DNA from: Tubulanus polymorphus
Taxonomy: Eukaryota > Animalia > Nemertea
Assembly (NCBI RefSeq): GCF_964204645.1
Contig: NC_134031.1
Location: forward strand, 16,851,807 to 16,915,806
Direction of reading: 5' to 3'
Length of the DNA stretch: 64,000 nt
The notes under the pieces were generated by a model, which saw nothing but the letters and a program-made list of their open reading frames with translations, was not told the origin of the DNA and made no database searches. How positions within the stretch are numbered: position 1 is the stretch's first letter; each line of letters starts with the position of its first letter. Position numbers and translations under genes: made by a program. This document shows positions 1 through 64,000 of the stretch, in pieces.

Positions 1-3000
1 CCGGGCCAAATCGTCAATTGTATCAGATGACCGTAAACTGTTTTTGAAACTCCGAAGCAAATGGAAGCAAACTAATATCTGTCAGCCTCATTCAGACCAA
101 AGGAGCAGAAAATTCCAGTACCTGTTTATGAATCTAATCAGTCTGTTAAGTCACTTATGACGCAAGAAAGTCAAGTGCTATCAAAACAATTTTTTCTATC
201 GTGACAAATTTCACCATACACAATAGATACACCCTTCATTCTGCCACCTCACGCTTACCATCTGCTGTGGACATCTTTAGCGCGACATATATGAGTTAAG
301 CAGCTCTTCACTTCGCTAACTTCGTCCCATGTCACACACGCATGTGTGCGTTATCATCTAGCTGATTGTTTTTTAAGCAAATTTGGATAAAGCACTTTAA
401 AATACTTCAACAAGCTTCGAGGAAGTCGACGAAATTAGCGTCATTGCGAAGAAAGGCAATAAACAGGATGAAATGGCGAGGCCATATAAGTTTCATGCGC
501 ATTACTACTAATATCAAGGTATTGGAAATATTTGATTTTCCTCACGGAAAAACCAGAAAACTATATCGAAACTTTTGCGTTCATACATTAGCCACTTAAA
601 AATATGGAAATTTCTGATTAATTTCACGAGTCTGACTTCTGGAGAGCCACTTCATCGTGAAGAGCCCACCTGCATAAATAGCTAGCAATAGACACCTAAA
701 CGACTAAACAGAGAAAGGTTTAAGGACACTCCTGATTGGATGTACCGATCGTCCAAACTAGGTCAGATGCTTCATAATCATGTATCATGTATCCATTATC
801 TTTAACATCTAATATTTATATTTCGTATACAGTGCAATTGATTTGGACCTCGGTTGTATCGGCATTGGTATCATCATCATTGGGAATAATCTTTCGAATT
901 ATCTATATATTTCAGTCCCCGCTGGTTCTACCGCATTCGCCATTGTTTCCATACGTAAACACGCCATTCCGAAACATTGCCAAGAAGGGAAGAAAGTAAA
1001 TTACTATCAAATTATATGCAAATGGTGAACTTTGTATCAACGTAGTTGGTAGTCGCGGAGTATGGAAAATTAGCGCAATCAAGATCAGGAATGTTGTTCG
1101 AATTTTTTCCGGGTCTGAATGAGAGAGAGAGAGAGAGTGTGGAGCTGGATGCCATCATTTTTATACACGGTAGAGTAGAAGGTGATAATGACTAACAACC
1201 CAACTTCAGTATATATCATATCTCATATGCGTAACTATTGCGGTTTCCAACAATACTCCAGCATATTACTATTTCCATACTATGTTACTTTTCTATATAA
1301 ACAATTCCAGTCGAAACCACAAATACTCGTTTTCCAAGAAAAAACTTCTATTCATTTTTCATTGTTTTCTTCAGAAACTGGAGCGAAGTACACGCAATGT
1401 GGTTAGAATTTGTCGAATCAACAGAAGGTTCGACCAACCGCGAGGGGGGCACCTGTAACTTTTCAACAAGAAGAGAAATGCCCAAAAAAATAACACGCGG
1501 AAAAATCCATGAATAAAATAAGCATTAAAACGGCGCAAACCTTATTAAAACGCAATTACGACCATCTGTAGCCCGAATATCATAAGCGCGGGCATCCGAT
1601 GAAGTGTCGCAATAATAGCCGAGTGCGGTAATAAGCCGCATTGATGCGGCAACAAAATAAAACACCGATCTCTCCGTAACAATAGAACACGAGGTGATGA
1701 ATAAAAGATAACCGGGACCCGGCGTGACCACGACACGGTTATAAATCTATACGCGACCACCGCTAAAAAGCACACGTAATTAACACGTCAAACAACGGCT
1801 GCCACAAAATGATGTTTTCAATTAGCGCGACATGGGTTGATCACCGGAGAACCTGAGTGCCCGCGCGCATCGTCTCCGTCCTACTACTTCCAAGAGAGTA
1901 AAGAAGTGACAAGTCGGAAAGATATCGTAAAGCAGGACTCGGGTCACCATACAAAGCGACAACGGAACTGGGAGTGATAGGCTGAAGATTAGTGATCAAT
2001 CTGCTCAGGTCACCACAATCGTCAACTGCTGTCATATATTGTATTCTGCAATGGAAGATCTATCGGCATCTACAACTTCAAACTTGACCAATGCACATTT
2101 CCGCTAAGTGGCTAATCTTTCAGTTGCTGAAAAGTTGGCTAGAGTTAACCAGTAGATAGCTGTAACCAGTACATAGTGACAATTAAAAGTTCATTGAAAA
2201 CTATGGTATTTATCCTCCAGTTAACCTAGGAGCAATCGGGTTGAGATGATTGCTCCAATTGTTGAGTAACGGATCCCTGGCAGGGTCACTCCATTGTACT
2301 TGGGATGGCAGTTTTATGGCATCAAATGCTGTATCAATGGCCAGCCAGGTAAATGATAAACCGAAAGCAATTATTCTCATCGATATATATCGAAAAACAT
2401 CTCGAGACTATTTCATACGATAATCTACATACAGGATAATCCAAGTGGAAAGTATTGGATTTCATCTTTCGTTCTTAATTCAAGTGCAATCGAGTGAAGC
2501 ACACTGAATCTATGCATAAACGAATATTCAATATGAATTATCTAACGACGCGACCATTCATAATCATCCCGCCAAATATATTTACAGGTACGAAACGGTA
2601 TTCATTACGGCATGGTTCATCCACGCGGAAGATTATCCATTTAGCTTAGCTATCTCTATATGAATCGATTCATTATATTTTTCTAACTGAATTGATACGT
2701 TTCGAACGGAATTAAATGCGCTCTCTTCAGGGCCGTCAAAAGGAACGAGGTCAAAGAAATCTACCGAAGTCTTTACAAATATTTCAAAGTAGAATAACAC
2801 GGCGTTTAATAGTGAATCGTTGTCATCGGAGCTTTCGAGTGATTGCTTAATTCTTCTGACATTTCATTACAGTCTTAATCGCGCGAATATATTAAACGAA
2901 CGTCGCGTCCCCGCTGGCATATCAACGACACCACAATGCGGCGCATGTATACGCGCGATTTACTTACGATAAAAGCGAGAACATACTTTCCGTTCGATCA

Positions 3001-3499
3001 AAGTTGTGGGAATAAACTCTTGAAGAAAAAAAAATTTTATTTCTATTTCTTTAACGAAGCTTTCGTCGGTCAGACGCAGGTTCACCTTGTTTGACACCAT
3101 AAAAACAGTTAGAATAACATTTACATACATTGATACCTAGTTCGTGTTATTCAAGGGGTTCAGCGTGAGTATACGCCATCAATACTACACTGGTCGCCGG
3201 TCAACAATTCAATTATCAAATCCAAAATAACTTTTAATGATCCTTATGATGGTTTATATCATATCGTTTATTGCCAGTATTAAGCAGTATATGCGTTAGT
3301 TTTCAAGGCGTCAAAAAACTTCCAAGTTAGTTCTCTTCTTCTCATTCAATCGAATGTAACTGATCAGAATTCTAAGAACGCGCAATGTCTGAACAATGTA
3401 AGTAAGCTGACATGTATTAAGTGCTGATGATGGCCACGTGCGCAGTGATTATTGAAATCGTTACGGTACTGAACACGTACTACGCTACAATAACAGAGA

Positions 3500-4560
3500 C
3501 ATGTTGTGAAGATGTCACCGATACGAACAGCCGAACGAACGCCGGCCGACGACGACGTCTTAACGTATTGACTCGCGGGGCGGGCGTACGAGCGTGTGAA
3601 CATACTTAAAATCAAAATTGTCGCCGTTATGAAAAAAAATAAAAGCCGCTCGACTCGATGTAGCATTAATCTTGTCGTACCACGACAATCATTTCAATAA
3701 GAATGCGGAGCGCACGCGCCGCTGACAAACCGAAAGGCCCACGCTGAGTCCTCGCGACCGTGAGACCGGACCGCGGTTTCAACCTGTATACGATATATCG
3801 GTTCCTCTTATTGTTGACTTTTTAAATCTCCGAAAAGCTTTCGATATATTTATACGTACGACGACCTTATGAACTATGTTCTCCCACGACTATCGAAAAC
3901 AAATACCACCGGGGCCCTATTCACGGCACACGATGCGGGCACAATCGAAAAAGGGCCAACAAAGCGTGTGCCATCACCTAAAGCTATTTAATGCGTTGGA
4001 CTTTTAATTTTGATACCCCGAGACCAGGTGAAAAGCTTCTAGCGTGTGACATTAAAAATGCCGACCAGGACTTCGGGAGCTGTTCGACGATAAATCACCA
4101 CCTGCCCGATTGGAAGTTTCCCATGAACCGCGGAGACACGAGCACCTGACCCCGCACTGGCCTCAGTCAACCGACGCGCGACCCGACGTACACGCTTTAT
4201 CGCACACGTCAACCGACCACGATGAAAAACAAGCGAAAATTTCATTTCATTCATTTCACACGCACTAGTGTTCACTGACCAGAATAAGCCCGTATTTATA
4301 AAGTGAAATGAGAAACTTCGACGCGATTTCGAAACGACGAGTCTTTTGATCGAAATCAACGAGGAGAACGAAATCGGCGCAGGTTCCGACTGTTCGACTC
4401 GATTTCAACTGACGTATGTCCTGAACGCGAGATTATCGATGCGAGTTTTTGTCCGTAGCTTCAAGTAGCGGCAATTAAAAAATCGTCGAGGGCGCCGATG
4501 AATAGCTGACGCCGATTGAAGATTAATCGCGGTAATTACGTGGTCAGTGCAGACAATATG
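3500..4560. promoter_or_regulatory. CpG-rich, promoter-like tract
   Basis: Many CG/CGCG runs relative to the AT-rich flanks. Lies between candidate first exons on both strands. Confidence 0.35.
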
Positions 4561-4722
4561 GCCGAACAGACGACCGGCTTAAGAAAACAACGGCAGGAGG
4601 GTTTTAAAATTCATACTTGAAGATTTCAATTGAAGTAGTTAAAACGTGTGGAAGATTCATCCGATGGATTACAGCCAATTTCAGACCGGAGGGCTCGATG
4701 ACCCGAGCTTTTTAAATCCGCA

Positions 4723-4777
4723 ATGGGATTAAATCAAAAAGATGAAGAGGAACATGTATTTAAGAGCGAAGACGCAG
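4723..4777 (+). CDS. Candidate distal alternative first coding exon of CTL gene (MGLNQKDEEEHVFKSEDAG)
   Basis: caATG...GCAG|gtgacg, phase 1 as exon 17533 requires. Downstream of a CpG-rich tract. Acidic N-terminus resembles CTL N-termini. Confidence 0.45.
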
Positions 4778-7700
4778 GTGACGGGATTTGAAACTGATAG
4801 CTCGTCGTCCTCCATCTGTTCTTCGAGGGAACGAATTTCTGGTGGGAAAAAATCGCCCGAGCAAGTACTAGAAATCTTCAGCGCCGCACAATGAAACAAA
4901 GGAATCATTAGCATGAATGACTAGGAGTAGTAAAAATCAGTCACGCGCACACCACACACACACACACACACTCACACTCACTCCGATATACAGATGCAAA
5001 ACATATGCACCTTCTACAGTTTCCATTTAGATGACCTATAGCCGACAAAACCGATCGGTTTCTAACCCAAAAATGATAAGAGGTGGATGCAGACCAGAAG
5101 GTGAAACGCATATACCAGGATCTGTATTCCGGGAGGGGTATTAACACAAAGCGAATGAAACGTAACACCTGCAGTTCGAAAAACAGAAAAAATGCCGAAC
5201 AAAATTCTTCCATTACCGATATATCAGTTCGCCTCGCCACGAGCGAGACAACTCAACACGCGCGCGCAACAATACGAACATCTTTTTCGAACATATTTTT
5301 CCGCTCGCCGAGAAAACAATACTCGCGCTGCTGCGGTTATCTTTCGAATAAAACTTTCGGAAACGCGCGCTGCCTTAATCGCGAAAAAAAAAATATATAA
5401 GCTTCAAGCGAACCAGACGAAACGGTATAATCGAACCCGAAAACTCAACGGGAACTTGCGCGTAATCTGCGCACGCGAGAGACCTTACCCCCTGACCGGC
5501 ACTGTGCCAATATTGCATTTTTTTTCATGAAATAATACTCGTGCTGGTTGTGGTACTAAACGGTTAAAACGGATCTATTCCCAGGACATCTATTGCTAAA
5601 AACGGCACGGGTTAAAGAACATTTTTTCTCTTCGTCGGTTGCGTGCCAGAATTCCGAAGTGTCTACACAATGTTATACATATGATGAAGAGGCCTATAAT
5701 ACCAGGTATACAAATATGTAGTGTAGCATTCTAGGTCAGCGGAGGCTTTTTCACTATCGCTGATTTTCTTTTTCAGAGAAACTTCACGAAAAAATGAAAA
5801 TTCTTTTGATTCGGCGCAAAATACACGTATAATAGACGCAAGGCACTCTCTCCGCGGTCGAACTGCAAGTGTTCTCTCAAAGCACGCCATTGACCTGATT
5901 TTCAAAATGAAAAACTTTTAGGTCAACTCACTCAAAACTAAATACACCCGAATCTACCTACCGGGGTGAAGGAGTTTTGAATTCTTATATAAACGACTCG
6001 GGTGGTCACGAGAATTACGTCTATTTCATTTTTTCCATAACTTTAATAAACTACCTTCTTATTCTGAAGCAGATCGCGAAAATTCAATCCGTGACAAAGA
6101 CCTGAAGTCATCATCATTTCCGTTTGACCTAGTCAATGAAATATTTTTTGCTGTCAGACGTATCACACACATATATGTATATACATTACTCTCTTCATCT
6201 ACAAGCTAGCTGCCTGATATGATTGTAATATAATCATACATTTTTTTGTTCGCCACAAAATCGTGATTACCGAATTGCCATGAGTCTGAAACCAATTACG
6301 CAGCCACCGAGCCACAATACGAAATTAGCCGGGGTTATTAACCCAAAAGACTTTTAGGTGTGACAATAATGCTTAAACACACACCACGAATTAATGTACA
6401 CGTTCGCATAGCTGTAACAAGCAATCATCATATAGGCCACGATGAAGCTGTGTCTATAGAACGCTTATTTAGAATATTTTCAAACAAAAAATCATATCAA
6501 CCGCTATACTGGAATAGATTGGCATGGTTCAACCAACTCGATGAAGGCCCGGCCGGGACTGGCTTATGACAGCTCTTTTCAAACCCACTAAATATATATC
6601 TATATAGGATTTAAAAGATTAAAAGCAAATCTTATTTATCTATAACCAAAATGACACCAAAATTTCGAACTCTCCAGATCATCATCATCTCTGGCGAGAG
6701 TTCAAAACCTGGTCTATTTTGCTTTTAATTCTTGATAAATAGAATTCATTTCAATTTCTTAAATTCTGTATTTGTGGCTTTTAAACTTATAATCTTTTCT
6801 CCACGTGGGTGTGCAGGGTTTTCAGCGTACCACTACAGCCATTTTCTTGTTTTTATCTAACCGAGATTCATTTATTTGGATAACCTGTAAAATAACTTAC
6901 TTGCAGTAAGGGTTGCCGGTAACAGGGGTGACACATTGTTGATTATTCTTACACGGGTTCGGACTACATGACCGAAATACTCCTGAAATGAGAAAAAACC
7001 AATCAACGCTACTTTAAATTTCAGCGATCAGATTTATAGAGAACTTTTTTTTTTCTTGAAGAAAGCAGGTTAGGCTAGCTAAACTGTAATTTACCAGGAG
7101 AGAGAGTACTAGCGCAAGAAAAAAATTATTTGTTTTTATGAAATAGGAAAGAAATATAGAGGAATGAGTCAGGGGTGATGTAATGAGTGTTTGTATACGC
7201 AATAGTATAGTATAGTAAACTATATATCTAACAGGTAACAGCATACCTAGTAATATAGTTTTGTTGCGAGTGGGTTCAGCGGCGCAATAGCAATAAATCT
7301 TACCGATGTAATTTAAAGGAGATGGTCTGTATAGGCCTGGTAGATTTGACATGAAAATGCATATTCTTAACCAATGCGCTCAAAAAGTGCACAGCTCTGT
7401 CTTAAAATGGCTACAAATTTGAATGATGATGTGTCTGAATTGAGCGGTGCCATGAATCTCAACTCGTCTATTTTCAACATATATCTTATAGTACGCCTAT
7501 GTTTTTGACTAGTCAAGCGATATAACGCAAATTCGATAAGACTACGCGCAAAGAGGATACCATTCTTACTATCATATCTATAATGCTTCACGAAGTTAGC
7601 TCGAAGTTAAAGACCTGAAATGAGTTAGCAAACTATGTGTGTTTTACATGCTCAGTTCATTTCTTCGGTATAAGAGCGTGGGAAAGTGTGCAACTCATCT

Positions 7701-10700
7701 GTAAGCTACTATAATTCGCATGTAATAAATCTGTTCTGATTTTTCACTATCACAAAAGGATCGATCTCATAATTATCACATTTCGCTAGTGATTAAAATT
7801 AATAAACGGTTTTAACAGCAAGTTCATTTTCACGGCTTATAGGTGATCTAACGCCTTTGGTGAATTAATCTTCGCAATTAGTTAATTAAAGGTATGAGCA
7901 TGTGGGTAAACAATCACCACTAATTAACAAGAGCGCTATTAAGTACTCAATTAATGAGGAAATTCAATGCAGGTGTTTATTGTAAAGATCACTTAGAGCA
8001 ATCTATTTCTCTGACAACTGTTACAATTCTTACAAGATCTTAATTTTGTTTGTCAAATTCTAGTAGGAAGACATAAAATGTGTATTTTTTTTTTCATAAA
8101 GTTGTTTTGAAAAGCTACACAGTGTAAAAGCAAGCGCGCAGTTTGAGTCATTTATTAGAAACCGTGAGAACGGGGTCAAATTTTAACCAGTTTGTATGCA
8201 TGTGTAGTGAAGAAGAGAAGAAGGTATACTTCAGAGAAAATCTGAATATTGGCCAAGGGGCCAAAAAGCTCCAAATCAAATATCAAGGGCGACAGACAAT
8301 TAATTCATCTTAATGGAGTATATAAATACTGTATTAGATTCTCAAATTCCTTGATATTAAAGTCGATTTAATTGTTAATCAATGAAAACAGTATACACTC
8401 TTTTAGTATAGTATCTTACCTCGTACACTGGCTATCAAGCTGAATAGCAGGCACGCCAGCCAAAATACCCTAATATTCCACCGATGCCGCTTCATTCCTG
8501 CGGTAAAAACACTACGACAATTTTAATCCGAACATAAGGAAACTTTAAACCGAGCCGACATGCGCTGTCGACGTGCAGGCGACGAGTTATCCGAGTTTTA
8601 AGAGACGTGTTTACTATTCACCTCCTCTCACTGAACAAAGTTATTAACTACTGTCAAAGTAGTGCGCGCAATTGCTCCCATTGATATTCATTCGCCAACT
8701 TGAATGTGTGGTGCGGTCTGTCCAGAGCGCGTTCAGATAAATCTACCCGCTATTAATATGAATGGGATTTATAGCATATTCTAAGGCTTTGAAATTATAT
8801 TCGTGCTTTTTATAAATGTCTTAATCGGAATAAGCCGGTTTATGGTTCAAAAATTTAAATCCTCATTGATTCTGGACTACACAATCAGCGCACGCGGACA
8901 ACCGCACCACCTACGTTACCCAAACTTAAAATTTATTAGAATAGTTACGGTATGGTACTTCAGTATGTCGCACTTTCATGGTACATTACCTAAAAAATTC
9001 TCGCAAACATGGCTAAACATTTTGGAATACACAACAGAAATGTCTTATTCAAACCCATGCAAAAATCACAAAGATTTGATAGGATCCAGGATTGGGCATA
9101 ATATTTTTTGATAGCACCCATGTCAAGACCAGCCGCAAAATATTGATGTCAAATAGATGATTTGAGACCAAAACTGAAATTGCGAAACAAACACTTTAAT
9201 CAGAAGAAATAATGAATATATATCGATGTTTTTCGAGAACCTTAAACGATCTATCGCCGGTCTGCATTTTGCGAACCCGATTTACAGACAGCCGACTTTA
9301 AGTATAGGGTCTCATAGCTTTTGAGTGTTAATGTTGACATGAATCGTTACGGCATCAATTAGACAGCACGTGTTCTACGGATGCGAGTACAGCGACGACA
9401 TTTCTGTTGACAGGCGTTTAATTGGTGAATAAATTTCACACGACCATTTGGCATGGGCCGTAACAGTACCCGGCATGTGTCTCAGCACGCGACTCGCGTG
9501 GGTACAGACTTCAAAATGAAGACATTTTTTTCAAAAGCGAGAGGTTTCAAACAGCTACTACCAACAACACGACGCTCTGGGGAATGAATAATCGAACCCT
9601 CGTCATATTTTTTATTCTGTCCCACTGGTTTTTCGGTTTGAGTAAGAATTAGTTTACTACAAAAAATACATTTCATGTTGGTTTCTGTAGACAAGTGACT
9701 GATGTCTGATATAATTGAAGTAAAAACCCACAGAAAAACTGGATAAGAAATTGACGTTTCAGTCCAATTATATAAGCCGTTTTCAAATTGGTTTTTAAAA
9801 TTCCAAAATGTTTTTGAAAATGGCCCATAGCATTGGACCGAAACGTCAATTTCACATAATACACACAATATCACATCAACGCACCAATCTAAATTAATCT
9901 CGATTAAAGAAATCTTCCCGGCCGAAATGTAAGGTGAACAGACTTAATAGCATCGCGGGTTTTTATACACCATTTTGCGACTAGGTCTCATTTTGATTTT
10001 GGTGCATCGTAATAAACAACGTTGATAGCATATGCTAAGAGACAATAATAGTTATGGCCTGGCGACTTGTATGTTTGTTTTTGTGTATGTATATATCGAG
10101 GTTCGGGTTTAATTCTTTTTTTTTTCAAGTACCTGTTGAACAATTGCACGCAGTCTTTTGTTGAATTAGCCATCGAAAAACTGTGACTTATCACTAAAGT
10201 CCACACGACTGGTACTCGATACTATAGATTTGTGACCTCATTGATAATGTGTATTGGGGGACCTGTGAGTTGCTATGATATACGATTTTGAGAGACGGTT
10301 AACCAGCCTAAAATTCTAAAACCCGCTTACAAATTCAGAATTTAAAAGCAAGATTTATCATTTAAAAAAAACCAAAAACGGAGGACACAACGTTTCGAGC
10401 TCCCACGAGATATCATCTTCAAATATGAACTTAGAAGTTCTGTGTAGTTTTGTCACACAATCAGGTCCCCGTCTAGAGGAGGGCGGTGTTAGTCTGAATA
10501 CCAGTCGTTGTTACCGGTTCCCTACAACCGGTTGTTTGTAGAACGACGGCTAGGTACTAATAGCGGTGTGTGACTGCACATCCCAACGATGCTGGACTGG
10601 TCCAACTCCAGAATAGAAAATATAGGCATACATTATATTATGAAAATCCTATTGTTACCGCGTTATTGTTACTCATCTTTCGAAACACCTTGAACTTTAT

Positions 10701-11359
10701 GACATATTCTGTTGCTATGTTTGAAATCTTGGGCCTGTTCTGAGCTCAGTCGGTTGAAATAAACAGCTAAGTGCATCAGGCTCAAATAAATAAGTATATT
10801 TGATGGGTGCATTTAGAAATTTTAGATTCAGTTAATAGAAATACTTTGTAGAATAGCTTAATTTCGGTAATTCATTCATAGTGCACAGTGACTATAGGGT
10901 GGATACAAGAGGTAAAATTAGAGTGGGCTCGAACCATCGCTGTTAACTTTTAGTTATAGCAATGTCGGTAAGATGGCGCAACCTTCTGGTATAGCAGTCC
11001 TCGATTGCCAGAGGAAGAATCCCTCGCCTGCCATAGTTGTGGCGAGTCAGGTCATAGTGACACCTGTCGAACGCATTTTGAACTATACGGGAATTCCCTC
11101 GTATTTTATTTCCTCGTTGACGTTGAGTTGTTTGAAGACATTTCACTCGCGGGAAAGAAGGATTTTAAACCCCTGAAGCTGTCATGGGGTGCTGTAAGGG
11201 AGGTGATGATACGCAGAAAGATCCAGGTTCGTATTATTTAAATGTACTATAATTGATTTTGTTAAGTTCACACCTGAAACTAAACTGCGTAAGGTCAGTC
11301 TGTTTAACTACCGTTCTCACTCATCAGTGGTTCTGATTCAGAAGAGAAAGCACTGAAAA

Positions 11360-11481
11360 CACAGGGGCTTGTCACAATTTGATAATGAATGGATGATACC
11401 AGTATCCCTATATAAAAAAGATTTTTTATATAGGCATACTGGTATCATCCATTCATTATCAAATTGTGACAAGCCCCTGTG
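11360..11481. mobile_element. Near-perfect foldback MITE (PIF/Harbinger-like)
   Basis: ~59-bp arms with one mismatch: CAG GGGCTTGTCACAA ... TTGTGACAAGCCC CTG. Confidence 0.75.
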
Positions 11482-12288
11482 ACTGTGTCTGTGAAAAGGA
11501 TATTGGGCTTCTTGTATTTTTAACAAAGTTTGGGGACTCACATTTGCGCACCTGACCATGAGCTGTTAAACAATTAATGATGAGTTACCTAGCTAAACCC
11601 TGCCATGGTTTGGTTTAAAAGTAAATGGGTATAGGCCTAAGCCTAACAACTCAAATCACTGTATGAAAAAATGTATAGATACTGGTGTACAGTAGTATAT
11701 TGTCTATTGAAATGAATAAACCTTTTCGACTTATAAAAACCAACTGGCCCTGGCAGATACCGCAACAAAATTTATTCTACTTCAATGTTAGTTGATGGGA
11801 TGAATGATTTTTTAAGGCGATTTTTTCTGAAATTCTGTTGAATGATGTGAAGGAATTCATATAGCCACATTGATTCACCATTCGAAACTATGAGGATAAT
11901 TGTGGCTAATTGTTCGATCTACTGCGCTGGTTTCTATTTATGATGATGGAATATCACACATAATTCTGCGGTGGTATATCGTTACATCAACGGCATTCTA
12001 ACAGCAGCTGCGGGTGCTGCTGCTGCTGAATATGATATTAATCATATCTATGAATAGTCACTCCCTGGAACTTTGTCAGTTGTAATATAAAAACTAAATG
12101 GCAGCCGCAGCGCCGCTAAAAATTAGATTTTTATAGGTATGTAATAAATCACCTCTTGTCTGGCATGGATCAGGGAATTTGGAGATATTGATTTTAATAA
12201 TCAGGGTATTCAAGGTGTCCATATCTAGTGTACGGAATCTGATTATTATGTAATTGATCAACATTTAAGAAAAAAGTATCCTTCTTTC

Positions 12289-12623
12289 CAAGGGCGGATT
12301 TTGGGGTGGACCGGGTGGACTGGTCCACCCCCATTTTAGAATTTGAGTTTGCCCTCCAAAAAGTCTAGAAATACTTTTTACGGCGGAAATTATAAAAAGA
12401 CTAAGAATAAATCCGAATGGGCCCGCTGATAAGGCCAAGAAAAACTCCTGTTTGTCCTAAATTTTCTGTGGGAGAGTCACCAGAACCCCTCTCCCCCATG
12501 TTTTACTTGCAGCCCTCACCTTGCTAAATCAAGGCATTTTCCCTTTCAAATTTTCAAATGAAGTGCCCATTCCTAATTTCAAGGTGCACCCCTTCAAAAA
12601 ATCCTAGAGCCGCGCCGCCCATG
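12289..12623. mobile_element. Degenerate member of the CAGGGGCGGAT TIR family
   Basis: CAAGGGCGGATTTTGGGG ... AATCCTAGAGCCGCGCCGCCCATG. Confidence 0.55.
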
Positions 12624-14932
12624 CTTTCTATTTTCTACAAAAGCAGGAGTTTCTTATTACTAACCGCAGTAGTAGTCGTACTATGATGTGTTTAGAATGC
12701 TGTTATGGGGTGTGGTCCACAAATGTCGTCGTGTGTACGTGATTAGGGGTCATCACCATGGAAAACTTGAATCAGATAAATGTGGGGGAAATACCTGGTT
12801 TACTATCACTAATTGTGTCCTCAGATAAGACCATTGCCAATTAGCCTATAGCCTAGTCTATCTATATCCATTCGCTAAAACGTAATTTTCGAATTTATCG
12901 ATAGTTTTCTCATTATTATTGAACGTTTATCGGATTGAAATATTGCTGCGGCGACACTGCGAACATCTGTTCATATCGAATTCTCATTTCGAGAGTTGAT
13001 TATATAGATATACACACTTATGACCTGCGGAACCATATTTACCATTTAAGCCGCATGTATTTTGAGTAAAGCATCTGTTCGGCTGTTATGACGTATTCTA
13101 TTCAATTAAATCAGACTTCGTCACGGCCGGTGCTTCAATTGGAGGCTTCGTCAAAGGATATACACTCGTTTGCCTCATTCATGGTAAAATTATGGTTTTT
13201 ATTTCTTGATTCGTAATAAATCCGATCATGTTTATCGTATCGAACCTTATTCATAAATTAAGTCGATCAGAATTTTCCCCTATTAAGTCTTGATAAGACC
13301 TTATTTAGAATTTATATTATTGAGTTGGATACTGAACTATATATAGAGCCTTGGCACTGAATATGTACAATACATATATATCATAATATCATATATTGAA
13401 TTTTCCTTTCAATATTCGCATTTTATTAGTTACGAGCCCTTCCATTAATAAAATGGTCTTTCGATATACAGATCAGTTAAGGCACATCTGTAATGGTGGT
13501 TGAACATAATTAATAGGCGGTAGATTGCTTTGTGACACTGTTGTTGTTGATTTTGTCAACATTGATTAGGTTATAGACTTAAGTCTCTGTCAGAGTATTC
13601 TGTTGGGAATCATTTCCCGAAGTTAGCCTATAGCTGTAGACAGTTCGAGGACCAGTTATTTGTAGGTAGGGCTTCTTTAAATTTTATGTGTCAGTAAATG
13701 CGAGGTAAATATTTCATGGAAATGTCTCCTAAAGTACATTTATAAGTTATTTGATGAGTGACATGTTCATGTCCGTTGCAATCTTCATAAAAGTCACTGA
13801 TTACTGCGGATATACTGAACTACAGTAAACCTCGTCTTACTCAGACAAACTGGGACCAGCAAGCTAAGCGGACATCACAAAATGTATTTTATTTTTATGT
13901 CCCGACTTGGGCATGTCTGGAGAGGTTTACTGAACAGTATCATATCGTTTCTCTCAATAGAGAAATCATTTGTGGTCATTTTAGACTCAACAGGTCGTTC
14001 AACTAGTGATAATTGCCTAAAAGACAGGCCTTGGCCCTCGAAGCACAATCAGAATATATGGCGACAGCTTGAGTATGATCAAAAATCAATGCAACAGATT
14101 AAATTAACTGTTCTGAGCATGAACTACGTTCAATAACCATTCCCTGTTTGTTTTCCGGGCCTTTACAGAATAAATTTCCGAGAATGTATTGATGATTTGA
14201 ATAATAACACCAGTCACTTGCCAGTTCAGGCTGGGTGAAAGATTGCTTATCAGGGGCCAGTTGCTCAAAAGTTGGCCGGTGGATAGTTGACATAGTGCCA
14301 ATTAAAAGTTCATCGTTACTATGGTATTTATAAGTGGGCTGTCTTAAATCAATTTTTTAGAAACTGGTCCCTGAACCAGAACTGAAATTTGTACAAAAAT
14401 TCTGTCCATTTGACCATTCATTTATGTATTTTCTCTTTGGATTTCACTTCATTCCAAGCAAGTATGCTGATGGGTTAGTAAGGGACATAAACCAATGAAT
14501 ATGATTATCATTTTGATGTTAAAGAAATTACACGAATAACTTGGAATGCTGTCAATGTTACCTATGTCATCATAGTTACCATATATAGATGATGCCTTTT
14601 TAAAAATAGCGTCGATCAAAGATCTTTTTTCAAAGCGTCCTTCGGTTGAAGGACTATTTGAGACGTAATTATTCACACTCAAATTCGGGTTTCTCTCAAT
14701 GGCGGGTGATTGAAATATTTCCCTATATTCTTGCATTTTAAAAGAGCCCTTCAAACCCTTGAAGAATATTATTGCGCTCGATCTCGGGCCTGCGTAAGTA
14801 TGAACGTGTTTTCATCGAGGTTTAAAACCACAAATTATATCCTCTACACAACAGTTGAATAATGTCGCACCATTGAAAAAAACCGTTTCGAGTTTATAAA
14901 ACGATATCGGCAAAAAAAATTGAGAACGAATT

Positions 14933-17900
14933 ATGGGTGCGACTAAAGATGCCGACGCCAAAGACGACGGGCCAACTGAGGAAACCGGCCTCGTTAAAAA
15001 AGAATACAAGGGTATGTAGAAACGAAGTTTTGAAGTTTTAAATCGAGTTTCGTATGTCGGGTGACGCAAGTTAGACTCCTGCTTCGAGACACTGATTTCC
15101 TGCCTACTTTAACCACCGTTTTCATGAATAAGTTTTAACTATCCGTTGTTGCTGCGTTCTGTATTCTGGAACCCGATCGCATTGAGACTCGAGACCACAG
15201 CACGAAACCCTGCCTCACTAGCCCGAGTGCGCAGCTCCCATGCGCTGCTGAGATGATGTCATCATTAGCCAATCAGATATTCCATTTTATTTTCGCCCAG
15301 GTTTTTCAACTTAAGAGTTTTTCCGTAAAATTTGCCTCAGCGATTACACAATGAGCAATCTGATTGGCGCCGCAAGCAAACCTGTGCATGTACCTGCGCA
15401 CCCGGTCTAATGTGGCAGTGTTTCCTGCCGTGGCTGAGTCTAGTGACGCGATCAGGTTCCTCCTGAGAGAGGATGGGTTTCTGGTAGAACTTTTTCATGA
15501 CCCGTTAGCGGAACGTGGTCCCCACCGTTAGGTGATGGATATCATAACTTGGTTCTTCGTTTCACAGTTGTTTGTTGGTTCACGTTTGGCCCTACGGTTA
15601 ACGGTTGACTCCACTTTCCACGGAGCGGATTGCCTCGGTTTATCGCATTCCCATCGGACGAAATATTCAAATTTTCCTTCTCAAATTCATGTGGTATGAA
15701 ATATGAAAATCCATCTTTACACCATCTAGGCATAATGTATTGGTCCCAAGTGATCCGAGGCAAGCTTCTACTGTATTTGAAAAAACAAATTAAGAAATTC
15801 AAATTTTATGCCAATTCGAACCTAACTGGCAACTGAGGAACATGGGTCCAACTGAATGGGTTTTCTATTGGATTGACTTGTAGTAATACTGCACATTTTT
15901 GGTGGTTGGTTTCAATCGGTTTGACGATAACATCAATAACGTTTGTGTTCGATTTAATGAGAATAGCTTTTGATAGCTGTATTGGTTTAGCAATTAGAAT
16001 TGCTTATACCCGGAAAATAACGTCAACGATGCCTGATAGCACTGATTCATCGATAACAGCAATGAGCGGTTTTGTTTGTGTCAACGCGGAAGGTCGTTTA
16101 ATTCAGAATGGAATGAATGTACACGGTAGTAGTTGTCATGGTGAGATGTACACACCATCAACAAAACCGCGCTCCTACCCATGTACTCGATAAACCTAGA
16201 AAGGCAGCTGTTGACATTGAAGTCGTTTTCGTGATTCGTTTATGAGCATACTTACTTAACCACGGAAATAATTATGATATCTATACGATATATTTATGAT
16301 ATCTATATTGCCTAATTGATATATAAGTTACATATTTCTGGTTCACAGAAGAAGCGGAAAACCCAAAAAGCAATTGCCTCAGAAAAATGGCTTCCTTATT
16401 GATCTTTCATGTCACGTTTTTGATCGAAGTATATCATTTTTTCAAGTAGTAAGATCAGACACGCCTTAATTTCATGATTCAAAATGGTTGCTGACTTTAT
16501 GAGTAGTTCTGTTTATTATAGCAACCCGTGAAATGGTTGTTGATTATTTAGTTCTGTTTCTGTTGTTGACTATTTCTAGTTCTGTTTATGTGAAAGAAAG
16601 ACTTAAGTCTGCAATCTGCTAAACGCAAACATTTTGTAGTGTCTTCGTTTAAAGGGGATTCCTATTTCGCATTCCTGATATCTTCGCTGATATAATCTAG
16701 TCTGAACATAATGTGTTTGTTTTCCTGTTCTAGCGTATTTCCTGAATTGTAATTGCTTTCGTATAGGAGAATATAAAAACGTTCTATGGGTATAATTCAT
16801 TTTCCAAGAATGTAGAAATGGTCTCTATATCGTTTAGTGTTATATCGGTTGACTATATATGATGGTGCCTTTTCCTTCACTTTAGTGGTTATTTGAAATA
16901 CACAGCAACAAGCGACTATTAATGCATGCGCCTTTCATAAACACTATCGCGTCTTGGGTCAATTTTTTATGTGCATGAATTATTTACTATCAAGTTAGTA
17001 GTCAAATGCATATAAACTTATGGGACAAACATTCTGAATCGCTTTTGTTTATGTCCTGTAAGTTTATATGCTACGTTACTTCTGTTTTCTGGTTATCGGA
17101 AACAGCTAAAACGTTGTGGTTTCATTTTAATAAATTACTTTGTATAAAAATTCGAATTGTGGAACTTCTTCGATTAACTACCAAGTAATTTTGGTCTGGT
17201 GCCGGTTTCAATTACCAGTTTGTCAGTTAACCAGCCTACATGTACATGTACATGTAAATAACCATGTTACGCATTTATGTACGCGGCATTGCAATGGCAG
17301 GAATATCGATTAACTTCGGTACTTGTCAATTTTCCAGTTCAAGTCCCATCCATTAGCGGCATTCGCGAAGAAAATGTCGTTGAAGTGTCGATAATTCATT
17401 CAGCGATTAACACGTTGAAAAACCATATGCAAAATAAAACAGTTGTATCATAAAATTATTTTGATCAGAAATTTTTATCCGAAGTGAAAACTGCGAAAAC
17501 TCTTTATTTATGTATGTGCGTATATCTTTCAGGCGAACCTTTCAAGTATGACCCGACGTTCAAAGGGCCGATAAAAAACCGGTAAGGAATGAGTGAGCGA
17601 GCCGAATCAAAAACTAGTAACAACCAAGTGTCGCACCGTACACATGCATGACGAGCGGATTCGAGATTTGTTTAGGGACGCTCGATTTGATAAATGTCGA
17701 TTGATTTTTGGGAATGTTGATAAATCCCACAGCCCGCCGTGTCTTAAGTCAATCATTATGTAAAAATTGGCTGATATGTGTAGGTCTGTATGTTCAAATA
17801 TTTACTCGTTGATAAAATTCGGTGCGGTATTATTAAGCCAACGCTGTGATATTGAAATAAGGCTCGGGGTTTAATCAGCTATAGAGATATTCATTTGTTC

Positions 17901-20900
17901 AATTTCTTATCTGTTGACAAAAAATATAACTGCTTATCGAAAATGTACTAAAAAGATCAACTTTTAGATTCGAATTCTTCGATGAGATGATTGATGACTA
18001 TCCTGTACTTTAAATGAAACATTTAATTTGTCCGTTTTATATTTTGACTCCATGCTTGCGTATTAGTTATCGTATGTCTACAGACCAATATTAATTGATT
18101 AATCAATTTGATTAAAATTTAATTACAGATCATGTACGGATGTTATATGTCTGCTAGTGTTCCTTGCATTTCTCACCGGACTGGCCGCAATTGCTGGCAT
18201 TGGTACTTTATCATTAAAAAAAGCAAATCTATTATGTTTTCATCCTCTTTTTATATGCTTCATTCTCTCAAAGCCTCTCAAAGCAGTGTTATGTTCATCC
18301 TAGTGTACATCCTCCCCTGGCAGGAATTCGAACCTGATGGCATTGAGACTTGCCACCACCGTACGAAACCCTGCCACACTAGCCTCACTATTAGACAATC
18401 AGATATCCTGTTTTATTTTAGCCCGGGTTTTTCCATTTATAGTTTTTCCTTGAAATCTGCCTCAGCGATTATACAACGGGCAATCTGATTGGTACTGCAA
18501 GTTTTTTTGCGGTAAATCTGTGCATATACCTGCGCACCCGGTCTAGTGTGGTCAGAGTTTCGTGTCATGTCGTGGCTGAGTCTAACGATGCCATCAGGTT
18601 CAAATCGTTCCTGGGGACAAATTACCCATTTAACACATTAATACCCATTGAACAGTTTCTGAAAAATGAAAGTCCACTCCACATATGTTCACATTGAACT
18701 CTGTATTTGTCTATAGTCTAGACACAAGTGATGCTTGAGTTCAACATAAAAATCGTATGAAATCGATTTTTTCCATTTCAACATAGGCTGAACATGTCGT
18801 TACATAACATGTATTATATGCCTGTACCGGTACTATGTACGTATATGCTTCAACAGGAGACTCACTAACCTGTCGACTAAACCAGTAGTTACTGCATACT
18901 GATAAACTTTTTTGGGTTGCCAATTTCTCGACGAGCTAACACTGCTTTGAAAACTGCTCTCTGAAAAAAGCCGATCTTATCATCTTTATATCGATGAATA
19001 AATCTCACTTTAGAATACGTCCTCCCAAGGTTCACGGTCGGTTGATCAAAGTTGCATCCATTTTGTCACAGAGTCATTATCCGCTTACTTACGTTAAAAC
19101 TATCGCACCGATTCGAAATTTGCGTCCCACGAGACCAAAACTACATTGCAATGTTGTTTCCGTGATGGACTACACTTGTGATTTATGAATTAGACTCGTT
19201 TCAGTCCACCATCATAAGTTGTAGTTAATGTTCCCTTAGCTCAAATATGTATTACTTGCATGCAATTCCCCTCCCCCAGAATTTTTAGTAGCTGGTTTGC
19301 CGTGTCAGTATTTTGGTGTTTTGTGGTAAATCAACACAATACGTAGAAAGATGTATTTTGTTTAGTTTTTGTGGTGGGAACACATAGTGGGTATCAGAGT
19401 ATTGCACGCATTATTCGACCGGTCAGTACCAGGTTGACACCAGTCGATACCGGTCATTTCCAGTAGACTCCCGATAGTCAAAGCATTATTTATACATCTT
19501 TTCTTTATCCTCTTTTGCTTTTAGATCATGCACAGATATTATTTGCTGCCTTTTATTTTTTGTGTTCATTTTGGGTTTGGTAGCAGTAGCATTCCTCGGT
19601 AAGTTTGGCTGCAATCAGTGACTGGCCTAATGCTGTTGTAGCCACCACCACGACCACCAATTTGAACAACTCCATATTTGGTAATTTGTAGCCACGATCA
19701 CATGAGGGTTTTTACCCGGGCCTACCATTTACACTGGCGCCCAAAGGGTCTGTACCTGTTTGACATGGGCCTCATCTCGCCCGACCCAAAACACCGGCCA
19801 TTTTAACCCCATTCAAATCGTTTCCATGTGATAACGGCTTTCATAAAACATAAAAATAGTAAAGCTTTGCAGAAAACAGTAAGATATTTTCCTTAATTAG
19901 TCGCATGTTAAATGTCGTGGCGTTGAAATAAATTCATCGATTTATCATTTTCAAAAATTGGATGATTAAGAATTCATTGTTTCGCTTTCAGCATTCAGCA
20001 GGGGAGACCCAAAAATGTTACTGTACCCGACTGACTCTGAGGGCAATATTTGTGGTACTGGCAAGTTTACGTGAGTTTCGTACTAAATTTCAGCTTCGAT
20101 ACTGTATAAACCTCTTGCGGTTTCTTCAATGTCTGTTACGGTTTTCTTGAATTTCAGAGATCGGCCGAATTTGTTTTTCTTCGATTTATTGGCTTGTGCC
20201 CGTATGGGTCCGGCGGTCGCGATCAACGGATGTCCTACACCTCAGGTAACGCCGCGATAACACAAGTGTTTTTGACCTGGGTTGTATTTGGTCCATACCA
20301 GGTGTTAAATGAGCCTGTGCCTGTTTAACACAGGGTAAACAACGTCAGACCAGGCCCAGGTCACATTATTCCATATGAACGCTAAGTGGCTTGACTTGCT
20401 TGCCATAGTATCATTTTGATAGTATATTTCTATAACGAGTGTTGAGTGATTTGTACATGAATGCACTCATTGGGCATGGGCATGGCATAACTCGCATCTA
20501 ATCCCGGCTAGTTTAACGCGGGCAAAATCGCCTCCCTAATTTAAATTTCGATTTATTCATCATAAATCCAAAATATAAGATTGTGAATGAAGAAAAACAA
20601 CAATAACAACTAACAGACAAAAAACAAAAAAGATGTGCAATAAAAGAAAAATTATAAAAGGAGAGAGAGAAGTAATACAATGTCTAACATATACATACAA
20701 TATTATTTAAGTGATATTTACAAGCCCATAATATATAAATTTCGCTATGATCGTGGCTTATGGCACGATCATCGATAAACTGCCGAACACCGGGCCATTA
20801 ATTCTGATGTGATTTCTCATTTTCCGTCTTTTCTAGGTGTGCGTGAAATCGTGCCCTACGAATTATTGGACCTTTATACAAGACGAGGTGACAAACAATC

Positions 20901-23900
20901 GAAACAATTTAATCTGTTTGTACGACGTGGATCCGAAATCGGCGCAATATTCGTCGAAGGTAAGCGATTGCTGAATGCAATCATCGGCGAATCAACCGAT
21001 ACAAAATATGAATACGACGGGAAATGCATGGATTTGAAAGAGATTTACCAGATGACAGCGAAATAGAGTATGAAACTCAAGAAGTTATTATGACAATGCT
21101 CTAGGGTTGTTTATCATAAAAATTTGCGTTGTTATTCACACTGTTCTGTTTTTTCTATATTTCATACAGTCTTTGACACAGCTGGTTCAAGATAAATTGT
21201 GCGCTGGATATACTGTTAAAAGTGTACCAAGTACGTAAATCAATATCAATTATTATTCAAAAATTTTTAATTTCGAATTTCAAAAATTCTAGTATCATTT
21301 CGCTTAAAAATATTGTAACTCAACTGTGGAACTCCGGCTATAACCTATGTATCATTCGTGAGTGTTCTCTGTTTCAGTGGTTGGTCGATGTGTGCCGGCG
21401 ATATTTACCACTTTGCTGAACAAAACGCAAAAACTCGTCAGCCAGGTCGGCAACCAAAACTTTACCCTGACCGGTCCTAATAATGAAACTATCACTGGTA
21501 GTGAGCTCGAACAAGGATCAAAGTGAGCATTTCTCGATGAAACAAATATAAGCGTTGTAAGTGTATCAGTTTATAATTTGAGTTTGATGTTCTTTTAGGT
21601 ATCTGGCGATAATGATGAGCGCTATGGATGTAGCTCAGTCAGTGTTAGCTGATCTTGAAGCTTCCTGGTGGATGCTTATAGTGTAGGTTCTAACTCTAAC
21701 GAATTCGACCCTATCTGTCATTATCAGTGTATTAGCTGAATTGATACAGATATTTGATATTCTTCTCATATTCTTTTTTACAGTGGACTCGTCATATCTG
21801 CAATAATTGCTTTAATTTGGATTCTGATTATGAGGTGGATCGCTGGAGTCATGGTTTGGTTGTCGCTTATCTTGTTCATCGCGCTTTTCGCGTTCGGTAA
21901 GTTCATTGCAAACTTTTATATCTATATAAAGTTTTCTTTCGCTGATCCTGGGTGAGTTATTGTTCTTTTCACCAACAGGAACGTATTATGGTTTCAAGGA
22001 ATATGTTCGACTGAAGGACTCTGTCGGTTCGCAGGGAGCCCTCGAGTTTAAATTGAATCTATCGTACTATGCGGCGCGACAAGAAACCTGGTTAGCTATT
22101 GGTTAGTCTTCTGGCTCCAGTTCCACAGTTGTGAGTTACAATTAACTCCGTAATCAAATCTGAACTCACAACTGAGGAACTGGATCCAGTACTTTTAACT
22201 GGATTAGCTTGGATTTGATAATGATTTCGATAACGATCGTTAATTATTTCGCTTTTTCGTTTTTCAGGAATCATCTGTGCTGTGATTTTGGGAATCGTTT
22301 TGTTGATTCTTTTGATTTTACGCAACCGTATTCGAATTGCTATTTCTATTATTAAGGAAACGAGCAAGTGAGTAGAAAAATATCGCACACACATATCATC
22401 TGTAATCTCTCTGAAATACAACAGCTGGTTTTAAAGATTGGTATTACCTTTAACCTGGGGCTAATTCAATTCACTTTCTATTGAGTGAGCCCCTGGGTTA
22501 AAGGTAATACCAGTCTGTAAAACCGGTTCTAGTATAATACCACCAATTCCTGGTCGAAAAATAACTCCAAACCCCTGAAATCAAGTTTTAATGTCCTCTT
22601 TCTATATCCAACTTCAAATAATTATCTCTTACTTGGTTTTCACTTTTTACACATCAGCGGCACATGATGGTCATTATCTGAAATACCTATTTGTATTATG
22701 ATTTTATCCTTTGGTAGGCTTTTTGTACATATTCGCGCATACTTTGTACGAAGTGCTTGACAACCCTATTTTAGTTTACTTGATGTAACACCCTTGAGTA
22801 GTTGCGGAGCTTACAGTCGTTCATTATTTATTTGATATTTCTGTTCAGAGTAATTTCATATCCCTATCCAGACAGGTGAGAGATCCGTATATTCATGAAA
22901 TGTCTAGTTTCTTTCGTTAAAATCTTTTTTGGATGTTTATGCTTTAAAACAGATACCATGTATACATGTCCGACAGAAAGAACATCGTTTGTCCGACCAC
23001 ACTGATAAACTTCTAGGAGTCTCATTTTGAGGCTTTTCCACCATGTTTGTCTTTGTACGATGTATGTGTACATTTCAAATACAACGTGTTCGATCATTTT
23101 CGCATGTTTATTTCTACATGTTATGAATGGTTAGCTTTGATCGATATTATATATGGAAGCATGAATTTTCAACTTAATTCAATGACTAAATTTTCCTAAA
23201 CCACAGAAATCTTACTGGCATAAGATGTTGTTCATGACAGTCAACTTCCTGATAGATTCAAGATGGGAACAGTTTTGTTTCCAACAAAATGATCACTTGT
23301 TTACCCACCTTTAAAAAAATGTTTAAAACAGATGTTGCATACTGCAGAACTATAGAAATATGTAGCCTTTGTTCTTCTGAAATAAATTCAAGTACCGGTA
23401 CACATGAAACTAAACCTTTAGCAATGTTGCTTTCATTGGTGTGTCACCTAGCATGTTGAGAAACAAAATCTGAATTAGAAGCAGCGATTAGATTTAAACA
23501 TATTGCATGTAAATGAAATATTTGGTTTTATGTGGTAAATGTATGAACATATGGTTTTAGAAATAAAAGCAAATTCTCTTGATGAATCCTAGTTTAGAAA
23601 TTAAGTACTTAACATAGGAAGCCATTTACAAACTTTTTCTGTTCTTATTTGTCTATTACGATAATTTCAGAGCTGTTGGTAACATGATGTTCACTTTATT
23701 GTGGCCGTTGTTCCCATTTGTCCTTCAACTCGGAGTTTTTGGCTTGTGGGGAGCGATAACGATATTCTTGGCGTCGTCTGGTAAAGCTCAATCTAAAGCA
23801 AACGTCACGACTACTAATTCATCAGGAAATCCTGTATTCGACTTGATCGATTGTTCCACACTAGTATGTATCGGGTTTAGACACGGATGTCTGATGACTA

Positions 23901-26900
23901 TTTTCCAGTTTGTCGGTAGTCTAAAGAAAATGTGCTTTTACTTACATTTTAGCCAGCAAATTCATCGCAGCTGAAGTTTTGTCATTTTGTGAAATACGGC
24001 GGAAATGAGTATGTTGAAATCTGTTCAATTAAATTTTCTTAAAAAAAACCTACCAGTAACTAACTAATTTGGCTTGACTAATTTTTCCATTTGTAAATGA
24101 TGTTGTGATTCTAGTCCTGACTCAAGACAGTAAAAAATATTTACACATCTCTGCCTGCCAAAAATAATGTGTGGATATATTTAAACAGAATCAGAATAAG
24201 ATTTTGACACATATATGAAAAATGCTATGCCTATGTAACCGGCTGGTTGTTGTATCGGCAGGCTGGCTGGGGAACTAGCATTTACACCAGCGGTACAGGA
24301 TTCCATCCATCAGGAACAACAAGGCATTTACACCTTATATGTACAATCTTTATTGCATCCTGGAATGAGAATGATTATCATAACTTTACATAGTCTTTAT
24401 ATACAGAATCATGAGTATAATGTGAGAACTAGGTGATCAGAATCTTTCAATTTGTCTGATTCTTGATTTCGGAAATCTTTCAGGCTACACCTTACCGTAT
24501 AAGGCAGAGTCTACTAAGTACCCGCATTGATACATGGCCTCAAATCATTCAGTCATGATTATATCGTTATACTTGGTATCGAACTGTATTTTAGGTACAC
24601 GATTTATCTACAAATCTACAATCTGTTCATGTTGTTCTGGTTGATGAATTTCGTCGTCGCATTAGGTCAGATGACTTTAGCCGGAGCATTCGCCTCGTAT
24701 TACTGGGCATTCTCGAAACCAGCCGATATCCCCGCGTTCCCTCTCTCCGCATCATTTTGGAGATGTATTCGGTAGGACGGATAAAATATCACAGATCTAA
24801 AGTACCAGATAATTCTAATGATTCGTTCCACGTTGAAAACTTTTCTTAACCGTTTATAGATACCATCTCGGCTCTATTGCGTTTGGTTCATTGATTATCG
24901 CAATTATTCAATTGATACGTGCAATGCTTGAATACCTTGATCATAAGCTGAAAGGCTCGGAAAATCCAGTCGCAAAGTTTTTCTTGAAGTAAGTGTACAA
25001 TTTTGACATTTTTTTTATCGCAGTCGCGATAAAAGTTCTTTTAAATTAACGTGCCATATTTGATTTTAGGTGTTTGAAATGTTTCTTCTGGTGTCTTGAG
25101 AAGTTCATGAAATTCCTCAATAAGAATGCGTACATCTTGGTAAGTCAAGTTGAACGAAAAAATGAAAAAAATAAAAGTTGGTTGTCAAGAATGAAAAAAA
25201 CCACATTTTATTCACATTTTTCATATGCAATAATCTTCCTACTTCAGATTGCGGTATATGGTAAAAACTTTTGTACGTCAGCAAAGAATGCATTCTTTTT
25301 GATTTTGAGGAATATTGTAAGGTTTGTGTTGCTGACGGTTGTTTCTATAAAGAATGTAATTATGCGATACAAAGTATTTATTTGAGCATTTTGTCCTACA
25401 TTTAATTTTGTGTCAATTTTCAGGGTTGTGGTTATTGACAAAGTGACCGATTTTGTCATATTCATCGCGAAGCTAGTAGTGGTCGGAGCTACAAGTAAGT
25501 TAAACACGAACCTAGAAGTCTGAATTTTTATGATTTAATCCTAAATTCTTAAAGATTATCAACATTGTAAAAATCTTAAGTTTTTCAGTGGTTTTTCTAG
25601 AATCGCACAAACGGCCCTATTCTGTTGTTTTCACACAGTGTCAGCATTCAGAAATGTATATTTTATCGAGCACAAAGTTCACCACTAGTCGTGTTTATAT
25701 TATTTTCTCACGTACAGCTTGTTTGTTTATGCTGTTGCAAGGGACATTAAAAAAATATGAGTTTGTCTCGTCGGTAATTGATAATCTAAAAAATCCTGCG
25801 GGCATTATCGTTGTAAGTAATAGCATTGTTGTCGGCACCTGATCCTCATTTAGACGAGTCTTGTGATGTAGATAATCCCGATTTTATTATACCCAAAAGT
25901 TTTGGAGCATGGTTTGTTGGTTGCATGGTGTGAATAATTGATTAGAATCGACTCTTGCTTCGCAGATAATGCACTCACAAAATTTGCGCATCCGATCTTA
26001 TAGAAAGCAGTATTAGTGGACACAAAATGAATTCTAGAAAATTCAGTGTTGTCATAGATGAGAAATGCTTCGGTTATATGTATGAAAATATATTTATCCT
26101 GCTTATGCTATGTGTGAACAATCCCCCAGAATCTGTGAAAATTATTCAAATTCGCATGCGTTGATTTATCTATGTATTTTGCATGTGTTTTCAGCTGTAG
26201 CTGCGTTTTTCTTCTTCGACGGGCGAATTCCGTTTATCAGTAATTATTCGCCTAACCTACAGTACAACCTAGTCCCAGTTATCGTAAGTACAACCTATGC
26301 TTCGCGCAGAGCCAGTTCCGCACAGTTACGAATACAAATTCCTCCTCAAAGTTGAATAATGAAAATGAACTATCGGTGATTATAACCTCCCCAGTTTTCC
26401 CCATTGCTGTGGAATTGGATCTAGATTGTAAATTGAATTTAAACATTGATGCTTTACGCTTGAAAAGCCACAAGACCAAAACATTCTGTGTGACCTTATT
26501 TCATCCTTCCTTATTTGTTGGTTCTTAATCGGTACCTCAAACTCAACTTGTAGAAAGCTGTGGTTAGTAGTGGGTCAGTGAGCTAATATTTTACTAAATT
26601 TCCTCATGATGTAATAATATCTTGGAATCGTTTAAGCTATTTACATATCATTCTTCCAAGGTAATATGAACCAGTTGGTACTGAGTAGGAAATCATTTTA
26701 GCATTTTAGTGTTCGAATAATATGTTTGGATTTTCTAGGTAATCGCTATTGGATCATACATTATAGCCGCCTGCTTCTTCAGTGTTTATAACATGGGAGT
26801 GGATACTTTATTCTTATGTTTCCGTAAGTACTACGATACTACAGTAGAACCAGCTTAATTTGGCTCATTTGGGAAAAACCAAATTCATCCCGTTTGATAT

Positions 26901-27293
26901 ACGGGATCCAGTTCATAGTTCTGAGTTTAATTTGTCTCTTTGAGTTAGAACATCGAAAATGAACTGATTTCAACTCAAGAGTTAACTCTAACTCACAACT
27001 GTGGAACCGGAACCTGACATAAGATCAACATCCAGTTTAAACCTGTTCAAATTGAGTTGGTTTCACTACATTATTATTTTCATGGAAATTGATTTGAATT
27101 GAAAACAGGAACTTTTATTCGGAGTGACAGTTTAATGGTATGGGTTTTTTCCATAATTTCAGTGGAAGATTTGGAGCGACATGACGGCTCGCCCGAGAAA
27201 CCGTACTACATGTCGAAGGAGCTGATGAGAATTCTCGGCAAGAAAAACAAGAAACCGAAAGCGACTGAAAAAGAGGCGGAGAAAGATGGCTAA
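14933..27293 (+). CDS. SLC44A2: Choline transporter-like protein (CTL2/CTL4 type; co-ortholog of SLC44A2/4/5), multi-exon
   Basis: Phase-consistent GT-AG exons: 14933-15011, 17533-17581, 19525-19598 (or 18129-18202), 19992-20070, 20158-20245, 20837-20959, 21170-21230, 21378-21522, 21599-21682, 21784-21896, 21979-22101, 22268-22367, 23671-23863, 23953-24008, 24595-24771, 24860-24988, 25070-25139, 25248-25321, 25424-25494, 26195-26283 (or 25718-25812), 26739-26823, 27163-27293. Family motifs: [94 protein letters not shown]. The exact vertebrate paralog cannot be assigned. Confidence 0.95.
15168..15460. mobile_element. ~290-bp long-TIR element, copy 1
   Basis: GGAACCCGATCGC...GCGATCAGGTTCC with extended internal symmetry. 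Homologous to 18330-18601. Confidence 0.7.
16029..16140 (+). CDS. Candidate alternative first coding exon of CTL gene (MPDSTDSS...HGSSCHG)
   Basis: Open frame ending CATG|gtgaga, phase 1. A further in-frame ATG lies at 15957. Confidence 0.5.
18129..18202 (+). CDS. CTL alternative (mutually exclusive) TM1 exon A
   Basis: cag|74 nt|gtactt encoding (R)[24 protein letters not shown](A). Same length and phases as its homologue 19525-19598. Confidence 0.85.
18330..18601. mobile_element. ~270-bp long-TIR element, copy 2
   Basis: GAACCTGATGGCATTGAGACT...AGTCTAACGATGCCATCAGGTTC. Confidence 0.7.
22113..22187. mobile_element. Harbinger-like MITE in CTL intron
   Basis: GGCTCCAGTTCCACAGTTGTGAGTT ... 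AACTCACAACTGAGGAACTGGATCC. Confidence 0.65.
22425..22527. mobile_element. Foldback MITE in CTL intron
   Basis: GGTTTTAAAGATTGGTATTACCTTTAACC ... GGTTAAAGGTAATACCAGTCTGTAAAACC inverted arms. Confidence 0.65.
22849..22875 (+). CDS. Candidate 27-nt in-frame microexon of CTL gene
   Basis: tttgatatttctgttcag|AGTAATTTCATATCCCTATCCAGACAG|gtgaga. Phase 2/2, adds VISYPYPDR. Confidence 0.55.
25718..25812 (+). CDS. CTL alternative (mutually exclusive) exon for the late TM/loop segment
   Basis: ttttctcacgtacag|95 nt|gtaagt, open, phase 1 to 0 like 26195-26283. Encodes (T)[31 protein letters not shown]. Confidence 0.7.
26842..27068. mobile_element. Tc1/pogo-like MITE with nested Harbinger-like MITE
   Basis: taCAGTAGAACCAGCTTAATTTG ... 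CAAATTGAGTTGGTTTCACT, interrupted by 26903-27014. Relatives at 13823-13932, ~28911-29020, ~44800-44956. Confidence 0.55.
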
Positions 27294-27545
27294 ATGATAT
27301 AAACCTCGATATAAGCATGAAATGACTATAAACTAGATAGAAGGACACCAACTGAACACTGTTGAATAGCTGTACTTAGAGTTCACTGTGTGTCTTTCTG
27401 TGATTTAAACCGGGGACTGTTTACCCGACTGTAGTATATATTAGTGTTCACTTACGAAGTACCCGATGATACATGAAGAATATCTCCGCTGTGCTTTGTC
27501 CAAGAAAAGCAATCTTCTAGAATTCACTTGGGTTCATGATAATAT

Positions 27546-27786
27546 CAGGGGCGGATTTAGGGGGTGGTTTCCGGGTCAGGACCCCTGCTTTCCCACTGAG
27601 GTTGCCCTTTTTGGCAAGACAAGGATAATTAAAAACTGCAAATTTGACACTCATCCTTTCAGAAATTGCATATTTTCAGATGTATTTCCTCATGAAATAT
27701 CTACGACCGAGGGGAGTCCCCGCTAGTTTTCTATGACTTTTTTTTTCTGGACCCCGGAATTTCCAATATTCCTAGATCCGCCCCTG
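27546..27786. mobile_element. CAGGGGCGGAT-ended TIR element (hAT-like MITE) in CTL 3' UTR
   Basis: CAGGGGCGGATTTAGG ... CCTAGATCCGCCCCTG, with AATAT on both flanks. Relatives at 12289-12623 and 36869-37062. Confidence 0.7.
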
Positions 27787-28294
27787 AATATTGAGGATGT
27801 AGTGATTTGAAGTTACAAACCGCTCAATTTTTCCCCATAGCCGAGTTTTGGAACTTGATTGTGTATAGGACTAGACAATTGAGGAAACTTATTTTTAATT
27901 TCTGTAAATGTCGAATGGTCATGCGTGAGACTAGCCAAAACTGAAGAAATGTATTCATATAATCAACCATCTATATTTATAGTATTACTGGTTAGTACTA
28001 TCGGTGTTGGAAGCTCGGGTATATTTATACTTCATAGATAGAAATGATCATGTGATTTCATGCACACGTGAAGATATATCGTGTATGTATGTATGTATGT
28101 GATAAGTGCCTTCACTAATGTGCGATAGCAATGCTGCTGATTTTTGTGTTTAGGTGAATACCGTGTCTGCCATTGATAAAATATGTATGCGCAATTTATG
28201 CTAGAAACTGGCTTAATTGCAAAGTTAATTCGTCTGCATGTATTCATTCATCACCGCCGTATATGGTACGCATTACTCAAAAATTTTTGTTGCC

Positions 28295-28360
28295 ACGTCG
28301 TCTTAATTCAATTACGTCATGATCGAAACGTCGTCTTAATTCAATTACGTCATGATCGAA
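28295..28360. repeat. Perfect 33-bp tandem duplication in CTL 3' UTR
   Basis: ACGTCGTCTTAATTCAATTACGTCATGATCGAA x2. Confidence 0.95.
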
Positions 28361-29910
28361 TGTGTAAAAATTAGGGACTATTTCATTGTGCGAGACGCTT
28401 CAGGGGAATGAATTCGAGATTTCAATCTTCAATTTTTGCAGAATATCCACGCCCAGTCGTGCGTGCGCGGTCAACGCTTTAGCTTTAACACCAGTCTAAA
28501 CGCATTTTGATTTGTTTCGTTGTCAATTGATACCAGATTGTTAGATAAATATTCATGATCGTGGAAACTGTGGAACCAGGATTTTGATCGTAAATCTGCA
28601 GATGTGAGAGAATCATATTCGATATCGATTCCCCGGATCTATGAAGTTCATTTATAGCCTCTGTTCGGAAAGTTATGAATATAACAATATCAGTAATTAT
28701 GTTTGTAACTGCTTGTAAATAAAAACCAGGAATCTGTGTTATTTTGCATGCACTTAAGTATTATTTATATTTATACTATTGACCTAATAGTGTCTGAGGA
28801 GATTCATACTACGATAGATATATATATATATATATTTATAATGAACTTGTATTAGCAGGTTTGTATTTAACGCTATGTCCACTACCGTCCACTTACACTA
28901 TCTCCGCATACGGTAAAACCCGATCGAATCTATTCATTCTGGGAAGTTTGATTGAAAGTGATGTCTGAATAAGATAAAAATCAAAATCGCACAGATGCGG
29001 ATTTGAACTGGGTTTTACTGTCTATTATTTCATTCCGATATTGATTATCTTCGCGTCACAATCACGTCTTGTGTTTGCGCACAATCACGTATTTTGGCAG
29101 CCTTTATACTTAATAGCTGACGTTTTTGATTTATCGTCTATATTTTCTATCATTCATATAAAAATGGTATCGATGTATAAATTTCTCTTTCAGTATTTGA
29201 TGAATTCAGTTGATTCGTCTATCATGAGCATATTGTCCTGTATTATAATCAAAGTAGGGTAATCAGGTTCCAATTAACAAGAGAATACATGTATATAATA
29301 ATCAATGAACGTATTCATTGTGTACCGTATTATCGGTAGGCCTACTGCAGAGCTAGGTTTTATAGACCAGCGGAACATATCAAAGTTATTACCATAATTT
29401 CTCGTTGTCACCTTTGATCTTAAGGTTTATGAAATACCCTGTCCATAAAACGGACTCCATGATTTGCATGACAATTATAATAATATATATTTATATATGA
29501 TATATATATTTAAAAGGTAAGATGCACCATAGTTTAAATGAGATGTCGAGTTAATATGTATTCCGACTTATTATTGTTGATAAAGTGTTGATATGATCGC
29601 TGTGAATCGAACTGTGATGTTTCTTTATTAAACTATGGATGTTTAAAGTCTACTTTATATGTCCACGGTTGAGCTGAATATTATTATTAATCCTTCGATG
29701 ACCGTCGCGTATTTACCGAATGAGAATGAATCAACTAATACACTGTATTTTGTCTGTTTGCCGTTGAAATAGCAATAAATGTTGACAATTCGAACAATTT
29801 CTTCCGACGTTTGTATCAGATTGGATTTGTGGCGTATTGGAAACTCTTCTAGTCGTTAAACCACTACTCGTGATTTAAGAGAGCCTATAGAATTCCGTTT
29901 ACCCTCGAAC

Positions 29911-30204
29911 TTATAGTAATTCTAAATCATCCATCATCTTTTGCCGATCGCTAAACGTAGTTTTGTTTCGAGTTTCTTCATTCGTGTTTTCTGTCGTCGT
30001 CTCTTCGCTGAAGGTTTTGTCACCCGCATCTGGCTGATTGTTTCTCTGCGCAGTTTTGGCCCTCCTAGCGGCGTAGTATTCCGCCTGACCAGGACGCAGT
30101 TTACATGCCGGAGTTTCGGGCCGGCCACTCGACGGAGGAACCCGAAATTCTCGGTCAACGAATTCCTGCTGCTTGCCTGCAGCTAGCCTTTGATTATTCG
30201 ACAT
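29911..30204 (-). CDS. Orphan 97-aa charged ORF (MSNNQRLAAG...) with an upstream intron
   Basis: Open frame. Upstream canonical intron 30423-30209 (CAG|gtaagt ... pyrimidine tract ttaag|aatcATG). No family recognised. Confidence 0.35.
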   Translation of the reverse strand: MSNNQRLAAGKQQEFVDREFRVPPSSGRPETPACKLRPGQAEYYAARRAKTAQRNNQPDAGDKTFSEETTTENTNEETRNKTTFSDRQKMMDDLELL

Positions 30205-31211
30205 GATTCTTAAATTGAGACAAAAGCAAAAATTGAGACAAATGCAATGGATTATGGAGAAAACAGAAATATTAGCAGATAAAACCAATCTTAGTTCAGA
30301 ATTCTTCGATAAAATGTCAAAATTGTATCAGAAATGTATAGAGAAGTGTTTTAGTTCGTGCCCAGAAGTGTTATAGATAGTGATAGATGTAAATTCTTAG
30401 AAAACCTGTGCAATGAAACTTACCTGCGCGTTCTGTGTCAAGTCTATATCGATGCTGGACGTCGATCAGAAGTTAATCAGGAACTCCGTTTATTATTACT
30501 AGAGTATTTGCTCGCGTGCTGTTTCATCGTTGATAAGATGTTTGATGTCGTTTGACCTCTGCAACAGCGTCTAGAGCCGAGTCGATCCGGATATGAAATC
30601 TCTCATGTCCAATATCTGATCGAACAAAGCAACCGTGTCGAATGGATACACGTCGGTCGTTGAGTCCGTGTTTTCGAGAAGTTAAATGACTTTCTCATTA
30701 CCTAGGCAGCACCGGTGATTTCGTGATTTACTATTATATTTGCCGTGTGTGACGACGAATTAATGCGATTATACGCAGCGAGCGCGTTCTGTTTAAGGAC
30801 CGACCTGCAACTTATTTGTAATTGGATAGAGCTCTACGCCAGATCAATAGAATCAGTCTGGTTCGATTACATTATCTCACAGAAACAGCTTCATGCTATT
30901 TGAAAAGGATCAAAATAAAAAAGCAAAAACTAATATTTTCACATATTGATTCATTTGGATTAACTTTCGGTCGATCATCTGGTCATGGGTGACCAACTAG
31001 ATAGCTGTTGCTTCAGTGGCCGAGTTAGAGATGAGTTGTGCCTAGACACTGCGAATCGTGTCACCTAGCTTTCTACAGAAGAAATTCCGGGGTAGGCGTG
31101 TCGATATGTAACAAGTCGGTCTGTCACCGTCATTGGAAGGTTCGAATCTTATCCCCTTGCTTGAGTGATGCCCCGAGTCGGTTTACCTATCGACATTTTT
31201 CAACTCTCAGA

Positions 31212-31494
31212 ATCTACGGAACGCCGAAGATGAACTTGAACTTAACCGGCCTTATTGGAGTCCATATAATACAAATGTTACCGCTGAGAGGACATGACAT
31301 GCAATGAAATATCTACGGAAAGCCGAAGATGAACTTGAACTTAACCGGCCTTATTGCTCCGTATAATACAAATGTTACCGCAGAGCACATGACATGCAAT
31401 CTACATATCAACATTGAACTTAACCGGCCTTATTGCTCTCCATATAATACAAATGTTACCGCTGAGAGGACATGACATGCAACAAAATATCTAC
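31212..31494. repeat. Three-copy tandem repeat (~85-100 bp unit)
   Basis: Core TTGAACTTAACCGGCCTTATTG..TATAATACAAATGTTACCGC.GAG..ACATGACATGCAA present three times. Confidence 0.9.
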
Positions 31495-32386
31495 ATTGAT
31501 ACAAAACAGTACAAAAGACAATACAATGACGAGCATACAATTTGAATCACCGAGGAACACCAAGAAAAACAATAATGCCGTCCGCAAAGGAAGCCGCGGG
31601 TCCGTTCGCGAACTCGGTCCCCGGGGACTCTTAGTAGAGAATCGTTTAGTGGTAAGCTTTTATAATCTGATGGGTTTGTGAAAATATTCGACCGTTAAAC
31701 TAAACCACAGGCTACTAGTAGCTGCTCAGTCGGGCCCAACCCCTCGAGAGCGGCCCGCCTCCGCTCGCTCCGGGCCGGCCGCGGCATTGTTTTTTGCCGT
31801 CACGGTCTTTTAGTCAAAAATTTCTTGTACCCTTGGGGGCTACTATTAAGTAGGCCTAAACTTCATTCCTCTCATTACTTTTCTATTTCTATTTCAGTTT
31901 TGCACCCTGAGAAATTCTAACTTCTTTTGTCAATAACTAGGCTTAGGCCGCTGACCAACATTTGGTAATTGTTGGCAAAATCCTAACCCGTGTTTTACCT
32001 CTATAGTTTCTCGTTCGCGCGATTGTTTGTAACTGTGGAGAATTCAATTCAATTATTTTATTTGCAAGTTAAGAACAAGAATAGATAGAATAGAATAGAA
32101 TAGAATAGATTGGATTTTATTATAGATTTGATGTTGTGATTCATTTTAAAAATGAAGGAGGAGGGGACAAAAAGGCAAAAACTAAGTGTGGTTAATCATA
32201 TTCAATTCAATTCAAATATTTATTCAGTATAAACAATTGCACTGTTTGTGACTGACATTTATACATACATACATGTTACAGAGAGAAATAAAAAAAATAA
32301 TAGAAATCATTAACATCTTATGTGAGCTTTTTTTGTGTAATACCAAAATTAACAACGTACGGTAAAGTAAACGTCGAGAAGAAATA

Positions 32387-35300
32387 ATGTCAGTCTCGAC
32401 TGCTGGAAAGAAGTTGGCAGAAGTCGATGGAGAAAGATCTACTAATGTTAGACCAACCCTTTCTTCAAAAAATGTTTTTCAACAACAATCAGGACAAGCA
32501 CCAGATCATGACAATGAAAAAGTTATAGACACGAAGGATTCCCTCACTTCAGAAAGGGCCCAGGTGAGAGAGAGGGGATAAAATCCGTAAAAATCTCCTC
32601 TGCCTCTGGGTTTTCTTGCTGCAGGGCCCCTGCCCTGCTGCTAGAGTTACCTCTTTTGTCTTAAATTATATAAACTATGGATCCAGTTTCATGAATTTCA
32701 GTTATATTTCGATATAGACTTAAAATCGTTTCATTTCCAATGTTATAACAATTTAGAGTTTTGAATGAGAATTGCTGTTGCTGTGAAATCCACTCTGAAA
32801 TGGATATTCACTCATTCATGGTTTTAATCAATATTGCAGGGAGATGGAGCCGCTGACAGAAATGACTTAACCATCACTAATAATCTGGATCACAACCACC
32901 AGAATAGCCGAACAATGACGAGAACCCACCACTGGCCGAAACCATTTACAGTGAATACTGAAATCGACTGGTTGCAATGCGCCTTATTTGTATTTGCTCT
33001 TATAACAAGAACGTGGAGATTAGATTGGCCCAAAGCTGTCGTGTAGGTGTTATTCATTACCTTGATTATAGGCACATAGATATCAGGACCTGATTTTGAA
33101 TGATAAATCTGCATACCTAAAGTTAATTAACAGAAACTCTCAAGTTATAGATTGAAGAACTACGAAACCAGGGCCTTGGTACCTTTTGGTAATTTGAGCT
33201 GTCATTTTATTTTTTATATTTTACAAATAGATTTGATGAACTTCACTACGTACGCTACATCGCGTTATATATGAATGAGACATTCTTCGTTGATATCCAT
33301 CCTCCTTTTGGGAAAATGATCCTTAGCATTGCAGGTAAAATTCATCTCAAATACCGGTAATTGATCCGTTACATTACATATTGGATCAAGACCTTTCATA
33401 TTTCTCCTTATTTCAGGATATATGACTGGATTTGATGGTTATACTCCCTTTGATGGAGTTGGAGCTGGTAGGATGCTTATCATATAAACAGCGTTACTAT
33501 GAAAATATGCAATTATGAAATTAAATCAAAGTCAAGTTTTGGACTATTTTTCCAATGAAAATCTCTCTTCTGTTTGATTTTGATTTTCATTCTATTTCTC
33601 AGATTATCCGGACAGTATTCCAGTCTGGCAGATGAGATTCATACCTGCGTTGTTTGGTAGTCTACTGATTCCGGTTGTTTATCAGATTATGGTTGAATTT
33701 GGAACCTCCAGATGGACAGCAGGTTTAGCCGGGCTTCTTGTTCTTTGCGGTATGCTTAAGCTCACTTCAATACTCAGGTTCCAACGGTAATTCTCAATAG
33801 TTGCTTCATCGGATTTTTTTGATTTTCAGAAAATTCCTTCCTCACCGAGTCGCGATTCATTTTGATCGAAGGCATCCTCGTATTTTTTTGCGCCTTTACG
33901 ATTATGATGATGCTGAGATTTCTCAATAATTCTAACCGGCCGTTTTCGACCCCCTGGTGGATGTGTCTGACACTACTCGGAATTTCATCGGCGATGACTT
34001 TTTCGTGAGTTTACTTAGCATCCTTATGACTCTAACAAGATGAAAAACGAGCTGTTTTGAAAAATCAGTATGATTGAATTCCAGGATTAAATATATCGGT
34101 GCTATGACTATTGGATTGTGTTATACATTCATTCTACGTGACCAGTGGAAGCTGTTAGCCGATAAGACAATATCCGATGTAAGTATTAAGGATTTATTCC
34201 AGCTGCGTTACAAGTAGAAGCTGTGAGGATGAAAAAAGATGGCTTTCATTTCAGATCACTCTAGTGAAGCACGTTACGGCGCGTGTTCTAACTCTAGTCA
34301 TTCTACCAACAGTCGTGTATCTAGTTATATTTTTTGCGCATTTATCTATTCTGAAAAAAGCTGGACCGACGGATAAAATCATGACGAGTGCATTTCAGGC
34401 CAGTTTAGAGGTAAGATAAGTTAGGAATTTCTGCAAAATTTGAAACTGAACTAAGTTGGTTAGAAAATCCGAACAATCGTCGTGTTCTAATTCTTTATTT
34501 GATTTAACAAGTTTTGTATTTCAAGGGTGGTCTGGCTTCGATAACAAAAGGACAGCCATTGTACGTGGCGTACGGCTCTCAGATAACGTTGCGTCACACG
34601 TTTAAAACACCGTGCTGGTTACATTCCCACAACCATCTATATCCAATACGTTACCCCGATGGACGAGGTAGCAGTCATCAGCAACAAGTTACGTGTTATT
34701 CGTTCAAAGACGTGTTCAACTGGTGGATTGTCAAACAACCGGAAAGGTACAGTAGATTCGTACTGCTTTTTCTTGAACTAGCAAATAAAAGGATTTGTAC
34801 GGCACGTAACAATAATTCGGGAAGTAGATAAAGACGTAATGAAATTTCTCTGTTTCTTGAAATGCTTCTCTTTACTGTGACATCTTCTGTTGCGACAAGT
34901 TCTGTTGCTCCCAATTTGACTGATTGCAGAAAGGTCGAGTGTAGTTAATGTTGATAAAATGTAAAATCCTTCAATTGTAAATGGACTAAGGAGTAAATTG
35001 AAATATAGAAATAGTTTTATACCTCTGTCTTAAGTCTGATAAGTCTTACTTTATCATGGATATTATCATTCAGTTAATATGGATGTTGTGTACATTTTTT
35101 TTCTGATAAAAGGAGTAACATTAGCGTTGATGAACCTCCACTGCCCGTGAAACACGGCGATGTTGTTCAATTGGTTCATGGTATGACTAGTCGTGTGTTG
35201 AACAGTCACGATGTCGCCGCTCCTCTGTCACCTCGACACCAGGAGGTCACGTGCTATATCGATCACAACATATCCGCTCCATCGTATAATCTATGGACTG

Positions 35301-37288
35301 TGGTAAGTACTGAAATCGCCTCTGCTATGACCACTAATTTCTGATACAGGGTGGACCTAGACTTACCTAGAAATCAGGGAAAAGTCAGGGAATTTTCATT
35401 TCTTTAAATAAGTCCAGGAATAGTTGGGGAATTTTCTTTTCTCAGAATAAGTCGGGGAATAATCAGGGAATTTTGTAAAAGAAAGTTGAAAGTCAGGGAA
35501 ATTTATTTAGATTGCTAAATCTTGTATAAAATCAAACAGTTTCCATTTATGTTTTATGTATTTGACTGTGTTAATTGATTGTACTCTCAGCAGATCAAGT
35601 TAGGCAAAACCAGTTTTCATTTGATTTTGGAAATGTTTCCAGGAAATCGTTAATCGAGATGTTGAAGGAGATGAGTGGAAAACGATACAGTCGCAAATTC
35701 GTTTGATACACGTCGAAACGAAGCAGGCGTTGAAATTGACGGGAAAACAGCTGCCTGCGTGGGGGTACCATCAGTTCGAAGTGGCTACAGATCACATCGT
35801 TCAACAAGACATGACCGTTTGGAACGTGGAAGAACATCGTTATACGAGGGCGCCCGATCAGAAACAAAGAGAAAAAGAGTTGGCGGAGTCGGAGATGATA
35901 CCGCTCGAACCGGCTAAACTCAGCTTCTTCCAGAAATTCTGGGAACTGCAGGCAAGTTTTCGGCAACAAATAACGAAAAATTCATCGTCGTTGAAGTGTA
36001 CGTACTCATAAATTTGTATTATAATGTGACTGCAGATAAAAATGTTAACGTCCAAGATTGATCAACAAATGGAACACAAATACAGCTCTGATCCCACTCA
36101 ATGGCCCACAATGGATCGTAATATTGCCTATTGGATCAGTCCAAATAGTAACGTAAGTGCAAGCTTCTGCTAACTAGATTCTTTTACACGAAACCAGGTA
36201 TATTTTTTGTAAAGATTGTGAAAATTCACTTCTCTTTTGTAGGCCCAGATACATTTACTGGGAAATATAGTAATATGGTATACGTTTCTAGAATTCTTTG
36301 TGTTTTACGCGATCATCTTCATTTCACTAACTCTAGCTCGAAGAAGGTCGATAAATGTTGTAACTGAAGGTAAAATCTCAAACTCCATTCAGTCGATTCT
36401 GTTCCGGAAATTTATTGATTGGAATGTCTTTTTCTGTTGTACAGAGGTCTGGCAGAGGTGGTTGTTTATGGGTGAACTGTTACTCGGAGGATACGTGCTG
36501 CATTATGTTCCATTCCTAATCGTTGAAAGTACTTACTTCCTCTACCATTATTTACCGGCTGTGCTGTATAAGATATTATTCCTAGCTGTAGCTGCTGAAC
36601 AGGCTTATTTATCGTTGTGGTAAGTTTGGTTTTTGGACTTTAGATTTCCTCGATTCGCAACTCGGTAATTACAGTCCTTATGTGAAGTCCTCAATTGTTC
36701 TGAAACTTAAACTGATATCACCGGGTATATGCATATTCTCTTATAGTTGACAGTCTGGAGGGAACTTGTCTGAATGTCACTTCCATTTCACAAAGGCCTC
36801 AAATTCACTGCTCAAGGCTTTGAAAAATACTTTTTCAATTTGTTGCTTTTAATGCCTGTAATGAACCCCAGGGGTAGATCCAGGGATTGTGAGACTTGTA
36901 TAAGTCCATCAATTTTCTTGAATGCCCTATTTCATTTTGTCAACAAAGATAGTTGGTGCATTTCAGTGCAGGAGTATACTTCATATCACCTTTTTGGACA
37001 TCAACCTTTTGGAATGTGACAAATGACAAATCCTTCAAAACTGGCCTCTGGATCCGCCCATGATATTTACCTGGGTCTCGGCTATTACAGCACATCAATT
37101 TGTACATTTATTTCAGGTGTAATTGGTGTCGTCAGTTATATATTGGTCTAGTTTTAGCTTGGTTGTCAGCTGTATTGTATAGTTTTACTCAGTTCGCCGC
37201 ATTTAGTTATGGTTTACAAGATTTCGACGCCGCTGAACTTAAGTCGATGCTTTGGAAAAGTACGTGGGATTTCATCATCCATCGATGA
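32387..37288 (+). CDS. POMT1: Protein O-mannosyltransferase 1, multi-exon
   Basis: Exons 32387-32563, 32840-33042, 33231-33334, 33417-33467, 33603-33749, 33830-34004, 34085-34178, 34255-34410, 34526-34746, 35113-35302, 35643-35951, 36036-36152, 36243-36369, 36445-36619, 37117-37288. Catalytic-loop [33 protein letters not shown]-domain WLHSH and [17 protein letters not shown] (POMT1-type), FLYHYLPA, C-terminal WKSTWDF. Confidence 0.95.
36869..37062. mobile_element. CAGGGG-ended TIR element in last POMT1 intron
   Basis: CAGGGGTAGATCCAGG ... CTGGATCCGCCCATG. Confidence 0.6.
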
Positions 37289-37643
37289 ACGAATGCCGAT
37301 TTTATATTTTTACATTTGGAGCGCACAGAAACTGAAAATACTCATAGATTAATCGTCATTAAATGCTCAGATTTCTTGAGATTTCAATGTTATCAACTGA
37401 TGGTTATCTGCCACTGTTCGGCCCAATGTCTTCAATCCAACAACTAATGATCATTTGAATTGGAAATGAACTAAATTTTTGTGATTAGATTCAAAATTTA
37501 TGCGAACAATTTGAGGTTTGCGGATAATTGCGGGTACGCTGTTGCTACAATACTATTTTAGCGGGTGCTGTCTTAAGTGATGCTCACTCTAATATTTAAT
37601 GTCTCAATGCCTTTTAGGGTTATCTTATGTTTAATTAGAATTG

Positions 37644-37849
37644 AATAAATGTATAATTGGTAAATTTTAACGGTTGTTTCAAGTTATTCAGTTTCTATTC
37701 ACATTCATAGATAGATTGAGCGGATCCACTTTTCTCAGTCAGTGGATGAGATTAAGCAAAGTTCCAGGTTCCACTGCCTGGTCCTTACTTCAAACTACAG
37801 ACGAGAGCAAAAAAATAACACAAAAGTGTGAATGATTTTTCATTTTATT
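37644..37849. terminator. Convergent polyadenylation signals of POMT1 (+, AATAAA 37644) and WDR5 (-, AATAAA 37844-49)
   Basis: Hexamers on opposite strands ~200 bp apart between the two stop codons. Confidence 0.6.
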
Positions 37850-38420
37850 TACGAAGAAAAAATATTCAATTCCCTTCCTTACAAAAATTTGTAATATACA
37901 TTCGTAGGTCGCTTTCTACACGTAGCGTGCAAATCGTAACAAATATCGTGTGCTTATTTACAGAACTTATTTACAGACGGTTCCAAAAATTGGTTTAAAG
38001 TAGAATAACTGATTACGCCGGAGTCTAATTGGAGAAAACTGTGACTACTTTCACAACTAACATACCAGTAGATCTCAGTCGACTCTTTTAATGAAAAACT
38101 TTCATTTGCAAAACATTTGATGTCTTAAAATGAGATACTAAACGCAACTTATTTCAAATACAAACATCTTCGTCGAAGATTACAACATGATCAAACATCC
38201 GATTGATCGAGTAATTTTGGTATAGACCGACAATTGCCATTACGGTTAACTTGACATCATAGACGCTGAGGGGTATGATTGAAAATTAATATATCCGAGT
38301 CTCGCATACCGGGGCAGTTAATGTACTGAAACACAATTCAGATAAATGCCTATCTCCGCATGGAAGTTTTTTTCGCGATCGCGATTATTTCGATATATAC
38401 GTGCGAAAATCGTTACACGT

Positions 38421-41047
<2,627 letters not shown>

Positions 41048-41449
41048 GTTTGCTCTTCTGTGACTGAGATTGTGAAGTGACAGTACACCTATCTATCTAC
41101 TACACAGATTATCACTTTTAAATCTACAGTTATTATTTAAAAGTTATGTCAACAGTTATTTCACGTTTCTACAAAAAATAAATGAAAGGGATAAGTGGGG
41201 CTGAACAAATCAGAATATCAGTACGAATAGTATACGAATTCAAGGGTCCCATAGGAATACAACGATGACTTTTTTTAGGAAGAAACCACGAATCTTAGCG
41301 ATTTAATTGCAGACTATTTTCTCATGAAGTCGAACAGATTTCTGATTCAGAAAGGCTTTTAAGGACGATTCATTGAATTACAATCATTTCCGATTCATAG
41401 GATACAATCTTCAGCAATAGGAATTAATGATTTGATTGCTGAACTTGCC

Positions 41450-42296
41450 TGCAATCGCGAGATATATTCCTTAATCGGAGCTCAACAAATAAATTTTGTA
41501 CTAAAAAGCTCAACCGGAAAGTGCCAGATTTAAGAGCTTGTACGCATGCGCTAGACTCAATAATTTATGTTCTCGCGGTTTCTCGCGATTGTAAGCTCGA
41601 TCCGAGATTAAGTGTTCAGTACACTAGACCTAAGTTGTGTTAGTGTCTCGATCTAAATTGAATATCGAACTAAATATGCGTCTATGATTTAATTCTTTCA
41701 TATGGCGTGTGCTCTAAAAGTGAAAGGTGGTTTGGATTCGAACCCCGGTGGTGTATGGAGCCGGCGATCTCAGTTCTCTTTCAAAAATCGCGGGAAATCG
41801 CCCTACCATATAAAAATAGCATTTTCAAAATCAATTGATTATCTCAATATAGGGATATTAAAATCGTGAGCTATTATGGCATTTATTTACATGTATATCT
41901 CGAAAAATGTAATGCCAAAATCTCGTTCACGTGGTTTCTATTGACCAATCAGAACTCATTATCGCGACGCTGAGTCACAGGTTGTTGGCGTAATTTTCTG
42001 TCGCGTCTCAACAAATGCCGCTATTTCGCATCTTTAGCCGGCAAAAATTTCCCCTTATCGCGCATAAGCCGAAAGGATAGGACATTATCTTACGTACCCC
42101 GACCCTAAATAGTAAAACTAGAGGGTAATTTGGGCCCAATTCCTAAAACTCGGGGTACTACGAAACCATGTGACCTGAATCGACCAATGAGAGATCGTCG
42201 TTTTCAAAAGCGAGTATAAAAGCTCAATCGACAAGCTCGCGGAAGCCATTACAGGGTATCAGGGCCGGTAATGTTCCGGCCGAATCCTGCATCAAA
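41450..42296. promoter_or_regulatory. Divergent (bidirectional) promoter region between WDR5 and the BET gene
   Basis: Start codons 1.25 kb apart, head-to-head. NRF1-like ACGCATGCGC 41542, TCTCGCG motifs near 41571-41590, CACGTG 41928, CCAAT 41945 and 42184, TGAGTCA 41971, TATAAAA 42215. Confidence 0.7.
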
Positions 42297-45200
42297 ATGG
42301 ATACGAAGACCCATCCGGCACTGCAAGGCTACAAGCAATATGCGCAGGACGTTGCTGCAGGGTACTGTTTCAACCTTTTAATGTATTGTGGCTATTTTAG
42401 CGTTAAAATCGCCGATTAAAAATCCAATGCTCGCTCAGCCGCCATTGTGAAGGTGCCCTCGTATGCAACGTTGAAAGTGTCCCACATTTCTGATCGTTTA
42501 CGCTTCTCGTATACGTTTTCAAATCGAAATTGTACGTCCCTTAAGCGCTCCAAGTCTGCCTCCCTATAAACCAATGTCTTTAATTGCTGAATTGCATCAC
42601 GAAAGGTTCGTTTTCCCCCGTTTAAATTTGCTGCTCAAACGCGTAGTACGTCGTTAATTATCGGCAGCAGCCATGATGCCAGTCTCTTTTTTGGACCGAT
42701 TTTCTGGGTTAGTTGAAGGCAGATGCTGATTCCTACTATCGATGTATGTTCCCAATGGTGTACAGCATTTAGTTGATCAGTTTATTTTCATTCATTTCAA
42801 TGGGAAAGTTATAAAATTGATGCTTACAGGCTGATTACCCTGGCCGCTGCGGATTTCAATTCTCAAAATTTTATCCCATTTTCGACCCCCCTCGACGAGC
42901 GGTGGACGAAACAATGATCGCATCTGATACTACATTTTACTATTGTCGTCATTTGAAATTTTTTGTATCGTTTTTGAAAATTTCTATTTTGCCGAAATGA
43001 CGACCTTCTTGTCGCCTGAGTTCTGAATTATGTCGAGTTTGAAATTATCGAACTTGGTAGATTACTATGGAATCTGAAGTGTACTTATGATGGTATAGGT
43101 GAATTTAAATGCTTTTTGGAAAAATTGTCGGTCAGATAGGACTATAATGTGATTTTCCCAGATTTTGGAAATCGGTCAGTTTGGGCCCCAAAAATAGTAC
43201 AGATAGAGTTGTGGTCCTAGTAGCTGTTGACGGAGGAAAAGCTATTTATTACAGTTTCAAAGACCCATTAACTCGAAAATTTTCAATAATTCACGCTTTT
43301 GATTTTGATCTTGTAGGAACGGTGCTACTACTGATGACGGTGATTCAGTAAGTATCGATTTAAAAGTCGTTTTTTTGCGCGAAATCAATTCGAAACTGAT
43401 CTTCGATGTTAATGTTTTATCGTCGAACTTTTTCAGAATGATGCCTGTCTCGTCTGTAAAAAATTAGGCAGAACTTGTCCGGACACTGCAAAGGTTAGTT
43501 GGGTTGATGGCCGAGTGAGAAGCTTCTGATTATTGTTCTCGAGTTTTAAGCGTCGTAGTTTTCGCGAGATCGCTAATACAATCGGTAATCAATAACATTT
43601 CTCTGACCTACAGTCATCTTTACAGAACGGATCGGCGAGTGACGATGGCAGTGCCAATTCCACCACTGCTGAAACTAACAACAGTAAAGGCAAGAACGGA
43701 CCGTCGAAAAGAGGCCGAAACACGAACCAGTTGCAATATCTGTGTAGAACTGTCATGAAAGGTGTATGGAAACATCAGTTCGCGTGGCCGTTCCATCAGC
43801 CAGTCGATGCGCAGAGACTCAATTTACCTGTAAGTTCCGTTCAGCTTCATTATCAATTACATATGGGATCATTCATTTATTACGTACGCATAAAATTCGA
43901 ATTTTTCAACCCCCCTCTGTACGCAAAATCGGCCATTTTTTCATATACATTAAGCATAACAGTACGCAATTGCACTGACCCCCCTCCCCTAATGCATACA
44001 TAATAAATGAATGACCCCTATACCCTCCTGTTTCATTCCTAGCATCGGTTCGTGAGAGACGTCGAATCAAAATTATCCCTATTTCGAAAACCATAAAAAT
44101 GACTCCGATGGTGTTCCTAGAGTAGCGTGATACCGATTTAACTGATATCTGTAACATCGTTCGTTAACGTAATAATTGTAGGATTATCACAAGATCGTTA
44201 AACACCCGATGGATCTCGGCACGATCAAAAAACGCTTGGAAACGAATTACTACTACAGCGCAAAGGAATGCCTCGAAGAGTTCAATATGATGTTTACGAA
44301 CTGTTACATCTACAACAAACCTGGAGAGGTAGGCTTATGTGATTAGAATGTGTATGATAAAAGTCAACCATTTGCAGTAGCCCCAAGCATTTTCGTATCG
44401 CCCTCTGAAAATCATCCCCCGTTTTAAAAAGTTAGCTGATCCTTTTCATGGGTTAATGTCAATGTAATTATCAGTGTTACTGTTTTGTTGAGTAAGATAA
44501 TATAACGAATAGCATTATGCATTTGAATTAAGCTTATTTCATATATTTTGAACACGAAAGCTTTGAAACTTAAACATCCTCAATAACTACGAAACTAAAC
44601 AATTAAGATAGCCCATCAAGCACGTTAGCTACCGCCTACGAGTTATCTAGGTAGATTCTTCAATTTGAACAAAATGTTTATTCTCAATGAACAATGGACG
44701 ACCGTAGTATAGCTCTATTGTCTGCTATGAAATATCTGGCGGTAGTAGCTACTGTAGGTAGCATCGTATGATCAGCATGGCAGCTAAATGCGTTACGATA
44801 CAGAAGAACCTGCTTAATTCGGATCATTCGGGACCAACTACGAAATCCATCCGGTTTACGTTAACTTGGATTAAGATTCATTTTCCCGTAATATTAATGA
44901 ACAAATGGACTGCAAATATCGTCTGGATTAGACCAAAATCTGGATTAAGCAGGTTTGATAATAAAGTCAATGTCGGTATTGTATGCAGGGTCCAATCTAA
45001 GGAATGACAGCCACTTGCCCGGGGGGGGGGGGCAAGCATATCTGAAATTTCGCTTGCCCCCTCCAAAAGCTACCTGCTCTACACAGGCAGTTCGATTGGT
45101 GGCACTATCATCCGTTGTATCGAGTGGGAAAAAAGCTTTGTGACATAAAATTGCACTAGCCCGGGGGACAAGTGATAATGATAACTTACATGCCCTGATG

Positions 45201-48200
45201 AGAATATACTTGCCCCTGGCAATCGGAGGACAAGTGCTTAGATGGGACCCTGAGTATGTACAGTGGTTGGTTTTGTATATTTTCAGGATATTTGTCTGAT
45301 GGCGCAGACGTTGGAGAAGATATTCTTACAGAAAGCGTCGTTGATGCCGCCTGAAGAAATCGAAGTGATACCGGCTCAAAAGAAAACGGTGAAAGCAGCA
45401 GCTGCACGTCAAAATCAAGGTCAAGGCCAACGCGCAGCAGCAGTTGCTGCAGCAGCTGCCGTGGCCAATCAGATGGCGCCGACGCCTTCTCCGCCTCCGC
45501 CGCCCCCTCCGGCGGTTATACCGGTGCCGATTGCCGCGACTAACGCGTCGTCGTCGACAGTCGCTTCATCGGATTCAGCAATCGTTGTGCCGACCCCTGT
45601 AAGTACTAGATCTTACTATAATACTCTCCTCAATACCATTACTACCAAGAGCTCAAATTATTTTCAATTTACTCAAAATGAGTAATTAAAAATTAAAATC
45701 AAAATGAATTCTGATGCATTTTCGACTATACTACTGTTTTCGATGTCTAAATACTGTCATTCGTGCTGATAAATACTATGAAGGGATACTCAAAGAATTC
45801 TGGTCTGCTGTAAGCTGAAACCAGTTCATTCTTCAAGCTCCCGTTGTAACAGGAGCTTTCACAAGAGCCGTCAGACTAACAGCTGTCACCATTGTTACTT
45901 ACTGCAAATGCTAGACTCCTGTGAATGATTGTATAGGACTAATCATTGAGTGATTTCTATCGTCTGGATTGTGAAAGAGTATATATATTCCCAGGGCCCA
46001 GTTTCACAAAAAGGATTAAGGCCTCAATCGATTTAAGATAAACTGAATTAACGAAGGAATTAAATCGATTTAAGAGTTAAACTTTTTTGTGAAACTGGGC
46101 CCAGTACCTTAAATTAGCTGTTTGTCTCGAAGGCTGATTACGACGCTCGGACCCCTTGTGTGAAATTGAGGACAATTTCAAATATTGTTTCTGAATTTAA
46201 TATATCAATTAGACGAAAAAAGGAGTGAAGCGTAAAGCGGACCCGGTCGGCGGTAAAACGATGGTACTACCTCCGACTCAGACGACGTCCGTAACGCCGT
46301 CGCCGTACGACTTCCCGTCGTTCGACGAGGCGACGCCGGTGAAAGTTCAGAACCGACGCGAGAGCAGTCGTCCGATCAAACGTCCGAAGAAAGACCTACC
46401 CGACGACCAGGCGCAGCATAGTACGAAAAGCAAAAAGGGCAAGATGGGCGAGCAAATGAAATACTGTAACGTCTTGCTGAAGGAATTGTACGCCAAGAAA
46501 CATGCTGTAAGTTTTATTGTTGTCTCTTAAGGAAACAGGGTGGCCACTCACCCGGCAAACACGGGCAATTAGAAAAATCAGTGAGAACTCTGAGAATTTG
46601 ACAGATTTTGCCATTAAAAACCTGGAAATAAGGGAATTTGGATATGTTTTCAATACGGGATTCATGAAGAATGAATAAATTCTGACATTCGAAAACAAGG
46701 AATTCCTCGGGATTTACTTGGGTGGAATTATAACATGGAAAAAAATCGGCGATAACTGGGATGAATCGGTGTAAAGTGGAATCCCTGTGAAAGAAAAAGT
46801 GTTGTGAATTGGGTAGAGAAATTATAGCTATTCTCCTCGTGTGATTTACAGGGTTACGCGTGGCCTTTTTATAAACCGGTCGACGCGTCTCTACTCGGCT
46901 TAAACGATTACCATGAAATTATTAAGAAACCGATGGATCTGGGCACAATAAAGGTAGGAGTCGAATTTGAATATTTCTAGTTAACTAACAGGATTCTTAC
47001 GGATCAGGGAAAAAACTTGGAGCCCTGAATTTAATTTTCCCTCAAGGGAATTTCTGGTATTCTGACTTATCTTGAAAATCATGGAATTTTTGATGTGCGG
47101 TTCTCGCTGACTTGAGGAACCCCTTTAAGAAGAAACTGAGGATGTCTTAAAATGTCAATTTTCAAAGAAAATCTTAGATATTCTTGAGACATTTGAGATT
47201 CCCTGATCAGTATGAACCCTGTTGTGAAAGAAATACTAGTAGAATTTAGAGATTAACGACGTGTGTAATTTTTAGACGAAGATGGAAACGCGTGAATATA
47301 GGATGGCGAACGATTTCGCCGAAGATGTACGATTAATATTTACGAATTGTTACCGATATAATCCTCCCGATAGCGACGTTGTGGCGATGGCTAAAAAATT
47401 ACAGGTACACGTATATTTTAATCGTTTCCATACTCTGATGCTCCTTTGCCTTAAGAAAATAAAGATATCACAATCTGGTGTATAGTGTATGAAGCACCTC
47501 GATATTACACCTATCTGCCCCATGGCACAGTGTATGCGTAGTTACTGAGGCAGGTTACAATTGGTCTCTGCCGAATTCTCTTCTGGTGCGTTTGTTTCGA
47601 CCAGAATTTACTCAACCTGTTCCAGATATGCTCAATCTGTAAATCAGCTATAACCAGGCTGGTAGAGAGGTCCTATTCCGGAAATACAAATTCGGAGTAC
47701 AATCGGAAACCTGCCTAAGAGTTTGAAATGTTTGACTGGTGCTGCCATCTTTCCAAATGTATATTAACTGTTCAACAGATGGCAGCACTGTATGGCTTGT
47801 CCATTATACGCCGTATTGTGTGTGAAATGCACTGAAAGGGGTTTTCTATAGGTTTGAGATCGAACTTATACAATAGATACGTGTAAAGCCTTGTGACATG
47901 ATTATAACGAAGTTGATTGATTGTTTTAGGATGTGTTCGAGTTACGGTACGCTCGGATGCCGGACGAACCGCTCGTCTCGGAGAACGAGCGCATGAAGGG
48001 CGACTACAGCGACAGCGAAAACTCGGAGATGTCGGATTCGAGCGATTCGGACGACAGCGAAGCCGAACGCGAAAAACGTCTGCGCGAATTGCAAGAGCAG
48101 GTAGGAAGAATATTACTTGATTTCTCTATTCGTGACGTCGAGGGTTAATTCGATAGAAAGGGTTTTGTTCGTGATTATGATAATGATGAGGTTGTGCCTA

Positions 48201-51165
48201 TAATCATGCGTGTCATCTGACCCCGGGTTTCGGCACCGGTTGACGTTTTCTGCCGACGTTTTGCCGGCTGTAAACTGATCCTGTGTTTGAATTCCGACGG
48301 AATGATCTTTGGACTTCTCTGAAACATTCTCATTTCCCTGATGTGTGGCGATCCTAGAATTGTATGCGATTATTATTTGTTCTTAGAAATACTGCGTTCT
48401 TTGATCTTTCATATATTTATTCGAGAAAACTAACAACTGAATTGTGAAAGATTTTGATTTCGATTTTTTGACAGATTTTGTGAAGAGGTTTTATCAATAT
48501 ATTATTTAGAAAATAAGGGACTTTTTTATTTGCTGCGCGTCGACCCAATCTGGTCACTGCCTGTATCAGAGATTGATACGAGAAATGTATTGTTTATTTT
48601 CAGCTCAAAGCGGTTCAGGAACAATTAGGTCAATTAACGCAGGAACATTTAGCTAAAAGTCGTGAAAAACAAAAACGTAAAAAGAAAAAGCGGGAATCTC
48701 GGACTGATCGAAATAACGATAAGGATAAAAAAGTGGAGCCGATCGCTCCCGTGGCGACATTGCCGTCGACGACGGCGTACACGGCGCCGACGTCCGCGTT
48801 GCCGTCGATACCGACGCCGTCCGGAGCGGCGGTCGCGGCTGCGGCGCCCGTCCTCGGTTCGAACGTTATATCGCCGTCGGTACCCGCGCTTGTGTTAGAG
48901 ACGCCTAAAGCGGCGAAATCGGGCGCCGCGCCGAATAAAACGAAAGCGAACGCAAAGACGCCGAAAACGCCTTCCGGTTCGACCGTCAAACGACAGCGGT
49001 CGAACAGTAAAACGTCGAAAAAGAACAAAACGGCGACGCCGGCTTTCGACAGCGAGGACGAGGACAATGCGAAGCCCATGACATACGACGAAAAACGGCA
49101 ACTTAGTTTAGACATCAACAAACTGCCAGGTGAGACCATCCGGGAGTTTGTTTAAAAAAAAAATGACGGATTTTACTAAACGCACCGGCGGATTATTATT
49201 GAATTATTAATCGATATATATATATATAACAGTGTATTTCTAGTCATCGGGAGTCGAGCGGTAATTTCTATTCGCTTATTCGCCTCGTGGCGGATTTGCG
49301 AATTTAACGCCGGCTTCGGATTTGTATATACGATAGACTCTGCTCAAGTCTGATCTTATGAACCACGAAAATTCGTCGAAATTCCGGACGATATTCATTC
49401 AGTTTGAATTTCCTCATTGTCGGCAAAATAAATTTAAGATATCGATCTAACTTGAGCGCAGTCTGTTATAGTTTCGTTCTAGTCAATGGGAGTGAAAATA
49501 TTTATTCTATTGTTAATGTTCGTTTAATAATCAGTGAATATGTGTTTATTTCGGTCGTGAATTCAGACTGAATTATATCTATTTTATAATATGAATAAAA
49601 AGGGCATATATACACGTAATTATAGCGACGAGTCAGACGTTTTAAATGTCAATTTCGATGTTTTATTTTCAACAATGTGGATCGATGTTTTTTTTTTTTC
49701 GATGCCCCGATCCCCCCGTTCTGGTCACCGTTGTTATCCAAGCTGCAAGAGTTAAATGATGAGTTTGTACCAAATCATGCGTGTCATCTGACCACTGATT
49801 GTGTAACTCGTAAAACCGCGTGGATAACGACGTTCTGTCGCTTGAAATGCGATTACGAGTTATCATCGGCTGGTATGATCATTGGGCTTCTCTGATGACC
49901 CCTACCCGCCCCCTTTTCAAATCATTAATCGCAAATATGTCGAATGGAATCTCTGCACTCGCGCACGCACACACTCAAAGAAGGAAATTGAATAATAAAA
50001 AGGTTTTTTTATCCGTTTCGAAATGCAAGGTAACCATTTATCACTGTTTATTTTCGCTTGGAGAGTTGTGCTCGCGCAGATTTTCTCGATGTGTTTGCGT
50101 TAGAAATTGATTATTGATCTATTAGGATTATAAGGTCATTAAGAACAGCTGAACTCGCGCGCTGTCGCTCTCGTGTTACACTCCATTCCACGTCGAGTTG
50201 TCGAGTTCGTTGATTGTAATATCTATCGCTGTATTTTTATAGGTGATAAGTTAGGACGGGTTGTACACATTATCCAGTCCCGTGAACCGTCCCTACGAGA
50301 TTCCAATCCTGATGAAATTGAGATAGACTTCGAAACACTGAAACCATCGACCCTTAGGGAGCTGGAAGCGTATGTGATGTCCTGTCTGAAAAAGAAAAAG
50401 TTTTATTGTAAGTATTCGGAAAAAAGCGCAAACATTATCGTTATCGAAAAAGTGCGTAACAATTCACGTGAACCTGGCGCTTTATTTTCCAGCCAAGAGA
50501 AACACACCGGGCAAATCGAAACAAGAGCTACAAAAAGAGAAGAAACAAGAATTAGAGAAACGATTACAAGACGTGACCGGACAATTAGGAGGCAGCACTA
50601 AAAAACAAACCTCAACGAAAAAAGGTATCGTTCGAGTTCTGATATCAATCGTCGAGATATTTTTCGCGACTGCCTCGCTTGCATGGTTCCCGGCCTTAGT
50701 ACTTGGTAAAAAAAAACTTGGGAATTTTGATTATTTCACCGTTTGAAACTAATTTGGGAATTTGATCGAATTTCGTCGAATCAGGGAAATTGGAAATTCA
50801 TTTACCGACGGCTACTTTCTTCAATTTTTCTTTTGAAAATTGCCATAACCCGATAACCAAGTGATATCGGTATCTGTTCATTTTCTTGAGGGCCCTATTT
50901 CCATTGGGGAAGATGGAAAAATCACCAATTTTTAATTCATGTAACTACATGGGAGCCATGTTTGCAGAGGTCGGCATCGAACGTTTCTTTCGTTGTTCGT
51001 TGTTTAATCGCGCGTATGTTGATTTCAGAAGAAAGTTCGCACGTTGACGTCGTCGGCGGTCACAGTCGTCTGAGCGCCAGCAGCAGTAGTTCGTCGGACA
51101 GCGACAGCAGCAGTGATAGCAGTTCGAGCGATACGTCAGATACGAGTGATTCGGAATCAGGTTAG
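42297..51165 (+). CDS. BET short isoform ending ...SDSESG-stop by read-through of the 51160 donor
   Basis: TCAG|GTTAG reads GGT TAG if unspliced. Followed by ~3 kb of UTR-like sequence and AATAAA at 54136 and 54161. Confidence 0.7.
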
Positions 51166-54100
51166 ATCCCTAATCATTTTCAGAAAAAAAAAAAAACACG
51201 GTCTCTCTGTCTGTCTGTCTGTCGTTTCATTTCGTTTCGCCAACAAAAAAAAAACGAAATGAAAAGGAGAAAACAAAAGCAGTGCTGGTCACGGCCACCT
51301 GGTGTCAGGGTCAGGTGTACGGCGTCATGGCCGAATAGCAGTGGAATAGTGTCGTGTCTTCTGCTGTGATAATCGTGTAATTGAAGTAGCCTTCCATTGT
51401 TTAAGGGCTTAATCTGCGATCGATAGCGATTCATTTCTTGCGTTTTGTCATTTAGTATTTCATTAACAACTGCATACAAATTTTTTCGCCGAATCGTAGA
51501 TATGTTGAAATTTCAAATTTTCCGATGAAAAAAATCATCGTTCCTCTGTTCTGATTTAGTTAATTCGAATGCGAAAATTATTCGTTTTTGGTTTATTTCG
51601 AAAATTTTGATGGCAGTTCGCGCAATTTTGATCATGTTTTAAAGCGAAAATGTAAAAGTGCGAGAAATGAACCGATGTACTACTGCATTATGTTGAGTTG
51701 TAATAAATTTTAGGGTCGAACGAATATGATCCGAAGTGGAACCTTGTTACAACAATGAGTTAGTTATACGTACATCCATTCAATGTCTGATGGAATGTTT
51801 GCTAGAAGCATGCGTGAAGAAAGTCTTTGAAAATATTTGCGGGTTCTTTTTCGAGGGATCAATTACTCCCATAAGATACTCTCGAAATCGGAATAATTTC
51901 CTGTTCATTTTCAATTGAAGTCGGATAAACTTTAGTACTACAATTAGAGATATCGGGTAGTCTGGTCTGAAGCTATGAACTTGGATAAATTATTCCAATG
52001 GATAATTTGTTATAACCTGGTTCCACTGTTCTCATTATTTCTAATGTGCCTAGTTTAGGCGTCGCGTTCGGAAGACTCGAAATTTTGGTGGTGAAATTGA
52101 TCGCTCCTTATTAGTATTTTGTGCCTGCCTTCGAGCAATTGGTTTTGCGAGTATTTTATAACAAAAAATGGATGATTGATAAATGTCTTATTGATTTCAA
52201 GTATTACTTCATGATTTGTATCGATGAATGCCCGGGTAGTTTGATCCGCTGATCGTCGTGTAAATCTCGATCGAAACTGTTCCGTGAAATCATGATTCCA
52301 ACTGTTATTGCCGATTATTTTTGATGAATATGGGGTTTAAAGTATAAAAAGAAGGAAAATCCGCGTTGTCGGTTGAAAAAAAAGGTGTATCCAGAATATG
52401 CATTTGCGAGCGTAGAAAATTTCTGTTTCGGGGAATTATAAAAAAGCTGTATAGATAGGATGTAAAAAAAAGAATGTTTTATCGCACGTGTATTATTTTA
52501 TATAAAGAGTGAAACATTTGAGAAAACGATGTTTAAAAAAAAAAGTAATTAAATATGGAAAAAGTGTTAGACGTCGAACTCGTTATTTATTGTACCCTAA
52601 ACAAATTTGTAAAAAAACATTTCATAGAAATTCATTTCATTCATCTACACAATATTCATTTTAATCATCATTCATTCGAATTCGTATCGACTGTCTGCAG
52701 TTCATCAGTGTATCCAATTCATATACCGCGATATAATAGAAGTTTCATGGACATAGATTCACATCTGTTGGGGGTAGAAATATCTTCGAAATCTTAGAAA
52801 AAGGGAAAAAAATATACTGTTTTTTTTTTACTCCTACGAAAGTTACGATTACGCAATATATAGATATATATATATATATATATTGTAGTACATTATGGCA
52901 TTTTAAATGAAGCTGTCGGTCTATCGGAAATATCGCTTGCAAGTTCAGAAATTCTGGTATTTCCTATAGGTCCGCAGTCTCGTAAGCGACAAAATTTATC
53001 TTAATGAAGACCGCGCGCTTTCGAATGACCATTGCGCTCGACGATACGACAAATACGTCTTTCGGTTTTTGAAAAATCGTTTAAAGCCTCGTTGAATTGT
53101 GATGATGTATTTGCCGCGTTTGTTTTGCCCAGTGGTCGGAAAGTGCGCTTGACTGTGAAATTTTTCCATCATTTCAGTCCGAAACAAAATTACTCGATTC
53201 GATCTGTTCTTATTCTTCTCTTAAATTCAATTATAAAGACAATCAAAATTCTACTTCACGTATCGTCGACGCGAAAAATTCGTCGAACTCGGTTTTTGAA
53301 AACGGATTGTTTGATGATTTTGTTTCGATGGACTCGAGTGATTTTTATCTTGGCCTATGAGTGCAGAATGTGTTTTTACCAAGCGAGGCCAGCTTTTTAG
53401 ATTTTTTGGCTGGTGTACGTGTATATATATATAAATATATAATTATAATAATCATGTGTATGAGTGTGTATGGGTGTATGGCGCTAAGGTTTATCAATAG
53501 ATGGAACAAACGCATGAAGATTTATTTTTGTACCGATAAGCAGTTAGCAGTGAGTGCTTGTAAATGTCTGTATATGCGTGAGGGTTGTGAACTGTATTTA
53601 AAATCCGATCTCCGATGACCCGAGTAGTTATCACCGGTAGTTTCGCGTTGGGCTCAGTTCAGAGCGTTTTTCGAACGCTCCGCCCGGCCGGGTCGGGTCG
53701 GGTCGGCCGCACGATCTACGTTATCGGCCCAGTTACCCGAAATCACGAAAATTTCGTTTTAAAGCTGGCCTTACTTGCATCATCGTCATTCACGTGTACA
53801 CATCGCACTCCTGGCCTAAGTTCTGTCTTCTTCGTTTAAAAAAAAAAAACATTTTGTGGCCGTCGTCGCCGCGACTGTGACGCTTGATCGGAACCGTGAG
53901 ACTAGTAACAATTCAGTGGAGAGAAAAACGAAAAAAAAAAAAACAAATAGAATTTTTGTATTCGATTTTTACTTTTGTATATACGATGATAACGTTATTC
54001 TAATAGAGATGCTCCTAGTCACTGGTTTCATCAGTTGATAAGTGTCCCGCGTACGTAAGAAAAACCGGAAAAAAAAAGACTGTTGTTGTACATACGATAA

Positions 54101-57100
54101 ATACAGACAGTGCTCCTCTCTTCTCTCTATGTCATAATAAAAATTTTTGTGTCCATGCTAAATAAATTCAACGTCTTCATTTCTTTTGTCAGGAGTGCGA
54201 ATGTGCGTGCATGCATGCTACTACTACACCGGGCCAAAAACACATTCTACAATGATAAGGACCAACTTTTCGGTACAAAACGTAAACTGTAAACTAGATG
54301 TAAACATAATTCAAAAACGGAATATTAGGTTTATGGCTATGATCACACACGACTGGACAAAAAAAAATTTAGGACAGTGTTCTCGAAATCTGTGATAGCT
54401 TGAACCTTTTGATTTTGAATTCATGTAAAAACTTGTTGTGAACATTTTGTTGGGAAATGGTTTGCATTTGATTTACAGTGAATGTGATCTTCAGAATGGA
54501 AAGGCCCGTGTAGATAGAATGCAGTTCGCTTGATCTTACTTGCTCGTACGAAGGTAACGATTTGATAATCCATTTTGGACCTATTGGAGGGGGGTCGTCT
54601 CAAAATGCTGATTACGACCATTATCGAGCAAGTGAGATCATCTTGTCGCTTTCTGGAGCTTAGGAAGTTGCCGTCTTTCAATTTTTGCGTTGGATTATGA
54701 TCTGCTGAGCTATGCTGACTGAAGGTGGCTGTGTGATAGAGGATTCAAGGCTGATAACAATGAGGATTACGAAGTCTGGGATGTTCGCAGAAATATGAAA
54801 AATAATCATTCAAATAATCCGTGACCTTATTTCCTCTAGTCTACTCTATTTCATATTTAAGTCACTTGTCCCGATGACCCACTTGACGAGAAGAGCAGTT
54901 AGTCACCAATGTCCCGCAATTTGTTTTCCAGAAGCGAAGTCTAAATTACCTGAAAATAATAAGACCACTGCTCACACTGAAAATGCATCATCAGCAGCGT
55001 CAGTGAACATAGCTCCTATTCCTCCACCCCTTCTACAACAATCTAACCCAGAAGCTGTTCAAGCGCCGCCACCAGTAATTACTAATAGGGTGAGTATAAA
55101 GAGAGGAGAGTCGCGTCGGGGGGGCTATTCTGAAATATTTGGTTTTTAAAAGTGCATTCGTAAGATTTTGATCCGCGATTGGTTTTTCTGTTCAATCTTC
55201 TAAATGGTAGACTCTGCATGCGCTGAATAAATTCTCTCTTGAGTTACCGGTACACATACCTGACAACTATTACTATTTGAGAGAAGTATTGACTACTCTC
55301 TTGACAGCTCAATCACTACCAAAATTATCAAAATGCTCTCAAAATGGGAATGATTTCTAGTTCATTTTCCATTAAATGATTAGTTTTGATGTCAAGTTAC
55401 TGTTATTTGTGCTGAAAACTACTACAAAGTGAGGCACTGAGGTGGTCTGGTTAGCGATACACAAATTTCGGGGTAGTTGGGAGCAGGGGTGAGTTGTTGT
55501 GATGAATTGGAATAAGAAAATTTGTAATATCTTGTACTGGTCATGGGTAAATCTAAGGCAATAGTCTACTGACTTTGAGAAGACAAATCGCCCCCCGCGA
55601 TTCGACTTAGTTTTGAAGTATCCAGCAGGATAGATGAGGGGATAGTGGTCGATGCTAATGGGAATTTGTTATTGATTTTTAAAGACTAGTCCGAGACGAT
55701 CTCCTGCCCGTAGTCGTAAAAAAGGCGCGGCCGCGGCTGTAACGGCGGCGAACAAAAAACAACAACCGGCGCCGGAACCGATGGCCGTCGATCCGGTCGC
55801 CGCCGTCGACACTTCTCTTCCACCTACTCCTACGAGATCAATGGGCCACGTATTACCTGCACAACCTAGTCGGCCTACAGCCACAGCAACTGCCAAACCT
55901 CAACCAAAACCACCAGGTAGGTCTGCGTCTTCAGTGTAGAGATAAGTTTATTTGTAGTACCGATAGTAGAATTTTGTATTGACTGATATTCATTTCAAAT
56001 TTAAAGAAGTAAAATTAAAAGCATCCACTTACCTGGGTATCTTGGGATTTCATTTTTTTTTAAAGTCAGGGGAATTTGCGTAAGAACACATGTATTGAAT
56101 AGTTTCTGTGCATGTTTTACATGTTTGATTTCGCTAATTGTTTGGATTCTGTAGCAGATCAAATCAGGCAAAACAACTTGCCGTTCATGTCGGGGGGAAA
56201 AGCAAATAACAAAAAAGTTGCCACCCTGAAATGTTATGAATGTGGAACTAGCGCAATATACCTGGTAATAGATAATAAAAATAATATTTATTTCCGCTTA
56301 CAGTAGTATCAACTTCACCAGTCTTGCCAGCACCTCAGCAATCTTTGCCCCAGCCGCCTGCGCCGGTCAGTAGTAACGTTAATACAAATTCCAGTTCGAC
56401 ATTATCCACGCTGCTCACATCAGTAAAACCACCCACCTCTCCACCTCCACTGATCTCCATGGCAACCACGACGCCGCCTGCTGCGTTCGTTGAGCCGAAG
56501 CTGGAACCGCCGGCGACGCCCGTGCCGATATCGACGACGCCGTCTGCGATCGATCGTCGAGACTCGCTTCATCGGATGTCCGTTGACGATTCCAATAGTC
56601 CGAAACCTAGTCCAAAACCAGCGCCGCCTGGTGCTACTGTTTGTAAGTATTTCAACTATCTAGACTGAACTCTTCTGAACAGATTTCGTCATGAGTGTAC
56701 ATGTTAATTATTTAGCAACTGACAGTTTGCTACCCTATATAACCGGAGATAGTTAGAAAAATTCCACCGCACTGCAGCGTATAAACAAAAGGGACATACC
56801 ATTGTGGTGTATTGGTAGTTTACTAATATTCCACAATATTTGGTCAGTGTTACCATCCGTCTAGAGATTTAAACTAATTAGCAATTAGATGTGGATGCAC
56901 CATACACCGTGGGGCGGGTACAGGCAATATAGATTGGATTATACACCGCATTGCAGGGTAGAGGTACTGATATTCTCTTATATAATATTCTAGCATCCAG
57001 TGGTGTCGGCGTAATCTTCGGCACATCTTCATCGCAATCATCTACTGCTGTTAATCTGAGAAAACCAGAAACCTCAAACGCAACTCAAAAAAAGGTAATT

Positions 57101-58718
57101 TCATTCATTTAACCGATCGAGTACTGGCGACGCATTGCGAAGCTCTACCTCATTTATTTCATTGAGTGTCTGTCTTGCTAAACATGTTACGAGGGATTGT
57201 TTCCGTTTGCAGGACGTCAAAATAAGAAATATGAACAGTTGGTCAAGTCTCGCAAACCTTGGCAGTCAACAAACCGGACAATCAGGGAGTGCTCAGCGCA
57301 AAACTACAGCAATGAATAGTTTTGAACAGTTTAAAAAGGCAGCTAAGGAAAAGGAAGAGCGAGTAAGCAAGCTAACTAATACTTAACGCAGTGTGGGGTT
57401 AGAGTTCGATGATTGCGATAGGGGGATTTGGAAATATAAAGCACAGGACAGCCATTGACCTGGAAAACCTGGGAAATTTGGGAAACTTAGAAAAAAAAAC
57501 TGTATTTGATGAATGTTTCCAAAAACCTGGAAAACTCTGGGAATTCGGATATGCTATTGACCACCCATTACTTCGTCAATACGTGATTCGTGAAAAATGA
57601 ATGTGTCATTTGAAAATAAGATATTTCTTATTTCATTGGGAGGTGGGGGACATGAAGTAATTGAGAATTGGTTACTTGAAAATAAGGAAGTTATGTGTAA
57701 AAATATCAATTAAAACACTTAGGGAAGATAAAAAGTTTTTTAATGCAAACAAAAACTGTTTGTTTAGGAACGAGCTCAACGCGAGCAGGCGGATTTACGC
57801 CGCGCTCAAAGGGAACAGATCGAACGCGAACGAATCCGAGCTGAACAGGAACGACTCAGGGAACGAGAAGAGGAAGAGGCTCTGGATCGTGCGCGTCGCG
57901 CTCAAATGCAACAGCAACAACAACTCAAAACGCAACCGACTCAACAACAACAACAAACACAACAACAAACACAACGACCGGATCCGATACAGGCTCAGAA
58001 AGAACGGGACCGATTGAGAGAACAGGAACGACGACGTCGAGCTGCGGTGCGTATCACACACTGTCGAATCTATATTACACTTCATCTGTTCGTAGCTGTT
58101 ATTACTCTACAGATGTGTGAAATACCAGCTTTCGTTCGTAATTTCTTGATAATTAGGAGGCTATCTTAGAAATCTCGTTAAGAATTAATTAAGTATCGGA
58201 TGTCCATTCCATGCGCCGCGTAATTGTGGTCGCGCTTTCTTCACGCGTGGCTGTGTTTCAATTGATTCTCTGGACATTGACAGGTGTATCACATATTATT
58301 GAAGCACCCTGTAGTTGAGAGATTGCATGTTCATTCATTGAGCCTGTTTCATTCATGAACTTAAATGATGATTAGTTATTCACGACAATCTTGTTATCAA
58401 GACTACAACTGTATATGATTTGATTATGAGAAGGCTTGGTGAAAGTCCATACTCTTATATTGAAATCGGGTGATTTTGTAACAAATTACTCTACTAAACA
58501 AATTATTATCATTGGCAAACTTTCTTTTGATCTCTTGGCCTTGGTATTTCACTGCTCTAACATTGCACGGATTTTAGAAATTGAATTAATTGAAGTTATG
58601 GCGCGAACGACCGTGAAGTGACTGAACGTCTTTTCTTTTCGTATCTTTGCAGCAAGTGAATCGTATCGACATGAACGCTCAGAGCGAATTGATGGCTTCG
58701 TTCGAAGAGATGCTTTAA
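42297..58718 (+). CDS. BRD4: BET bromodomain protein (BRD2/3/4/T co-ortholog, fs(1)h-like), long isoform with C-terminal motif
   Basis: Exons 42297-42361, 43317-43347, 43437-43493, 43614-43829, 44182-44328, 45287-45598, 46213-46506, 46852-46953, 47276-47404, 47930-48100, 48604-49129, 50243-50407, 50493-50624, 51029-51160, 54932-55089, 55685-55916, 56304-56642, 56994-57094, 57213-57362, 57768-58046, 58653-58718. BD1 ([25 protein letters not shown]), BD2 ([17 protein letters not shown]), ET ([35 protein letters not shown]), Ser/Asp-rich SEED, CTM ([17 protein letters not shown]). Symbol chosen because the CTM is present. Confidence 0.93.
45995..46101. mobile_element. PIF/Harbinger-like MITE with CAG target duplication
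   Basis: cag|GGCCCAGTTTCACAAAAA...TTTTTGTGAAACTGGGCC|cag. Relatives at 14254-14370, 22113-22187, 26903-27014, 62158-62262. Confidence 0.75.
46989..47221. mobile_element. CAGGGT-ended MITE with GGGAATTT subrepeats
   Basis: CAGGATTCTTACGGATCAGGGA ... TCCCTGATCAGTATGAACCCTG. Related pieces near 35348-35510, 46537-46790, 50690-50800, 57445-57545. Confidence 0.6.
48178..48328 (+). ncRNA. SNORD10: Intronic box C/D snoRNA, SNORD10 (mgU6-77)-like, copy 1
   Basis: Box C ATGATGA 48183-89, guide CATGCGTGTCAT 48205-16, D' CTGA 48217-20, internal stem, C' ATGATC 48302, D CTGA 48319-22. The guide is complementary to U6 AUGACACGCA and the +5 rule selects C77. Confidence 0.85.
49751..49899 (+). ncRNA. SNORD10: Intronic box C/D snoRNA, SNORD10 (mgU6-77)-like, copy 2
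   Basis: Box C ATGATGA 49756-62, guide CATGCGTGTCAT 49776-87, D' 49788-91, internal stem TAACTCGTAA/TTACGAGTTA, C' ATGATC 49875, D CTGA 49892-95, terminal stem GTTA/TGAC. Confidence 0.88.
54136..54190 (+). terminator. Intronic polyadenylation signal cluster for the BET short isoform
   Basis: AATAAA at 54136 and 54161 followed by T/GT-rich sequence. Confidence 0.55.
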
Positions 58719-59695
58719 CAATACGCTCCCCGTATAGGATATCAAAAAAAAATTATTTATGGAACAATCGGTGCAGATCAATATATACAACCCGTGTCAG
58801 TCGGTCAGTCAGCATGGTAGTCATCATCTACCTGTCGTACTTAAAAAACTCATCGCGAACTCCGCGGCGTAAAGGCAACGTACTGCTCTTACTTAAATCG
58901 ACCCTCGCAAGCTCGAAAAATGAATGAAACCGAGAAAATCTCGACTCGAAAATCACCGATAACCAGTTGGCTAAAATCTAGATTTCGCTTGTAATTTATT
59001 TGTAAACTGAATTGAGCAGAAAGCCTGTGATAAAATGCGTTTATTTATGAATTGAGCTCACTTTCGGCTGGATGTCGTTCTTCGAATCGGACAAATCGCT
59101 TTTTTGTAAATCTGCCGTAAATCGTTTCGAGTTTCTCATAGACACTAGATGGCGACCTAGCTCATATATATCATGCATATCAATGTACACTTCGAACTTA
59201 GTCGATGGGAAACTCTAGATCACCAGCAATGGTCTATTAAAAACCTTATCTGCCCTCGAAACAGCACTAATTTGGTGCAAATCTTTGGAAAATGCAGATA
59301 GTTTTTATCGCCAAAAAAATAGAATAACGAGAAATTGAATTTATTTGTGACGAAATTGTCGCGCGTAGACTTTATGCAAATGCAATTGAATAGTTGGTAT
59401 TCGTTGAAGCTGTATGGCTCTTCCGTTTTACAAATGATCGTGTCCTGACCGTGTATGCTTATATTATAGCACTACGGTATATGTATAAGTAATATATATG
59501 TACATATTATCTGTGTAGGCGATGGTGACGACTTAACGAGAGATGTTGTCACGCTCGAAATACTTGAAAAAGAAAAAAAACTGTGAACAAATTTGCATTT
59601 ATAATTGTAGTCTTGAGTCTTGAAAGTTTAAATTTTTCCCTATCTAACTCGATGATGAATACGATGTATAACGATGATGAATATTTGTACGTATA

Positions 59696-59699
<4 letters not shown>

Positions 59700-59729
<30 letters not shown>
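59700..59729. repeat. (TG)n microsatellite
   Basis: Read directly. Other microsatellites: (GA)n ~1121, (CA)n ~4950, (AATAG)n ~32089, several (TA)n. Confidence 0.95.
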
Positions 59730-59734
<5 letters not shown>

Positions 59735-62041
59735 ATAAGGCAAACTCGGTGCTATGTTTGGTACAAACTTGTCGGTCGTTTTTTTTTTTTTTCGTTCGTT
59801 GATTTGCTTCTTCGTGTTTTGTAATTTACATTTATTAATTGGTGTCGGAGTATCGATGATAAATATTTGGTTTGATTTCCCCCTCCCCCAAAAAAGAAAC
59901 TGTGCTCCTCGTGGCTATTTTAGAAATGAGGATTATTTGATAGACGACGAAAAATGATAAGGTTACTCGTTCGTGTCAAAAGTGGTGCATTTTAGTTAAT
60001 GCGAACTCGAGTTCATTCCTCATATCAGATTGAAAAATTTTTTCATTTTTGAATCCTATAATGTTGTTTCATCCGGTGTAGAACTGTTTTAATTTCATGC
60101 ATATTCGTCCACCACCGCTTCATAGTGTATGACTGCGTTCGTTTGTAGCCAAAAAAAAGCCTCTACGAAATATGCCTCGAGCAACAAAAAATGCATTTCA
60201 TATAAATCAGTATTTTCTAATTGATGTCAATGATAACAATAAAATATATATATATATATATATCCTTTTAATTACTTGTTCATTGACGCTACCTAAAAAA
60301 ACCCATATATCAACGGATGTCTATTTTATTTGGCCCTATTTCGTACCTCAAAATATCAAACGCGAGGTATTCTCATTTCTTCGTTAATTATTTATCCTTA
60401 GATCAGATATTTACGAACGGATATAAAAGAATCATTTTTTTCACCCGTAACGAAGAATAATTTGAACGGATTTAGCCTTAATTACCGGTGCGCACAGCCG
60501 ACGGCTCATCTGGTTGGGTTTTTGCGAGCAGAGTTTTCTGTAAATACATATACGCTGTTGTAGGTAATCGAAACTGAATTCACGAGAATGCATTTTACTA
60601 TCGTGGCGTTTGCGCGCTGCATTCAGATAATCACTTTCTAACACTTGCGAAAAAATGTATATGTTAACATCGTTTCGTGTGTGTGTGTGTATAATTAACT
60701 GATTGATCTAGTGGTGTTGTGTCGATTTTCTTGCCGATGTCGTCATGTTCATAGTTATTACACACCATTTGTACTTAAAAAAAAGGATAGATTTTGCTAT
60801 TATATTATATTATATCATCCATCACTTAATTTGTATCGTCGAAAAAAAAAACGTATTCGGTTTGTTCGTTTCATTTTTTTTTTTTCGCTCGAAAAAGAAG
60901 CATCGTTTCCGCCATATTTATATCTACCGATCGAATCGATGATGAAAATATATATATATATTTTTTTTACTGTTCACTTCTGAATTTGGCGATTGAGTTA
61001 TAATTCTATTTAATTAAGAGTGAAAAGCGATGGAATAATTAAAAATGATTAAGTGCATATCGCGGCCGAGGAAATGTGTTTGAATTGAAATGATTACGCG
61101 AATGAGTGTTAGAATGAATGTATATCGCATGATGATTGAAATGCTGAGTTTCGATTTTTTTTTTTTTTTTTAATTTCTATTATCAATGTATATGTCATAT
61201 TAATGGCTGTCTCTTAAGATTTCATGAGATTTCCCCCGTTGTGAAGCTAGCGATGGTTTTAGAACATAGTTATCGCGTCGTGGAATTGGAGCGCGGTATT
61301 TTCAACGTCTTCTTGCATTTTTCTCGCGAAACGATCGCATCATTTTGTGCCATGCCTGTCGAAAAAAAAGCAAAAAAAAATTGTTTTGATTCAGGGATAA
61401 AAAATCATCCTACAAGGTATCATTCTTAATTCTTTCTGAATGTTACTTACCGTAGACAAAAGATTTGAAAACATTTCTTTCAAGTTACTTCAGTTTGTTT
61501 TTGATTCACGAGTTAGATGCTTTATTACCAGGTGTTTGTTATGCAGACATGATGATGCAAAATTTAGGTAATACACAGTCTGTATGGGGTCGTCCTTTCT
61601 TGCCGGTACACAGATGAGAATTTCCGAGAAGTTTTCCGTTGCTGCAGTGCACGTACACAAGCAGTAGTAATTCCATCTATTCTAGACCCTTATGTCTGGA
61701 TTCTGCTCTTTTGAGTTATGATTTGACTTGTAGAGTTACGAAGACGATCTTGTTTTAACTCGACTCGGTACTCGCGGAACTGTTACACATATATGTAGTA
61801 TATAGACTATTATACTGTAATTTTCATTTGATCTCGATTTATTAAAGAAAAACTGTTGATTGATTGAATTCATCTATCTGTTTACAACGACCTTATCGCC
61901 AACTGATCAGTTAGAACAGCAATTATCGCAATTCTGAATAATGATTTATATGTATAAATGGTTGTAGTTAGTTAGTCACAAGTAATGTTGAATTGCTAGT
62001 CAAAAACGAATTGCAGTGATTACCGATATATACAATGTACA

Positions 62042-62569
62042 CGGTAGAATCCTCTTAATCCGGATCACGATGTAAATCCATATTTGAATTGCATTGCTTA
62101 TTGATCTACGGTATAAGTGTAGGTTTAAAAAGTGGAGCGCGAGAGTTTTTGACTCCGGGATCCAGTTCCACAGTTGCGAGTTAGCGTTAAGTCTGAGTTG
62201 AAATAAGTTCATTTTCTATAAGTCAGATTCAAATCTGAACTCAAAACCGTGGAGCTGGGTCCGGGATGTCAAATCCCTACAAAACTTTAGGTGTACTGCT
62301 TATCCACATAGCGTCTCTCCGCGCAAATATCTGGCCTGATAGACAATCGTAAGCACTAAGTTCAGTAGCTCGGATGTCACTTCTTCCCAGGGATGACTTT
62401 GTATTTATTCAATTACTAATTCTTAGTTGTAATTTGGATAAGTCATCAACGTAATGATCGTCCCAACTATGATGACTTAACCGAATTCGACTGTACATAT
62501 TGTAATAGTGTAGCCGTCATTTGAATCAGATTCCTGCTTAAAGATACGGATTAAGCGGGTTTTTACCGT
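62042..62569. mobile_element. Tc1/pogo-like MITE with nested Harbinger-like MITE
   Basis: CGGTAGAATCCTCTTAATCCGGATC ... GATACGGATTAAGCGGGTTTTTACCG, insert at 62158-62262. Confidence 0.55.
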
Positions 62570-63483
62570 GTACGTACGATGCTTGTTACTCCGATGCCCC
62601 GTGTTGTGAATTTCGGTTGCGGAAAAGATTTATTTTTCTACTCCCCGAAAGGCTTCTTACGGTAGTTTGAAGGCGGCAACGAGAATAAATGTATAACCAA
62701 TATATATCTATATATATATATATATATGTATGTATACTTACTAATAGTCTCAACCGTCAATGGAACCAGTTCAGGAAAACGGCTCCATGTTAATTGGCAC
62801 ATTTATTTCGTAACAATGTATTTATAAGGTTTGAGTTGATATTTCATGCTTTTGAGATTGAGTTTAGTGGTCGGTGAGCGGCGCGTGTATTTTTTTTTCT
62901 TTTCATCGATGATTGTTTTAGTGATTCGTGAAATACAGTATGCAGGGAATACATGTGTATGTAAATATGATAATAATAATTAATTGAATAGAGAGGAGAT
63001 CGTTTCCAAGTGTAAAATAAACTACGTCATCAGAAATGAAATATATATCGTCATTTTCACTAGTTCGTTTCTTCGTTTGTCATATCAGAAGAGAGGGAAG
63101 CCAGTTACGTAGATGGCGGTTGAAATTTTGCTGCCGTCTGATTGTTCATCCATGAGGTAGGCATGCAAAAAAACGAAGATTTAGACGGTGTTACTTTTTG
63201 GCCAAAATTAAAATTCTTTATTTTAGGCTTATAGGCATAGGCATATTATTCTGCGTAATTGGATGATGTGCATGAATAATAGGAGTATCGAGACTAAAAA
63301 ATCCTGTGCCAAGCTCTACCCAAAAAAATAGCCAAAGATTGGTGTTGGATGGCGGTCTATAGTACAGCATGCTTTGAATTTAGAGGTTTTGAATAAATTG
63401 AACAGTTTTCCTCTTGCTAATTAAAGACACCGATTAAAATGATATTTCAAAATTTATTTGAATCATTTATCATTACAAATTGG

Positions 63484-64000
63484 TCAAGTCTGATTTGATT
63501 TTAATTTCGTGGTCTTATTCTTTTTCTGGAATTTCTTGGGTTTCGTGGTAACCACCTCTTCGTCCTAAAAAAAAAAAAACAAATCGGTAATAGATCAAGC
63601 CACATTACCAGATGCATGTCCATACAAAACAGTATTTCTGTTAATGTATACCTCGGATGCTTCTCTTTTGACTGAGTTATTTTTGCTGTTGCCGTTATTT
63701 GCGTGTATCTCCGGTTCGAGGTCTTCGAATTCGAAATCCGAATCGTCCGTAGTATCCATGTCATCATCATCATCACCATCATCATCGCTGCCATCTTCTT
63801 GCTGAAAATCAGCTTCTGAAGAAAACATTAAAATCGAGATGATTTGATGAAGAGAAATGAAGCATATTTGACGTCTATCGAAGTTTGTTAAAACAAGGTT
63901 TGAATTTTAAAATAGATACCTGGATAAAGGTCACTCATATCATCGATGTGATCCTGATTTTTTTCATCACCAGAATCGTTATTTGGTACTTCTTTGTTGG
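63484..64000 (-). CDS. 3' end of an unidentified gene with acidic tract and Lys-rich C-terminus (partial)
   Basis: Minus exons >64000-63920 (..GDEKNQDHIDDMSDLYP), 63815-63652 (EADFQQEDGSDDDGDDDDDM..REASE), 63564-63484 (DEEVVTTKPKKFQKKNKTTKLKSNQT*). Phases are consistent and AATAAA follows (~63453). Confidence 0.75.

What the first reader, a model, noticed from the sequence alone, without database searches (positions are those of the whole stretch)
18129..19598. Tandemly duplicated, mutually exclusive TM1 exons in a choline transporter-like gene
Two 74-nt exons with identical phases encode homologous peptides: [24 protein letters not shown] and [24 protein letters not shown]. They differ at many sites, including synonymous ones (TGT/TGC, ACG/ACA), yet both keep the CTD motif, hydrophobicity and splice sites, which implies selection on both. 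Including both or neither shifts the frame. I know of no described TM1 swap in SLC44 genes. It could alter substrate preference, trafficking or palmitoylation (CC versus CL).
Basis: partly seen in the sequence, partly recalled or inferred. Interest (0 to 1): 0.85.

Follow-up and report, generated by a model that had tools for sequence, protein, structure and literature searches.

The report
Swappable first helix, ribbon-worm CTL2
A ribbon worm's single CTL2-type membrane protein gene carries two old, conserved copies of the exon for its first membrane helix and uses one or the other; this known kind of splicing here mainly changes the helix face that probably touches membrane lipids.

Summary
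The pair is real. Exons A (18129-18202) and B (19525-19598) are 74-nt, same-phase AG/GT exons encoding TM1 of the only SLC44A2/4/5-like gene found in this genome (Tubulanus polymorphus, a nemertean). Either exon gives an open frame; both or neither gives an early stop. Synonymous sites are saturated (pS 0.91 vs pN 0.28, p=5e-6) and A keeps every family-invariant residue, so both were under selection. RefSeq already annotates both (A in X2 and X7). The one RNA run with spliced contigs here shows only B, so use of A is inferred, not seen. TM1 is single-copy in eight loci from seven other species. 'Substrate preference' is unlikely: in human CTL1, TM1 is peripheral, and two 2026 studies found no choline transport. 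The A/B differences sit on the variable helix face; A is unusually slim, B bulky. A lipid, partner or trafficking effect is the best guess. No docking/selector RNA structure was found. The gene has a second swap exon (noted earlier by this scan, s1-516461), which is also duplicated in Lineus, a bryozoan and an annelid. Verdict: new member of a known kind; moderate interest.

The parts
11184..11226 (+). Alternative first coding exon 1a (begins MGCC), coding part
   Evidence: RefSeq X6 and X7 reproduced exactly
14933..15011 (+). Alternative first coding exon 1b (begins MGATK), coding part
   Evidence: RefSeq X1-X5 reproduced exactly
17533..17581 (+). Constitutive 49-nt exon before the pair; ends inside the Arg codon
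   Evidence: joint to B
18129..18202 (+). TM1 exon A, 74 nt; donor GTACTT far from consensus, pyrimidine-poor acceptor; likely the minor form
   Evidence: RefSeq X2 XP_074655893.1 and X7 XP_074655899.1; no contig in RNA run X2
18308..18617 (.). MITE-like repeat of about 300 bp with terminal inverted arms in the A-B intron; many copies in the genome; no shown role
19525..19598 (+). TM1 exon B, 74 nt; consensus donor GTAAGT, strong acceptor; the form seen in RNA
   Evidence: Joints 17581-19525 (depth 45.8) and 19598-19992 (247) in run X2; RefSeq X1, X3-X6
19992..20070 (+). Constitutive exon after the pair (end of TM1, start of the ectodomain)
22849..22875 (+). 27-nt in-frame cassette exon
   Evidence: RefSeq X4 and X5 lack it
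25718..25812 (+). Second mutually exclusive pair, copy a (95 nt; end of TM9, loop, start of TM10)
26195..26283 (+). Second mutually exclusive pair, copy b (89 nt)
11184..27293 (+). Whole coding span of the intact SLC44A2/4/5-like (CTL2-like) gene, 718-741 aa by isoform
   Evidence: PF04515 hits; all seven RefSeq isoforms rebuilt exactly from window exons

Best explanation
An old tandem duplication of the ancestral 74-nt TM1 exon gave a functional mutually exclusive pair. B is the default form (strong splice sites, closer to the family consensus). A is a minor form, probably limited to some tissues or stages. Shown: the exon anatomy, the frameshift if both or neither are used, purifying selection on both, and splicing of B. 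Inferred: (i) A is spliced in (from RefSeq isoforms and selection). (ii) Exclusion is kept by competition between splice sites, with A repressed by default, and by nonsense-mediated decay of double-inclusion and double-skip messages. (iii) The swap keeps the CTD motif and the packing face (C7, F11, F14, with G17) and changes the lipid-facing side of a peripheral helix: slim in A (Ala, Thr, Ala, Gly), bulky in B (Val, Leu, Val, Phe, plus an extra Cys). This would tune sterol or lipid contacts, membrane-domain sorting or partner packing, not the central cavity.
For: Anatomy and frames. pS 0.91 vs pN 0.28, Fisher p=5e-6; A ranks 37 and B 98 of 123 family TM1 peptides on the profile. B joints in RNA contigs. 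RefSeq X2 and X7 carry A, and Gnomon makes variants when evidence supports them (10.1101/2025.05.27.656353). Splice-site strengths. The exon is helix 46-71 with pLDDT about 97 in the AlphaFold2 model of the A form. A-B differences have a helical moment (permutation p=0.022) about 150 degrees from the conserved face, and track family variability (rho 0.60, p=0.002); side-chain volume ranks 3/123 for A and 101/123 for B. In human CTL1, TM1-TM4 are peripheral and TM1 borders a cholesterol groove.
Against: No contig lies on exon A in the only spliced RNA run. RefSeq read support for A could not be inspected. The pair is absent from all other species tested, so there is no cross-species dN/dS. Differences on the variable face are also expected from plain structural constraint. 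The conservation and volume moments alone are not significant (p=0.11 and 0.09). The structural argument is borrowed from CTL1, a distant paralog, partly from a preprint.
Confidence: 0.62

Rival explanations
1. Both exons are used and kept by selection, but they are functionally equivalent. The pair persists because each is the only usable exon in some cell type (splicing subfunctionalisation), not because the helices differ in function.
For: All A residues occur in other family members, and the differences lie at the most variable positions. Eight other loci manage with one TM1 exon.
Against: A is near the slim extreme of the family and B near the bulky end. B stayed close to mollusc sequences (up to 20/24 identical) while A diverged (at most 16/24).
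Confidence: 0.2
2. Exon A was functional for a long time but is now a rarely or never used relic at an early stage of decay.
For: Donor farthest from consensus in the gene and a pyrimidine-poor acceptor; no RNA contig on A; a transposon 106 nt downstream of its donor.
Against: Frame, AG/GT and all invariant residues are intact. Two RefSeq isoforms carry A. Logan contigs drop minor variants (tool note).
Confidence: 0.1
3. The swap is a lipidation or substrate switch: Cys8 of B is palmitoylated and Leu8 of A is not, or the helices change what the protein carries.
For: L/C at position 8 is one of the two largest differences, lies near the cytosolic end and on the variable face. Human CTL1 is palmitoylated at unstated sites. 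The gene also has a first-exon choice between MGCC and MGATK.
Against: The lipidated C26 of CTL1 maps to the CTD cysteine common to both exons. The cavity lipid sites are formed by TM5-TM10. No choline transport was detected for CTL proteins. CL is common in the family (17%).
Confidence: 0.08

Closest known systems
Tandem-exon-duplication-derived mutually exclusive exons in membrane proteins (e.g. CACNA1C, SCN exon 5a/5b, Drosophila mrp; PMC9741552, PMC8373072)
   Same: Adjacent homologous exons of equal length and phase, one used at a time. The class is enriched in plasma-membrane and ion-transport genes and arises convergently.
   Different: This case replaces almost a whole peripheral TM1 helix of an SLC44 protein and is so far confined to one nemertean. 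Tissue specificity is not shown.
Homologous alternative exons of vertebrate SLC44A2 and SLC44A5 (PMC4494069)
   Same: Same gene family, also produced by exon duplication.
   Different: Those are 3' exons for the cytoplasmic tail; this pair is internal and encodes TM1.
SLC44A2/4/5 (CTL2/4/5) subfamily, Pfam PF04515; structures of human CTL1 (7WWB, 9QU3) and yeast PNS1 (9F63)
   Same: Full-length intact protein, 50-59% identical to invertebrate CTL2-like proteins, with the RSCTD motif and ectodomain cysteines.
   Different: One gene with four alternative regions, where Lineus and molluscs have two or more paralogs.
Dscam-type docking site/selector mutually exclusive splicing
   Same: Mutually exclusive choice among duplicated exons.
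   Different: No competing RNA duplex above shuffled background was found here, and there are only two exons.

Membership tests
Tandem-duplicated mutually exclusive exons | Adjacent homologous exons, same length and phase, intact splice sites | tested here: met
   74 nt each, 42/74 nt and 13/24 aa identical, AG..GT
Tandem-duplicated mutually exclusive exons | Each alone keeps the frame; never both in one message | tested here: met
   both or neither gives an early stop; all seven RefSeq isoforms have exactly one; the RNA contig joins up-B-down
Tandem-duplicated mutually exclusive exons | Both exons are spliced into mRNA | tested here: inconclusive
   B seen; A only in RefSeq Gnomon isoforms X2 and X7; contigs drop minor variants
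Tandem-duplicated mutually exclusive exons | Purifying selection on both copies | tested here: met
   pS 0.91, pN 0.28, p=5e-6; A keeps S1 C2 T3 D4 C7 F11 F14 G17
Tandem-duplicated mutually exclusive exons | Conservation of the pair across species (typical, not required) | tested here: not met
   Single TM1 in Lineus (2 genes), Liolophura, Patella, Capitella, Paralvinella, Watersipora and Ptychodera; no close relative available
Tandem-duplicated mutually exclusive exons | Tissue- or stage-specific choice | not testable with these tools
   Only one spliced RNA run, held as contigs
Docking site/selector MXE | Competing intronic RNA duplexes | tested here: not met
   eight region pairs, none robustly above dinucleotide shuffles; the best fell to P=0.215 on retest; conservation could not be tested
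Steric (short intron or distant branch point) or U2/U12-incompatible MXE | Branch point too close to the upstream donor, or mixed spliceosome sites | tested here: not met
   A-B intron is 1322 nt; AG-free zone before B is 39 nt; all sites GT-AG, no GTATCCT donor
SLC44A2/4/5 | PF04515 domain, RSCTD-TM1, cysteine-rich ectodomain, best hits to CTL2/4 | tested here: met
SLC44A2/4/5 | Choline transport | not testable with these tools
   Disputed for the family itself (PMC13160678; 10.64898/2026.10.02.755950)

The most novel reading that the evidence does not exclude
SLC44A2/4/5 genes are a recurrent site of exon-swap evolution (TM1 in Tubulanus; the TM9-TM10 exon in two nemerteans, a bryozoan and an annelid; ectodomain exons in Capitella and Cloeon; the TM9 exon in amphioxus; the tail in vertebrates). 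In this reading the Tubulanus A/B pair is a regulated switch of the sterol- or lipid-contacting surface that sends the protein to different membrane domains. It would be a natural matched pair for testing the new idea that CTL proteins organise membrane lipids and do not carry choline.
Probability: 0.2. Interest if true: 0.65.

Novelty: new member of a known kind. Interest (0 to 1): 0.42.

Why it matters
The function of CTL/SLC44 proteins is open again, since recent work finds lipid binding and no choline transport. Two long-conserved versions of one peripheral helix in an otherwise identical protein point to a surface that selection cares about and give a ready matched pair for lipid-binding and trafficking assays. 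The repeated exon duplications across bilaterians mark other tunable regions. The limit is that this pair is known from one non-model species and belongs to a well-described class of splicing.

Tried and rejected
1. Searching with the 24-aa exon alone: too short for the tool. One search was a frame slip, corrected. My own joined gene model was kept in scripts for local comparison only and never sent to a search tool; searches used single exons by reference or proteins returned by the tools.
2. A fragment search with the exon-A N-terminus found no nemertean sequence. That search sees only proteins of 0.55-1.75 times the query length, so the blank says little.
3. The 2015 run X5 laid nothing; X3 and X4 behave as DNA.
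4. Docking/selector structures, steric exclusion and U12 incompatibility: not supported.
5. Remnant homology between the flanking introns: none beyond the exon starts, in keeping with an old duplication.
6. Exon A captured from a paralog: rejected. The two other PF04515 genes are distant (30-66% in matched pieces), their TM1 is continuous with the upstream coding sequence, and exon A is single-copy.
7. A and B matching the two mollusc paralog types: B resembles one type, A matches neither specifically; 24 aa is too short for a tree.
8. My first guess of an exon at 24484-24517 was wrong; the exon is 23953-24008.
9. Loci for Branchiostoma and Gigantopelta could not be fetched.

Full report
Observation. 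They share 42 of 74 bases and 13 of 24 residues. Joined to the exons at 17533-17581 and 19992-20070, either gives an open frame. Both together stop at codon 87 and neither stops at codon 57, more than 1800 nt before the last junction. By established rules such messages are targets of nonsense-mediated decay; that step is inferred. A profile of 125 family TM1 peptides finds only these two exon-like hits in the window.

The gene. The exons belong to an intact gene spanning 11184-27293 with PF04515 hits. It is the CTL2-like gene of the nemertean Tubulanus polymorphus. All seven RefSeq isoforms (X1-X7, accessions between XP_074655892.1 and XP_074655899.1) are rebuilt exactly from window exons. It is the only SLC44A2/4/5-type gene found; the two other PF04515 loci on contig 2 are distant. 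RefSeq has exon A in X2 and X7 and exon B in the other five, each with either first exon. The pair is therefore already annotated, although four literature searches found no paper on it. Gnomon produces alternative variants when evidence supports them (10.1101/2025.05.27.656353), but I could not inspect the read support.

Expression. Run X2 is RNA, since its contigs skip GT-AG introns. It shows joints 17581-19525 (depth 45.8) and 19598-19992 (247) and has zero depth over exon A. So B is spliced in and is the main form in that sample. The absence of A is weak evidence. The tool states that contigs drop rare variants, and from my own knowledge of such assemblers, two alternative paths of equal short length are usually collapsed to the deeper one. 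A has the donor farthest from consensus in the gene (GTACTT) and a pyrimidine-poor acceptor (7 of 15, against 13 of 15 for B), which fits a minor, regulated exon.

Selection. Between A and B, pS is 0.91 (saturated) and pN is 0.28 (Fisher p=5e-6). Differences by codon position are 10, 5 and 17. A keeps every near-invariant family residue (S1, C2, T3, D4, C7, F11, F14, G17) and scores within the family range (rank 37 of 123; B 98). Neutral decay of a copy of B reached A's score in at most 1.5e-4 of trials. This shows long constraint on both copies. It cannot exclude a recent loss of use of A.

Distribution. TM1 is single-copy in eight loci from seven species: Lineus (two genes), Liolophura, Patella, Capitella, Paralvinella, Watersipora and Ptychodera. 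None of the other 23 isoform sets compared swaps a homologous TM1. The intron before TM1 is present in chiton, limpet, Paralvinella and the hemichordate, so a free-standing 74-nt TM1 exon is most simply ancestral. It is fused to the upstream exon in Lineus, Capitella and Watersipora. Because such an intron loss could also remove a duplicate, Lineus does not settle whether the pair arose in the nemertean ancestor or later (inference).

How exclusion is kept. The A-B intron is 1322 nt, the AG-free zone before B is 39 nt, and all sites are ordinary GT-AG, so steric exclusion and U12 incompatibility are not supported. Eight region pairs were tested for competing duplexes. None stood robustly above shuffles, and the best fell to P=0.215 on retest. 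The simplest reading is competition between a strong default exon and a weak regulated one, backed by decay of out-of-frame products.

What the swap changes. In an AlphaFold2 model of the A form, helix 46-71 (pLDDT about 97 over residues 51-70) covers the exon, which spans residues 44-67. The A-B differences form a helical stripe (permutation p=0.022) about 150 degrees from the conserved face and follow family variability. A is among the slimmest TM1 helices of the family (rank 3 of 123) and B is bulky (101) and more hydrophobic. In human CTL1, TM1-TM4 are peripheral, TM1 borders a groove holding three cholesterols, and the cavity lipid sites come from TM5-TM10 (10.64898/2026.10.02.755950). 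The lipid-modified C26 of CTL1 aligns with the CTD cysteine shared by both exons. That preprint and PMC13160678 found no choline transport by CTL proteins. A change of substrate is therefore unlikely; a change in lipid contacts, sorting or partner packing is more likely. The caveats are that drift under structural constraint also piles differences on the variable face, and that CTL1 is a distant paralog. The CC/CL difference could alter acylation, but Leu at that position is found in 17% of family members.

Wider pattern. The gene also has two first exons, a 27-nt cassette and a second mutually exclusive pair at 25718-25812 and 26195-26283 (noted by the scan as s1-516461). That late exon occurs in three copies in one Lineus gene, two in Watersipora and two in Paralvinella, where the second lies outside the annotated protein. 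Capitella has four tandem copies of an ectodomain exon, annotated as consecutive. Amphioxus and Cloeon isoforms swap other internal blocks. Vertebrate SLC44A2 and A5 have homologous tail exons (PMC4494069). The late cluster may be older and more interesting than the TM1 pair.

Comparison and verdict. Tandem-duplicated mutually exclusive exons are a known class, enriched in membrane and transport proteins and often convergent (PMC9741552). This scan lists other helix swaps in the same genome (s1-503525, s1-535385; not checked here). The pair meets the structural and selection tests for that class; use of A remains inferred. It is a new member of a known kind, with interest 0.42.

Noticed in passing
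window 25718-25812 and 26195-26283; L006 32169, 33409, 35238; L012 38837, 40863; L009 28989, 30722-30835: The TM9-TM10 exon is tandemly duplicated in Tubulanus (2), Lineus (3), Watersipora (2) and Paralvinella (2, the second not in the annotated protein): possibly an ancient lophotrochozoan mutually exclusive cluster.
   Followed up: partly
L008 4006-4865 (Capitella teleta): Four tandem homologous copies of an ectodomain exon, annotated as consecutive exons of a 959-aa protein; probably a misannotated mutually exclusive cluster. Two copies of the penultimate coding stretch also appear (8052 and 8445).
   Followed up: no
window 11184-11226 and 14933-15011: Alternative first exons give MGCC (possible myristoyl plus palmitoyl start) or MGATK; the two Lineus paralogs also show MGCC and MGG/MGA starts.
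   Followed up: partly
window 22849-22875: 27-nt in-frame cassette exon in a cytosolic linker before TM5; not present in the Lineus or amphioxus proteins aligned.
   Followed up: partly
window 18308-18617 and about 15169-15459: MITE-like element of about 300 bp with terminal inverted arms; 1690 first-look candidates in the genome, best copies 75-86% identical.
   Followed up: partly
L007 50847-52188 (Liolophura): A 55-bp tandem array derived from the 3' end of the TM9-TM10 exon follows that exon: the same exon is duplication-prone here too.
   Followed up: no
P0198/P0200, P0197/P0306 (Branchiostoma); P0377/P0376 (Cloeon): Isoforms swap homologous internal blocks (TM9 exon in amphioxus, late ectodomain in mayfly), which suggests further independent exon duplications; genomic DNA not seen.
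   Followed up: no
L006 25326-29514 (Lineus): A D-amino acid oxidase family gene lies on the opposite strand inside an intron of the CTL2-like gene.
   Followed up: no

Follow-up and report, generated by a model that had tools for sequence, protein, structure and literature searches.

Alternative exons mark the parts of a protein that an organism needs in several versions. In arthropods, Dscam1 and myosin heavy chain carry arrays of variant exons of equal length and the same phase, from which one is chosen. Abascal et al. 2015 (PMC4494069) describe two further cases: vertebrate SLC44A2 and SLC44A5 contain mutually exclusive homologous exons at the 3' end, which alter the cytoplasmic C-terminal tail, and in ion channels, for example of the SCN family, mutually exclusive exons exchange a membrane segment. 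The function of the CTL/SLC44 proteins themselves is a matter of debate; choline transport by this family is disputed and a non-transport role has been argued for (PMC13160678).

The window analysed here, a 64-kb stretch of the genome of Tubulanus polymorphus, contains a gene of the CTL/SLC44 family on the + strand at ~17.4 to 27.3 kb. In a six-frame search of the whole genome, PF04515 matched this gene exon by exon over profile positions 1-321, with several matches above the cut-off, and this match over the length of the gene, together with a C-terminal region of the CTL2 type, assigns it to the family. The closest named proteins, found by protein word searches with the neighbouring exons, carry the labels 'member 2/4/5'. 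The genome has a single locus of the CTL2/4/5 type and two other PF04515 loci, both on another contig and at least one of them of the CTL1 type:

G000:C2:28022204-28026110 (L001, L006, L007), PF04515 locus with a C-terminal region of the CTL1 type
G000:C2:4663765-4667536 (L002, L005), second PF04515 locus

In both of these loci the upstream exon also codes for the end of helix M9, and only one copy of the region is present. In the CTL2-type gene, two open frames for TM1 are visible. The same gene has a 108-nt intron (25140-25247) between constant exons, whose length is a multiple of three and which is free of stops in frame (open frame 25050-25382); its retention would add 36 residues and leave the frame intact.

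Towards the 3' end of the gene, a first-pass annotation of the window had proposed a mutually exclusive pair of exons, here called A and B. They lie between two constant exons, in the following order:

25424-25494, + strand, constant upstream exon, inner part of helix M9, ending in phase 1, with a GTAAGT donor
25718-25812, + strand, exon A, candidate alternative exon of 95 nt with an AG acceptor and a GTAAGT donor, open from phase 1 to 0
26195-26283, + strand, exon B, standard exon of 89 nt with an AG acceptor and a GTAAGT donor, phase 1 to 0
26739-26825, + strand, constant downstream exon, rest of helix M10

The coordinates, the lengths of 95 and 89 nt, the phases (1 to 0) and the gtaagt donors were all found as proposed; A and B are neighbouring exons with common entry and exit phases and usable splice sites. 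Both begin with CT after the AG and complete the same split Thr codon. In a local frame check of the joined exons, the frame ran on with A alone or with B alone. Inclusion of A and B together (184 nt) had been predicted to shift the frame and, indeed, a stop was found right at the junction of the two exons; skipping of both led to a stop within ~20 codons. Transcripts with both exons or with neither would be unproductive through these early stops and would probably be degraded. Steric exclusion is unlikely to keep A and B apart, because the intron between them measures 382 nt.

The position of the variable segment in the protein was determined by comparison with human CTL1. The downstream exon aligned with residues 575-601 of human CTL1 (PDB 7wwb, 9qu3; E 9e-4), the end of the upstream exon was placed at about residue 551 by the alignment of a full-length relative, and the variable exon corresponds to about residues 552-574. 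Taken by themselves, the exon peptides of 23 and 29 residues had no match in the PDB. In the CTL1 structures, a large extracellular domain links M1 and M2, and a putative pocket is lined by N533 and D537 of M9 and by E591 and M592 of M10 (PMC13160678). Two acidic residues of the upstream exon align with N533 and D537, and the region covered by the downstream exon includes E591 and M592. As placed by these alignments, the variable segment runs from the outer end of M9 through the M9-M10 loop into the start of M10, with the pocket residues in the constant exons, which agrees with the 'late TM/loop' placement proposed before. Judging from the published CTL1 topology, the M9-M10 loop is predicted to face outward.

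To compare this region between animals, contigs were gathered by protein word searches with the neighbouring exons, by contig look-ups and by one metagenome scan. The CTL2 exons of these contigs were 70-100% identical, exon by exon, to those of the window; one contig (L012) was left out for being too short. More than one copy of the variable exon with known positions was present in three contigs:

L014 (ENA ERZ25069853), 95 nt at 11417-11511, then 89 nt at 13421-13509, between the same constant exons
L015 (same sample as L014), 3587-3673 and 5558-5641, second contig with the pair
L017 (ENA ERZ25069580), six copies of 119 nt at 5972-6090, 7160-7278, 7589-7707, 7990-8108, 8356-8474 and 9204-9322

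Both exons of the L014 pair are open, are flanked by AG and GT(A/G)AGT and have the phases, lengths and order of A and B in the window; they are clear members of the exon family and 57% identical to each other. In L017, all six copies are open and have AG and GT(A/G) signals, and two of the six are strongly divergent. At least two copies of 119 nt were found in L019 (JAAUYG01). One copy each was present in L013 (ERZ25084518), L018 (SRR14864947), L021 and the snail-type contig L011, in which a single 89-nt exon of the same phase lies at the position of B. In Limulus (L016) one copy was seen, in a locus with assembly gaps in which the downstream exon was not found. The copies of L014, L017 and L019 occupy the same intron with the same phases as A and B. 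From these contigs, the exon that encodes the M9-M10 tip is a recurrent target of tandem duplication, most extensively in the six-copy array of L017, with the copies kept intact. If the copies are used singly, they are expected to stay intact, and recurrent duplication at this site raises the prior for an A/B pair in the worm. Tandem arrays of the M9-M10 tip exon of CTL2, with up to six copies, were not found described in the literature searched.

The comparison contigs contained further features in and around these exons. In L015, the exon that corresponds to the conserved 58-residue exon of the window (24596-24769) is frameshifted, which makes this contig look like either a damaged copy or a second haplotype. 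Upstream of its complete 58-residue exon, L014 itself carries two additional, partial copies of the 5' part of that exon (5796-5858 and 5956-5997). In L013, a stop-containing pseudo-copy of the preceding constant exon (10029-10100) lies 220 nt upstream of the real exon, and a LINE-like reverse-transcriptase ORF (5308-8325) is located in a long intron. Downstream of the 89-nt exon of L011, a minisatellite (42144-42974) repeats the exon end and the intron start; its peptide-like units all end in P-I-I-V-S-I-L-A-D.

One possibility is that exon A arose by accident, as an open stretch whose splice-like signals are fortuitous as well, and has no meaning. With loose criteria (any AG..GT, any tract), 43 open combinations of 60-150 nt in phase were found in the intron that contains A and B, which speaks for this explanation, as does the similarity of the A and B peptides, which is at chance level (see below). 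Since loose criteria give many open AG..GT segments, the evidential weight lies on the consensus donor and the acceptor tract. Strict criteria (AG, open from phase 1 to 0, 80-104 nt, pyrimidine-rich acceptor, GTAAGT donor) left only A and B in the 128 kb that the two strands of the window amount to; one segment of this kind turned up in only 0.26% of the shuffles of the A/B-containing intron. Further, the hydropathy of the encoded peptides was compared. Averaged over residues 1-8, the middle part and the final five residues, it was 1.84, -0.42 and 2.92 for A and 1.94, -0.67 and 3.02 for B. A falls within an envelope that was built from 11 other exon copies with A left out. Of 20,611 open stretches of 32 codons picked at random elsewhere in the window, 0.8% did so too, and only 3 matched the values of A itself. 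Among 32 open AG..GT segments of 74-125 nt in the same intron, the envelope was passed only by A, B and a segment with a weak donor (25818-25927). Exon A is coding-like for its position, with hydrophobic ends and a polar middle, like B. The hydropathy criterion is independent of the splice signals, which makes a chance origin of A very unlikely; the test is somewhat weakened, since it was chosen after the peptides had been seen. In addition, A has the same length, 95 nt, as the first exon of the L014 pair. Taken together, we consider an origin of A by chance to be highly improbable.

The relationship of A to B and to the exon family was analysed by pairwise and profile comparison. The peptides had been reported to align loosely, which is true as such, but the global alignment (score 16) was not above chance, as 5.7% of the shuffles were as good, and it gives no evidence of homology. 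Against a profile of the 11 other copies, A scored 1.2 bits (7.5% of the shuffles as good) and B 26.7 bits (no shuffle as good). B and the most divergent copies of other animals reached 18.7 to 37.1 bits, again with no shuffle as good, and even the two most divergent copies of L017 had 18.7 and 34.3 bits, compared with the 1.2 bits of A. By neither method could sequence homology of A to B or to any other copy be detected, and A and B agree only in length class, phase and hydropathy; they do not qualify as homologous exons. With the 95-nt exon of L014, A has 12% of the residues in common, and orthology of these two exons would not follow from their common lengths and order. The GC content is 0.347 for A, 0.32-0.36 for the introns and 0.438 for B. 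The peptide of exon B has an aromatic M9 end, carries an N-x-S sequon in its loop and closes with a weakened version of the conserved L-N-Y-Y-L-V-P-V-I-type end of the family; the peptide of exon A has no N-x-S/T sequon, no aromatic run and no family end, and its loop is more charged.

With the conserved 58-residue exon as query, phmmer retrieved CTL2-type proteins of many animals from 1.84 billion representative proteins, and each of those that cover the variable region has a B-like segment. Judged by these proteins, exon B is the standard exon of CTL2-type proteins. The top match of this search (P0001), a protein of 561 residues, contains a CTL segment of ~140 residues twice and is probably a mis-assembled or mis-called model. 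The A peptide matched only itself in its own genome. An A-like protein was not found in a word search of 5.8 billion proteins with the 102-codon open frame of A as query, which covered proteins of 56-178 residues, nor was an A-like peptide found in a metagenome contig scan of limited reach; given this coverage, the negative results carry little weight.

These results bear on the possibility that A is a relic: it would descend from an old duplicate, or from an exon once in use, and would no longer be spliced in, leaving B alone in use. A has no detectable homology to the family and is unlike every other copy, its base composition is intron-like and no A-like peptide was found in the searched collections, all of which would fit a relic. 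However, drift that erases similarity should also erase an open frame, a consensus donor and a hairpin-like hydropathy, and A keeps all three. We therefore regard a relic as unlikely. Rather, A is probably a fast-evolved or replaced variant within a true pair, of which B is the standard form.

As to regulation, two copies of TGCATG had been noted at 25922 and ~26180, and both were found in the intron between A and B:

25922-25927, + strand, TGCATG, 110 nt downstream of exon A
26180-26185, + strand, TGCATG, within the pyrimidine tract that precedes exon B, 9 nt from its acceptor

Two such motifs in the 382-nt A-B intron were obtained in 0.5% of the shuffles and in ~1% of the 382-nt windows of the 64-kb sequence. 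L014 likewise has a TGCATG, placed 117 nt beyond its 95-nt exon, and in both L014 and L017 the variable region has a higher density of the motif than the remainder of the locus. From a site downstream of an exon, Rbfox-type factors usually favour its inclusion, and from just before an exon they usually repress it; the UGCAUG motifs near A and B are located at positions that predict a switch of this type. The genome was searched in six frames for the Rbfox C-terminal domain (PF12414) and no match was obtained; conservation of this domain is weak, and introns interrupt it.

Competing RNA pairing was considered as well. An element at 26031-26048 can pair with 25586-25603 upstream of A (15/18) or with 26727-26738 at the downstream acceptor (11/12). 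Such pairing could loop out A or B, and the layout would suit a choice between exons. Matches as long as these are expected by chance over 1.2 kb of AT-rich sequence, and no similar element stood out in the L017 array. Because the matches were of chance length and none was outstanding in the six-copy array, RNA pairing was rejected as evidence.

A stop right at the A-B junction and TGCATG motifs that point to regulated splicing are also features of a regulatory poison exon, that is, an exon which, when joined with B, shifts the frame, leads to mRNA decay and in this way tunes the amount of protein; the lack of family constraint on the A peptide would suit such a function. For a poison exon, however, there is no need of an open frame in the matching phase, or of a peptide with the hydropathy of the segment to be replaced; A has both. 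In other animals, moreover, the exons of the tandem arrays are clearly protein-coding variants. We judge this explanation of A to be decidedly unlikely.

In sum, we consider it probable that A and B are a mutually exclusive exon pair in the only CTL2/4/5-type gene of the worm. Of the pair as it had been proposed, the common phase, the enforcement by the reading frame and the hydropathy stand, and arrays elsewhere agree with it; sequence homology between A and B and a conserved A in relatives were not recovered. One of the two exons would be taken per mRNA, and the reading frame would enforce this choice, as mRNAs with A and B or with neither would meet an early stop, be unproductive and probably be degraded. 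The piece exchanged would be the extracellular tip of the last helical hairpin, which takes in the outer M9 end, the loop and the beginning of M10. With B, the tip would show a run of aromatic residues, a single glycosylation sequon in the loop and a conserved beginning of M10. With A, the hydrophobic-polar-hydrophobic layout would be the same but the sequence unrelated; the loop would carry more charge, and both the sequon and the run of aromatic residues would be absent. The outcome would be two proteins with a common core and a different outer rim, which may differ in function. An Rbfox-type factor that binds UGCAUG after A, promoting A, and UGCAUG just before B, repressing B, may set the choice.

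What varies in this protein would be its first helix and the outer tip of its final hairpin, with the putative pocket residues constant. If exon A is used, the two natural isoforms are a ready-made experiment on the role of the outer rim. As a tentative idea, one spiralian lineage might diversify the M9-M10 tip of CTL2 by means of one to six alternative exons, with the variant of the worm replaced by a dissimilar sequence of the same layout; the outer rim, together with a swappable first helix, might be tuned cell by cell, for a partner-binding or lipid-facing role over the central pocket.

Read in this way, the A/B pair adds to a kind of splicing that is already known. It resembles vertebrate SLC44A2 and SLC44A5, as described in PMC4494069, in that genes of the same family have mutually exclusive exons in the coding region. 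It differs from their tail exons in that the worm, a spiralian, would swap the extracellular M9-M10 tip, and in that one of its copies is without recognisable homology. With the SCN-type exons of the same source it shares the exchange of a helix/loop piece of a polytopic membrane protein around a constant core, but those exons differ by few residues, whereas A and B of the worm share almost none. The six 119-nt copies of L017 look like a small cluster of the type known from Dscam1 and myosin heavy chain. Unlike in those clusters, docking/selector pairing is not above chance here, the worm has two copies only, and the frame alone already penalises double inclusion.

Follow-up and report, generated by a model that had tools for sequence, protein, structure and literature searches.

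Two segments of about 140 nt, lying in consecutive introns of a BET gene in the nemertean Tubulanus polymorphus, share the short motifs of a modification guide RNA, and they raise the question of whether they encode small nucleolar RNAs, which RNAs these would modify, and whether residence in a BET gene carries any functional meaning. The original prediction, drawn from the letters of a 64,000-nt window of genomic DNA (to which all feature coordinates below refer), offered an answer to each part. Judged from sequence comparison and predicted pairing, both elements are probably genuine intron-encoded box C/D snoRNA genes and orthologues of SNORD10 (mgU6-77), with their BET location attributable to host turnover, and we place the probability of this reading at about 0.85. 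The kind of RNA is ordinary, and the host gene is the sole novelty.

Architecture of the two intronic elements

The host gene lies on the forward strand and encodes a protein with two bromodomains and an ET domain, as identified with Pfam. Specifically, an exon at 47931..48100, supported by its reading frame and by RNA contigs, encodes the end of bromodomain 2 together with an acidic, serine-rich stretch, and is followed by intron 1 (48101..48603; GT..AG, 503 nt), which separates ...LQEQ from LKAVQEQ.... The exon between the two host introns (48604..49129) carries the start of the ET domain at its 3' end, based on Pfam (a weak BET match at residues 158-175), RNA contigs, and homologues in other species. 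Intron 2 (49130..50242; GT..AG, 1113 nt) directly precedes the ET-domain exon (50243..50400, and continuing past 50400), which is supported by RNA contigs and by a 62-bit match to the Pfam BET family, PF17035. Spliced contigs from two RNA runs (X4 and X5) contain the GT..AG joints 48100/48604 and 49129/50243, placing both elements in the sense orientation within spliced introns; two other runs, X2 and X3, seem to represent transcripts before splicing or genomic DNA. The spliced contigs and the Pfam domains thereby bear out the claim that consecutive BET introns serve as hosts. It is equally true, as had been pointed out, that the gene's short/long switch is downstream of both copies, although this is a trivial consequence of their position.

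Copy 1 occupies 48183..48322 of the forward strand, in intron 1, and is defined by its sequence, Rfam and custom-model matches, and guide pairing. It comprises a C box, ATGATGA (48183-48189), the D' guide CATGCGTGTCAT (48205-48216), a D' box, CTGA (48217-48220), an apical hairpin with a GUUUU loop (48252-48268), a C' box, ATGATC (48302-48307), a D guide (48308-48318), and a D box (48319-48322). Copy 2, on the same strand in intron 2 (49756..49895), is defined by its sequence, the same two kinds of model match, and its folding z-score, and possesses a C box (49756-49762), D' guide (49776-49787), D' box (49788-49791), apical hairpin with a GUUCU loop (49828-49840), C' box (49875-49880), D guide (49881-49891), and D box (49892-49895). 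In both copies, the distance from C box to D box is 140 nt, and the C, D', C', and D boxes follow one another in canonical order and spacing. The two copies are 87% identical across the C-to-D' module and 90% identical across the C'-to-D module, falling to 48% in the middle, such that the predicted pair of elements with common functional parts is confirmed. Each copy preserves all its boxes and guides despite the divergence of copy 1's middle to this level, a pattern indicating purifying selection on the functional parts.

It had also been proposed that both middles fold into long stems, and this holds for copy 2, which folds better than shuffled sequence (z of -2.1 to -2.7), but not for copy 1, where the long stem is at chance level relative to shuffles (z of -0.3 to -0.65). 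The flanks of copy 2 form a 4-bp terminal stem, GUUA/UGAC, and a 4-bp terminal stem with compensatory changes is common to copy 2 and the related copies in the PA2G4 gene described below; that of copy 1 is weak, only three of its four pairs being in register, and an external stem may exist farther out. Between D' and C', an apical hairpin with a GUUYU loop has a covarying stem of 4-6 bp in 8-9 of 10 sequences, and the same motif is found in the Rfam SNORD10 consensus. The apical-loop GUUCUG was considered as an extra pairing to U6 (the ACAGAG box) or to LSU rRNA near the target and was rejected, with at most 5-6 pairs, at chance level.

Copy 1 begins 82 nt past the 5' splice site of intron 1 and ends 281 nt before its 3' splice site, with corresponding distances of 626 and 347 nt for copy 2 in intron 2. 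In mammals, intronic C/D snoRNAs have a reported optimum at about 70-80 nt from the 3' splice site, and both copies, at roughly 280-350 nt, lie beyond it.

Family assignment and copies elsewhere in the genome

SNORD10 (RF01290) is the top Rfam family for both elements, with 30.3 bits (E of 3e-4) for copy 1 and 24.0 bits (E of 0.013) for copy 2. Thus, the proposed Rfam check succeeded in its ranking and failed in its scores, since the SNORD10 gathering threshold is 37 bits; at that threshold, Rfam gives zero matches in the whole window, and SNORD10 appears in E-value mode only. The homologues in the BET gene of another assembly, L031, exceed the cut-off (47.7 and 42.5 bits), and that of L040 reaches 34 bits. 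A custom model, R1, was built from the sequences gathered here, and the window copies align in it with those of L031 and L040; it scores copy 1 at 112.6 bits and copy 2 at 134.9 bits. The family rank, together with the dual pairing on the genome's own U6 and LSU RNAs, supports the claim that both are guides of the SNORD10/mgU6-77 type.

The resemblance to vertebrate SNORD10 extends to box C/D organization, a length of about 140 nt, an identical D' guide core (CAUGCGUGUCAU, followed by CUGA), predicted targets at U6 C77 and one LSU cytidine, and a long internal region bearing an apical hairpin with a GUUCU loop. The worm elements differ in their hosts (BET and PA2G4, as opposed to EIF4A1 in human and Xenopus; PMC9394076, PMC8609340), in a C box-guide spacer of 13-15 nt versus about 4 nt in the consensus, in a D guide, UUGG[A/G]CUUCU (related to LSU 2810-2821), that is absent from the vertebrate consensus, and in having five copies rather than one, with Rfam scores under the cut-off.

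The genome contains exactly five copies, all sense and intronic: the BET pair plus a tandem array of three within a single intron of PA2G4/EBP1. Copy 2 shares 85-86% identity with the PA2G4 copies, and its surroundings show neither a poly(A) tail nor a target-site duplication that would indicate retroposition. The third PA2G4 copy (copy c) has a mutation in its guide, demonstrating that decay does occur within the family. Among genome matches with one mismatch, those on C4 and C5 are not snoRNAs.

Box motifs are short and frequent, and intronic sequence might resemble them by chance; this explanation is refuted, and its likelihood is negligible, as the 16-mer formed by the D' guide and D' box has exactly four occurrences across 268 Mb of genome, all within a full box C/D setting, against zero occurrences of the reversed control, and as model R1, run on the whole genome, recovers exactly five loci, at E <= 2e-19. 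A more substantive alternative is that the BET copies, or one of them, are duplicated relics without function that no longer form a stable snoRNP, with the PA2G4 copies doing the work. Copy 1 indeed has no good terminal stem, the similarity of copy 2 to the PA2G4 copies suggests a fairly recent transfer, decay is visible in PA2G4 copy c, and neither BET copy is covered by the RNA contigs, which derive from spliced-mRNA-type libraries that neither show nor exclude snoRNAs. Such relics would nevertheless hardly be expected to retain all four boxes and both guides in each copy, alongside a middle only 48% identical, or to have counterparts kept in matching introns by other species, and we consider this explanation very improbable. 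Both BET copies are better read as genuine SNORD10 orthologues.

Guides and their predicted targets

The D' guide forms 10 Watson-Crick pairs with nt 73-82 of the genome's own U6, which puts C77 opposite the fifth guide nucleotide counted upstream from D'. Likewise, a scan of the genome's own LSU rRNA identified 2838-2849 as the best LSU site, with 12 pairs, including two G·U pairs (positions 1 and 6), and with C2842 at the methylation position, so that the dual targeting of U6 C77 and 28S rRNA put forward in the original prediction is confirmed at the level of pairing. No pairing comparable to U6 or LSU was found in U1, U2, U4, or U5 of this genome. On sequence, the 12-nt guide presents itself as a compromise between its two predicted partners, because U at positions 1 and 6 favors U6, while CA at positions 11-12 has a pairing partner in LSU alone.

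Following the established box C/D pathway, the RNAs would be transcribed within the BET pre-mRNA, released from the spliced introns through debranching and exonucleolytic trimming, and assembled with Snu13, Nop56, Nop58, and fibrillarin; the nucleotide methylated in a target would then be the one paired with guide position five, counted upstream from the D' box. Guidance of U6 Cm77 by SNORD10 is documented (PMC7960923), and work cited in PMC3018821 found that SNORD10 depletion in Xenopus oocytes abolishes this modification.

The LSU target lies in a ...UAGUGACGCGCAUGAAUGG... stretch, and C2842 is presumably equivalent to the conserved LSU cytidine served by yeast snR76 and human SNORD88. Those guides are LSU-only, with snR76 acting on 25S C2197 and SNORD88A/B/C acting on 28S C3680 (PMC3116282, PMC10911272). 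Unlike such rRNA-dedicated guides, the worm guide has U at both position 1 and position 6, making U6 its perfect partner and LSU its wobble partner. A search for a dedicated, perfect LSU-C2842 guide elsewhere in the genome returned none; the output was noise, and the five candidates inspected had no C box.

The D guide, UUGG[A/G]CUUCU, matches LSU 2810-2821 imperfectly, with 2-4 mismatches in this species, at a site that precedes the D' site by 17-28 nt and that was identified through cross-species comparison only. For D guides from several independent lineages, this site ranks first or nearly first within LSU. A search for D-guide targets in U1, U2, U4, U5, U6, the SSU/ITS/5.8S region, and most of LSU found no convincing site. 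The D guide is a decayed LSU match that would most likely contribute accessory LSU pairing rather than a second methylation, a role resembling that of snR76, which uses extra rRNA pairing near its target (PMC3116282).

Host turnover among animals

The suggested survey of BET introns in other taxa found the same snoRNA in the BET genes of six other assemblies. In four of these (L030, L036, L080, and L085), it resides in the intron matching BET intron 1; L031 has one copy in the intron matching BET intron 2 and a second in a neighboring intron, and L040 has a copy in a BET intron neighboring the matching ones. In two of the six, the position of the snoRNA corresponds to that of a window copy. 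Three BET loci spanning the region from bromodomain 2 to the ET domain, including the closest match, L029, have no copy. Further hosts in other lineages include a cyclophilin gene, RPS8, and EEF2, and the stated vertebrate host, EIF4A1, agrees with published work on human and Xenopus (PMC9394076, PMC8609340). No report of BET genes as snoRNA hosts was found in the literature searched. Taken as a whole, the BET location is a case of snoRNA host turnover, in which at least six genes serve as hosts (BET, PA2G4, the cyclophilin gene, RPS8, EEF2, and EIF4A1); in some animal lineages, BET has held this role for a long time.

Two further explanations concern what these RNAs do and why they reside in BET. 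The real RNAs might guide U6 C77 only; the resemblance of U6 73-82 to LSU 2839-2848 would then account for the LSU match as a by-product, whether inherited or coincidental. The U6 duplex is entirely Watson-Crick, the G·U pairs that the LSU duplex needs at positions 1 and 6 adjoin the target, and the BET-hosted guide of L036, UUUUGCGUGUCAU, extends pairing with U6 to 12 bp and shortens it with LSU. This possibility is nonetheless unlikely, given that the LSU-only CA at guide positions 11-12 is kept in this worm, L030, L031, L040, L080, L085, and the vertebrate consensus, that D guides from several lineages point to a common LSU site at a distance of just 17-28 nt from the D' target in LSU, and that the genome has no dedicated, perfect guide for LSU C2842. 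It is also tempting to suggest, as the original prediction did, that spliceosome and ribosome modification are linked to BET transcription, selection having coupled the capacity for U6/LSU methylation to the gene. BET hosting does recur in seven assemblies, partly at matching intron positions. The proposal is weakened, however, by the three copies that the same genome keeps in PA2G4, by the use of other hosts elsewhere (a cyclophilin gene, RPS8, and EEF2, and EIF4A1 in vertebrates), and by the three BET loci with no copy; a host that changes this often does not support a special functional tie to BET, and selected coupling is quite improbable. A slightly more doubtful variant is that BET is the ancestral host of the dual guide across a wide invertebrate span, in the same two introns, with the association under selection. 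If true, the supply of a guide for methylation of the U6 internal stem-loop would be tied to BET gene output. In vertebrates, guides for methylation of this stem-loop depend on the 7SK protein LARP7, and BET proteins act on the 7SK/P-TEFb elongation system. Host turnover remains the preferred reading.

As a reading of what snoRNAs do, the finding leaves the current view of how they work unaltered. For annotation, it demonstrates that the Rfam cut-off misses copies that a model built from gathered sequences recovers at E <= 2e-19. For the family, SNORD10/mgU6-77 and the prediction of U6 Cm77 are extended from vertebrates to a nemertean and also to many invertebrate contigs, probably annelid and termite by sample source, and the compromise design of a U6/LSU guide is old. 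The hosts BET, PA2G4, cyclophilin, RPS8, EEF2, and EIF4A1, with BET used at matching introns in several taxa, provide a clean case of host change by a snoRNA.

Two box C/D snoRNAs in consecutive BET introns

Two elements of the window, copy 1 at 48183-48322 and copy 2 at 49756-49895, both on the + strand, carry boxes and guides that can be read in the sequence, and it is very probable (roughly 0.85) that both are real SNORD10-type box C/D snoRNA genes. In both, a canonical C box (ATGATGA) precedes a 12-nt guide, CATGCGTGTCAT, that is followed without a gap by the D' box CTGA; further on come a C' box (ATGATC) and, ahead of the D box CTGA, an 11-nt element reading TTTGGACTTCT or ATTGGGCTTCT, giving a C-to-D span of 140 nt in both copies. 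The C-D' and C'-D segments are 87% and 90% identical between the copies, versus 48% for the 80-nt middle, indicating that conservation is confined to the functional modules. The 268-Mb genome contains the 16-mer formed by the guide and D' box exactly four times, and its reversed control not at all. The original prediction had located and described both elements correctly in these respects; its further claim that both middles fold was borne out for copy 2, which folds better than shuffled sequence (z -2.1 to -2.7), but not for copy 1 (z -0.3 to -0.65). The copies would act by the standard box C/D mechanism, with predicted processing steps, snoRNP assembly and methylations.

Exon translations contain two bromodomains and an ET domain (Pfam PF00439 and PF17035), identifying the host as a BET gene on the + strand. 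Spliced contigs from X4 and X5, two RNA runs from this species, have joints at 48100/48604 and 49129/50243 with GT..AG ends, and the resulting introns 1 (48101-48603, +) and 2 (49130-50242, +) each contain one snoRNA in sense orientation, in agreement with the consecutive-intron hosting initially proposed. The contigs do not reach into the snoRNAs, as expected from mRNA-type libraries. A separate 420-nt contig of X4 (49104-49523; depth 104, with the spliced form beside it at 80.7) continues past the exon and ends within intron 2 at 49523. It reflects a retained intron or else an internal 3' end upstream of copy 2, which would yield a BET protein without the ET domain. A WDR5-like WD40-repeat gene, its exons recognized by eye in the ORF list, lies upstream of the BET gene (~38421-40228, -).

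Dual pairing of the D' guide

All target RNAs (U6, large-subunit rRNA [LSU], U1, U2, U4 and U5) were taken from the genome of the palaeonemertean Tubulanus polymorphus (G000), where U2 forms a tandem array of more than 20 copies with a ~1.8 kb period (G000:C7:13975223-14013011; on the window's own chromosome, 2.9 Mb upstream of it) and U6 forms another on C9 (G000:C9:11049268-11056704). The D' guide, the antisense element before the D' box, forms 10 contiguous Watson-Crick pairs with U6 nt 73-82, with C77 facing the fifth guide position, and 12 pairs, including two G·U, with its best-ranking LSU site, 2838-2849, where C2842 faces the fifth position; U1, U2, U4 and U5 offer no comparable site. 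The dual U6-C77/LSU pairing anticipated for these elements thus holds on the animal's own RNAs. Guide positions 1 and 6 are U, pairing Watson-Crick with U6 and by wobble with LSU, and the CA at positions 11-12 pairs with LSU only, so that the guide, judged by its sequence, appears to be a trade-off between two substrates. A genome-wide search for a snoRNA whose guide would match the C2842 site perfectly found none. The LSU target lies in a universally conserved stretch (...UAGUGACGCGCAUGAAUGG...), which we take to be the site of yeast Cm2197 and human Cm3680. The guide for yeast Cm2197 is snR76 (PMC3116282) and that for human Cm3680 is SNORD88 (PMC10911272). For human U6 Cm77, SNORD10 is the assigned guide (PMC7960923), and work cited in PMC3018821 describes blocked Cm77 methylation of U6 in Xenopus oocytes depleted of SNORD10.

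Family assignment and copies elsewhere

A gathering-score search of the window against Rfam gave no match reaching threshold. In E-value mode over 1.9 kb, SNORD10 (RF01290) provided the top two matches, at full family length: 30.3 bits for copy 1 (E 3e-4) and 24.0 bits for copy 2 (E 0.013). It is thus the best family for both copies, as predicted, but both fall below its 37-bit cut-off. A covariance model (R1), trained on copies from the Tubulanus genome and two other species, finds exactly five loci genome-wide at E <= 2e-19, namely the two BET copies and three in tandem on another chromosome (a, b and c; G000:C6:17079039-17079887, +; 4940-5788 of locus L020). The latter lie in sense orientation within one intron of PA2G4/EBP1; the exons on either side match solved PA2G4 structures (E 1e-19 and 3e-5). 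The PA2G4 copies are 93-95% identical among themselves and 85-86% identical to copy 2, with copy 1 at 55-61% identity to every other copy. In the third, a G-to-A guide change (CATGCATGTCAT) breaks pairing to both targets, and the D' box reads ATGA. Between copies a and b is a stretch reminiscent of a tRNA T-arm, but ARAGORN detects no tRNA in it.

Other BET genes were searched exon by exon from the spliced gene, and homologous exons on long ENA contigs were found via the 175-aa exon between the host introns; the protein word search reaches products of about one exon's length, placing annotated full-length BET proteins outside its scope. This gave nine usable BET loci, with two-haplotig pairs counted once. 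In all, BET-hosted copies of the same snoRNA are present in six further assemblies, several at matching introns. The intron 1 position holds five near-identical tandem copies in L030 (6181-7807; period ~370 nt; after ...LQEQ), all with ATGA in place of CTGA as the D' box, and one copy each in L036 (7685-7812; haplotig L037), L085 and L080, the last ~150 nt upstream of the middle exon. L031 has two copies, both above the Rfam SNORD10 cut-off (47.7 and 42.5 bits), one in the counterpart of intron 2, immediately ahead of the ET exon, and the other one intron further on; in L040 a single copy lies in the intron preceding intron 1. The L036/L037 guide (UUUUGCGUGUCAU) gains a longer duplex with U6, 12 bp (nt 73-84), and a weaker one with LSU, and may represent a U6-only specialisation. 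Three BET loci covering the BD2-to-ET region lack a copy: L034/35, L041 and L029, the last being the nearest match when exons are compared. Of the remaining loci, L038/39 is a compact BET gene with few introns, and the upstream part of the Dinothrombium contig is incomplete. At L030 3779-3846, sub-threshold Rfam matches to mir-297 and mir-466 are spurious, produced by a (GT)n microsatellite.

A 4-bp terminal stem adjoining the boxes shows compensatory changes among copies (GUUA/UGAC, GUUG/CAAC, GUAA/UUAC, UUAU/AUAA), with copy 1 the exception at three of four pairs. Between D' and C' lies an apical hairpin with a GUUYU loop and a covarying 4-6 bp stem (CGAC/GUCG, CAAU/GUUG, CAGU/ACUG, CAGU/GCUG); the same motif is contained in the Rfam SNORD10 consensus, and it has no convincing complementarity to U6 or LSU.

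A pattern scan of metagenome contigs, which demanded at least 6 nt from C box to guide and thereby left out the vertebrate-type arrangement, added 64 loci and placed the U6-C77 guide snoRNA, in sense orientation, in other genes as well. Eleven of these loci, in samples resembling gutless-worm metagenomes, belong to a gene for a cyclophilin-type isomerase that has a Ser-rich exon; eight, from termite-gut metagenomes, are in RPS8, and five are in an EF-2 gene. A further 38 loci are unclassified, 26 of them having no R1 match at E <= 0.01.

The D guide and host turnover

The D guide, the element before the D box, is common to all five Tubulanus copies with one A/G difference and, taken alone, has no good target in LSU, U6 or the other snRNAs scanned. 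Across lineages, D guides share a UUGGC core at positions -9 to -5 from the D box, and LSU 2810-2821 (GGUAGCCAAAUG), 17-28 nt upstream of the D' LSU target, is the best or near-best LSU site for several independent groups, with G2814 at the fifth position. Nine contiguous pairs are formed there by the cyclophilin-hosted group, eight by L085, and 11 of 12 pairs by another locus, L118. The site ranks first of ~4200 for copy 2 and the PA2G4 copies, with mismatches at -3 and -8, and 79th, a poor match, for copy 1; the D guides of the BET-hosted L031, L036 and L040 are unrelated. This distribution suggests that LSU 2810-2821 was an ancestral second LSU contact. The Tubulanus D guide appears to match this site too poorly to direct methylation and may serve as accessory pairing to LSU. 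Such pairing has been shown for yeast snoRNAs, including snR76 (PMC3116282).

EIF4A1 is the SNORD10 host in human and Xenopus (PMC9394076, PMC8609340), whereas BET and PA2G4 serve in Tubulanus, and the different hosts across lineages show that host identity shifts frequently. A coupling of U6 and rRNA modification to BET transcription through BET hosting, as proposed, has weak support, given the PA2G4 copies and the differing hosts across lineages. BET is an old host of this snoRNA within part of the animal tree, and one host among others.
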